From Epiperipatus broadwayi (taxonomy: Eukaryota > Animalia > Onychophora): a stretch of 64,000 nucleotides of DNA. The notes beneath the pieces were generated by a model. The model saw only the letters and a program-made list of their open reading frames with translations, was not told the DNA's origin and did no database searches. The translations under genes and the position numbers were made by a program. Positions 1 to 64,000 of the stretch are shown piece after piece (within the stretch, counting starts at the first letter, position 1; each line of letters starts with the position of its first letter). The stretch is from the NCBI GenBank assembly GCA_028023455.1, contig JAQFVV010000005.1, positions 11,470,001 to 11,534,000 on the forward strand, given 5' to 3'.

Positions 1-510
1 GAGAAGAGAAAGACTCCTGCAAGATTTGAACGATGTAAACTAGGGGACAAGAGAGATTAACAAGCACTCCAAATAGAATTACAAGACGATTCAAGAAGGT
101 CATTCTTAGGTGAATCTGACCCTAAATATGGGAAGCTATCAGTTTACTTCGATGAAAATAAAAAACTAATTGTCTCTGGCATGTATATAGCTAAGTGGGG
201 GCAGAGCCGGGATGAAGTATGGCTTCAAGTCAACATCCCTAAATGAACACCAAATGAAGATATCATATGCGAGACTGGGCAAAAACATCTAAAGTGCACT
301 CTAAAAGGAAAAGTTCTCATAGAAGGGACTATCTGCGATACAGTTAATGCTGATGAAATTAAATGGGGTACATTGGTTCAGGAGGAAGTACTTATTCTGT
401 TAATAAGGATGAAGCCACATCACTATAAATGGCGAGAGCTATTTGCAAATAAACTTACAGTGAATGTGCTTGCTTATGAGCAAAGGAAATAAGAAAGACC
501 AAAGGCATTT
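1..510 (+). pseudogene. Intronless CS-domain (p23/NudC-like) coding remnant with in-frame stops
   Basis: Frame 1 from 181 reads MYIAKWGQSRDEVWLQVNIPK*TPNEDIICETGQKHLKCTLKGKVLIEGTICDTVNADEIKWGTLVQEEVLILLIRMKPHHYKWRELFANK. This fits the CS-domain pattern (W-Q-x-x-x-E-V-x-x-x-V-x-x-P ... L-x-K ... W-x-x-L). Stops at 58-60 (TAA) and 244-246 (TGA). Recognised by eye only. Confidence 0.5.
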
Positions 511-782
511 AATAAGTAACTGTTTACAATGAATGACCAAATTAAGGCATGAAGCCCAGCAAAGGTAGCATCTAGAAAATTCATTTAGTGTGCTTGGGAG
601 CAAGGTAGAATTATCAGAGCTGAACTAATAATAGTGAAAACTCAGGTCTGTAAAGATGTAAAGACAGGGAATCATCATATGTAAAACAAAATTATAATAT
701 AAATTAAGTTTTATATCTTGAAAAAAAAAACCCAAAACAATAACAATAGAAGATTTGAAAAATTGCAAATATTTTATGGCTG

Positions 783-1655
783 TTGATTCTAGCACTGGCA
801 TTTCAGCAACATTATAATATGCCATTTTTGTCAGATATACTGAACAGAATTCAATTCATGAAGATTTTTTTGAAATTCCTTACTGTGAAGGACCAAACTA
901 GCGGTAGTGATTTTCTTGATAATATTAGTACTATTCTGGAGAAAAATAATATTGAAATAAAGAAACTGGTTTCAATGTGCACTGATGGACATGCTTCAAT
1001 GATAGGATCTGAAAAGATATTTGTTTCCTTATTAAATAAGAAATACAATTTAACAAATCCCAGTATTTCACTTTTTAATTCACCAATAAAACTTGGGGGC
1101 TATATATGTCCATAAAAGAAGTAGATGCTGTGTTGAAAATCATCATAAACATTGTGAATTATATTCAGTCCCAAGAATTGAACCCTAGAAAATTAAAAAT
1201 CTTTTGGAAGAAATAAATAGTAATTATGGCAATGTATTTTTACCTATTTCGATGTAATGGCTAAGCAGAAGTAAAGTTTTAGATCACTTTTTTTTAATTG
1301 TGGCATGAAATTATGTTATTTTTACTAGAAAGTAATAAAGTCTATTTGACAAATTTGTTGAATTTAAAAATGACACAAATTTGAAGGTAATTTAAAAAAA
1401 AAAAAAAATGGAAGGGAAATAAATATATGGAAATTTGGAAATTAATGCCTGAAAAATATAAAACTGTCAAAAGATGTGCACAAATGTCGCTCACATTGTT
1501 CGCATCGATATATCTTTGTGAATCATCTTATTTGAAAATGAAATTACTGATTCATATCTTGATATATTAAGAGTAACATATAATACTTATAAACCTGATT
1601 TATCTAAAATTGTTAATAGTTTGTCTCAATATCAAAAATTGCATCAATATTTCTG
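783..1655 (+). mobile_element. hAT DNA transposase remnant (GTF2IRD2/EPM2AIP1/Buster-like)
   Basis: ORF 783-1115 contains KKLVSMCTDGHASMIG (TDGAxxMxG motif). Downstream broken frames give WLSRSKVLDHF (~1258-1290) and LFASIYLCESS (~1495-1527), both typical of this hAT group. Many stops and frameshifts. Confidence 0.8.
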
Positions 1656-2689
1656 ACGTATTAAGATTTCAAATTTTATATATTTGAGTTTGCTAATTTA
1701 ATTAAATCATTTTCATTTTTTTTATCAATATTTATTGACTAAATTATTTAAATGTATTAAATTTAAGTTGGGTGTAGATAGCTGCATAGAAAATAAATAA
1801 TTGGATTGAGTAAAAGTTTTAGGTTTTATTAACCGATTAATTATAAGATATAGTACAATCTATGGCATATATGAATTCAGAAGTCAGATATTTTTTCACA
1901 TGACACCAACCAGTTGCCAACTGCTGGCATGCTTGATATACCAACAAACACATGTGACCCAGACAAAAAAAAAAGGTTGAGTAAAAAAAGAAAAGTTAAA
2001 ATTTAATGGATTATATTTTGATGAAATTAATTAATAAAATAATAATTCTTATCATTAAGGCAATGAGATAAATGATTTGATATTCTTGATTTAGTCATTT
2101 TTTAAAAAAATAATTTCTCTGTTGATTGAAGAATTCCAATATATCTAATTTTGTTTGGTCTTTTTCGAATTTAAATATAACCAAGGAATTTTTATTATAG
2201 AAGTGTTAAAAATGCAACTTTAATTAAAATTGAGATCAATAAAATTAAGCAAAAAATAAGAGATAATGATATTTGCAAAACTTGAATTTCTTAGATTTAT
2301 CTATCATAGGAAGATTATTTGGTGTAAATAAACTGTATTTGCTTTTAGGTAATTTGATTTAAAAACTAATATTAAAACTTTTATGAGAAATGAAGTACTG
2401 ATTTGTAGAATCAAAGATTAATGGGAAAATTTCGGTTTAATTTTAATAGTTTTATTATATATATATATGTATTATTTAAGATTTATTATGAGTATATTTT
2501 TGTAGTTAAAATATTTGTTTTTGATGTTAAATTATTGGAAGTGAATTCTGATATATGATAATATGTTAGATTATTTCCATCATCTACCATTAAATGTTGA
2601 ATGTCTAGAAAATTTTTAACTTTATTGAAACTTTTTAAATATAAACAACTTGTTAGTAATAACAGACAAATAGACAACACAGATTAGTA

Positions 2690-2735
2690 ATTACACGTTT
2701 TGAGTAGCCTGTTATTCTTTATTCTTCTTCAGTTG
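2690..2735 (-). ncRNA. Degenerate hammerhead ribozyme core in left Penelope pLTR
   Basis: Minus strand: CTGAAGA-AGAAT...CTACTC-AAAAC. GAAAC appears CpG-decayed to AAAAC. Confidence 0.4.
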
Positions 2736-2934
2736 TTGCTGGTTTGACCAGTGACAATAGCAACATAGAAGGCAAAATTACATCTTTAGATTTTGAATAT
2801 TGAATTTTAAGGCAACACTTTAACCCACTGAGCTATTCTGTCAAAGACAACAATTGGTAGAAATTTCATATATTTATTTATGAGGTTTGATTCATTATTC
2901 TCTTAATTCTTCCATTTTTTTAAAATTTATTAAT

Positions 2935-3250
2935 TCTTTTTTCTAAGAACAAGATTAGACGCTACCAGATATTATGTATTGCCACATTGGGTTGACTTAT
3001 AGGATTATTTGCCATTATCATGAGTAGCTTCTTGGAATTTTCTTTTTTGCACCTTTTCCTTTCTATTCAGTATTTCTGTATTTTTCCAATTGATTATATA
3101 TTCATTAATACTTACATGAAATGTTTCTGTAGACCCATTTGTTTTTTTTCTTTTAATTAGTTTATGTTCTTTTAAATGTTGTTCAACAGGGCTACAGTCT
3201 CACCAATATACTTCTTTCCCTATTCACATGGTATTTCATAGATGCAGTTT
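2935..3250 (-). pseudogene. Penelope GIY-YIG endonuclease remnant
   Basis: Minus strand reads CIYEIPCE*GKKYIGET, then (frameshift) HLKEHK and INWKNTEIL, matching the PLE GIY-YIG consensus. Confidence 0.8.
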
Positions 3251-3299
3251 TTGTCTAGAAGAAGCAGCAGAACTACACTGGATAATTAAAAGGATACAT

Positions 3300-4560
3300 G
3301 AGAGACACCAGAAGCAGAAATCAAACATTTTATGTTTTGGGAGGAAAGCCATTAAATCTCACAAATAGGATATATCTATAATTCATTCTTCCTGATGGCA
3401 AAAAGACATTACAGTTGTAATAATACAAGAATTTCTTACAGCAGGCCAATACAAAAGAGTGACAAAAAGTCTAATTCCAAATACAGAAGTAAAGCTGCAA
3501 GCATTACTCTAGAAGCATCACAGGTATTCCAGTGACTTGGAAAAAAGGACATTAACTTTGTATTTCAGCAAAATTTCTCATCTTTATACACTACCTAAAA
3601 TCCATAAAGATGGACTATGTCAAAACTTATCAAGATTTTTTCTCAAAATTCCTTGTTGGCACACAGGACATAGTTCTTTGTTAGGGATTCTACAATCTTT
3701 GTAGCATTATTCAGGGACATGAAAATGGAAAGAACTGACATATTGATAAACTTTGAGGTGGAAAGTTTATTTACAAATGTACTATGTGATGAAGCATTGT
3801 CTATTGTAAAGAAAAGATTATATGATGATAATAGTTTACAAATCAGTATAACATATTATAATGGAACTATTAAGATTCTGCATAACAACAATGCACTTTC
3901 ATTATAACTCAGAATCTTCCAACAAAATCAAGGAATGGCCATGGGCTCACCATTGTCACCCTTTGTTATTAACATTTACATAGAAGAACTTAAAACCATA
4001 GCCATAAACACTAATACATTTCCATCTAAAGTGTGGCTTGTGATATGGTACATGGTGAAGATGATTGAGTCATTCTGGGTACACATTAACAACATATATC
4101 CAATTAAAGTCACAATGGAATCAGAATGAGACCAAAAATTGGCATTCCTGGGTGTTCTTGTGACAAGACTCCCTCAGGGCAAAGTAAAAACAACAGTTTA
4201 TAGAAGACCAACACATACTGACAAGTACTTGGCATATACATACAATCATACCAGAAGCACAAAACTTGGAATTATACTATCACTATGAAACAAAGCAAAG
4301 GAAGTTTGTTCAGAAATTAATGATTTGGAAAATGAAAAGATTTACATAGAACAAACTCTTGAAGAATGTTTATCCATTGGCTGTCATCAAGAAAATCTAT
4401 AATAAACAACAAAAAGAGGAACCAAAAGGAAAATCCATATATACTAGGAATGTTTATAGTTAATATAAACATTAGAATAGCTTTCCAAAGCCATCCCACT
4501 CTTCGAGGAATTCTAATATTTACTAAGCCTAAACTGGAAATGCTGAACAGCATTTGAAAG
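3300..4560 (+). pseudogene. Penelope reverse transcriptase remnant
   Basis: Motifs HLYTLPKIHKDG, FEVESLFTNV, GMAMGSPLSP, KLAFLGVLV and VYRRPTHTDKYL occur across broken frames (ORFs 3719-3907 and 3935-4129). Confidence 0.9.
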
Positions 4561-5002
4561 AACACAAACTAATGGTTAAAAAAGAAAAAAACAGATGTGT
4601 CTATAGTAACAGATCATGTATGTATTAATGAACATATGTTAAATTGACAAAATGCAAAAATCTTGGATATAGAGGAAAGAGTATAAAGAAGAAAATTAAA
4701 AGAAGCTGCTCATATAACAATGGCAAATAATCCTATAAATCAACAGTGTGCCAATACATAATATCTGTAAGCCTCTAATTAACCTCGCTCTTAGAAAAAA
4801 AGTAGCAATTATTTATAAAAAAAAAAAATTGGAGGGATTAAGTGAGTTTGAACCAATGCTCATAGATAATATGAAATTATTGATTGTTGCCTTTAACGAG
4901 TAGCTCAGTTGGTTAGAGCGATATCTTAAAATTCGATATTCAAGAATGTAAAGTTGTAAGTTCTACTCCTATACTAATATTGTCACTAATCAGGCCAGCA
5001 AT

Positions 5003-5040
5003 ATTTGAAGAAGAGTGGAGAATAATACTACTCAAAACAT
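5003..5040 (+). ncRNA. Degenerate hammerhead ribozyme core in right Penelope pLTR
   Basis: TTGAAGA-A-GAGTGG-agaataata-CTACTC-AAAAC. Stem II GAGUGG/CUACUC pairs; the core is mutated. Confidence 0.45.
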
Positions 5041-5199
5041 TGTGTAATTACTAACTTGTATTGTCTATTCGTATGTTATGACTAAGAAGTTGTTTGTACT
5101 TGAAAAGTTTAAAGTTTCAAATTTTTTGGACATTCAACATTTAATGATAGTTGATGGAAATAACCAAAATATCATATCTAATATATTACCGTAATAAAC

Positions 5200-6070
5200 C
5201 TTCGGGAAAATACTGAATTCTAATATGATTGTTATGATAATATTTTCTGACTGAATATCAGTAATATTTATCACTACAATTTTTTTTATTTCTGGTTCAC
5301 TAATAAAATTTAATATTAAATATATAATAGAGGAAAAGAATAAATTTGAGTTCTGCATTATTGCTATTTTATTTATAATTTCTATAATTTTTTTTAGTTA
5401 TTTCACAAATTTATCTTCAGTTTTTACTGGGTGAAGTGGATTAGGATTATTGTCTTATATTTTGATTATTTATTGTCAGAATAGAAAATCAAATAGAGCA
5501 GGAGTATTAACAATTTTAAGAAATGAAGTTGGGGATATTACTTTTTATTGTAGATTGCATTTATATTAAATCATGGGAATTGGAATTAATTTTACAATGA
5601 GTAAATGTGATAATAATATTTTATGTATGGTAATAATTTTAATGGTGTAAGCTAGAATTATTAAAAGCACTCAAATTTATTTTTCTGTCTGATTATCAGC
5701 AACAATAGCTGGACCAACTCCAGTATCAGCATTAATTCATTCATCTACCTTGATAACCGTTGGAATTTATTTGATAATCTTGTTTTCTATGTTTTTAAGA
5801 AATGTAATACTATTTGAAGTTAGGTTATTATTTATATCAAGGTTAAAAATATTAATGGCTAGAATAGTTGCTAATTTTGAATGTGATATTAAGAAATGTA
5901 TAGCATTGTCAATTTTGTCAACTTGGATTAATGATAAGGATTGTTTCATTGGAATTTTTAACCCCCCTCTCATTTATTAACACATGAAGTGTTCAAAGCA
6001 CTGTTTTTATTTGTTCGGGAAGAATTGCACAGTTTTAATCATATTCAGATTATTCGAATATTGAAATCCG
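5200..6070 (+). pseudogene. nad5: Nuclear mitochondrial insertion (NUMT) of NADH dehydrogenase subunit 5, 5' part
   Basis: In the invertebrate mitochondrial code it reads FSDWMSVMF, GWSGLGLLSYILIIYCQN, LTILSNEVGD, AGPTPVSALIHSSTL (5708-5752) and HLLTHEVFKAL. Frameshifted. Confidence 0.9.
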
Positions 6071-6179
6071 TAATAACAACAAACTCTCCATACAGTAGTG
6101 CCATCCACTGCAAGCCTTAGTAATCAATGGATACAAGGTTTGTGCATAAAATCCCTGTCTAGTGCTTACTCATCCAATA

Positions 6180-6217
6180 TCCCCAGACTAGTTTCTAACT
6201 TGTGACTTTCATCAGTA
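6180..6217 (-). ncRNA. Hammerhead motif copy in inverted arm (family 1)
   Basis: Minus strand: CTGATGA-AAGTCACAAGTTA-GAAAC-TA-GTC-TGGGGA. The 5' strand of stem I is cut off by the inversion junction. Confidence 0.55.
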
Positions 6218-6468
6218 TTGGTGATTTTATACCAATCCCAACTATAGAGTAATGGTAACTGTGGTTTTTGAAAAACCAGACACCAAAATGTGTAGATATT
6301 CAACTGTGATAAGATCTATATGACTATACAAGCGAATAAGCTTTTATTGATAACATTAATTTTATCTTGGGCTCCTAGCTTTATAGTTAACTAAATAAGT
6401 AAAAGGTGGCTGCTGAAGACTTGCATTAGATCCAAAGATCTAGTTGCAGTTGCTCTCAGATCTAAAGT

Positions 6469-6510
6469 TGCTTACTGATGAAAGTCACAAGCTAGAAACT
6501 AGTCTGGCAG
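6469..6510 (+). ncRNA. Minimal type-I hammerhead ribozyme motif (family 1)
   Basis: CTGATGA-AAGTCACAAGCTA-GAAAC-TA-GTC-TGGCAG. Core intact, palindromic ACUAGU stem III, GUC site, weak stems I and II. Confidence 0.6.
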
Positions 6511-6892
6511 TATTGGATGAGTAGGGATTTTATGCATGAACTTTCTTGCATCCATTGATTACTAAGGCTTGCATTGGTGGCACTACTGTATGGAAAGTTT
6601 GCTACTGTTATTAACAGCTTATGTAAGCATAGGAATGTGTGTTTTGGTGATTTTATACCAATTCCACTCATGGGATAATGGTGATTGTGGTTTTTTGAAA
6701 AAACAAAGATGTCCAAATGTATAAATGATGAACTGGATTCAAATCTATATGATGATACAAATGAATGAGGTTAGATTGAAAACTATTGTTTTTATCTTTG
6801 GCTCCTAGCTTTATAGTTAACTAATTAGGTAAATCATTGCTGATGAATGGTTCCATTATATTCTAAGATCTAGGTGCTCTCAGATCCAAAGC

Positions 6893-6934
6893 TCTTTACT
6901 GATGAAAGCCACAAGCTACAAACTAGTCTGGGAA
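6893..6934 (+). ncRNA. Hammerhead motif copy with mutated core (family 1)
   Basis: CTGATGA-AAGCCACAAGCTA-CAAAC-TA-GTC-TGGGAA; the G of GAAA is changed to C. Confidence 0.5.
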
Positions 6935-7094
6935 TATTGGATAAGTAGGCATTAGATATTGATTTTATGCACAAACCTTCTTGCATCCATTGATTACTAA
7001 GGCTTGCACTGGGTGGCACTATGTAGGAAGAGTTTGCTACTGTTATTAATAGCTTGGGTAAGCATTGGAAATGGTAATCATGTGATCAGGATTT

Positions 7095-7930
7095 ATAACT
7101 AATCAACTTCCAAAAGTTAGAATATTTAAATACTGCTATTAGAAACTATATGGAATATCATTTTTTAACTGGATTTTATTCTAAGGTTATGAGTTTAGAA
7201 ATATATAGATATGAAATTGGAACATCATTTCTATCATGTTATTTATTGCTTCAACAATAACTGCATCTTACTTAATTTGAATATCATTATGCTTTTTGAA
7301 AAAATATTAATTCGAAACCTGTTAATTCAATTACGGAAGGAAAAAGGGAAATTAGAAATTATGAAATAATGATAAGGATCGGGGCTGCTATTGGAGGATC
7401 AGTAATTAATTGAATAATATTGATAGACCTATGATAATTGAGTTGAAAATTTTAATAAAAACTCATATTAATAATAACATTAATTGATCTTTTTATTATA
7501 TTAAGAATAAAAGGGAGGAAAACATTTTATAGTCTTTTTTTCCCTCTCAAATATGTCAAATTTTTATTTAATGAATTATAGGATGAAAGAAAAACATATA
7601 AAAATAGATATATCTTAGTTGGAATTAATTGGACCACAATGTATGTTTAAGGTGACAATAATTAGATCAATAGTTTTATAAAATATTCCAAGAAATTATA
7701 TTAAAATTTATTTATTTAGAATATTAATTTGTTTTTTGTCTCCCCTATAGCTCTTGGAAATATTATTGAAGATAATAAGGTACAACAATAAATTTTTGGT
7801 TAGAAATTAAGAATTAATGTAATTTAAAGATCAATAAATTGTAAATTTATTCAATTTTTAAATTTTATAAGGATTTTGGTGAGTCAATGTATGGAAACAA
7901 TTTAGATAGTAAATAAAGAATTTATGATCT
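7095..7930 (+). pseudogene. nad5: nad5 NUMT, 3' part
   Basis: Resumes after the repeat with GFMTNQLP and FLTGFYSK (~7161-7185). AT-rich, membrane-protein-like mitochondrial composition continues to ~7930. Frameshifted. Confidence 0.8.
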
Positions 7931-7989
7931 AGTTTTTAAAGGATTAATAACATTGGTAGTGTGTAGAATTGGCTATTCTGATAGTAATA

Positions 7990-8560
7990 ATAACAAAGAT
8001 AAATGATCAAATTTGTGTCTGTGTTGTTAACCTGACTAAGATAAATAAGAAAATCCCCAAATGTCAGTACCCTGTACCAATTATTAAGAAAATATTGGCA
8101 ATGACAGACTATTACACAAAAACTGATCTGAGGATAGCTTTCCATTGAATTCCAGTTTCTGATTTCAGAATTGCTAACAAAAATACTGTTATTGAGGCAT
8201 ATAGTATCCAGTGAAGAGAAGAAACCAAATCTTCAAGAAATGGCAGCTGTGAAAGATGTCTCAGGTCCAGAAATATGAAATAATTACAGACCATTTTGGT
8301 TCTTACTTATTTTGAAATATTTTTAAAAGGTACAACTCATGGTGCCTGACTCACTGTACAATTTTTTTGAAAAAGTCAGAAATGGTATTGAGAAAACAAG
8401 AAAATGTTTTTAAGAAAACTAAAGATCTATTGCCTTTGAACAGAGTATTGGTGCATTACAACAGTAGTCTAAATTTAATTCTTATTACAAACACATCTGA
8501 TTTCAATGTAGGCAAAGTATTTACATCAAAATTCCTATCAGAATTGATACACTATTATGA
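7990..8560 (+). mobile_element. Ty3/Gypsy RT-RNase H remnant
   Basis: YPVPIIKKIL...YYTKTDLRIAFH*IPV (RT) and LILITNTSDFNVG (RNase H TDAS-like) in broken frames. Confidence 0.65.
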
Positions 8561-8789
8561 ACAGCAATATAGATAGCTGATGCAAAAAAGCAGTAATTGT
8601 CCAGTAAAATTTCTAAGACAACAATTTATGAAAAAAAACATGAAATATGACAATATGTAAAAATGATTTATGAAGGATAATTGAATATTTATTAAGGGGT
8701 GCTACAAAGGATAAATAATCATAGAAAATATTTGTGATTTAGCAAGAAAATCTATACAAGAGTATAAAAGTCTCAATAATGTAAACTTA

Positions 8790-10090
8790 TTGGTATTGGT
8801 ATAGAGAGATGACTTTATGAAGTGTGTGGAAGAGTTCTTTAAAAAATTATATAGCAATAAAAAACAGGAAAAATTTCCCCTATAATTACTTCATCTTCTG
8901 AATTGCCTCAAATGTTAAATGAAGAAATGAGACGTAAGTAAATTGATGAAGGGAAATGCTCCAGAAAGTGATGGAATTATAATTGATATTTTAAAAAAAT
9001 TGTTAGTGAAACTTTATCCCAAATGTTTAAAGGATAAAGATATATCAGACGATTGGATGAATGCACAAGCAATATTGATATTTAAAAAGGAAGATAGTAG
9101 AAATTACAGACCGATTAATTATCAGTTCTATACAAATTTTTATCAAGATAAGTACAACTCATCCTTAGCAAACTTTGGATTTTAACCAACTAAATGAACA
9201 AGTTAGAATTAAAAGTTGTTTTAACACAGTATATTATATCCAATTATTGAGAGAAATTATAGAAAGAACCGATGAATATGAGTTGCCAAATAAGGCTTGT
9301 CATTATATTTAGGATATGTAGATTATGAAAAGGCATTTGATTCTATAAGTATTTCTTCAGATATTAAAGCATTGGATAATCAAGATATAGACTTAGAATA
9401 TTGTCATATTCTCATGACTTTTAACCAAAATACAATGATTAGATAACATAGTTATACTAGGAAGATTAATATTGAGAAGGCAGGATGATTAACTCCATAT
9501 CTCCAAAACTTTTTTCCATCACTTTTATTAAAGAATATTTTGTGGATTAAAATGGGAATACAAGTGAATGAAAATAAGTCAGCTAGAATTTGCAGATAAT
9601 ATTATTTTTTCAAATAATGCTTCAGTGGTTTAGGAAATGTTGCAAGACTTATCAGATGAAAGTAAGAAAGTTGGATTAAAGTTAAATGCTTAAAAGAAGT
9701 GAAGTAATGTTCAATGAATTTTCATAAAAGAAAAAAATAAAGATTGATAATGATGAATTAGAAGTTACCAAATACAAATATTTCTGTTGAATTATTAATA
9801 TAGATGAAAACAAAATAGATGAAATTAATCACAGAATTAAACTTGAATGAAGTGCTTGTGGTAGAAATAACAATATTAAAAGGAAATATGCCTGTGAAAC
9901 AAAAGGTTTTTAATAAATATTTTTTACTTGTTTTTTAGTTAGAGATTCGAGATGTGGACACTTAGCAGAAGAGCAATAAAGACTTTAGATCAGTGAACAA
10001 AATATGGAGAGATGTATGTTAGGAATAACAAGTTGGGATTGAAAGTGAAATTCTTTGGTAAGACAGCAAACAAGTATTACTGAAATTATT
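8790..10090 (+). mobile_element. Old, 5'-truncated RTE LINE relic, same family as 40661-43921
   Basis: ORF 8943-9185 (KGNAPESDGIIIDILKK...RNYRPI) and long nucleotide similarity to 42350-43660, e.g. gattatgaaaaggcatt and attaatcacagaattaaactt. Confidence 0.85.
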
Positions 10091-10980
10091 GATAGCTGTA
10101 TTTAATTTTTTTATTGCAGTTGTGTGTGTGTATAACTGACACACATCTAGCTATAACACTATGACATGATATATCATAATTGCTTCAAAAGATTAAATGA
10201 ATTAGTTAGTACATTTCTGAATATGTTATTACCTTTACATAAAAAATAATAATTGAACAAGGAAAGAATTTTCTCCAAACATACAATAATAAGTTTTACA
10301 AAAGAATTCATTTTATATTTATTTCTCATAAATTATTTATTTCATAATAAAATTGCTATGTGTGATTCCATGATAATTGTAAAATATTATTAAATGTCAT
10401 TCTTTTTAAAGACATTTACAGTGCATTATTGTTCTTATAGCTGGTGCTGATTGATCATTTTTTCCATCTATAATAATGAAAAATTATTTAAGAAGTTTTA
10501 TGAATCCCACACTATCCAAATATATTCAAAGTAAAATATTTTTATATAGAAAATATACTATTTGAAATATCAAAGTTACACATTTAAACTAAATCTGTTT
10601 TATGTGGAATTTTAATTTCGAGTTAATAGTTTTCCCTTTTCAAAAGTCAAGATTATATTTTTGGAAATCATTGATGTCTAAAGTACTACAAATTTTTGAG
10701 ACTCTTTTTAAATGAAATCACATATATATATATACTTTTAACATTTAAAATTATAAAAAAATAAAATACAAAGTAAAAACAAAAAAAAAAGTATAAATAT
10801 AATTTGCTATATAATAAAATATTGCTTATATGGACATAATGACAAAATCAAATTCAGTCAAATAATTTTGTTGCTAGTATCAAATACTTGTACTTAATAT
10901 TAGATGCTTATAATATATTATGTTGCAATGGTACATTTATACTATTGGATGCAGCAAATTTATCAATAAGGTTTTCATAA

Positions 10981-11589
10981 CCAATAAACCTCACATGATC
11001 ACTATTTCTTATGCTTGCTCTTAACTGTTATTAAAACAGGCAAAGCTCTCTATATGTATTGCCACTCAGTGCAAGCCAGAGTAATCAATGGATGCTAGAA
11101 GGCTTGTGCATAAAACCCCATCTAGTGCCTACTCATCCAATATCCCCAGACTAGTTTCTGTCTTGTGGCCTTCGTCAGTGAGGAGCCTTGGATCTGAGAG
11201 CACTGCACCTAGATCTTAGGATCTAATGCAACCCTCCAGCAGCCACCTTTATCTCTACTTAACTACAAAACTATGAGACTTAAATTGAAAACACTATAAT
11301 ATTTTCAATCCAAGCTCATCAGCTTATATAGTCATATAGATCTGAAATCAATTCAGTACCTATACATTTTGCTGTCTTTGATTCTTTAATAACCATAGCC
11401 ACCACTATCCTATTAAGCAGTAGTTTTAAGCTAATAAACATTACATGATCACTATTTCTTATGCTTGTTCTTAACCGTTATTAAAACAGGCAAAACTCTC
11501 TATATGTATTACAATTCAGTGCAAACCAGAGTAATCAATGGATACCAGAAGGCTTGTGTGGCAATACGTATAGAGAGTTTTGCCTGTTT
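10981..11589 (-). mobile_element. Hammerhead-containing repeat family 1: ~1.3 tandem units plus a short inverted end, flanked by a 14-bp TSD
   Basis: Period 450 (acatgatcac at 10993 and 11443). Inverted segment at ~11558-11590. TAAGGTTTTCATAA at 10967-10980 and 11590-11603. Confidence 0.85.
11143..11184 (-). ncRNA. Minimal type-I hammerhead ribozyme motif (family 1)
   Basis: Minus strand: TCCTCA-CTGACGA-AGGCCACAAGACA-GAAAC-TA-GTC-TGGGGA. Stem I UCCUCA/UGGGGA pairs fully; stem II is imperfect. Confidence 0.65.
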
Positions 11590-11639
11590 TAAGGTTTTCA
11601 TAATTTAAGATTTGTGAAACATTATTTTCTCTAAACATT

Positions 11640-13500
11640 TTTGACAAATTTTGAAAATTATTTAAAGTATACTCCTTAAATAATTTTTTATGCATTAAAA
11701 CAACAAAAAAGATTATTTACCAGGTGCATTATATATATATTGGTAGTGTTAAAAATTTTTAAAAATAGTTTCCACTTTAGAAAATGTTGATTATAATTTA
11801 TCATTTATTATTTGGTCATTTTAAAAGGATACGATATTTTCTTTTCGATGTATTTTAAAATATATTCAACTTTGTTATTAATATGACATACATCAGCATC
11901 ATTTAATTTATTGATTTGATAAAGTGAAAACATTTATTTTTTTCATTATTAGTCATGCTATATATTGAAGAATAACAAAAAATAATTATTACCACTTGTA
12001 TATAGCAATTGCAGTAGAAATTATATTTGTAAGTTTGTCGCAAATTACATAATGTGTTTCAACCACAAACAGTTCTCATGCTACCAGAAGTACATCATTT
12101 ATATTTGATTTACTGAAATAATTTTTATTAGTTTCTTTATTTATATTTCATTATAAATTTCCTTCCAAATCTATATTTTCAAAATTATTTTTATTGTCTT
12201 TATGAACTGAAACAAAGAATTGAAAAGATTCACACTTTGCGATAAATCTACTCGAATTTTTCTAAAGAATGATTCATTTTGTTTAGTCTTCCAACAATTG
12301 ATCCCATAAGATAATTAACAATGGAATCTCATACTCATCTAAATCAGATATTTTTTTGCTTGTAATTTAATAATCAATCTTTCATTTACATTTTCACTGA
12401 TTTGAATAAGAAAAGTTTTAATGTTTCTGTATGTACATTGCCAAGGAGAAACTGCATCAGCTCTTATTAATCATAAGTTTTTTATATGTTTAGATTTTGA
12501 ATGTATTAAAAATCTTGATAACTTAGATGCCATCATTGTATAAAGGAAGAGTAAAAAACAAATACATTGAAGAAAATTAAAATAATGTGCAATTGCTGAA
12601 CAAACCTCTGCAGCACACTTTTCAATTATATTAAGCATGAGACTGAAACATTGGATAAAAATGGCCTATTCATTCAAAACTTTGATTCTCACCTTTAAAC
12701 CATGATAACACAATTATCATAAGTTTGTCCCAATTTTGTATATCTAAAACAAAGTCATTTAACATTTTTAAATCATTTTTTCCAAATATTTGGAGTCATG
12801 ACTTTTAATTTGTTAAAAAAACCAAAAAATTGTTTCTTGATATCTCTTTCATTATTAATATATACTAATATTTATGACAGTTAATAGATATAGTTCAGAT
12901 CTGGTGTAGAATCAATAATTAACAAATAATATAAAAGTGCACAAACTTCTAGAATTAATTTTTCTTTTACTTTACTTCCCATTTAATTAATAAATTCATC
13001 ATATGTCACATCAGACAAATAATTGACTATCACATCTGATCATATTGCCAAGTAATATTTTTAAGAATATTGTCGAACTGAAATAGATATTCTTATATGT
13101 TGTAATTTTTTTCTATCTGAATCAACACCTTTATATCCCCTAAGTTCTAAACCTAAATTAGCTCATAATTTTATTGTGATTAATTTTTTTTAAAACTTCC
13201 CACAAATATTTTTGTTTAGTATCAGTTTGTTGTATTAATTGATAATCAATGCATCAAAATATTGATAATCTTTTCTTCATAGTTAACATTAATGAAAAAT
13301 ATTCTTTAGAACATTCATGATCCTTTAATATGTGATTAACATTTTTCCAATCATTGTACCAAATATAAATTTAATATTAAAATATAAAAAGTTTATAAAC
13401 ATAGCAGTACTCAAATTTAATAGTTTCAGAAAAAATGAACCATTCGCAAAATTCTTTGGTGTCAATAGTTTTAGATAATAAAATTGAATATTTGAAATAT
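11640..13500 (-). mobile_element. hAT transposase remnant (ZMYM1-like clade)
   Basis: Minus-strand fragments: WYNDWKNVNHILKDHECSKEY, LRGYKG, NYLSDVTYDEFI, DSTPDL and GQTYDNC. Heavily decayed. Confidence 0.75.
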
Positions 13501-14459
13501 ATCTATAATAGGTTTTATATTTATCTTTGTAGTATTCAAGTTTTAGAGATGTTATATTTTTGATAGTGTATAGTTTATTAATTAAATAATAATTTAATAT
13601 TTTTTCTGAAATATTTAATGGCTATAAAATATTTTTGTGAAAATGTTATTGTTCATTCATTGGTTGTTGATTTTGATTTTCAATCCTTTGTATTTTTTTG
13701 TTTTATTCTTTCTTTGTAAATTCTTCTGTTTTTTTCTCATAGGTATCATCTATTTTTATATTTTTTCTGCTGTCATGCTTATATTTTCTGATTATTATGG
13801 AGTGTTAGAAATCTTATCTTTGTTTCCTTTCTTTTTGCTATCTTCATTTTTCAACACCAGACATTTATGTTTCATCATTCATGACTAAAATATTAAAAAT
13901 TATTAAAAAAAATTTTTTTCATCTATAAATTTGTATTGATCAATAGAATATTAAAAGAAAAAGAATCAATATGTATTAACAACAGGTCTATTTTTAAATT
14001 TTTAATTTTTTTATATATTGGATGATGTTCCAACAAATAATCATTAGATTCAAAATTAAAAACTAATTAAAAAAATTCAAATCCCAGCCATGGTGATATT
14101 TCTATTCCTAGCTTAATTTAAACTCAGTTTAACAGGTGTGAAAAGGAAAGGGAAAGTGTTCTTGTTTTATAAGAAAAGTAGCAATGTATACATGTTTTTT
14201 ATTATATGGAAAAACAAGAAAAATAATAACAAATGTTTAAAAAAAAAATCAAGGAAATTAGAAAATAATACAAATGTCATTTATTTAAATAATAAAATTT
14301 ATTAAGGAAATAAAAAAATAAATACAATGAAAAGCTAATTGTTTCGTCTACAATTGGTACAACTAAATAATTTACAAAACACTTGTTGACATCACAAATG
14401 GTACTATTGCAAACTGATTATTTTTAAATAATTTTATAATTTCTGTGTCATGAGGGTCT

Positions 14460-14700
14460 CCGGTGGGAGCTAGATAAATAAACAATATACTTCAAAATGA
14501 AATATAGAGAGCATACCAATAGCTCAATCAAGCTGTTCCCATGCCCAGACCAATTGGTTTTGAGCTTTTCACTCATCTCAGTGAGGAGCTAGAATATTCA
14601 GACACTAGATCTAAAATATCAACTCAAAACCTAACATTTAGTTAGTACATAACAATTATTTAAGTAGAAACTCTGAAATTCTTTTGGTCTGGGAATGGGA
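14460..14700 (-). mobile_element. Decayed relative of the hammerhead repeat families
   Basis: cactagatctaaaatatcaactcaaaacctaacattt resembles family 2 (33420-33460). A hammerhead-like motif lies at 14542-14587 on the minus strand. Confidence 0.55.
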
Positions 14701-16239
14701 ATGTTTTAGATAGAGATTTTAAATAATTTTTCTCTTATCGCACTTATTAATTAAGATGTGATGTGATGCACTGTGACTTCTCCTTAAATGGAGTCAGGAA
14801 TCTCTCAGAGAAACCTGTTAGCCACTTGACCTTCCCTTTCCATTCCCCATCCTAAGTTTTCCCATAATCTACTCCATCTCATTTCCACAACTTAAACTTG
14901 TTTGAGCTATTGGTACGCTCCCTCTATTACATGTTTGTAAATACAAGCCCATAAAAGCAATGTCATGTTATATATGACTTGCTTTGATTATTACTTCAGA
15001 ATGTATATATAACAATATTTATTTAATAGCAATAATAATGAGGTAAAAACAACATGAAAAGGTAATAGTCCATTAATATTTATTTATTGAAAATAGTCTT
15101 TCACACCAGGAATAATCCAGTTATATATTTGTGCATTCAAATCAAGTTTCTTGAAACACAAATGAGAATATACAATTTCGGTATACAATAAACTATTAAA
15201 GTTTGGAATATCAGTGCTTATGCTGGTCCACACAATTTATACATTTGTATTAACCATCTCCACCCTATTTCTTGTTTGCAGTTTGGTTAACCTTCTGTTA
15301 ATTACCCTTTGCTGGTAATAATCTTTTTTATACATGAACAAGTACTACTTCTCACTTGCCACTATTTCATTTTAGACTTGATCATTACTAATCAGTCTAC
15401 TAGTCTATCATTGACTACTCTTTAGTGCTGATCTGTTTTCACTTTAAATCCACACTAACTTTAATTCAGTCTGAAACATTTTAGCTGCTTCTTCCACCTT
15501 TTTTTTTTACATTGGGGAGTGTCTTATATATGATATAATTTGTATGCAACTAGCTTTATTTGCATATAAATTCTATTCTTATTAAATCTATAATTTGGGA
15601 CAATCTCTTAAGCAAATTTCTAGAGTAATTTTTTCCAAAAAAGGGAATGTTATTAAAGTGAAGAAATTCATGCATATTTACAAAAGTAAATGATCTTGAT
15701 TTACATAAATGGTTTTATATGCACAGATATTTCAGGAATAAAGTATAAGAAATTTTATATTTATTTTTATAGATCTCTTAATTGATTACCTCAAAATCAT
15801 ATCTGAAAATTCAGAAACACATTTTGTAGCAATAGAATTTTATTTATTTATCTTTTTGATATAGTGAATTTTTATTCATCAATGTTCATGTTCAAAAAAA
15901 TACACATATTACATAGTGCACATATAATATGAGTAAATAAATAGAATACATATAATAGGTTTTACCTTATATATATATTATATTTGTCACTCATAATTAT
16001 TATATTACTTCTCTCACTGTAATAATAATTTTTAATATAGAACTTACTAATAATAGTTTGTAATATTGTGTTTTGTGTAATTATTTGGTAGTATGATGAG
16101 GTTTATGTAAAATAATAAATCCTAGTTATATGCCGATTTGAAGCAATGAAATATGTAATAGTTAATGCGCTTAAAAACTATTGAAATAAACATTGTAGAT
16201 TAGCCATTAAATTATTATACAATATAATTTTTTATTAGT

Positions 16240-18900
16240 TGAAAATCCTTAAGGGAACCCCTGTAACGGTCAGAAAACGTGTGACTCGTAAACATAGTGC
16301 AGAATTCGACCACCATACAGAACAGCAGCACCATCGAGTAGCGAAGCCACCCGTGGTACTGAGTTCGAACATAGTTTATCGGTTCCACAATACAATCCAC
16401 GAAACAACGCATCTGATGCGACATTAGTAAATATTTCCTTAGGCACGGTGGTCAGGGATATGCAAGAGACTCATGATTTTATTCTCGAGTTAGCCAATAA
16501 TCAAACTAATATTAATTAAACATTCATATTTACATAATCGAGGAAATATTATATAGAATGGGTATCGAATAAATGAAACGTAACTGCAAACGTATAGTTT
16601 AAAATTATTTATTAATACATTTTAATAACACAATCTAATAATATTTTATGGACTAACAGCTTCAGTAGGGGATTTGCGACATGATTATATTTTAAAGAAT
16701 ACATTTTATTTATTTAGACATTATTTTATATTGAGGATTTCAGTAGCGGTATTTCCGATACTGAAATGTTTACAAAAGGAATACATTTATTTGAAAGCGT
16801 AATCTAGCTACCTAAAATTCTCGAGTGAGTATTTCTAATGCTTGCATGGAGGGATTTATACCTTTGCAATGCAAGAATCTAAAGTATGGGTTATAAGAGT
16901 AATGGCAGACATATATTTATTTAATTAAAATATTTATTTATAACTAAGGGCAAACATTTATTTGAGAGTGAATTATGAAGATAATGCAGTGGCAGAGTGA
17001 TATATAGAATAATAGAATTGAGCAAAGGTACACGTGGTACGCTTTAGAAAGGTGATATGGAATGGCAGTATATCGAAACTGCAAGGCCGCGAATGGGTTT
17101 ATAAGAATGTCGGACTGGTCTCTGCCGCGGCCCGACGAAGTAAGGTGTCACATAAGCATAACCAGGGACAAGCGGTATGTGGCGCAATTTGCCGGCTGGC
17201 TGCATGACATTGTCAAATCCTACGGGAGCACCCATTAAGCCCGCTTGTGTAGGACGACTGGGGTTAATTTCAACCCTGAAGAATCTGGAAATTTCACGGC
17301 GGAATGGTCATCGCGTCTCTAAAACGTAACACATGTATACTGTATAAACGGTTATTATGAGATTTAAATAGATTTCTTACTTGGCCCTACATTACCAACA
17401 TTTACTCAAGAACTCTGGCGACTCTCAAAGAAATGGGATTTTCTAGAATTATTCATTAAATTTAATAAATACAAAATATATATAAACTGGGAGTTATTAC
17501 AACTAATATGCCAGCCATTTGCGAAGTAGTAGACCCTGCATTACAATAAATGATGCACTGAATGCGTGTCGATTTATATGAAAGTGAAGTTATTAAGGAA
17601 AGTAAATATTAATGAAAATTTGACACGCATTCTTTGTTTCAAGCGATCATAGATTTACTTTGAAAATTGAGACAATTATGAGCATGCAATAATTAAATAA
17701 TAACTATAGATAAACATGTTGATTATAGAAATACGCACCCACGAAAGATCGAGTGAGGTAAGCTAGATTATTAGAGAAATTTACACATTAAATTAATTAT
17801 TCAATTTTAGTTATACAAATGATAGTTTTTACATTTTATAATTTAGATAAGTATTATGAAGAAGAGCTATAGCATATTATTAGAGTACTCTAGAGTTTGA
17901 ACACAGATAGGTACCTGTTTTATAAGACGTTTTCTGATTCCATTAGTTTAGCAGCAAAAAGTTCACGAGTGGCAAGTCTTTCTTGTATTTAGATATTTCA
18001 TTTAATTTCACAGCAGCAGCAGCTTTTTCATTTATTTCAGGCAGCAGATCTTCATGGTGAATTTATGACGGGCAATGGAAAGTTCGGCATCCGATAGGCC
18101 ATCTCCCGATGGAGAATAATCTAGGTGCTTTACTCGGTCATACCTTGGCAGGAACAAATTATTTTTATATTTTTGGAGACTCTCAGTGATCGAGAGCAAA
18201 GCTAAAGTTTAAGTGAATGTCTCCAGCAAGTCTAAGATGGCCTCTTTTTTTATCTTGATCTTTCACATTTTTGTTAAGATATTTTTAGGTTCTATTTAAT
18301 CTGCCCTGAGGATAATCAATGCATTTTGTTGGTTTTTAATTAAAGAAAGCTGCCGTTCTTTTGTTTACATTTTACATTTACTAATTACATTTTGGGGAAA
18401 TTTTCTTTAATTAATCTATTATCTATCACTGACCGATGCTTTTAAATTTCAAAAACAAAAAGGCAACATAAGATTATTTTAACTTTTAATTAAATATTAC
18501 ATCAGATATTTTTAGAATTATTATTAAATGAAATTTAAACAAAGCAATAAATACGAACTTTATAATCCAAAATAAATGATTAAAATTATACAAAATTATA
18601 TAACTAAAAGAAATCTAAATTATATTATTTTATCCCTATTTATTGCCTTTAATTTGAGATCGAAATGTGTGCGTGTTTATGCTGAATTCTACATATATTT
18701 ATACATTTTTAATATTGTTACACACACAATTCGATATCAAAAAGTTTAAATTTGGGCGGGATAGACCGGTCAGTGAGAGACGACAGAAAAAGGTGAAACT
18801 TAAGATTCGAATACGAATCTTACTGTTTCACCCCACAGTAGTGAAAAATTTGCCATTGGATTGTATGCTACCTCAGTGATGAAATTAATTTCATTATTTC
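16240..18900. promoter_or_regulatory. CpG-retaining region, candidate unmethylated promoter or 5' exons
   Basis: About 12 CpGs in 16250-16420 and dense CpG in 17060-17330, against near-absence in flanks. Strong + strand donor GAG/GTAAGC at 17757/17758. Confidence 0.3.
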
Positions 18901-18959
18901 TCAAAATACATCAAGGGCAAAATATCTGACTTTTTAAAATGTACAAAATATTAAGTGAT

Positions 18960-19190
18960 GTCTATAATCAACTTTTTTAATGTTGAACTTATTTTTAAAA
19001 CTTGATTAACATTACTAATATTTAATGCATCTTGAGATGATCTTAAAAAATTATTTAAGGAATAGTCTTGAACAAAATAATTTTCAGAATTTATTAATAA
19101 TGTTTATACAAAATATATTACACAAATCTTAAATTATGAAAACATTACTGACAGATTTTCTGCAACCAAAAGTAAAAAAGCGTTGTTGTA
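18960..19190 (+). mobile_element. hAT C-terminal dimerisation-domain remnant
   Basis: LKNYLRNSLEQNNFQNLLIMFIQ and LNYENITDRFSATKSKK resemble the hAT IKNYLRSTMSQ..L..LS..IIDxFA..K end. Confidence 0.55.
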
Positions 19191-19349
19191 AACGAAATGT
19201 ATTATAAGCATATCTTTGATGCTAACGACAAAATTATTTGACTAAATTTGAATTTGTCAGATGCTTTTATTATGTCCATATAAATAATGTTTTGGTACCA
19301 ATTTAGTATGTGTTATGGGACTTTTTTGATACAATGAGGAACCACTGTT

Positions 19350-20760
19350 GATCCAGATAATATAAACAATAAATACTTTATTATTCTACAAATACATCAG
19401 TAATTTATCAGTAATTTATCTTTATTATACTACAAATAGAACATACAAATACATGAATATTTTATTTTTATTACACTATAAATACATGAATATCTTATCT
19501 TTATTACTCTGCAAATACCATGAAAAGGGGAAAGTTTACTTACTCATTAAGTAATTTTTTCTTGCCTAGTTATACTATTTGTTAATTAAACTTGTTTTTT
19601 TTTTTTACATTTTGTAATGCTCTTTTATTGATGCAGTGGTGAAACAGTAGCAGTATTGATCTCTAAAACCGGTGATAAAATGTAACATTCATTTTATTTC
19701 AATATTATAATATAGGTATTTACTATTATGTATAGCCACAAGATAAAATTTGTTTTAATATATTTATTTGTAGGATAATAACAATAAAATATCCATGTTT
19801 TGTAATATAATAATGATAAAACATTGATGTTATTTGTAGTGTAATGAAGATAAAATATTCTCATACTTTTTGTGCAATAAATATCGGTGGCGACTGATCC
19901 ATAAGTGCTCCACCACAACCAGAAAAAAGTATGAAAATTAATTATTAAATTTGTGCTTGAAAATATCAATAATAGAACAATCATTTGATATTTTGCATAA
20001 TTATTATGTAAATATTACTAATTAAACTGTTTTTAAAAATAATTATTTTAACTAATGCTTGAGATTCTATTCAAAGACATTTCTAATTATAATAGTGCCA
20101 GAAAAGTCATAATCAGTGAATTTCAACAAATTCCACTGAGATTAGTTTATTCTTATCAATGTGTGGAATAGTGTCATTGGAGCTGCTCTTTGCAACAATA
20201 TCAGTAATTATTTGAGAATGATGTTTATCTAGTCTGTTTTTTCTTCATAGCGAATACATTTTTATTATTTTCATTTAGAATGAGCAATAAAATATTGTTT
20301 TTTTCTTATAATTGACATTTATAAATTAACATATAAATATTTATTACAAAAAAAATATAACAGTAATAAAAGAAATATTATTTTAAGTATTTATCATAAC
20401 AAAAAGATTACATTTTTCCAATTGAAATTATATGAAAAAATTGAAATAAAAATTAAAGATCGATCTATTTCAGAACAGCAGTTAATAAAAAAAAAAAAAT
20501 ATTTAGATCTTTTAACAGTGATTGATATGGAAAAATAAATCGTTATGTGGTTGTGAAATTTGAAATGCTCTGTTGTTTTCCTTGCTTACTTATTGATGGC
20601 AGTATTGTAATAAAACAATCCTGCTTAAAAATTTCACAGGCTGCCACTGATAAATATAAAATATTGATGTATTTGAATTGTAATAAAAGTAAAATATTCA
20701 TGAATTTGTAGTGCAATAAAGATAATATATTCACATTTATTGTAAAACAAAATTTGTTTT
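19350..20760. repeat. Degenerate ~33-bp minisatellite in opposite orientations
   Basis: aaatacatgaatattttatttttattacact-type units on + at 19350-19520, and reverse-complement units at ~19740-19870 and 20640-20760. Confidence 0.5.
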
Positions 20761-20769
20761 AATATTTGT

Positions 20770-20830
20770 TATTTAAAACAGGCAAAACTCTCCATACAGT
20801 AGTACCATTCATGTGTTCATGGTGATCATG
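20770..20830 (-). repeat. Short fragment of repeat family 1
   Basis: aaaacaggcaaaactctccatacagtagtacca matches 6072-6100 and 11035-11060. Confidence 0.6.
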
Positions 20831-21954
20831 TGATATTTGTTATTTGTAGTGTTAAAAAAAAGAAATTAATGACCTATTTGAAGTGAAATAAAATATTTGT
20901 TGTTTTTATTGCTTACTTGTGACAGTAGTGGTTTGGTGTCCCTTTCTTACATCAATAAAATCCCAGACTTTATTCTAAATTGGTACTCATTATATTTTAT
21001 TATATGTGTAATTTTTTTGTGCATGTTTTGTTTTTGTCTTTTATGTTTGTGAAATTTTTTTTGCTGATTTTGTATTATTTTGTTTTTTACTTTTGTATTT
21101 TATGTTTATGCCATAATTTTAAATTCATATACATTATGTTTCATTGATTTCATTTAATGGGACCTCAAAAATTTATAGCACTTCAGATTCATTAAAGGCT
21201 AAATTCCCCATTTTCTTAACTTTATTTGTTATTGAGTGTTCACTAAGTATATGCAAAGTAAAATTACTTTATATAGTAAATATTATATAATTATTTGTTG
21301 ATATCAAAGCAGTAAAATTAAACCTAAATAATGTACTAATAATTCTAATCACACATAAATGATTTTTACTGCTGACCAAGTATGTGATATCGAGTAATAT
21401 AAATACTTTATGGAACAATTAAATCTGAATATATTACTGGGACATTCTAAAGGACCATTTAAAAGTAAATTTGTAAATATGTTTACCTTTTCATATATCA
21501 ATACCAATCTATTTTGGCTAATAAAATAATGTGTATGAAATTTTAATTTTGGATTAATGATTTTTTTTTTTTTTAGGCTTATTTAATATCACAAGAGGGA
21601 GTGCTAGAAATTTTTGCTATTGGGCATACTACTGCAATTATATTTAGCATCAATTCTATTTTATATTAGAGGGTACAACATATTTTGTTTGTATGAAATA
21701 CTTAATAATAATAATAATAATAGAGTCTCACTTTCAATAACTTTGGAATCACATTAAAATAAATCAGATTACTGGATAGAGTGAATCTTTTTTTAGAATT
21801 TAAATAAAATTCTCTTGCTTTTCTTACTTGCTATCAGGATGTATGAATTTAGATATCAAAATAGTCATCACATTTCAGTAAAAAAAAATGCAGAAGAATA
21901 TAAACAATTGATATATATTCAAAATGTAGTAACTATGCATTGAAGGGAATATTT

Positions 21955-22500
21955 GAAAGAATATATTAGGGATTAAATTCACTTAACATTTTTAAAGTTG
22001 TAATTATAAATTTTATTAAACGCACATTATTATATTAAGTAATATTTACTAAAGCTGTAACCTTTAGGAATAAGCGTCTGAAAAATTCGAAGGTAGGGAC
22101 CTCTACAGGTCTAATGTGCGTTTAATAAAATTTATAATTGCAACTTTAAATTATCGTAATAGATTTCTTACTGTAAGATCTTCCATTGACTCATTGTAAA
22201 TCGTAAGATTTCGCAAGTACTAATGTATAATAAGAATTGTGGACTTAATTAGTGAAGTATTGAATAGCTTCACACTCTTAGATCTAACTACTTCAGCTTC
22301 ACCTATTCATATATAAAAGTAGGTTGAAGTAAAGAAGGTTTCCCTCTTTTCTTCCTAGCGTAAGCTTGTGGCTAAGACCTGTAGAGGTCCCTACCTTCAA
22401 ATTTTTCAGACGCTTATTCCTAAACGTTACAGCTTTAGTAAATATTACTTAACATCTTTATTGGAAAGAATATATTAGGGATTAAATTCACTTAACATCT
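21955..22500. repeat. Nested inverted/direct repeat structure A-B-C-B'-mid-C'-A
   Basis: A: 35 bp identical at 21955-21989 and 22464-22498. B: 21991-22029 inverted at 22112-22150. C: 22035-22112 inverted at 22375-22452. Confidence 0.85.
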
Positions 22501-24539
22501 TTATTTCTGGAACAAAAGAAGATATCTATTATATACAGAGAAATTTATGTATGAATAAGAAAAGCCTTCTCAATAACTAGTTCATAAAAATAACATGAAA
22601 GCAGATATGTTCAGAAATAAATAAAAAGTAGGTTTTATCTCTTTTTGCATTTTACTGTTCAATATTTATAATTCATCTTGCTGCTTTTGTCAAATTTTTC
22701 ATCTAATTCTCATGCTTTAGTTTTAATTGATTAATATTAAATTATGTACTGAAATCTAAGTAAGATAATTCTAGATTTGGTTTACAGTTGATAAAAATCT
22801 GTTGCCTAGGAGGTTTGGCTTAATTTGAACATATGAAAATGAAACAATTCAGAAGTGAGTTTTATTATCTTTTCTTATTTATTAGGTAATTTATTCTTTA
22901 AGCATATAATTAAAATTGTTGAGTATTATTTACTAAAGTACCTGCTTAGCAAATACCACTTTCTTATTGACTGTTACGCATTAGTTATATGATTTCATGT
23001 GAGAATTGTTAGTTAAATAGAATTTAAACTCAAATGTTTCATGTTTTGAGGAGATCTACTTTGAATGTTAAAAAAGAATTTAATTTTGACAAGATAATAA
23101 AAATAATGATCAACTTGCTTTTTGGATGCATCATTGACTTGACAGTTGAGTAATAGAGAGTAAAATTATATTGTCATCACTAATATATTGTAATTTATTT
23201 CAGCATCTGATATCATTAACAGTAATGTTAGTGGTGATTATAAACTATAATCAAGAATTTACTTGATATTTTTTCAAATACATTTTTAATCAAAGAATCT
23301 TTTAAAAGGCAGATATTAGCTGAAGTTATCTTCGACCTCTCCTACATCTTATTCTGTTCTTAAAACATTCAGTCTCTTGCTTTTCTTAATGTTACTACTT
23401 AACTATCTTTTATTTTCTTTGCTTCAATATTGTCTCATCTTTAAAATTCTTGCCAATTTATTTTGCTCTTATCCAATCTAATTTCTTCACTCATTATTTT
23501 ACTCAATAATTTTTTATTTACTTTTTTTCTGCTCTTTTACATCATCAATTTTTTAACATTTCTTATTGAATTTCAAGTATACATTTTTTAAAGTCTTCTT
23601 TCTTCACCTTTTTCTAACTTTCAAGTCTTCCTTTATTAAAGCTATTATTTAAAGAAAACTAAAGCAAGTCTTGAATTTCTCTTTCTTAAATACAACTTGA
23701 AGAAGCCATAGAGGTGTCTTCAACTTGTATTCAAAAACTTATTTAAGCATTGCAATTGTTAATTCAATGGTTTTTTTTTTTGTTAATTTATGAATGATCA
23801 ACCAAAAATTAAATTCTCTCTTTATAAATTCAATCTTTGATTAAACAGTTGCCAACGTAAAGAAATACTATAGTAAAAATAAATTTTCAAATGGTTTATT
23901 GTTCAAAAGATATATTTCATCATTAGAAGTGACAGTTGTTCCTTGATGCATAGATCATGAGCTTCAGAATGCCAATTTACCATTGCACCAAATCTGCAAA
24001 ATAAATCCATATTCAGTAATTTATTAGAAAAGTAGCATTATTCATAAAATAATTATTTTTTCTTTTTTTAAAAGATTGTAATATTGGCATCAACAATTGA
24101 TTTTTTTAAAAAATACAAACAGTTTTTGGATTCTAAATTCTCATATTTGAAATTAATACATGAGAATTAGCTCAACCAATATTTGATAACAAGACTTATT
24201 GTTAATAAAATCTTAAGATATAAAAGGAAAGAGAGTCATAGATCAGATTATTCCTGCAATTAAAAACAAAGTTCAAAATGATACTGGTGAAAGAATAATT
24301 CAGTCACTTTAATTAATACTTAGTTGGTGGAACAATGAGGAATATATTAATGTTCATGACTTTGCTGATCTAATAGTTTAAGATTTTTATTTTAAATGAA
24401 TTAAAATAGATGGAATATATATATATATATGTTAAACTATAACATTTTCAAAGTTATAATGTTAACTGTTCATTAACCTATGTACAAAAGTTTTAAGTTG
24501 ATGTACTCTCTTACACCCAATGTTTATAAATTTATGTTT

Positions 24540-24960
24540 TCATAACACTGTATGGATAGAAAAATAAATTTTTTAGTTTGATTGTCAACTTACCTTAATA
24601 TTTTTTAACTTTTTTTAACCCAATCTTTTAAAAAGTTCATTAAAAAATTGTTTAATATTATTTTTTAAAACTGTTTTATTCATCATACTGTATTTCAAAC
24701 CAAAGTTTGGCACATTTGTTCAAAGCGAAGTGTTAGTTGTAATTTTTTTACCAAGTGTTATAATCCATTACTTATATATTATATTCATGATTTTAAAATG
24801 TTTTAACATTTTCTTATGTTGAAAGTGACATCTTGCATGAAATATATAACAAATATTTTGCATTTATCATTGTGAAGAAAAATTTTCCCATTCAATATCA
24901 AAATTGTATATCTTTCTTTTCTTTACAATTATTTTGGACATTATACCCTTCTTTTAAAAT
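24540..24960 (-). mobile_element. hAT (GTF2IRD2-like) transposase N-terminal remnant
   Basis: Minus strand reads MSKIIVKKRKIYNFDIEWE-FFFTMINAK, resembling the KKRK..F..EWE..FF start of this group. Confidence 0.45.
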
Positions 24961-25899
24961 ATGATAAAATACTATTTTTTCCTGATACATTAATTAAATC
25001 TGTGCACCTATTATAACCAAAAACACTGTGACTAACTGGACATCTTCAATGCTTTCAATCCAACTTTGCATTGTGTAGTGAAAATATTTGCGCTTATAAA
25101 TTTGTAATTAATGATTACATTATTATACATTTTAAACAAAAAGCACTGATGCATAGATTAAGTGCCAACTACATATAGCTGCTTTGATTATGCTATATAT
25201 TTTATGTTTAGTTATCTAATCATATATAATATTGCCTTGGTTACTATTCAGGCAATCATTTCAATATTTCTTGGTGGTTCATCAGTGGACTACTTTCAAC
25301 ATTTTACCTATCTTTGTTTTAAACATTGAAATCTGCTGCTTTTTGATTGAATTTTACCTCACTGATCTCATTTTTATTAAAATCAGTAATACTTTTTAAA
25401 AAATTTTAAAATTCTATTTATTAATCATTATCAATTTATTTTTAAATTTACAATGTATTATCTCATTTTCCTAAAAATGGATAATTTCCATGTTAGTTCT
25501 TAACAGAATTGTAAATTTATTTATTTATCATATGGATTTTTTAGACAACTTTAACTATTATTATAAAATTTAAAAGAATGTGTAGATATTTTTACCAAGA
25601 AATAGTTTCACTAAGCTTTGTTGAATTCTTCACTTCTGATATTGTAGCCATAAATTTGACAGTAATTATTTTATTCAGGTAAAACTATATTTAGAGTTAG
25701 TGGGAAATCCAATTACTTTTGTATTATACATTTTTTTGAGCAATCTCTCTTCTGATATCTGGTGAAGAACTATGACAGACAGGAATTGAGTGTATTAGTA
25801 ATATTTAATTGAGAGTCCGGAAGTTTGGTGTGGGAACTGTTTCTAAAAAGGGATACATTCAGCCAAAGTTTCCCATAAAAAACTTGCATCACAATCTCA

Positions 25900-27330
25900 A
25901 ATAGTGACAAATAACTTTCCAACGAGATTATTGTTCAACACTACTTATAAAAGCATGGGATAAAATTGTGATTTAATTTATTACTGCAAAATATATTTAT
26001 CTTACATGGTTTTCCTATTATACCTGAGTCTTTCAAATATATTTTCAATCTTTAAACTTTTATTGATAGATTTTTCTTTATGAAGAAAGGAAAATCTTTT
26101 TTTTGTAAAGTCAAAGTATTGTTATCAGCATTGACACATTTCATGCATTCTATTTTAGGAAAATCATTTATTAATATTTTAAATAAACTAGGTGAGAGAA
26201 AAAAGTTTTGTATTAGGCCATTGTATAATATTTTATGACTATCATTTAGTGTCACTTGAATATTGTCTTAGAGACAATTTTTTCAACATAATTAATGCTT
26301 TTCATGGATTTAAGGATTTTATAAACTTTTAGGAAAAACACTTTCCCAAACAGAATTATAAGTTGAGATTAAATAAATCAAGGTAGCACTAGTTTTTAGA
26401 TTATTTTGAAAACCTTTTTTATTCTGAACTTGAAAGATAAACTTTGTTCCCAGTAGTTTTATCAGGACCTAAGTCTGCTTTATAGATAAATGGTTTTATA
26501 GAATTTATAGGGAAATCATAATAAAGATATTAGATGATAATTTTTTTGAATCATGAATGTTGGGTTTTGCTTTTATACCAAATATTTGAAATATTTTCTG
26601 TATGAATAATGCTACTGATTAATTTTACCACCTATAGTTAGAGCTTCAAGTTCTAAAGTTTGAAAGTTTTCTATCTAATCTTGGGCCTTTGCTAATTTAA
26701 GGCAATCAAGGTTAAGTTCACCAACATCTATTATCTTTTTAGAATGATATTAGAGAAGTATTGTTAAAGAAACGCCTGCAATTCTAGTCTATGTATCTTT
26801 CTATCAATCTTGAGAGAATTTGTTAAGTTTTTTCAAGAATTCTCCACTATTATTGATTTATAAAATTCATCAACAGTCTCCAGTTCTTTAGTAGATAAAT
26901 TTGATTATAAAGAGCACTGCTGCTTTTGTGGTAATTTGGGATAAATTACTTTTGATATCCACAAGAGATGGACTCTTTGGAAACTATTATTATAAGTAGT
27001 TAAATCTATCAGAGCAAAAATGAATTTTAAAATATTCTATTAGTATTCCATTCAACAAATCCAATATATTGATTTTAATCAGCTTTCCTTTAATTTTATG
27101 TTGGAATAGAATAATTTTCAACTATTAAAATGTGAATTTCCAAATAATTAGATTTGGATTATCTTAACTATGAGACAAATGATCTAATATAGAAAATGAT
27201 GAAGTTATTTTTTGTCAAAATAAAATATAAATCAGTTTGTCTCTTTTCTGCATCTACCTGAATGGAATATTGGTTTTTGTTTGGTATCATAATGTAAGGG
27301 CTTATTATTTAAATCCATCCATTGTCAAAG
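25900..27330 (-). mobile_element. Non-LTR retrotransposon (I/Jockey/R1-type) RT remnant
   Basis: ORF 26052-26255 reads NGLIQNFFLSPSLFKILINDFP...NADN (GxPQGxxLSPxLF..YADD-like). Upstream fragments ADLGPDK and SKESISCGYQK*FIP. Confidence 0.65.
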
Positions 27331-29469
27331 TTGGTAATCTGCTTGATCCTCTTGTGTATATTCTTAAAGCCACTATAAAAACTGAAATCTATAAATAAAG
27401 CAAATATAGGAAAATCTGGAAGAAGTTATAGCCATTTTGTATTGTGGCATTTGTAAATATTGCATACATAAGAAATTATCCAATTGTGACACTATCTTCA
27501 GTAGAAGTTGTTCACCTTACAAGATGGTTTGAAAAAAAGTAACCATGCCATATGTAAAATGCATTCTATCAAAAATCAATGTAAATACAGTAATTTTAAG
27601 AAGATACACTTTATTGCAAGAATAATGAGACTCCTGAAATGTAATTATATCAAAGTTGTGCTAAATAGTTAATTTATAGAGAATCTCTGTTTTTGATTTT
27701 TATATTTGCTCAGTGTTAAATTGAAATAATTTTCTTGTATTTCTTAGGTGAAGGGAAAATCATTGCATTGAGCATATACTAGTACTATGTAATTGTTTTT
27801 CATTTTAAGAACCTAAGTTCCTCATCTTTATAGACCTGTTATGTCATGTTCACTTTATACTTAAATTTGTGTTTTCATAATTTGAATTTTTTAATTAGGA
27901 GTTCATTAAAATAATGTTTGTAATTTGCTTTATGTATTAATGCCTGCAATTCATAGAGTAGGCCATGAGAAAGCTGTCATCCATACACTCATAATTGTAA
28001 ATTAGTATTGTGTGTTTACAAAAAATAACTATTGTATTTCAATTTTATATTAGACATTTGTTTAGTTTCTGTGAAATAGAAGGGGGAAATAATCGAACAT
28101 TAATTTAATGTCAAACTAAAACATAGTATTGGGTAAATACATTTTTTGGAATATGAATAACATTTTAACATCTATCTTCCTTAATCTCAACGTGTATTTT
28201 TGATAATATTTTTAGAAATAATGTTTTATGTAAAACATTTTAAAATCTAAAATACATTTTAAAATTATCATTGGATTATTTTATTTAATCATGAATTGCT
28301 TATTATAAAAATAAAATGTTATTTTCAGTATTAATTTATTTGGCATACTAATGATGTCAATAAATCAATTGGTAATTTATTTATGACATTTTTAAAATTC
28401 TCAGAAACCGAATCACTAAATTTTGTAAAATGGATTTTAGCTTAATCTTACTGATATCAAGTCTAGAGAATTATTTGATTGTTTGTATATATTATCAGTT
28501 GTTGTGAGTTTGAAATGTTATTAAATCATATTTTAACATTCTTTATATTTTTTTACATATATTTAATTTACTTACATACTACTTAATTTTTTAACAGAAA
28601 CTACTTTATTCTCCTGTATGTTAAGTTTTAGACGAATTCATAAATATGTAAATTTGAATGAGATGTTTTAAAAACATTTTCTTTAATGCTAATTATTTTT
28701 TAATTTTTTAGTAATTATTACATTTTTTTTTTTTTAGGTTGGAAGTAATTCTCTTCTAATCACCAAGATTATATTTTTGAAACAAGTTAAATTGCACGGT
28801 ATATAAGCATATCCTAATTGATGCATTATATTGGATTGTGGTAAATAAAGCCACCACTAGTTCACGTGAGGATATTAACCACTCATTAATCATTATGAAT
28901 TGTGAATCACCTTATGATTACAGAAACCATTATTATTACAATCAATGAAGATATAATTGTAATTGTGTTTATGTAATGATTTGACTCTTATGACAAAAAA
29001 AATTATGTGAGAATTCAATGAGATATTATTTCTCAGTATAAGAAGAATTACTATTAAAGTTAATATTAAACATTCATATAATGTGTTTTTAAACTCAGAA
29101 CTAATATATAAGTTAACAAGTGGAATATATTTGGAAAAAACAAAACAATATTGAGATATCTATATTGATGATTTCTAATATATCTTTAAAATATACAATT
29201 CAAAGTTTAAGATATAGGAATTGGATTTAATTTGAAGTTAATTATTTTATGGAAAGTAATAAATGGTATAATAAAGGTGCAAATAATTCCACTATTAGAC
29301 AAAATATTTCGTGAGAAAGAAAAAATGTCAATGGTGCTTGTATGATTGAATGTATTCGTATCACTTCCTCTTACAAGATAGTTATTCTAACTTGAGAAGA
29401 AAAAAAAGTAAAAATATAATAAAGAATTAAAAAAAAGTTTTATCATGATTACTAAGAAGTCCATGAATT

Positions 29470-29918
29470 GCAGAAATAGTCATGTTGAACTCTTGCTTGT
29501 GTTAAAGGTAAAACTGCTTTAAAATATTTCATGATTTTGAGGATTATTTACTTAAAAATCTTTTAAACAATAAAAATGTATGTAATCAAAACTACAAACA
29601 AATAAAATTTCATGAAGTGATTTATTTTAGAGAAAAAACATTCAAATGCAGTTTTTATGATTATAAATCTGTCTAAAAAGTCACATTAGAAAATGCATGA
29701 AAAACATGAAATAAAAAAATTATTTAATGAACCTTACATGATTATAAGACTGCTGTTAAAAATGGATTAAGTAATCACACAAAACCAAGAACAAAAAAAA
29801 ACCTTTATATTGCATTTTATGTGATTTCAAGACTACTGCAAAAAGTAGATTCAGTATGCATAGAAAAAATGCAAGTTGTATGATTACAAAGCTATTAAAA
29901 AATTTACTTTGAAAATAC
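29470..29918 (+). pseudogene. Frameshifted C2H2 finger repeats upstream of the zinc-finger ORF
   Basis: gattataagactgctgttaaaaatggatt, tgtgatttcaagactactgcaaaaagtagatt and tatgattacaaagctattaaaaaatttactttgaaaatacatgaaacacttcataca are copies of the downstream finger units in broken frames. Confidence 0.6.
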
Positions 29919-31649
29919 ATGAAACACTTCATACAGAAAAAAAAACCTTTCAATATCAGAATATGTTACTACAAGATGGCTGCAAAAATTTACTTAAAAA
30001 TGCGTGAAAGGATAAATAGACATGAAAAATTATATCATTGTACTTTATGTAGTTATAAGACTGCTGCTAAAAGTAGTATAAATAGGCATAAAAGAATACA
30101 TACTGGAGAAAAACCTTTCTATTGTAATGTTTGCAAATTTAAAACTGCTGAGAAAATTAGATTAAAAATACACCAAACATTACATACAGGAGAAAAACCA
30201 TTTGAGTGCACTTCTTGTGATTACAAGACTGCTGTAAAGTGGAGATTAAAAAGTCATGAAAAAATACATAGTGAAGAAAAATTCCATTGCAAGTTGTGTG
30301 CTTTCAAAGCTGTTCAAAAATATAGTTTAAAAGTGCATGAAACACTTCATACAGGGGAAAAACCTTTTAATTGCAATGTATGTGATTACAAAAGTGCAAC
30401 AAAAAGTTATTTAAAAATTCATGAAAAAATACATACACGAGAAAATTTGTTTTATTGCACTCTATGTAGTTATAAGACTGCTATAAAAAGTGGTATAAAA
30501 AGGCATGAAAAGACACATACTGGAGAAAAACCTTTCCACTGTAAACTTTGTAATTATAAAAGTGCTGATGAAAGTAGATTAAAAATACATCAAAGAATAC
30601 ATACAGGTGAAAAACCATATCATTGCACTTTTTGTGATTACAAGACCTCTGCAAAAGGTAATATGAATAGACATGAAAAAATACATACTGCACAAAAAGA
30701 ATTTCATTGCAAGTTGTGTGATTACAAAGCTGTTCGAAAATATAGTTTAAAAGTGCACGAAGTACATCATACGAGAGAAAAATCTTTTAATTGCAGCAAA
30801 TGTGAATACAAAAGTGAAACTAAATATTATTTAAAAATTCATGAAACAATACATACACAAGAAAATATGTTTCATTGTACTTTGTGTAATTATAAGACTG
30901 CTATAAAAAGTAGTTTAAAAAGGCATGAAGGAATCCATACTGGAGAAAAATCTTTTCATTGTAACCTTTGCAATTATAAAAGTGCTGCAAAAAGTAGATT
31001 AAAAATACATCAAACAATACATGCAAGAGGAAATCCATTACAGTGCACTTTTTGTGATTACAAGACTTTTGAAAAGAGTTGTATAAATTGGCATAAAAAA
31101 ATACATTCAAGAGAGAAACGTTTTCATTGCAACCTCTGCAGTTTTAAAACTGCAAATAGAAGTAGATTAAAAATACATCAAACAATACATTCAAAAGAAA
31201 AACCTTTTCAGTGCCCCGTATGTGATTACAAGGCAGTTGTTAAAAGTCAATTAAATTTTCATATAAAAACACATAATATTAAAAAATCTTATTTCAGAAT
31301 AACTGCTCAACGATATTGTTTTCAAGAAAATGAAAAAATGAATTTACAGGAAAATTATTTTCATGGTGCTTTATATAATTATAAAAGTGTTACAAAAAGT
31401 AATTTAAACTTACATGAAGGAGTACATACTGGAATAAAGCCTTTGCATGATATAATGTGTGATTATAAAACAGTTTCTCAAATGTTAGATCAAAATAAAA
31501 ATATATATATTCCAAAAAAATCTCTCGCTACAGAAACTTTTAAATGTCATTTGTGTGATTATACACACTTAGAAAAAACTCTCTGGGAAAGTCATGAAGC
31601 AAGTCATTTCACAAATTATGATACAATAGAGATTCTCATTCAACTATAA
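29919..31649 (+). CDS. C2H2 zinc-finger array protein (576 aa ORF; 15 contiguous canonical fingers, two degenerate, one terminal)
   Basis: Repeated F/Y-x-C-x2-C-x-Y/F-K-x7-L/I-x2-H-x3-H with TGEKP-type linkers. No effector domain is visible. The true start or upstream exons are uncertain. Confidence 0.85.
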   Translation: MKHFIQKKKPFNIRICYYKMAAKIYLKMRERINRHEKLYHCTLCSYKTAAKSSINRHKRIHTGEKPFYCNVCKFKTAEKIRLKIHQTLHTGEKPFECTSCDYKTAVKWRLKSHEKIHSEEKFHCKLCAFKAVQKYSLKVHETLHTGEKPFNCNVCDYKSATKSYLKIHEKIHTRENLFYCTLCSYKTAIKSGIKRHEKTHTGEKPFHCKLCNYKSADESRLKIHQRIHTGEKPYHCTFCDYKTSAKGNMNRHEKIHTAQKEFHCKLCDYKAVRKYSLKVHEVHHTREKSFNCSKCEYKSETKYYLKIHETIHTQENMFHCTLCNYKTAIKSSLKRHEGIHTGEKSFHCNLCNYKSAAKSRLKIHQTIHARGNPLQCTFCDYKTFEKSCINWHKKIHSREKRFHCNLCSFKTANRSRLKIHQTIHSKEKPFQCPVCDYKAVVKSQLNFHIKTHNIKKSYFRITAQRYCFQENEKMNLQENYFHGALYNYKSVTKSNLNLHEGVHTGIKPLHDIMCDYKTVSQMLDQNKNIYIPKKSLATETFKCHLCDYTHLEKTLWESHEASHFTNYDTIEILIQL

Positions 31650-33357
31650 TTTGATGTATCATTTTTACATTTTCAAGTAAAATTTTTTAATGTTGTAGTT
31701 TTTTGCATCAAGTGAAAAAATTGAATGCTACGGTTTATCTGTCATTTATTGATTGATTGAAAGTAATTTTGATGATTGATTATAATTTTCATAATCAATG
31801 ATAATTATAGAGCAGCATGTGTGGGAAATAAATTGTGACATTTTTTATAGAATAAATAAAATATTGTATCAGACTTATTAAATTTAGATTTATTAAAAAG
31901 CATTTTTGTTTTACAGAATGTTTTTATAATATAAGAAAATTTGTGTACTTTAATTCGAAACAACACAATTGTAGCATATTGTAATTAATTCCTTAAGAAA
32001 ACAAGTAGCAAAATTAATAAGTTGAAATCATTTTGAAAGCAAACATATCTGACTTTATTACAGTCATATTGATTGTCCCTAGCAAGTATATTTTTATACT
32101 TCTGTCTCAATTTTTTTTTTTTATTCTATGATATGTTACCACAAAGCTATTGAGAATAAGAAACAATGATAGTTTTTCAGAAATATTAAAATATTTGCAT
32201 TTGTTATAGAGTAGTAAATCTTAAAGTTCACATTTCTTTATATGTTTTAGAGAATGAGCTGCATTGAATATTTTCAATAAAGCAAATTTTGAATGTGCAA
32301 GAAAAAATTTAAGAATACAAGAAAGAATATACATTGGAACATTTTTAAAATTCTCTACAAATTGAGATGGATTACTTTCTATGATAGCTTTTTGAATAAT
32401 TAAATAATGGCATAAAAATAGTAATTATTTCAAATCATAATTGATTCGTCTCCCCAAGAAAATATTTAACAAAGCAGTTAAATATGTTCATGGCAAATTT
32501 TACTTATGTTTTAGTTGCCATCTGTGTTTCCTTCATAATACAAAATGATGAGTTCAGATAACAGATTTAGATTAACATTACATTTAAAGAAGATAAGTTT
32601 AGTCTCCTACTCTCTAAATACTACTTGGAATTTAATATTGATGTTATGTGTGAAAGATTTCTATAGATCATATTGGAATATCTGGTGTACATGTTATATA
32701 CTACAATCCTAGATGTGGAAAAAAAGTATTGTCTGCTGAAAGAAAATTTAGTGTCTTACTGAAATGATCAGTCATATCATGTCCCACTTACATTTAGTAA
32801 GATAAAACAATTGAAAAAAATTATTAACTTTTATGCCAATTCATAAAGTTGTGTAAAGTATAGAATATGAACCGCACTTTTGATATTTAGTTAGATGAAA
32901 CTGTTATTTTATGCATTTGAGATCTTAACACAATTTTATAACTATAATTTTATGTGAATAAATAGTAGCAAAAAAGAAAAACTATTTTAAGTAGATTTAT
33001 TATATTCCTAACAGGAACTATTATTTCGGCATGATCTCCAGGTCTTGCTGGAGCTATGCTTTTGTATTTCATTTACAAATACAAGTAGGTGTATATACAC
33101 ACACATATTATAGAACTTTGGTTGTTCATCTATTGTCATAAATTTATGTTGCACCGTATGGAATTATGTTACTCTGTTTACAACTCAGATACAGTTGTCT
33201 TTAATCCATTTGTTTCTTCTTTTTTTTTTTTAATATTTCTATTGAAATGAAACACAAATTAAATAAAATCAATGAGGATTGCCAATTCCTCAACAAGCTT
33301 TGTGATAAATGCTTAGCCAGAGCCAGCATTTAAAATATCAGTCAGGACCCCCCCCAA

Positions 33358-33400
33358 ACCTCTGACCATGGTTTCGTGCTTTGGCACCCCTCAGAGAGGT
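33358..33400 (-). ncRNA. Type-I hammerhead ribozyme motif (family 2)
   Basis: Minus strand: ACCTCT-CTGAGGG-GTGC-CAAA-GCAC-GAAAC-CATG-GTC-AGAGGT. All three stems pair; one core change (A9 to G). Confidence 0.8.
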
Positions 33401-33928
33401 GCTAGGGTAGGTTCACATACTAGATCTAAAAATACCAACCCAAAGCTAGCATTTATCTAAAAGTTATCTATTGAGAGAAAATCTGAAATTTTCAGACACC
33501 TGCGTGTCTTCAAACCCAGCTATCCAACTCAAATAGCTGTATTGGGCTGAGAGATCTTCAGCCATACCATATATTAGTAGTCTTAGCAATATAACATTGC
33601 ATAAGACTTAAGGCAGAGACTATAAATAGTCAAAATAAGAGTCATAGATCACATGACCCAATTCTCTTAAGCTCATCAGATATAATCAATGAGGATTGCC
33701 AATTCCTCAACAAGCTTTGTGATAAATGCTTAGCCAGAGCCAGCATTTAAAATATCACTATCAGGACCCCCCCCCAAACCTGATCATATAGCTATTTGAA
33801 TTGGATAGCTGGGTTTGAAGACATGTAGGTGTCTGAAAATTTCAGACTTTCCTCTCAATAGATAACTTCTAGATAAATGCTGGCTTTGGGTTGGTATTTT
33901 TAAATCTAGTGTGTGAACCTACCTTAGC

Positions 33929-33970
33929 ACCTCTCTGAGGAATCCAAAGCATGAAACCATGGTCAGAGGT
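33929..33970 (+). ncRNA. Type-I hammerhead ribozyme motif (family 2)
   Basis: ACCTCT-CTGAGGA-ATC-CAAA-GCAT-GAAAC-CATG-GTC-AGAGGT. Core intact; stem II has a 1-nt deletion. Confidence 0.75.
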
Positions 33971-34439
33971 TTGGGGGGGGGGGGTCCTGACTGATATTTT
34001 AAATGCTGGCTCTGGCTAAGCATTTATCACAAAGTTTGTTGAGGAATTGGCAATCCTCATTGATTATATCTTACATGCTTAAGAGAATTGGGTCATGTGA
34101 TCTAGACTCTTATTTTGACTAAAAATTAAATAACTTTGTTAAAAGAATCTGATTATGTAAAAATTATTTTTTTCTCCAATTTAAACAATTATCCTATGAC
34201 ATTCTAATATCAAGGCAAATCAGACTATCAGAAATAGGTTTTGCATATGTACTATGGTATTTTGATAATATAGTAAAAAAATAATAAGAATTGCATTAGA
34301 TTGTATAAACTAAACAAGTTAGTTGATCTTGTCTAGTGTTAGCATAATTTTTTTAATATACATATTTATTTTTTTGTTTATCCATTATAAATCCAAATCT
34401 CATATCCTAACATAATTGCAGATCTAATGTGTGAATGTT

Positions 34440-35561
34440 AATACCAAGGGGTTGTATCAACTGATACAAATGACCAAGCTGTTCTTCAATACAGTACAAA
34501 AAGGGGACCGGAAAGTTGGAGACCTGTAATACCCCAGAAAATGTGGAATGCAGTGGTGACTCACGTCCACCAAATATATGGACACTATGGGATATGGAAA
34601 ACTGAAAAGTGGCTTAGACGGGTTTTATTAGCCAGGCATGCATGGGACTATCGTGAGGATGATCAGCCAATGTGAACCTTTCCAGAAAACTAAGCCTACT
34701 AATAGGAATTATGCAGGCCCAATGAGCTCCATAATCCCAAAGAAACCACATGAGATGATTGCGATAGATTATTATGGACCATTGCCAGCCTTTAATAGAA
34801 AAAAATAATTTGTTGGTGGTGTATGATCTATTCAGTAAATTTGTGACTGCATATCCCATGACTCAAGCAAATACCCGAAACACCATATGTCTCCTTGAAA
34901 AGGAATATTTTACGGTAATGGGAAAACCTCAAAGCATCCTCCCGGATCATAGCACACCATTTATCTCTGGAGAAGGGAAAGCATGGGTTCAGAAGTCAGG
35001 GATCCAACACATACTAGCATCAATTAGGAATCCACAATCGAACCCATGTGAGCGGGTGATGCATGAGTTGGGTAGGTTGTTTAGGATGTACATCCCAACT
35101 AATCACCGAGGATGGGTTAAAAAGATTCCAGAAATACTGAACTACATAAATTGGGCAGTTAATGAGTCCACAGAGTTCTTTCCTGGGCGGCTCCAGTTTG
35201 GCAAACACGCTCCTAAATTAATCAAGGCCAAAATACCAGGACCAAAGAAATGCAAATAAATGTGGAGGAGGACCAAGAGCAGGCATATCATATACTTGTG
35301 AAAAGGAGTCAGGAAAGAAATAAACATACACTGGATAGACCTCATCGGTTTAAAGTTGGTGATCTAGTCATAGTGAAAACCCCACATGTGAGCGAACTGG
35401 AGAAATTTAAGAAATTTTGCAGTGTGTATGAGAGACCTTTCCCTATTGTTAAGTGTCAGGGGGATAATGCATTCTGGGTGAATACTGGGCAGGAGGTAAC
35501 GGGATCATACAATGCTCATTCCCTCAAGCCCATGCCATTACGAATGGTTCAAGGTATTTAG
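34440..35561 (+). mobile_element. Ty3/Gypsy integrase remnant
   Basis: HVHQIYGHYG (zinc-binding), VVYDLFSKFVTAYPM, PQSILPDHSTPF, RNPQSNPCERV and FKVGDLVIVK...YERPFPI (GPF-like). Frameshifted ORFs 34774-35259 and 35250-35561. Confidence 0.9.
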
Positions 35562-35599
35562 GAGCCATTCAAATACATAGACCGTATTTGAAGGCTTGC

Positions 35600-35620
35600 G
35601 GGAAGGGGGTATTGCAACAG
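35600..35620 (+). other. Polypurine tract and probable 3' LTR start
   Basis: GGGAAGGGGG (35600-35609) followed by TGCAACA at 35613, just downstream of the integrase. Confidence 0.5.
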
Positions 35621-38600
35621 GGCAGGCATAATCAAACCCTGTTTTGATAATTAGACAAATATCGATTCGTATATTTAACGCATTATTAAAAAATATATAT
35701 ATCTTATTACTAACGTATTATTAAAAATATATATTACTTTACTAGCAAAACTAATATTTACCAGTTGATGTACAATCAACGGTCATTTGCATGGTCAGAT
35801 TGGATTGATTTAGTTATTTTAATAATAATAAAAAAAGAACTCATAAAAGAGGTATGGGGGCGGGTTATACATTTGCTCTGATTTTTCTTTCTTTTGCCAA
35901 ACCCAGCTATACACATCGCTATGTATATATGTGAGTGTGTTTGAACCATTAAAAATGAAAAATTCACAAAATAAAAAGGAAACATTTTGTTTGATAAACT
36001 TTTTAAATATATATATATATTAGGTCAACAAAAGAACTATAAATGTCAAGATGGAAGACTGATTTTGCAGAACAATGGAAGTAATTATTATAAAAATCGT
36101 GGAATGTCTAATGCTAATTAAATATTACTTGGAAAGAAATAGGTGTAAAAAGCTTTTGTGGTGCATTCCAACAAAGGCATACGGAATGTGAATGGAAATA
36201 TAATTGAAAATGAATGAAAAGAAAGATAAATTCGATAATTAAAAAAAAAAGAATTAAGGATTAGTATAAGTTTGGATGGAGAAGAAAGCGGATGGTAGAC
36301 TGATAAACAGAAAATAAGAATCGAGAGAAATGTGATATACATTTGATAAAATATGGTCAGGCTGGGGTAGAGGCTTCAACGTGCGGAAGGTCCGAATCCT
36401 CCCCCCCCCCCGAATGTATAGCAGCTGCAGATAACTGAGAGGGGACATCAAGCCTGGAGAATTCGCCTCAATAAGCAACAATGTTGAATCACCACAAGAG
36501 GAAGAAAATAAATGGAACCCGAACTTCAAAAAAAAAAACAAAGTTCGTTCACCGACAAAGGACCAGAGATTCCCTTTTCACCAGGTGAATTCGATCAATT
36601 CCCCGGGCAAATGCAGATATTTTTTTTTCCTATTTGCATATATGTGCCACTTTTAGTAAGCTTACTCCATGAAATTGAGAAAACTTATTTGACACAATTG
36701 CGAACTTAAAATTTCTTTTCTTTGCCCAGAGAGGTCAAACTATTTTCTACGGAATTTATTAGTGTATAAATTAATCCAATTAAATCTTCGGTGCAAAATA
36801 CATATAATAGCACATTTGTGTGTTGGGGAGTTTTGGCAAAAAGAGAAAAGAGCAAACAAAAAAAAAAGAAACTGAATATGAATGTTTGATTTAAAATGAG
36901 ACACTAATTCAACTTACGTAAATAATATATGATTTTTTTTATAGATACATAAATATCATTGCTTAAATGTGTATAAAATAAATTTTTTTTTTTGTGTTAT
37001 GAGTTTTTTTTTAAATAAAAAGAAAATGGGAGGGTTAGATCTACTACCGGTAAATTTTACCACCCGCCCTAAGCAGAGCTAGTCCAGGTCATTTCCATAT
37101 TGGTATTCCAGCTCTCCCAGCATAATTTTTTTATAGAAATATAGGATTGATGCTTGAGGTCATAAATTGATGCTAATAAATGTGCTGGGCGATAAAATGG
37201 AATAATTTTCGAATTTTCTTTTAAACAATTACGAATATACGTGTATCGTTATATATACATACACGCAATCTTCCAAGATTACATATATGCGTAAGATATA
37301 TATGAAAAATGGGACATCACGTTACAATATATATATCAACACTTATAATTATGAGTGCTTTTCATACATCTCTACTATATTAATATATAAATTTAAAATG
37401 ATATCTTCCTACATCCCCATAATAGATATGTATTATAACACAAACAATATTTAATAAGTTATAAAATAATAAATGAAATTGTATAATTTCAAAAATTATT
37501 GTAATACTAATTATCTAAATTTAATTTAAGCAATATAGGTATAAATGAAGGTTTTTGTAATAATGAATTCATTTGAGGGAATTCCATTATTATAAGACCC
37601 CCCCCTCTTCTACATGTGGTACTTATCATTGAAAGAATAAATCTTTCATCCAAGGATATTAATTATTTATATGAGGAATAAATAAATATTAAATTAATTA
37701 AGTTAGTAATAAACAATAATTCTGTCTTGTCATAAGTGAATGAATTTAATATGAAGAACAATGAAATCTTAACTTCATATTATGTTTTCTTAATTACCCT
37801 GGTCAAGTCCCTTTACAAGGAAGATCTACATTTTATTAAATAAAATTCATTTCTATAATTTGCAAAGTAATGTTCATTAAGAAAGTTCTTTATTTCCTGG
37901 TCATCAATTATCAGTGAAGCAATCAATATATTCCGTCATTCCTAAATGTTCCTCTTGCATGTTGTTGACATCTTCCATAATTTATTTCAATATAAATTGA
38001 AATTGCATTTTGAATTATATAGATGAAATATATATATACACTTTAGGCATTTCAGTAGGAATAAATAATTACACTGCTTTAGGTTAAAATAAAAGTATAG
38101 GATTCTATGGCAAATTGTTTTTACTCATGATGCATTTTATGAAAAATGCAATCATAAAATAATTTATTTGAATATATGTTTTTTTAATAATATTTATCCT
38201 TAAAATTCAAATTTAGAATGATCTCATTAAGAATTTCTCCATTTATTCTATTAAAGATAATCTCATTTTTGAAATGATTACTATTAATATTAAAGATTAA
38301 TTTATTTACTCTTTTCTTGAGTGATATTGGAGTTCCCTCTTCATGAAGATTTTATAAACAAGGAAAATTTATTCACCATCTTTTTAATGTGTTCGGAATA
38401 CAAACACAGCAAAATAACTGCTTAGTCACTAGTATATTTGTAAAAGATAGAATTATTTTGGAAATTATTTGCTTTAGCTTTTATAATAGAATCAACTTCT
38501 ATTAGCATAAGTTAAATTTACTATTTGATTTCATGATTTTGTATTCAATTATTGTTGAAAGAATCATAATTAATAATTGTGTAATTGAGATCTAATTTCA

Positions 38601-39504
38601 TTTCCTTCATGATTAGTTGCTAAGATACAACTTTGACCTAAAGTTATCTCTATGTTTTGCATCTTGATTAGTGACATTAGTCAACTTAATAAATCATTTA
38701 TATATATATAGATAAATGATTGAAAAATAATCATTTTAATATTTAATTTTATTAAAACAACTATTTATTTGACTTAAAATTTTATAGTTTAACATTTAAG
38801 TTATATACGCGTGTATATATGTATTTTAAGGGAAAAGGATAACATATTTTTTATATTTTTCAGTTTATGTTTTGATCTTGTACATAAATAAATGAGGTTA
38901 ACAAGATTGTAAGTTACCCTTACAATATATACAAAAATTATTATATAAGAAATTAGACATTACAACAATCAAAAAATGAAAGCTTTATTAACACTGAATC
39001 ATGCAGCCAGAAAGATTTTCATTGATTTGTTTGCATTGATAAAATAACATTTTCTAATTACTGATAAATTATTTCTTATAACAAAATTAGCACATAATAG
39101 TAAATATTTTTATTATTGGATATATTTAGCCTAGTATAATGCATTACTTTACAGTTTCTAGAATGGATATTTTGTATCTACATAAAATCTCTTAAATATT
39201 GGTGCAGTTTTATTTACTGGGTCTGGAGGATGAAATTCATCAAATGATTTAGATGTGACTTTTTTCCGATGCATTATGCAGTATTATGAGCTTTCTAACT
39301 TATTTGTGACTTTGCTATTGCAAATTCCTTGGATTTGCTCCAATAATGGTGTCTGGGTGAAATTAATCCACCCACTGATATAGGTCATTAGACAATTATA
39401 GAGACTTAAGAAGTGATTGGCATATTCTAAAGTGAATCATAAATTATTTTTTACTTATTACTATAACATACAATAGCACTGCAGTTTTAATTTTAAATAC
39501 TTAT

Positions 39505-39800
39505 TACAGGCCACTCTTTTAAACACACTGCAGCTAAGATTGTTTTCTTTGAAAGCAATCACAGGAAACAGAAAGTCAAGGAAGCTTGGCACATAATCAA
39601 TTCTGTTAATGCGATAAATGTTAAAACAAATAACATTTCCCTTAAAAAACATTAGTCATTCAATTTGACAACATAACTTATTAAAATCAATGGCCAATTT
39701 AATTACCTCCGCATGCATATGGAAATGCTGATACATTTTGGTAACTCCTCCTCAATCATGCTTTGACAAAGACACTGTGTCAAAAGCCTGACTTAGCAGA
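39505..39800 (+). mobile_element. Penelope 3' fragment: GIY-YIG C-terminus plus pLTR with a decayed hammerhead core
   Basis: SFKHTAAKIVFFESNHRKQKVKEAWHIINSVNAIN. Then TTGACAA-A-GAC-ACTGT-GTC-AAAA at 39763-39785. Absent from paralogous copy B. Confidence 0.65.
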
Positions 39801-40160
39801 TTAATAAATTTAGTTTATATTTATTTTGTCTCACCATAATTATTATTTACTTGTTTAGTTGTATATTACATATTGCCTATGGTATTAATTTTTAAAATTT
39901 TATATACAACAATCTACTGCAAAATATTTTGATACATATTTTTTAATTAGTTTATGGTGATGAAACCAACAAGACATTAATAGGATATTAGTTGTCCCTT
40001 TTCATTCCAACCTGTCTTTAGACAGAAAATGTAACATGTTTTCACTTACAGAGAGTTTTTATAATTGTATTTGAATTTTTCAATAGCATTCTAATGAATT
40101 ATAAGTAATAATTGTAGTACAAACATTGATTTCATAAAGAAAATAAGAGCTAGAGGGATG

Positions 40161-40443
40161 CCATATGATACTAAATCATCCATGCACTTTACTACTGTTA
40201 CACAATGTTTTATTTACCATCCTCTTTTACAGTTTCAATTGCCCCAGCAATCTTCTTCAGAACTTTATATCTCTTAACCTCAACTGCTAAATTTAAACTT
40301 TTTTTTTTTTTAAATTTAGCAGTTGAGGTTAGGAGATATAAAGTTCTGAAGAAGATTTCTGGGGCAATTGAAACTAAAAGAGAGTGGTAAATAAAGCATT
40401 GTGTAACAGTAATAAAGTGCATGGATGATTTAGTATTATATGG
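40161..40443. repeat. Near-perfect ~283-bp palindrome with a hammerhead-like core in each arm
   Basis: Arms 40161-40297 and 40309-40443, with an 11-nt CTTTTTTTTTT spacer. CTGAAGA-A-GATT(G/T)C-TGGG-GCAATT-GAAAC at 40346-40374 (+) and 40232-40260 (-). Confidence 0.9.
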
Positions 40444-40660
40444 TATACATTTGGCAATGCAATAAGAAAGAATAGTTATTATACTTCTTGAAACTAGCTG
40501 GATGTATTACCTTTTTATAAATCTCATACTATAATGCAGTTTTTATATAATTCCTCCTTTATTTTGTTGTAGTCTTCATAAATAAATAAATAAAGGAAGA
40601 ATTATATAAAAAATGCATTATAGTATATATGAGATATATAAAAAAGTAATATATAAGAAT

Positions 40661-43600
40661 GGCTGCAGAAAGGAGTTTGCTATTAACTGAAAGGAGACCC
40701 GACCCTTTGATTCCTCTTGGAGGCCTTAAAGGAACCGAGCAGGGCAAATTCCTAATGTCCATTCCATACGTTCTTGTCGTTGCAGCTGTTATTACTGTGA
40801 TTATTCATATAGTATATGAACATGGATGGGCTGCTCACCAACACGCCTTAGCCAGCGTGGTGAGTTTATTGGCTTTTTACCTCTGAGTTTAAGATCAAGA
40901 AACACCATGGTCTTTCTTCTCAGTGCCTGATAAGGCAGAATGAATGTGTAAATGATAAATATTTTTCCAATACATATATACAATTATGACAGACAAAAAT
41001 AAAGCATGGCCCTTATTCCCAGGAGGCTGTAAAGTCACCAACCAAGGCAGCGGTTGGTGGCCGAAGGCGGAGGGTGCTAAGAATCCCCTGATTGCGGACC
41101 CAGGCTGCCATTTGATGACGACTTTATTTAGGTACTTACAACTGCAGATCACTTTCAAGTGAAAGAAGATTGCAAGAATTAGAAGAACTGTCTTATATTA
41201 AATGGGACATTATTGGACTTAGTGAAGTTAGAAGAAAAGGATAAGAAACAATTGATTTAAAAAGTGGACATATACTCTATTATAAAGGCACACATATTGG
41301 AAATACAAGTGGAGTAGGATTCATTATAAATAAAAAGTGGAAGAACAATATTGTGGAGATTGATGGTGTATCGGACAGAGTGGCAAGATTAGTTATACAA
41401 CTTAATAGCAGATACCAAATGCAGATAATTTAGGTTTATACCCCAACAAGTTCTCATAGTGATGAAGTAGTAGAAGATTTTTATATGGATGTACAAAAAG
41501 CTTTTGATCAGAGTAAACAACATTTTAAAATTGTTATGGGAGACTTTAATCCTAGAATTGGTAGACAAATGAAAGATGAAATTGCTGTAGGTAATTTTGG
41601 TTATGGTAATAGAAATGAGAGAGGACATAGACTTGTGGAGTTTGCAGAAAAAGAAAAACTTTATATTATGAATTCATTTTTTGAGAAAAATGTTAAAAGG
41701 AAATGAACATAGAAGCATCCAAATGAAGGTACAGCAGAATTGGATTCTATTTTGACTAACAGAAAATACATATTTCAAGATTGTAATGTTCTTAATAAAT
41801 TTAACACAGGAAGTGATCATCGATTAGTAAGGTGTAAGTTACGTGTTAATGTAAAACTAGAGAGACAAAAATTATTAAGAAAAACAATATTTACAGTTGA
41901 TATTCCTAATCTTCAGAAACATTCTAATGAATTTAAATTAGAACTTACAAATAGCTTTCAAATGTTAGGAGATTTTGAACATGATTCAGATTTGAATGAA
42001 ATTAATATGAAAATAACTGATACACTTTTAAAAACTGCAACAAACATAGCTGGTAGAAAAAAGCAGCAATTGACTAATAAAATTTCTACTGAGACTAGAG
42101 AATTTATGAAGAAAAGAAGGAATATGAAGATATACAAAAATGATGTATTAAAAAGAATTGAATATCTCGAATTTTGTAAAATGGTACGGAAAAGAGTTGA
42201 AAATGATATAAGAAAGTATAACTGTGAAATAGCAAGGAAAGCTGTAGAAGAAAATAAAAGTCTCAAAAATGTTAAACAACATTTTGGTATTGGTAGGAAA
42301 TTTATATCTGCAATAAGAAAAAAAGATGGAATTATTACTAAAAAGAGAGATGACATCATGAAATTGGTAGAAGATTTTTATCAAGAATTATATAGTAATA
42401 AAGAACAAGTACCTCCTACATCTATTACATCTTCCGAATTGCCCAGAATTTTAAATGAAGAAGTGAGACATGCAATTAAGTGTACGAAGAAAGGAAAGGC
42501 TCCAGGAAATGATGAAATTATAATTGATATATTAAAAGAAGCAGGTGAAGAAATAGAAACAATTTTAGCAAAGTTATATACCAAATGTCTAAATGATAAA
42601 GATGTACCGGAAGATTGGAAGAATGCAGTAATAATATTAATATTTAAAAAAGGTGATAAAGAAGATATTAGAAATTACAGACCTATCAGCCTTTTATCAG
42701 TTTTATATAAAAATTTTACCAAGATAATTACAACTCGTCTACAGAGAACTTTGGATTTCCACCAACCAAGAGAACAAGCTGGATTTAAAAGTGGTTTTAG
42801 TACAATAGATCATATCCAGGTATTGAGAGAAGTCATAGAAAGGACAACCGAATATGAGTTGTCATTATGTTTTGGATTTGTAGATTATGAAAAGGCATTC
42901 GATTTTATACACATTTCTTCAGTGATTAAAGCATTGGATCATCAAGGTATAGATCCAGGATATTGTCATATTTTAAAGAATATTTATAAAAATGCAACAG
43001 CAACAATTAGATTACATAATGATACTGGAAAAATCAACATTGAGAAAGGTGTAAGACAGGGTGACTCCATATCTCCAAAACTCTTTACAGCAGTGCTGCC
43101 AGAAGTATTTTTTGGATTAAAATGGGAAACTAAAGGAGTGAAAGTAAATGGAGAGTATTTAAGTCATTTAGATTTTGCAGATGATGTAGTTGTTTTTGCA
43201 AATAATGCTTCAGAGCTGCAGGAAATGTTGCAGGAGTTAGCAGATGAAAGTAGAAAAGTAGGACTAAAGATAAATGTTAAAAAGACTAAAGTAATGTTTA
43301 ATCGATTTGCTCAAAATATGAAAATAAAGATTGATTATGAAGAATTAGAAGAAGTTAACAGTTACAAATACCTTGGTCAGATTATTAATACAGATGGAAA
43401 CATAATGGAGGAAATTAATCATAGAATTAAACTTGGTTGGAGTGCTTTTGGTAGAAATAACTTGATACTAAAAGGAAATATGCCTATGTGTTTGAAAAGG
43501 ATGATTTTTAACAAATGTGTTTTACCAGTTCTTACTTATGGATCTGAGACTTGGACACTTAATAGAAGAGCAATACAGAGACTTCAGACCATATGTTGGG

Positions 43601-43921
43601 AGTAACAAGAAGAGATCGAAAACGCAATGTATGGGTAAGACAACAAACAGGTATTACTGACCTTATTGAAAAAATTAAAAGATTGAAATGGAGTTGGGCT
43701 GGATATATTGCTAGAAGAGATGATAATAGATGGACAATTGAAATTTTAAAATGGATTCCAAGAGATTATAAAAGACCCAGAAAGAGATCACATGTGAGAT
43801 GGATGAATGAAATAAGAAAATGTGCAGGGGTGTTGTGGAGAAGAGAAGCTAAAGATCGGAGAAGATGGATTAAACTTGGAGAGACCTTCATCCTGCAGTG
43901 GATTGATAATGGTTGATGATG
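40661..43921 (+). mobile_element. Full-length RTE-clade LINE with 13-bp TSD
   Basis: AATATATAAGAAT at 40648-40660 and 43922-43934. GC-richer 5' UTR, APE and RT domains, and a 3' TGATGATGA tail. Confidence 0.95.
41125..43916 (+). pseudogene. RTE APE-RT polyprotein, disrupted
   Basis: APE motifs YLGTYNCRSL, WDIIGLSEVRR, VMGDFN and SDHRLV. RT motifs GKAPGNDEI, YRPISLLS, GVRQGDSISPKLF and DFADD. Stops at 41242, 41431, 41704 and 41710, and a frameshift near 43590. Confidence 0.92.
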
Positions 43922-45167
43922 AATATATAAGAATACATGAAGAAATGCAAAAAAAGTAAAGGAGAAGATATAACAATAATACTTCTAACTAGAGAGATGC
44001 TGTGAAAATAAAATTTATGTTGTTTTCTTATGCATACTGATTAATGTTTTTGTTCTTTGATAGGATTATCTATGTTTCATATTAAGAGTTGAAAAGTTTT
44101 CTAAAGATTATTTTCTGATAATCCTGTTTTTTTTTCTTCTAATTGCACTCTGCATCACATGTAGTGTAAACATTAATATGTTTAGGAATTTTTTTTTGTC
44201 TAAAATGAGTCATATTTTTACCATTAACAGTTTTAATTAGTATCTTATTTAAGAATATAAGATTAGGGTGTGGATAGTTCCTAATTAAAAACTAATCAAT
44301 ATAATGGAAAGTATTTTTGCACATTATTGAAATACATAAATTAATAATTGTTAAGTATTTATGTAACTGAGCTATATAAATATTGGAGTATTTCTCAGAT
44401 GGCAATCATTTATGAATATATGGCAAATTCTGTATTCTTATAACTTTGAAATAATGTAACATGTCTATGCTAATTAAATGGATTAAAGCATAAACAAAAA
44501 AATTATTGAGGGTTGAGATTGTGTTTAAAAATATGGCAGAATTCTATTATTATGACTAAATAAATTTGAAATATTCCTTTTTGCATCTGTGTGTAGTAGA
44601 TATAAAAAGAATTTTCTTTCTTTTATGTATGTACATATAATACATGTGAACATGTCAGATTTCTCCATGTATACATTAGTTGGTTAACATAAAATCAATA
44701 TTTCGACTGGATACTGACAGCAATCTTCCAGTTAGAGATTACTTAGGAATGTTGCAGTATTTTTTGAAATGGGGCCTTCTGGTTAAAAAAAAAAAGAAGA
44801 AACCTAATCTGATGGATGTAATATGACTAGCTTACCACCTGCATGTTCAAATATTACATATCTTGATAGTTAACCACTTGAATAATTATTTATATCATCA
44901 TTATGTTTATATTATAAATATACAATTCTTTTGATTATATTATTGTAATTGAATATTTGGAATGTTAGTTTCAATGCAAATGTTAGATTGCATCACTAAC
45001 AAAATTGCAATTTATTCTGAACTGGTTGGATTAAAAAACTAGCACCAATGTTTAATTGAAGTGTAGAATGTTTTGATTTAATCCTTATCCAAGAATTTAT
45101 TTGAAGTTTGTTCAAATATTTTTTTAAAATAAAAATTAAAGTATGATTGTGCATTTTTGTATAATCA

Positions 45168-45669
45168 AGTGTCTTTAAAAGGCAAATACTACATGTCATG
45201 TGACATCATATATTTCCAAGCAGTACTATATCTTATTTTGGTTTTTAAATGTTCAACCTCCTCTCCCTATAGTATTAGTTATCAATTCTATTCCTCTTCA
45301 TCCATTTTTATTCTTCAAAATAACCATAATAATTTATTTTCAGTAAATATCCAATTTCATTTTAGATTATTTAGTAATTTCAATAAATAACCTTTAATTA
45401 CTCTTTATTATTTTAGAGTGTCTTTAAAAGGCAAATACTACATGTCATGTGAAATCATATATTTCCAAGCAGTACTAACTATATCTTATTTTGGTTTTTA
45501 AATGTTCAACCTCCTCCCCCTATAGTATTAGTTATCAATTCTATTCCTCTTCATCCATTTTTATTCTTCAAAATAACCATAATAATTTATTTTCAGTAAA
45601 TATCCAATTTCATTTTAGATTATTTAGTAATTTCAATAAATAACCTTTAATTACTCTTTATTATTTTAG
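45168..45669 (+). repeat. Near-identical tandem duplication, period 249 bp
   Basis: agtgtctttaaaaggcaaatactac at 45168 and 45417. Two substitutions and one 4-bp indel seen. Confidence 0.95.
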
Positions 45670-48600
45670 GCTTCATTCTGTTTTTATTCAAATCTATTTC
45701 TTAAAGCCTTCTTTTATCTTCATGTAAAGTTATATAGTATTGAATAATAATTCTGCTTTTATTTGAAAATTTATTTTCTTAATCTTTTGTAAAACTGACT
45801 AATATCTAAATATTGTATTCCATAATTTCAGTCTATGGCTTTCTCATTGTTTATTTATTTATTCAGTTATTATTTTATAATTTATAGTGAATTTAGTCAT
45901 CAAATGATCTTTATGGTATGGAAATAAGTTATTTTTAATCTAATTTTTAGCTGCAATAAAATTTTATTTTCTTAAAAAATTATTAACTATTCAAAAACGT
46001 TTACATTTTTAGATTGACAGCATATTTTCAATAGTCAACTGTGCTATCTTAGCTTAATTAGTTATTTCAATTTACACTTAAATTAGTCAGTTTTTTTTCT
46101 TTATTAGTTTAACTGTGTGGTTTAACATGGCGTAAAGTCATTTTAAATTGTGATTTATTACAGTATTGGAGTGATTCATTCAAGAGTTAAATATCCTTGA
46201 TTACATTTATTCCTTGTCACTTTTAATGCATAAATGGACATTCTTCTTAAGTGATGAACCATTCATTTTAAGAAGGAAACAATTGCAGTGACATAAAAAA
46301 AAAGTTTACTTATCATTGTTAGTTTATTTTAAAACAACATTCTCCTGTTTATTTCATTTTTCTAGTGATGGATTGCTATATATTAGTATTACAGGTAATC
46401 ATAAATTACAAGAGAGAAATGTCTTGATTATAAATCAAAATTGAAGCAACATGATAAAATTTTATTTTAAATATAATTTTTTTTATAATAAAATTTGTTG
46501 AAATGTGTGTGAGATTTTTAATTTTTTATTTAATAGTGTTATTGCTTGATATTCTTTTGGATGAAAGATGCTGAAACTTTCAAAAATTTTATTAAACATA
46601 TATATGATACAATTATATAAAAAGTTTTATTAAGAATCAGAATGGCATAATTAACAAAGTGTTTAAATGTTACTGCCACATGTATAATAAAATAATTTTA
46701 CTAAAATGTGTATGATTTTGTTTAAAATATTTTGAAAAAAAAAACAAAACAATTTTGCTATATCATTAGGCATTTTAACAAATATATTGAAGATCCAACA
46801 ATTGCAGCCCTGAAAATATTCATTGTATGCTGTGTCAGACTCTTCAAAATGACTTAGGAAAAAATTCTGAACATAAACATACTTTAGATTTCAAGAAGAA
46901 AATCCTACAGAACATTGAAAGTGAGAGTAACTATTTTAATAAACATGTTAGATGATAATATATTGTATATATACAAGGAATTAAATAAAGTATAAATTAA
47001 ATATGTTGCAGTATGCTAATGTGACCTGTAGGATTATAAAACACAATCAAGGCAGGTACTATTTAAATGTCCCTTGAACTCACTTGTGAACTTTAGTGAA
47101 GATGCGTCAGGATGTGGAGGCTTGTTTTGAATCCTTGCTTTATGGTAAACATTAGGCATGATTTATTGGTCTTGGGAGTGAGTCTCAAGCATCATTGTGA
47201 TCTTTGCATTGCTTCAATCTTCTTTGTCATTGGTGGACTCTTATATTTCTCCGAGTTGTATAAAAAAGTTTTAAGAATGTTTTTGCTTCCTGCTTTTATG
47301 AATAGGTGCTTGGTTTTATTATTATACACAAATAGATTTGTACATTTGTTTTAATATAACCACTTAACTGCATTTTTTGCATTGTTGGCCTGCTATTTCA
47401 ATTAGTCATCCATTAGTATTATTTCAATTGTATCATTTATTTATTCATTAGATATTCTGATTGTTTTAACATCAGGTTGTATGATTTTTTGCTGTACTAA
47501 TTACATAATTTCAATATTTTATATTTTACAATATGTGGAAATATACATATGTAACACACAATTCTGTGTGTATATCTGACACACACTAAGAATTTTCTTT
47601 TTAATCTTATTGGTGTGTGTATATACACATCTTACCCCCAAGTCATAGTACTATTTTTCATGTCAGAAAAGTTTTTTTCCCCATTGAAATCCCACAAATA
47701 ATATTTTGAATATGCACAGCATCAGATATGAGCTGATTGGACCAATTTTATCCAATTAGGCACCATGCTTGTCAATGTTTATTAAATAAATTTGTATTAA
47801 TATATAACATTTCAAAAATTACAATAATATTTGAAACATCCATACTTTTTAATATCAGTTATCTATATTATAATGCAGAGTTGACTAATTGCATTGCAGC
47901 TTACATACAGTAATAAAATATAAAGATATGCCATGTTATCTTTTTTAAAAATTATATTGGTCAAATAATTTTATACAATGAACAATTCAGTAAATTTACC
48001 TTTACTAAATTTTTTTTTTACATAAAATATTTTAAGAAATAGTTTTCATTTAATTACTTTAAAATCTTAAATATTTTTCTAAAAGTATAAGGCCCTAAAC
48101 TACTAATTTACATTATTTATGGCATTTTTTCAATAATTTTAATTGTTAGAAAATTATGAATTTTTTTTTATTATTTTAATGCAAATTAAAAAATTTTAAA
48201 CCAATGTAAAAATATTTATTTTTAATTATTTCCTGCCTTTGCAAAGAAATCTTAATATTTTAGCTATTTTTTAAATAGTATTCCAATTCAAAAATGAGAA
48301 AGAAACGGGGCGTAAAAAAAAAATTAAGTGAAATAAAAATTGCAGCTGAAAAGCAGAATTTACAATGATCCAGAATCAGAAAGACCAATCAAGAAGATGG
48401 AAATATATAAATAAAAATGTCACCAAAAAAAGTTGTTCAAAATAGTAAATGGGTATAGATAATAATCATGAAGAAACATAATCTTTAATTTATTTGTCAG
48501 GAAGGAAATCTCTTCAAATTTTATGATATCAATAATTATATACTAGTGTAATTATATTTGATAAAAATTATTTCAAAAATTGCTTTAGGCTCAAAGAATC

Positions 48601-48906
48601 TCTTCTGTATGTAACAGTTTTTGAAAACCAAATAATGGGTAGAACAATATGTAAGAAATTTAAAACTTAATAAATTTAACTCCTAATAAAAATACATTTT
48701 TTTTTTACATTTTCAATTTCCTTGAAACCCATAGCAAAATTTATGTAATATGTATTGAAACTAAATGCTTTAAAGTCCTAACTAGTTCTAATGAAGACTA
48801 GAATATTAAGCATATACTCTTTTTGATTGTATAAATTAAATATTTTTTTCTATATTATCTATGCAAAGAATTCAATGAATGCTGAATACAATGTTAGTTT
48901 CAGGTC

Positions 48907-49026
48907 CCCTATATTAGGTGGAATTAAAAAGGATAACGAAGTTTCACTGTAATATTTTGAAGCCCGGGCCCTATATTAGGTGGAATTAAAAAGGATAACG
49001 AAGTTTCACTGTAATATTTTGAAGCC
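48907..49026 (+). repeat. Perfect 58-bp tandem duplication (period 62)
   Basis: ccctatattaggtggaattaaaaagg...ttgaagcc at 48907 and 48969. Confidence 0.95.
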
Positions 49027-49407
49027 AAACTGTGGGTAAACTCATTACCTTAAAGTTTTGTTATAAAAATGAAGAAAACTTTTAATTTCCTAACAGCAAC
49101 AAGGTTTTAACGGACATCATTGTGAAAACAGATGGCAGAGAACGTATCAAATCAAGTGCAAATGAGGGGGAAATGCGAGTCAAGAAAACAGCAGTATAAA
49201 TAAACAACTGATGGAAGAAGAGAATCCAGTTAACAAAGAAAACACCTCAGGTGATTTGGACTATATGTCTCCAAAAATATCACAAGGGAAAGAGGAAGTG
49301 AATGTCATTGAAGGCTTCGAAAAGTTTAAAATTGAAAACAATTTTATCTAAAAAGTGAAACTGATTAATAAGAAAACTATAAAATCTAAATTTGAAACTA
49401 ATGAGAG

Positions 49408-49499
49408 AAGTAAGTTAAACAAATTATTTAATGTTGATAACCAAGAATTCAAGTAAGTTAAACAAATTATTTAATGTTGATAACCAAGAATTCAAGTAT
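49408..49499 (+). repeat. Perfect 44-bp tandem duplication
   Basis: aagtaagttaaacaaattattttaatgttgataaccaagaattc at 49408 and 49452. Confidence 0.95.
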
Positions 49500-52400
49500 G
49501 AAGAGGCATTACAATCAAAAATGAAAATCTACGCAAATGCAGTAAAAACTGGAGGGAATAGAAGTATGGGGTAAATAACATTATGCATGAGGCTTATGAA
49601 AATATATTGAATTTAACGGATGAGGAAAATGAACAATTGTTTTAATGAAATCACTCAATGAATAACTTAATAAGGATTGAGAAATTTAAGGAATAAAAGA
49701 GAACAATTTTATCCAGATCATAACCACAGAAATTAATTTGACACACTGGATGCTAGACACTCCAGCTAGAAATATCTTTGTAACTAATAGAGTTTTGTTG
49801 TAATATTTGTGAGCACGGGTCTGCACTCCTCATTTCTTTCTTAGGGGTTGATGTTGGGGATCTGGTTTGTGGGGCAGGCTGTTGACGATTATTGGCACTA
49901 CACGGAAAACCTGCCAGGAGGGTACAGGGTCAAAGTTTTCAGCACCTTTCCCACTCTGATGAGCTGCTGTGCCCCCTTGATGGATTGTTTTTGGGTAGTG
50001 CAGATCTGTGCTTGTCATTCATTAATTTTTTCCCCAGTTGGCATTTCAATTTTGGGCAGTTAGACAGAAAGTGGTTGGACTGTTGAATTGGGAGATAGAT
50101 ACCTGTATTGGGCTTGACTGCAGTCAAGGATTTTTCTAGTGGCATATGTGTTATTGAGCAGATGCATTTTTTATAAACCTGGTCAATAATTGTTTTACCA
50201 TGTAACATTGAACACTTTGTAATCCTTCACGGGTAAGTGTACCCAATAATTTTTTGTAATCTTTTAATTAATAAAGATTACTTTTGAAAGAATTCAATCT
50301 TGGAATTTTTTTTAGTTATAACTCATTAAAAATATTCGGACTTGATATTGGTATGATTTTCATTGTCCACATGTATAGAGAAATTAAATAAAAATTTAGA
50401 CATTAAAATGATCATAATGTGGACTTTGTTAGCCGTGAATCATGCAGACAAATTTTTATTGATCATAGGCATTGGTAATATAAGATTTTTAAATTATTGA
50501 TTAATTATTACTTACAATAAAATGATTCAACTAATAATAGTAACTATATTTATTATATATTCAGTATAGAATAATTCATTGCTATCCCATTTCAAAAATT
50601 TCAATTTGAGGTTACAGAAATATATTAAATCTAAATATTAGATTACTCACATGTAAGGAATCCCATGGAGAGTGAAAATTATTCAAATGATTTATTTGTG
50701 ACTTTCATTCTTTTTTTCAAGGTACTATGCAGTATTATGACCTTCGTATTGCAAAGTCCTTGGATTTGCTCCAATGATGGTTTCTAAGTGAATGTGATCT
50801 ACCTTCTGAACTTTATCATGATAACATCACAAAGACTTAAAAACAGATTGCACTCTTTTAAAATGAATCTTATTAAAGATTATTTTTTACTTATCATTAT
50901 TATATCACAATAGTGTGGCAGTTTTGATTTTAAATAGTATTACGAAATTAAATATGTAGGACATTCATAAACAATTTTATGCTTCAAAACACTTTGATAC
51001 ATGTTTTGAAATTAGTTTGGTGATGAAGTCACCAGTAAAATAATAATATATTACATTCTTGCCTACTAATTCCAAATTGTCTTTGGAGAGAAATTTAACA
51101 TTCACTTATAGAGAATTTTTAGGATTATTTGATTTTTTCATAGGTATTCTAATGAATTATGGGTAATGATTGCCGAATACAGATATTGTCTTTAGTAAGA
51201 AAATGGAGTAGAGAGATACTATGAAAATAAAATGAAATTGTTTTAGCATGAATAATGATTATTCTTTATGTTCAATGATAGAGTTGTCAATGTTCATAAT
51301 AAGAGTAAAATAATTTTGTAAAGAATATTTTCTGATAGTCCTGTATCTTTTTCTAATGGCCATCTATATCACACAACGTCTAACTATTGATTAATATTTT
51401 AAGAATTGTTTTTTTTTGCTTTGTCTAAAGTGAGTCATTGCCAATAAGTTTTAATTGTTATTCTACATATCATTATCTTTGAATGGCACATTAGGAAACC
51501 AGCAATCCACAATTATAAATTAGTCTGCAGAATGGAAAGTGAGTTGTGTTTTTGACAACATTAAGTGAAATACATGAATTAATAATTGATAAATATTTAT
51601 ATAATTAAGTCAGTTATATAAATGTTAGCCAGAGCAAATTTTAATGACAAATGTTAAAGTCAATCATGAATATATTGCATATTTTGTATTCACATAACTT
51701 AGAATTGAAATGACAAACATCTTTACATCAATTAAATGAATTGAATTGGAAACAAGACTTATGAAGGGTTGAGATTGTACTAAGTGATGTGAAGAAATAT
51801 TTCTGAAATGACAAATATTTATAAATTTGTTAAATACTATCTACTACATTTTATAATGCATTTGAATATTTTAATTTTTCTTGCATGTGTGCGTATAACT
51901 TATACATAAATGTTTGTTCTTTCTTATATGCATATATATGAACATATATTTCACATTTTAGCATGTATACATTTTTTTCTGGTTATTAATATACTAATAT
52001 TACAAATGAATACTAACATCCATCTTCTGTGTAATAGAAATCATTTACAAATGTTGCAATATTTTTTATTCTGAATAAAAAAACAGTCATTTTAATGGTT
52101 GTGCTATAAACAACTTGCCATCTCGGTATTCAAATGCTACATATCTTAGAAACTAACCATATGAATAATTGCATAAATGTTTTTCAGTCAATTGCGTTAT
52201 GATCAATAGTGTATTTATAAGGTTATTTTCAGAGTAAAAGATCAGATTGCCATCAGTAACAAAATTGCAATTTATTTTGGGAAATGGCAGGTTAAAACAT
52301 TCAACACTAATGTTTGATTAAAATAATTCATTCTTCATCCAATAATTTACATGAAGTTTGTTCAAGTACATTTTTAAAAAAAAAAAAAAATTATTGATTG

Positions 52401-53332
52401 CATTTTTGTATCATTGGGTATCTCTGAAAAACCATGCCACATATCAGTTGAAATCATCATCTCCAAGTGTTTCTACTTCTTGTTCCGTTTTTTAAACATT
52501 CACCCACCCCCCCAATCCTATAATATGACCTTTTTTTCTTCCTCTAAATCTTTTGTTATCCTTCAAAATATTCTCCATAATTCATTTTTTTGATCATTTA
52601 TTAAATTTAATAAATAACATTTAATTGTCCTCTATTTTAGATTTCATGTTTTCAAGAGTATTATTCTTAAAGCCTTCACATTTCCCCCTAAATATTCAAG
52701 TAATTACTTCATTTAAAGCTATATTAAATGGGGAAGAAAACCATTAAAGTATTTTTTTTTTAAAATCAAATTTTAAAAGCCCGTAGAATAATTTTCTATT
52801 TTTATTTGAGGCGTAGTAAATCATTTTTACAAAGTATTCTTTTTCTCATATATCTTTTTGGTGCATTAATAATAAAATTGTAAAACAAAAATTCACCTAT
52901 TGTTTATCACTATAATAATGCTTATTTTATTTTATACTTGTTAAATCTGACAATTTTAGTGAGCAGCATTCTTTAGAACTAAAGTATATATAAATATCTA
53001 AAAAAAACAGTTGATCTAGTCAATATAAACAATGCTATATAAACATATCCTATTTATAAATTAAACTTAAATTCTTCAAAGTTTATGCTATATTTTTATC
53101 ATGATAAAAAGTCCTTACCATTTTAATATAATTTATGTTGAATTGTTTCTTGTAATAATTAGGATTAGAATAATATATATGTAGTATTGACTTTGAGTGT
53201 AAATCTTTACTATATTTATAATAGGATCTAAGAAGGTTTCAATTTGCAATACAATATAATGTTTATTTACTTTTGTTTGTATTCATTAGATAAAATATTT
53301 TGTATATATATTCATGTAAATTTATATACATT

Positions 53333-53372
53333 TTAGCTCTGAAGAAGACTGCTGGTCAGTCAAAACTGATAG
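53333..53372 (+). ncRNA. Penelope-type hammerhead core relic
   Basis: CTGAAGA-A-GACTG-CTGGT-CAGTC-AAAAC. Perfect 5-bp stem II; GAAA is CpG-decayed; stems I and III are not recoverable. Confidence 0.45.
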
Positions 53373-54349
53373 ATTGATGAAATATAAAATGAAATACAGT
53401 ACACATTATTATAATGCTAAAAGAAAAATGGATTTATTTAATTGTTAAATCTAGCCAGTATTTAAATATTGTATTTCACAAAATCAGTTTGCAGCTTTCT
53501 CATTGTTTATTGACTACTTTTTTAAACAACTATTATTCTGAAGTTCCTATAGAGTGTTTCTTCAGTTATGAATTATCTGACCATGATATTAGGAAAAGTT
53601 TTCTTTTTAATCTAATATTTTAACTACAAGACATTTTGTTTTTTCATAAATGTATTAAATATTTATAAATGTCTTTATATTAGATTAATAGTACTATATT
53701 TTAAATAATTCAACTCTGCTGTTTTTAAGTTGAATTAGCTGTTGCAATTTACACTGTTAGCTTGATTTTCATTAGTCAGTTTTTTTTTAGTTTAACTGTA
53801 TGATTTAAGACTATTAGAGTGATTGATTCAAGACTTAAAGACTCAACCACAATTATCTCTTGTAATTTTCAATGACCACATATCTCATGACTTTTCAATA
53901 GATGAAACATTCATTTCAGAAGAAAATTTACAATTGCAGTAATATAATTTTAAAAAAGTGTATTTACTAATCATTGTTTATTTTGATATAACATTGTCTT
54001 ATTTAATTCATTTTTTTAACAACAGATTGCATAGATATTATTTTTTCATATAATTATAAGTTATTGCACACATGTCCAAAAAGTAGTTCACTTAATTAAG
54101 AATGTTTTAATTATAGATAAAAATTTAAGCAATGTGATAACATTTTATGTATAAATAGAAATTTTTTCCATGGTTTATTGAAATGCATATAGGAAACTTA
54201 ATTTTTTTTATTAAAAGTGTGATATTAAATTGATATTCTTTTCAATAAAGGACACTGAAATATTTAAAGCACTTTTGCTAAGGATTTATATGGTATAATT
54301 ATTGAAGAAATTTTATTTAAAATTGTGATATTGGTAACAAAATTTGATA

Positions 54350-54545
54350 ACTTAGTAATAAAATTTGAGAAATTAGTAATAAAATCAGTAACAGTTCAGC
54401 AATTAATTAGTAATAAAATTTGATAAATTAGTAATAAAATCAGTAATAAATCAGTGATTAATTAGTAATAAAATTTGATAAATTAGTAATAAAATCAGCA
54501 ATAAATCAGTAATAGTTCAGTGATTAATTAGTAATAAAATATGCA
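54350..54545 (+). repeat. Degenerate minisatellite with ATTAGTAATAAAAT core
   Basis: About eight copies of (a)ttagtaataaaat, alternating with ttgataa or cagtaa linkers. Confidence 0.85.
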
Positions 54546-57500
54546 ATAAATTCAATTCTTACAAAATATTAAAAATGGTGGATCAGACACGGTAAAAAAT
54601 GCCTCTCACTTTTTTCTCATGTGTCATAGCATCATCTGGAAAGTGAACCCACTAATCTGGGACAACTGCTTGTAAAGCAGCTGTCACTGACCTATTGACC
54701 ACCAATGCTTGACACCTCTCACTTGGTCAATGCAAGAAGGTAAAAGACAGATATTTACCCAGAATTCACCCAAGTATTGAAAATCTCGAAGGTGACACTT
54801 TGATCACTCCTATTGATTAGTCATGCTATTGTTTCAGTTGCCATGACATTGTTTTGGTTCTTCGTCAATGATATCTACCGGTGGGTTGTGTAGTACATCA
54901 TAGCTTAGTACCGAATTTTAATAATCACATTATTTACCAGGATATTGTAATTAAGTCTGTCAAAACTGTTCAAGGGTCATGGCACATAATAAAATAATTT
55001 TATGACGATGATAATAATATTCACAATTTTAAAACAACACTTAAAATGTTTTGGGAAAAAAATGTTTTCAACAATTTTAAGTAATATTATTAGGCATTTT
55101 AATGAACTTTGTCAATATCAAACAATTACAGCTTCTAAAAATGTTAGTTTTAAAGTGAAAATTTATGATAATCGCTTCAAAAGATTGTGTTTTTGAACAC
55201 ATTATTATCTTTACTTGAAATAGAATTAATTAAACAAGGCAAAAAAATTCTATAAATGTACGACTAGACATTTTACAATTATGCTTTTTAAAATATTTAA
55301 AAAAATTGCTTTGTGTGATGCAGCTATAAATTAGTTGGACTTAAGTGTAAAATATTAATCAACTACTATGTCCAGATTCCCAAGATATTGCAGTTGTAGT
55401 CTTAAATGATAATCAAAACAAAAGTACTAAGTAAAATAAAAACACCATTAGACAAAATAGATTAGAACAAACTTTTAATATAAATATTGTATATATTATT
55501 ATCAGAACAATACAAACACATAATTTGTTATTAATTTAAACCACATTACTTACACATTAGCAATTTCACCCAAAGGCTTAATCGAGGTGGCCTATAACAA
55601 GTTCCCAGATCAGGATTTTCCAATCTTTTTGGTCTCCATACCCCTTCACCTTTATTCAATTATATGGTACTCCATATTCATTATAATAAGGAATAGGCAG
55701 TTGGGATGTCATGTGCATGCATAGAAAATCCAGATGCCATGGAAGCAAGCCTTGAGGGAGTTCAGGTCTGATATCTTGAACTTTTATCGGGGAATTTTGA
55801 GTTATTAGACTCTACAGTAAGAAAAAAGTCTATGCAACTTCATTATTTCTAAAAAGAGACAAGGAATAATCCAAAAATGATGATAACATAACTGGAATGC
55901 ATTACTGTACCCCCATGGCTAGCTTCATGCACACCCTGTAAGTATAGGTAACCTTGGTTTGGAACTCTGCACTAGATCATTTTATTGACCTTCAATTGGG
56001 ATGTTTCTGGTTATTGAGGATTGCTAAGTCCTTAGGTCCTAGTTGTTATTTCTATGCTAATGCACTTGCTTCAGCTTTCTGCTAAAATCACTATCATATA
56101 TCAGTTTGTATTGTCTGATCACATAAGAATATTGAATGTACATATTTCAAGGGTGTAAATAAAGTATTGTGTTTGTAATAGCTCTTCAGATAGGCAGTTC
56201 AATAAATTTTCCCATTGCTAACACTCTAGAAAACAAATATGTGTTTGCATTAGGATTATGCAAATATAATAAATTATGCAGATTATTCAAGATGCATTAA
56301 AAACAAATCAGTGTGTGTCATAACAGTAGAAGACAGCATGCAACACAATGTGCATTATAACAATGTTTTACAGTTTCGAGCAAAGTGAGAGACAATAGTG
56401 AACTCTGGGAAAAGATGAAACTCTGCACATATTAAGAAATGAGTGTGAAGAATATCTATATATAGATCATGATATATGATGAGTAGTACATATAGAAAAT
56501 ATTAATATATTAAATCAAACCTAATGATTGAGTAAATGTATTCCAAGATTTGTTTTTGTAACACTTTATTATGTTCATGGTGATATAATAAACATCTTTA
56601 TTATGTTTTCACCATAGTGTTGAATTTTATTTGAGATAATGAATATTGATTCTTATGTGCTGATAATGCCAATATTACCCCTGTATTTATCAGATTGATG
56701 ATGTCATATCTTTAAATAATGGATTAATCCAGATCCCATCACATTTAGATTACATTGAGCATTCACCACCTCGAATCAATGCATAGACAAATAGGGAACA
56801 GGTAGTAAATTATGCTTGCTGCTAAGCTAAACAGTTGACATAGTAAGGCAAGTCTGTGTTCAAGACTGGAGACTGCTAGAACCAAATGCTGACATGAAGC
56901 AAGTACTCAAGTACAGCCAGAAGTGTTAACATAGCTACTCACAAGGCAGGCTGTCATAGAAAAGCAGGAAATGGTAGGTAAAACCTACATGGGTATGTGA
57001 AGTCCCTCCCATAGTTTGACAAACTAGAAACTATACCTTGCCAAGACAGAGTATAAGCATTGAAAATACCACAAATATGCAAATGTATATTTGTTTTTAT
57101 GTATTAATAAATATATTTTAAAACATATTTACATGAGTTTCTGTTTGTGCATATACTAATCACAACATGCAGTCAACATATGGTAGATCAGAGCAGTTGG
57201 AAAATAAATCTGTGAAATGGAAAGAAAGTTGTCTGTTGCTTATAGCAGATTTGTGTGGTCTGAAACTGTTAGAGATCTGTGTAAGAAATAAACAACAGCT
57301 AAAAATTAATAGAGAAAAGTAATGGCACTGCAAATTAACTCCATTAGCAAGTTTGATGTAAACAATGTAGCTTCATGGCAAATACATCTTGCTTATAGAG
57401 AAACTTGAGATAATAAATGTTGATACATACATCATTCTTCATGTTTTTATTAAGTTTTAAGTAATTACTACTTTTCCCACATTATACCAGAAAGCTATAA

Positions 57501-57622
57501 TTGTTTATTTTTAGATTAACATCTAAGTGATAATTAGTTTGGAGGAAAATGCTATTTTTTCCACATTAGACAATTTCCACAGCAATTATTTGGTAAATGT
57601 AATTTTATTTAAATAGATATGT

Positions 57623-58475
57623 CCTGTACATGAGGGGTCAGAGTAATTTGTGGTTGACATAGGTAGGATGAAAAGGTGAGCTTAGAATGTTCCATCAGAT
57701 TTTCAATGAAATGGATGGTTGAAGAGTTGTGGGGGGAGTGGTTTGAAGTCTGTCCATTAAAGTATGAAGATTGGCTAGCTGAGCTTTGATTGTATATACA
57801 TGTGATGATAATTTGGACCAATTCATGAATGCTGGTTTAGCACAAAATACATATATTGGTGATTATTTATCTTTTCAACATGTGTGTGATCAAGTGTATC
57901 AGCAGTATAAGACAGCATGGATGGTTGAGGATCGTGTGAAAGTCTGAGTTCAAATCCCCTATACATTACATATAGAAGTGCAGGTAAGAAAAAGCCTGTA
58001 CTGTAGAAAAAAATCGTATTTCAAAATATAGTGCTTTAAGATCTGCCCATCCCTCATATATGTATGTAAATGGATTATATCCTGTACATGAAAGGTCAGA
58101 GTGACTTGTGGTCAACATGAGTAGGATGAAAAGGTTGGCTCTAAGGTGGGCTTTGGGGATGGATTTTCAATGAAATGAATGGCTGAAGAGTTGTGGAGTG
58201 GTTTGAAGCATGTCCATTAAAGTATGAAGATAGGCTATCTTAATATAAGCTGATCTTTGATTATATATGTGTGTGGAAACAATCTGGACTAACTGATGAT
58301 TGCTGGTGTAGCATAAAATATGTGTATTGGTAATTATTTTTCTTTTCAACATGTGTGATCAAGTGTATCAGCAGTTTGAGATAGGATCGATGGTTGAGGG
58401 ACATGTGAAAGACTGAGTTCAAAACCACTATATATTACATATAAAAGTGCAGGTATGAAAAAGTCTACTATAGAA
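57623..58475 (+). mobile_element. Diverged tandem dimer (period 458 bp) with a hammerhead relic and Pol III box-like motif (family 3)
   Basis: cctgtacatga at 57623 and 58081. Hammerhead-like motifs at 57817-57860 and 58288-58331. GAGTTCAAA B-box-like motif at ~57946 and ~58416. Confidence 0.7.
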
Positions 58476-61157
58476 AAAAATTCAGACATTTTATTTTTAT
58501 TTAACAAATACACTACATTTTATTGCTTATTAATTGGATCAGGATAATAACATCTTCACCTAAGGAAATTTCCAGTGCATTAATGCTTTTATTATCTATT
58601 CTCAGAACAGTAGCTGGCACTGAACAATCATTTTCAAATCTATGACAATCGAAAATTATGTAAAAAGTTTTGATGTAGCAAATATTGTACAATTATTTGG
58701 GTATATCAAAATTATAAATTTAAACAGCAATTGAATATGAAATTTTAATTTTGAATGAATAATATTTTTTTCTTTTTAAAAGTCAAATTAATATTACTGG
58801 GAAACAATATGCTAAAAATATACATATTTATTAAAGAATAAATAAAGTTATGTATACAAGCATTTATTGAAATGCTAGAATATTCCAGAATTAGAATAAA
58901 AAATTTGTATACAGAAAAAGAAATTACATATAAAGAAATGTTCTCTTTATGCAAATTAGAAAAACAGATAAAAAGTCTGCAGAAGAATTAAGTGGAGTTA
59001 AAAAAAAGTAATCTAGGGGAAAGATAGACTAATGAAAGTGGCTATCTCAAAATAATGTGCTTACAAAATTGCAGAAATAAAGAGACTATAGATATTCAAA
59101 CTCTAAGGAGATAGGAACTATTAAGAGATCTATGCAATCTTGTTCTCCACTGCAAATAGTGAGTTCATTTATTAATATCTACTAATATTATTATTTAGAG
59201 TAAATAAACTCTTGAATTTGTTATTAAACTTTGTGTTATGTTTTAATACACCTATTCAGCTGCCAATTGACTGGTTGACTTAGAATATATATGCTGTAGT
59301 CAGCAGTCTTAAAGCTGGATATATTATGTGTCAGCATCAACAAAAGCATTTAGGAAAAATACTAAGAGCAGTTTTGACAAGAAAATTTAATTTGTGTGAT
59401 ACAATTCAGATGTGCAGTTGAAACGATGCAGAAAACCATGACCTTTGATATAAAAAATCCAGTCAATGTCAAATATGTGCAAGTCATGTGAAATATATCC
59501 TTATGAATGAAGAAACAGATGATATGTTTAAATTGTTTATGTGATCCAAAGCCACCCAAAGAATAACATTAAATACATATTTGAAAACTATATTGTTGAA
59601 ATTTTCAGTGCTTCTTTGTAGGAGGATGCAGTCACAAAATAAAACTGAATATGACTTGATCCTATGAACTTGAGCAAAAGATTGCAAATTTAAAACATTT
59701 ATTGACAAAATGTTACTAGATTAGCTACTATGGGGAATAATAGACAGCTTATAGAAATATTACTAAGGAAGAAGGAATTAGCATACAAGATCCCTACTGA
59801 ACAAGCATTAGCTTATGAAGCCATGGTAGATCATAGTGAAACTGTGAAATAGAATGATTTTTCCAAAATGAGTATAAATGTGGCAAAACTACAAGAGATA
59901 AATAAAAAATAAACCAAGACTCCTACTGGTTTTGTTGTGGAAAGATGGGTTATTTAAAATCTAACTACACATTTAAAATGAAAAAATTATTTAACTGTTG
60001 ATTGAAAGATCTCTTGTCAAAATTATGTAAGCAATGAACAACTAAGCAAGATTTACAGTGAAAGAGTAAATTGAGGAGAGCAGTGTCTAAAAAGTTGACA
60101 ATGATAAATAAATTGAAAGATAGTGATGATATGCTTAAATTAAACATGAAAATCTATCAAAATGTATAAATGGAGATCAACATTGGGGCAGGTATGTAAA
60201 TATCATGAATAGACTGGAATATGATTGTAGAAAGACAAACATCAATAACTCTTGTCAGACAAACAACAATTGCATAGCAGTTAGAGGAATGGCTACAGTG
60301 CAAATATGAGTAAATAGCAATAGGGAACAATTACTATTATATGCATCAGAATAGAATATTAACCCACCTTTAAGAAGTTGATTTAAACATCTGAGGGTAA
60401 TAGATCATAATGAATGTAAAAATTAGAAGCCGAAATAAAGAAACAATTCCCATAATTCTTTAAAACTAATCTAGCAGAGTTCAAATCATCACCAATTGAT
60501 ATTGAGTTAGTTGATAATGCCCAGCAGGTCATACATAGACTAAGGAAAATTGCCTTTGCACTTAAGGCAAAAGTTGAGAAGGCATAAAATGAATTAAGAC
60601 AATTACACCTGAGGAATCAGACTGAGCTATACCAATAGTAACAATGTTAAAATTTTATGGAAGTGTAAGAATATGCAATGTCTATAAAGTTACAGTCATC
60701 ACATACACAGCTAAAGGAGAATAATCTGTATCTAATGTGAAGGAAATACTAGCATCTTTGAAATGACTAGTTATTTCTTGATTTGAAAACTTTCATCAAA
60801 ATCTGGTCACCAAGAGAACCACAATCATTGACTATAAATATGCACATGGTATTATTTAAGTTCAATAGACTACCATATGGAATATCCATAGTAACTGTTC
60901 CAGGTAAAAATAAAAAATGTATTATGTTGAATAAATGGCATTATACTGTACATAGATGATATATTATAGGTTGCTGACAGCTAAATAAAATTAAAAAAAA
61001 TAGTATACTTAGTCAAAATAAGAGTCATAGATCACATGACCCTATTCTCTTAAGCTTGTAAGTTATAAACAATGAGGATTGCTAATTCCTCAACAAGCTT
61101 TGTGATAAATGCTTAGCTAGAGAAAGCATTTAAAATATCTCTGTCAGGATCCCCTAA

Positions 61158-61200
61158 ATCTCTGACCATGGTTTCATCCTCTGACACTCCTCAGAGAGGT
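61158..61200 (-). ncRNA. Type-I hammerhead motif (family 2)
   Basis: Minus strand: ACCTCT-CTGAGGA-GTGT-CAGA-GGAT-GAAAC-CATG-GTC-AGAGAT. Core intact; stem II imperfect. Confidence 0.7.
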
Positions 61201-61602
61201 GCTAGAATAGGTTCAGACACTAGATCTAAAAACACCAACCCAAATCTAGCATTTACCTAAAAGTTATCTATTGAGTGGAAAATCTGAAATTTTCAGATGC
61301 CTACATGTCTTCAAACCCAGCTATCCAACTCAAATAGCTATATGGGGCTGAGAGATCTTGAACCATACCATATATTAGTAGTCTTTGCCTTAAGTCTTAT
61401 GCAATGTTATATTGCTACAACTACTAATATATGGTTTGGCTGAAGATCTCTCAGCTCCATATAGCTATTTGAGTTGGATAGCAGGGTTTGAAGACATGTA
61501 GGTGTCTGAAAATTTCAGATTTTCCACTCAATAGATAACTTTTAGTTAAATGCTAGCTTTAGGTTGGTGTTTTTAGATCTAAAGTCTGAACCTACCCTTT
61601 CC

Positions 61603-61643
61603 CCTTTCTGAGGATTGCCAGAGCACGAAACCATGGTCAGAGG
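61603..61643 (+). ncRNA. Type-I hammerhead motif (family 2)
   Basis: CCTTT-CTGAGGA-TTGC-CAGA-GCAC-GAAAC-CATG-GTC-AGAGG. Core intact; one mismatch at the base of stem II. Confidence 0.75.
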
Positions 61644-64000
61644 TTTGGGGAGGGGTCCTGACAGAGATATTTGAAATGCTTTCCCTAGTTAAGCATTTAT
61701 CACAAAGCTTGTTGAGGAATTGACAAACCTCATTGTTTATAGTATACTTAGTCTGTTAAAAATAAAAATTTGGTGCAATGTATTTGGATTATGAAAAAGA
61801 TAAAATTTCTGGGATATATTGTTAATGAAAATGGAAAATGTCCACACCCAGAAAAAGTAATTTCATGAAGAATGCCCTGAAGCCAAAAAATTGTAAATAA
61901 TTTTAAGCATTCCTAGTATTGGTAAACTTCTTTGAGGTTTTTCTGGAGGTAAGATCACACATAGTTATGCCCTTTTATAAACTTCTAAAGAAGAATAGTA
62001 GAAATATGGAAATTGGAAGATATGACTTTTCAATGAGTAAAAGAATTACTGTTCACTGTTAGGTTATTAGTGAATTACAATGAATGGCAAGAAATAATTA
62101 TTACAACTGGTGCTTCAGAATTTGGTTAGGAGCAGTCTTATCACATGTAGTGCATAGTGGGAAGACCCTATTGTGTATGCTTAAAGAAAATTGTCTACAG
62201 CCAATACAAACTACAGCCGAATAGACAAAGAAGCTTTGGCATTAGTGTATGCAAGGAAAAAATTCCACCAGTATGTATTTGAACAGTTTTTTAAGATTTA
62301 CACTGACCATAGGCCATTATTAAGACTTCTAGGAAAAACAAGCAAAACCCAGGCCATGCTAGTCAGTGAATGATAAGATGGATTAAAATCTTAGTATCTT
62401 ATATGGCTATAAATTGCATTATAGACCCAGAAAACAGATTAAGCACATGGATGTTCTGTCTAAAATGTTGGACCAAATCATAGCTGAATAGACAGAAATA
62501 AAAATCTCACCTTAAAACATCAATAAAATATAGATAGCTGGTTAAATGACCAGAAAATTGGTCTGCAGTAATATGGAATGCTCAACAAAATGTCAATTGT
62601 GTAAAAATTGTATTTTAATGATGGACCATGTGATGACTCCCCCTAAAGACAGGAGAAGAATCTTCTGTTTATTACATGAAGGACATCTCAGTGTTGTTAG
62701 GATGAAAGAATTAGCACCCGCATATGTTTGGTATCCAGAGTTGAACTGCAACATTGAACAGGCTGAAAAATTATCAAGCATGTCAAAGCACAGCAAATTT
62801 ACTAGCTAAGAAATTAAATCCTGACTTGAAACTTGGCAATGATTACAATATATGTCATGCAGGGCTGTTTCATGGAAAATAATCTTTATATCTATAGTTG
62901 TAAACAAGTACAGAAAATATAATACAATTTTTGAATAAACTTTTTGTGAAACACAGTTACCCAAGGACTTCAGTAATGAATAACAAAACTGAATTCTGCT
63001 CAGAGAAATTCCTTACTCCAAAGAGATATGGCATGTATTAATACCATCCTATTACCCACAATCTAATGCAATAATGGAAAAAGTAGAACAACAACTAAAA
63101 ATGCAATAAACAAGCAGGAATATTATGCTGGCATACATGAAGCAATTATTGCTGCTATGTTTTATCAGCATTTTATACCCAGAATAATCACAAAAAAATT
63201 ATTGACATTCTGCTATTAAGATGAATAAGAAAACAGTCTATATTATATCCAAATAAAAATAGAAAGAAAAATGACTATTTGAAAAATGTAAAATTTACCA
63301 GGAAGCAAAATGTATGGATTAAAGATATATAGTAAAGAGAAAATGGCTACCAGAAATAATTAAAAAAATAATATATGAAACATACACAAAATAAGATTAG
63401 ATGACAATTGAGTATTTAAATGTCAAACCATATTCGAGAATGGAGAACAGAGCCATTAGAAAATGTTATTCTGAATTCAGAGAAAAATATCTGATATTTC
63501 TGATAAAATTGAATTAAAAACGTTGGTTCTTCTGTTTAAGAAGCTATCAAAGTAACAAATGAACTGGGAAAAAGAAAAGATGTTGAAGACAGAGGAAGAA
63601 AATAAAATCTCAACAAGGCCTGCCAGAGCATAGAAGAGACTGATAAAGTTACAAGTCTATTGCAAATAAAGCAGACAATATAAATAAAAAACTAGAAAAT
63701 CTGTATATAAATTCTGCTTATTTCTAGTGTAAAAGGAGGAATGCTATATGTATATATGTAACCTTAAGTTCTGCATACAGAACTATGCTTAGGTATTATG
63801 CTGGAATATCTAAATATATATAGTTTATTTTCTTTTAAATAAATCATTTTGCATATTAAATGTAGTAAATAATTTAATCTGGAAAAAATATTGATCAAAA
63901 GTTATATTTATTTATGGTAAGTTTAACTAAGATGAGTTTAATTATTGTTAAAAGTATAGGTATAACTAATTTTGAAATTATAAATATTTTAAAAGTATTT

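Follow-up and report, generated by a model that had tools for sequence, protein, structure and literature searches.

A decayed retrotransposon in the onychophoran Epiperipatus broadwayi is interrupted by an inverted pair of non-coding, hammerhead-bearing repeats, which raises the question of whether such a fold-back arrives in a single event and which machinery integrates it. We analyzed the locus within a 64,000-nt stretch of contig JAQFVV010000005.1, hereafter the window, whose own coordinates are used throughout. We consider it probable that the insertion is one integration of a non-autonomous repeat of the animal non-LTR "retrozyme" type; a Penelope-like element (PLE) most likely supplied the RT/GIY-YIG protein that mobilized it.

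Two head-to-head Family 2 copies interrupt a Gypsy element

The flanks of the insertion, translated in frame, hold many stop codons and belong to one decayed pol gene. Judged by its order of domains, RT with a YxDD motif followed by RNase H and integrase (the integrase match being weak; Table 1), the host is a decayed Ty3/Gypsy LTR retrotransposon. From the position of the LYIDD codons it follows that the target-site duplication (TSD) begins 38 bp past YIDD, in keeping with the ~40 bp given by an initial annotation of the window.

The insert consists of two 5'-truncated copies of Family 2, a hammerhead-bearing unit of ~423 nt without an ORF, whose positions are given here with the prefix e. 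The copies stand head to head, one with a canonical 3' end and the other running 49 nt beyond it. The initial annotation had described a fold-back with ~320-bp arms and a ~37-nt spacer, and we found arms of 319 and 322 nt that are ~88-90% alike and lie 37 nt apart. The inverted arms match at 90% identity over 231 nt (61152-61382/61420-61650) and at 92% over 90 nt (61064-61153/61652-61741). The spacer has the length first reported but is not a separate element: it corresponds to the loop of a hairpin native to the unit, forms part of the right copy, and likewise precedes the arm in ordinary tandem copies of Family 2. Sequence in the junction zone is compatible with either copy, owing to an imperfect 11-bp inverted repeat native to the unit (e53-63/e100-110). 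On the outer side the left arm extends 49 nt farther than the right, and this tail shares a perfect 5-nt microhomology with the target (GACTA; 9/11 bases). The last 3 nt of the right copy overlap the second TSD copy.

Table 1 Features of the insertion and of its host element in the window
Feature	Position	Strand	Basis or detail
L-Y-I-D-D codons, RT of the decayed host retrotransposon	60948-60962	+	frame translation
TSD copy 1, ATAGTATACTTAGTC	61000-61014		100% match to copy 2
One-sided tail, unit e1-e49, past the canonical 3' end of the left copy	61015-61063	-	
Left copy, sense on minus, unit ~e100 to e423, 5'-truncated at the hairpin	61064-61382	-	
Left hammerhead, predicted cut between 61164 and 61163	61157-61201	-	motif and family alignment
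Junction zone, 16 nt, fits both copies	61373-61388		
Natural hairpin loop of the unit (~e63-99), part of the right copy	61383-61419	+	
Right copy body, ends at the canonical 3' end e421-423 (...CATTGTTTATA)	61420-61741	+	
Right hammerhead, predicted cut between 61638 and 61639	61601-61645	+	motif and family alignment
TSD copy 2, ATAGTATACTTAGTC	61739-61753		exact repeat of copy 1
RNase H fragment, same decayed pol gene	62191-62373	+	PF17917, E=1.2e-13
Integrase_H2C2, weak match	62546-62809	+	PF17921, E=4.8e-4

The left arm is 94.1% and the right arm 93.5% identical to the family majority; each is thus ~6% diverged from it, and the insertion is therefore old. Derived changes in the arms comprise one shared site and 38 private ones, and thus give no hint that the arms underwent gene conversion or had a template variant in common.

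The insertion duplicated its target site

The genome contains at least 118 candidate paralogues of the host Gypsy element. In 16 insertion-free paralogues the flanks are contiguous and the homologue of the 15-mer is present once, and the repeat that brackets the insertion is therefore a true TSD. The initial annotation had called an exact 15-bp TSD and had named uninterrupted Gypsy copies as the comparison that could speak against it; none of the 16 empty sites carries the 15-mer in duplicate. Its view that the non-coding unit is mobile is borne out by the same evidence, a true TSD pair and 16 empty paralogous sites.

Family 2 insertions have a common layout across 30 loci

The genome holds at least 3,945 copies of Family 2. 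Its members are mostly solo or tandem, with inverted copies as well, and the depth of Logan contigs at the window locus was dominated by this repeat family; one contig set that may be RNA (X5) matched at the level of the family alone. Across 30 loci, we counted 44 same-strand adjacencies, 17 head-to-head and no tail-to-tail, a polarity of 17:0 (p=1.5e-5). For these 30 loci, this supplies the tally of fold-back against tandem configurations that the initial annotation had proposed genome-wide. The head-to-head breakpoints vary between loci, with overlaps of 1-6 nt, and the outer ends are coupled: 16 of the 17 composites combine one canonical end (e419-423) with one tailed end (~e49-62, with a cluster at e52-62), as compared with 8 canonical and 5 tailed ends among non-inverted insertions (p=7e-5 for coupling). 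If the two DNA strands were indeed primed from different zones in these 16/17 cases, one from the canonical and one from the tail zone, this might point to a dimeric RNP holding two primers ~50-60 nt apart on the template.

TSDs of 13-16 bp were present at 13 of the 30 loci, the 95th percentile of the control being 9 bp; counted as sites, there is the 15-bp TSD described here and 13 further ones of 11-16 bp (12 loci and a second composite in the window). A single TSD of 13-16 bp encloses 11 of the 16 other head-to-head composites. Together with the one around the present composite and the exclusively head-to-head junctions, this upholds the earlier claim that the inverted structure is created in a single event. 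Directly 3' of the TSD, considering both strands, the trinucleotide NTT was found in 19/28 cases (background 0.137, p=7.5e-11) and GTT in 10/28 (p=5e-12).

Hammerheads of the two arms retain the core bases and have a damaged helix II

Both arms carry the motif CUGAGGA...GAAAC-CAUG-GUC (61608-61638 on the plus strand and 61194-61164 on the minus strand). All conserved bases of the type I core (C3 U4 G5 A6 N7 G8 A9, G12 A13 A14, A15.1-U16.1 and C17) are kept in each, and the core is the same in the Family 2 majority (47 copies). In that majority, helix I has 6 bp and helix II, GUGC-CAGA-GCAY, has 4 bp. The right arm has UUGC-CAGA-GCAC, in which the change of G10.1 to U gives a U-C mismatch. The left arm has GUGU-CAGA-GGAU, in which two changes leave one Watson-Crick pair, two wobbles, and one mismatch. 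The "intact core" first reported in each arm is thus correct for the core bases and does not extend to helix II, which is damaged in both; judging from their sequences, the ribozymes of both arms are probably impaired.

Searches with the Rfam hammerhead models returned no match at the gathering threshold in the whole window, none even at E<=10 in 60950-61800, and none at E<=1 at 10 other Family 2 loci, and the ribozyme call consequently rests on the motif and the family alignment. The 2-bp helix III may account for the failure of the models, and PLE-type hammerhead variants are known to escape standard models (PMC7761336). That no model recognizes the hammerhead counts against the PLE reading.

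Insertion ends show no concentration where the hammerhead is predicted to cut: within 8 nt of e323 lie 3/34 inner ends, with 1.3 expected, and no insertion end falls exactly on the cut site. The latter speaks against a template of cleaved or circular RNA for these Family 2 copies.

The layout is that of a PLE insertion

Inserted PLEs are 5'-truncated and partly tandem, lie beside an inverted copy that is itself 5'-truncated, bear a tail at only one of their ends, and carry the hammerhead in the pLTR (Craig et al. 2021, PMC8557442). A PLE protein, once purified, cleaves either strand of the target and extends it, its RT starts at two adjacent internal sites with the interval between them forming the tail, and hammerhead cleavage is not required for the reaction (Frangieh et al. 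2024, PMC11167929). The architecture of the locus is this normal published signature and is not peculiar to the locus; the match makes the case real and clean, but of a known kind. It is from insertion architecture, and not from homology to an autonomous PLE, that we infer a PLE enzyme.

The genome holds at least 10,242 candidate GIY-YIG domains, some of them in open frames that reach 901 aa, in tandem arrays repeating every 3.14 kb, and as -/+ pairs. Within the window, a 621-aa RT ORF (41740-43605) was considered as a PLE and rejected: its RVT_1 domain is preceded by an Exo_endo_phos_2 fragment and is not followed by a GIY-YIG domain, as in a LINE. That the sole RT ORF in the window is a LINE speaks against the PLE assignment, as does the finding of no PLE-like ORF in the 3.3-kb surroundings of 29 Family 2 loci. 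Nor was a PLE-like ORF found at 4-16.5 kb of the window.

For a PLE-type integration, we infer the following order of steps. An endonuclease would nick the top and bottom strands of the Gypsy RT gene with a stagger of 15 bp, in both cases directly 5' of NTT, and each freed 3'-OH would prime reverse transcription of Family 2 RNA. The bottom-strand primer would start at the canonical zone (e421-423, with 3-nt microhomology) and produce the right copy, and the top-strand primer would start ~50 nt farther downstream in the RNA, at a second zone (e49-60, with 5-nt microhomology), and produce the left copy with its tail. Both cDNAs would end short of the full unit, and their ends would be joined at the natural hairpin, the stems supplying homology. 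The outcome would be a single TSD around two head-to-head copies whose 3' ends face outward, with a tail on one of them.

Twin priming by a LINE (non-PLE) RT on multimeric Family 2 RNA would invert the 5' segment when the second nick primes internally, and the product would look palindromic because the template is a tandem repeat. Its topology would be identical, with the 5' ends central; the copies cover adjacent stretches of a dimeric template (e100-423 plus e1-49 in the left copy, ~e61-423 in the right), and LINE RTs occur in the window and in flanks. However, the 3' ends of Family 2 are defined, and a poly(A) or simple-repeat tail was absent at 23/23 of them. Moreover, two discrete 3' end zones with a one-sided tail have been described for PLEs only (PMC8557442, PMC11167929), and elsewhere the canonical arm terminates on its inner side at varying positions (e8, e72, e106, e316, e341, e380, and e386) rather than next to the internal priming site. 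We regard LINE twin priming as unlikely. "Contiguous twin priming" on a single RNA was also considered as a general model and rejected; it fits the window locus alone, since the inner ends of the canonical arm vary elsewhere.

A two-event origin appears less likely still, whether a second copy inserted in the opposite orientation beside or within the first one, or an inverted duplication followed by replication template switching at the hairpin. The 5' ends do concentrate at the natural hairpin (6/34 inner ends at e91-106, expected 1.3, p=0.002), perhaps a structure-prone site, and the arms have just one derived change in common. By contrast, one TSD pair surrounds both copies here and in 11 other composites, independent insertions should yield both orientations instead of 17:0, and the outer ends are coupled in 16/17.

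It is harder yet to credit a fold-back or MITE-like DNA transposon that moves whole with Family 2 units as its terminal inverted repeats. The junctions of the window insertion and of loci L023 and L024 do fall on or close to one and the same hairpin and share its loop. However, the ends are asymmetric, with the 49 extra nt on the left side alone, breakpoints differ at most loci, TSDs of variable length (11-16 bp) are atypical of cut-and-paste elements, L023 is a mirror image of the window insertion rather than a copy, and most family members are solo or tandem. An assembly artefact, in the form of a chimeric fold-back read or a mis-joined repeat, is just as improbable: none of the short Logan contigs spans the palindrome and PLE structures are known to trouble assemblies (PMC8557442), but the flanks join into a single unbroken Gypsy pol gene in which the native 15-mer is precisely duplicated, two read-derived contigs (X1 record 1 and X3 record 9) cross the left junction, and the same grammar recurs in ~16-17 other composites.

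Implications of a probable PLE-type origin

The locus shows that a non-coding repeat with a hammerhead is mobile as a unit and that its inverted state dates from its arrival. For annotation, such fold-backs are best treated as single PLE-type insertions and not palindromic satellites, MITEs, or assembly errors. The window insertion is clean and datable because its empty site is known from paralogues. The polarity of 17:0, the end coupling of 16/17, the nick stagger of 11-16 bp, and the symmetric NTT motif are numbers new to the PLE field. We suggest, tentatively, that Family 2 may be the first genome-scale evidence for three propositions jointly: (1) that animal hammerhead retrozyme repeats integrate by two-strand target priming in the manner of PLEs, with linear or multimeric RNA that is unprocessed as the source and not ribozyme-cleaved circles, (2) that the two start zones are used in an obligately asymmetric manner, and (3) that the endonuclease makes symmetric nicks 11-16 bp apart, both of them 5' of (G)TT on their own strand.

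The fold-back is predicted to form a hairpin of -482 kcal/mol, so that the dsRNA inference of the initial annotation is sound in thermodynamic terms, and its transcript would be a plausible source of dsRNA. In transformed D. melanogaster, siRNAs arise from rearranged Penelope copies that contain long inverted repeats (PMC3681739), and the window insertion is likewise an inverted PLE-type structure able to fold into long dsRNA. Unlike the Penelope case (PMC3681739), its arms are just 88-90% complementary, the copy is old, and it is known here from sequence. We offer a dsRNA or silencing role of the fold-back as a hypothesis with Drosophila precedent.

Comparison with known systems

Inversions of L1 are said to arise by twin priming, as reportedly described by Ostertag and Kazazian in 2001. 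In L1 twin priming, as in Family 2, both strands prime, the 5' segment is inverted, the inner junction has microhomology, and a single TSD results. In contrast to L1, Family 2 insertions have no poly(A), both outer ends lie in defined start zones, and the inner ends are mostly not adjacent on the template.

With PLEs, Family 2 has in common head-to-head inverted 5'-truncated copies, partial tandems, and a one-sided tail. Both also have a pair of 3' start zones with the hammerhead ~100 nt before the start zone, are inserted where each strand offers an AT-rich NTT motif for nicking, and leave TSDs that vary in length. Reverse transcription starts 85-92 nt past the hammerhead cut in the PLE of PMC11167929 and 93-101 nt past it in Family 2. 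Unlike PLEs, Family 2 has no ORF and measures only ~423 nt. Two differences weigh against the PLE reading: the tail is 49-62 nt long in Family 2 and 30-40 bp in the PLE literature, and Family 2 has short junction microhomology whereas PLE initiation in vitro is reported to be non-homologous.

Like Family 2, animal non-LTR retrozymes (Cervera and de la Pena; PMC7761336; 10.64898/2026.07.22.740005) consist of tandemly repeated non-coding units a few hundred nt long, each with a type I hammerhead whose palindromic helix III is weak (AC-CAUG-GU), and they abound in an animal genome rich in PLEs. Their literature (PMC7761336; 10.64898/2026.07.22.740005) describes tandem arrays and circRNAs and leaves TSDs, tails, and head-to-head insertions unmentioned. 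Animal retrozymes have been proposed to be non-autonomous PLEs (Li et al. 2026, bioRxiv 10.64898/2026.07.22.740005), and Family 2 would tie such retrozyme-like repeats to Penelope integration through the scars of integration, beyond similarity of pLTR sequence.

Target-site duplication and structure of the insertion

The initial annotation had described an exact 15-bp target-site duplication (TSD) around the Family 2 fold-back. With the left flank as query, the genome yielded at least 118 candidate paralogues, approximately 70% identical. Alignment was possible for 16 of them; in each, the left and right flanks adjoin directly and a single homologue of the 15-mer is present, as in AATAGTATAC-ATAGTCTG, indicating that the insertion duplicated a 15-mer native to the Gypsy sequence. 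None of these insertion-free copies (0/16) carries the 15-mer in duplicate, and the TSD stands. With one TSD pair and an empty site in 16 paralogues, the view that the unit is mobile and that a single event generated the inverted structure is also right. The insertion lies where it had been placed, ~40 bp past YIDD: the LYIDD codons occupy 60948-60962, and the duplication starts 38 bp past YIDD. On the downstream side of the insert, this decayed gene matches RT_RNaseH and, weakly, Integrase_H2C2, a domain order (RT-RH-IN) consistent with a Ty3/Gypsy pol gene.

Repeat finding recovered the reported arms of ~320 nt with a ~37-nt gap; the arms measure 319 and 322 nt, and the gap 37 nt. The right copy runs from ~e53/63 to e423 with its sense on the plus strand, and the left copy from ~e100 to e423 and then e1-49 with its sense on the minus strand. 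These copies meet 5' end to 5' end, and a 16-nt stretch (61373-61388) fits either copy. The left arm extends outward 49 nt (61015-61063) beyond the right arm, an asymmetry absent from the initial annotation, and the final 3 nt of the right arm overlap the duplication. The proposed 37-nt spacer does separate the arms but is not a separate element: it is the natural loop of Family 2, contiguous with the right copy just as it is with the arm in ordinary tandem units. Two short DNA contigs cross the left junction (run X1, 60700-61033; run X3, 60700-61025); among the short contigs of the public runs, none spans the palindrome.

Features of the insertion and related sites (window positions unless a contig is named)
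Feature	Position	Details
Exact 15-mer ATAGTATACTTAGTC	61000-61014 and 61739-61753	
Inverted arm pair	61152-61382/61420-61650	231 nt, 90%; repeat finding
Inverted arm pair	61064-61153/61652-61741	90 nt, 92%; repeat finding
RT_RNaseH match	62191-62373	E=1.2e-13; same decayed gene, downstream of insert
Second Family 2 composite	33256-34133	minus full, minus partial (e423 to e317), plus (e146 to e423) + tail e2-54
GIY-YIG domains (examples)	C12394:20942626-20950119; C2:33557098-33558269; C6351:2388234-2389184	genome contigs

The Family 2 unit and its ribozymes

In the 5.6-Gb genome, at least 3,945 candidate sequences match the right arm, with identities of 92-93% for the best. The reference unit (423 nt, e1-e423), taken from the natural tandem copy L018, lacks an ORF and contains a natural imperfect 11-bp inverted repeat (e53-63/e100-110) with a loop of ~36 nt, and a hammerhead motif with a predicted cut after e322. 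The majority motif of 47 copies, CUGAGGA-GUGC-CAGA-GCAY-GAAAC-CAUG-GUC with a 6-bp helix I, reads as a type I hammerhead whose helix III spans 2 bp and whose loop is palindromic. Rfam hammerhead models detected no Family 2 copy, and the motif is therefore the basis of this assignment. Hammerheads of this kind, with a weak helix III, are reported to act as dimers (PMC7761336). Both arms had been said to carry an intact core; every core base is indeed kept, but helix II is altered in both, by G10.1 to U in the right hammerhead and by two changes in the left.

Divergence from the family majority is ~6% for each arm, and the changes are nearly all private (18 left, 20 right, 1 shared), with arm-to-arm identity of 88%. 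This divergence fits two majority-like copies of simultaneous origin that decayed independently, without gene conversion. At an age of ~6%, an intact duplication (15/15) is not improbable (0.94^30 ~0.16).

The predicted fold of a 61015-61738 transcript is one hairpin of ~320 bp (-482 kcal/mol, z=-38.6), which would sequester either ribozyme. A precedent for the suggested dsRNA source comes from transformed D. melanogaster, in which rearranged Penelope copies with long inverted repeats give rise to siRNAs mapping precisely to the inverted portions (PMC3681739). The public runs are short contigs, none recorded as RNA, with signal over the insert coming from the whole of Family 2.

Other hammerhead sequences lie in the window. 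A Family 2 relative at 14503-14680 (minus strand; e195-369, ~70% identical), whose core no longer fits the motif, may be an older subfamily or a relic of a Penelope-like element (PLE) pLTR. "Family 1" hammerheads at 6215(-), 6475(+) and 11178(-) have CUGAUGA...GAAAC-UA-GUC and a minimal palindromic helix III; the first two, minus then plus, lie head to head.

Head-to-head insertion across the family

We surveyed 30 Family 2 loci of 3.3 kb each. Adjacent copies were on the same strand in 44 cases, head to head in 17 and tail to tail in 0 (two-sided binomial p=1.5e-5). Inner breakpoints vary between loci, with overlaps of 1-6 nt, indicating that the composites did not arise by copying a single fold-back master; the hairpin is enriched for inner ends (6/34 at e91-106 vs 1.3 expected, p=0.002). 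Outer ends are of two kinds: canonical ends stop at ...CATTGTTTATA (e419-423), with unique DNA and no poly(A) beyond them (23 ends), and tailed ends continue through e1 to ~e52-62. One end of each kind was found in 16/17 head-to-head composites, in contrast to 8 canonical and 5 tailed ends in non-inverted insertions (p=7e-5).

Exact flanking repeats of 13-16 bp surround 13/30 loci, including 11 other head-to-head composites; in mismatched controls, the 95th percentile was 9 bp. We examined the target immediately 3' of each duplication, taking both strands, in 13 TSD-bearing loci (among L001-L029) and the window composite 33256/34123. NTT was present in 19/28 (background 0.137, p=7.5e-11) and GTT in 10/28 (p=5e-12), a symmetric (G)TT motif shared by both strands, the two nicks being 11-16 bp apart. 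The second composite in the window has the same pattern: head to head, one canonical and one tailed end, and an 11-bp TSD, AAATTAAATAA.

An integrase-core ORF fragment (rve, 34774-35259) adjoins that composite, and ~360 bp separate a Family 2 tandem insertion from a tRNA gene (L014:2185-2257, minus strand; Rfam tRNA, 38.8 bits). A run X8 contig from another sample joins the arms on opposite strands at 61149/61656, a different breakpoint, at a high depth of 575, indicating that an abundant fold-back variant exists elsewhere.

Proposed insertion mechanism

From the observed anatomy we infer the following steps. The Gypsy gene would be nicked on both strands, 15 bp apart. The bottom-strand 3' end (...TAT) would pair with AUA at e421-423 and prime the right copy; the top-strand 3' end (...TAGTC) would pair with GACUA at e50-54 and prime the left copy, which would thus begin with a tail. 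The top-strand primer matches the unit at 9/11 bases over e50-60. Both putative start zones, as read from sequence, end in TTTATA and follow a 5-bp stem-loop (e24-40, e396-413). Both cDNAs would then end early and anneal through the unit's hairpin stems. A model resembling L1 twin priming, in which both cDNAs derive from adjacent stretches of one dimeric RNA, fits the present locus but is not general, since the inner end of the canonical arm varies in other loci.

Comparison with Penelope-like elements

The genome contains at least 10,242 candidate GIY-YIG domains. Some occupy open frames as long as 901 aa, some recur as 3.14-kb tandems, and some form close minus/plus pairs with head-to-head polarity as in Family 2. 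A 621-aa open RT ORF in the window (41740-43605, plus strand) was rejected as a PLE: with RVT_1 (E=3e-35) and an Exo_endo_phos_2 fragment upstream, it is a LINE. A 576-aa ORF (29919-31649, plus strand) encodes many C2H2 zinc fingers (zf-H2C2_2, E=9e-81).

For animal hammerhead tandem repeats ("non-LTR retrozymes"), co-occurrence and pLTR similarity have prompted the proposal that they are non-autonomous PLEs (preprint 10.64898/2026.07.22.740005; review PMC7761336); TSDs, tails and head-to-head insertion are unmentioned in these two accounts. PLE insertions are 5'-truncated and often partial tandems, forming pseudo-LTRs with a hammerhead; an inverted 5'-truncated copy often adjoins the 5' end, and a tail of 30-40 bp is often present at a single end (Craig et al. 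2021, PMC8557442). A purified PLE protein, unlike R2 and L1, cuts and extends DNA on both strands, with an ATT motif preferred on each; it initiates reverse transcription at two neighbouring internal positions, the interval between them forming the tail, and hammerhead cleavage is dispensable (Frangieh et al. 2024, PMC11167929). In the PLE studied, reverse transcription begins 111-118 nt inside the ORF, with the ribozyme cutting at +26 (PMC11167929), which places the start 85-92 nt past the cut; the canonical zone of Family 2 lies 93-101 nt past its predicted cut. Collectively, our analysis argues that the locus is a known kind of structure, the standard scar left when a non-autonomous hammerhead repeat integrates in the Penelope manner.
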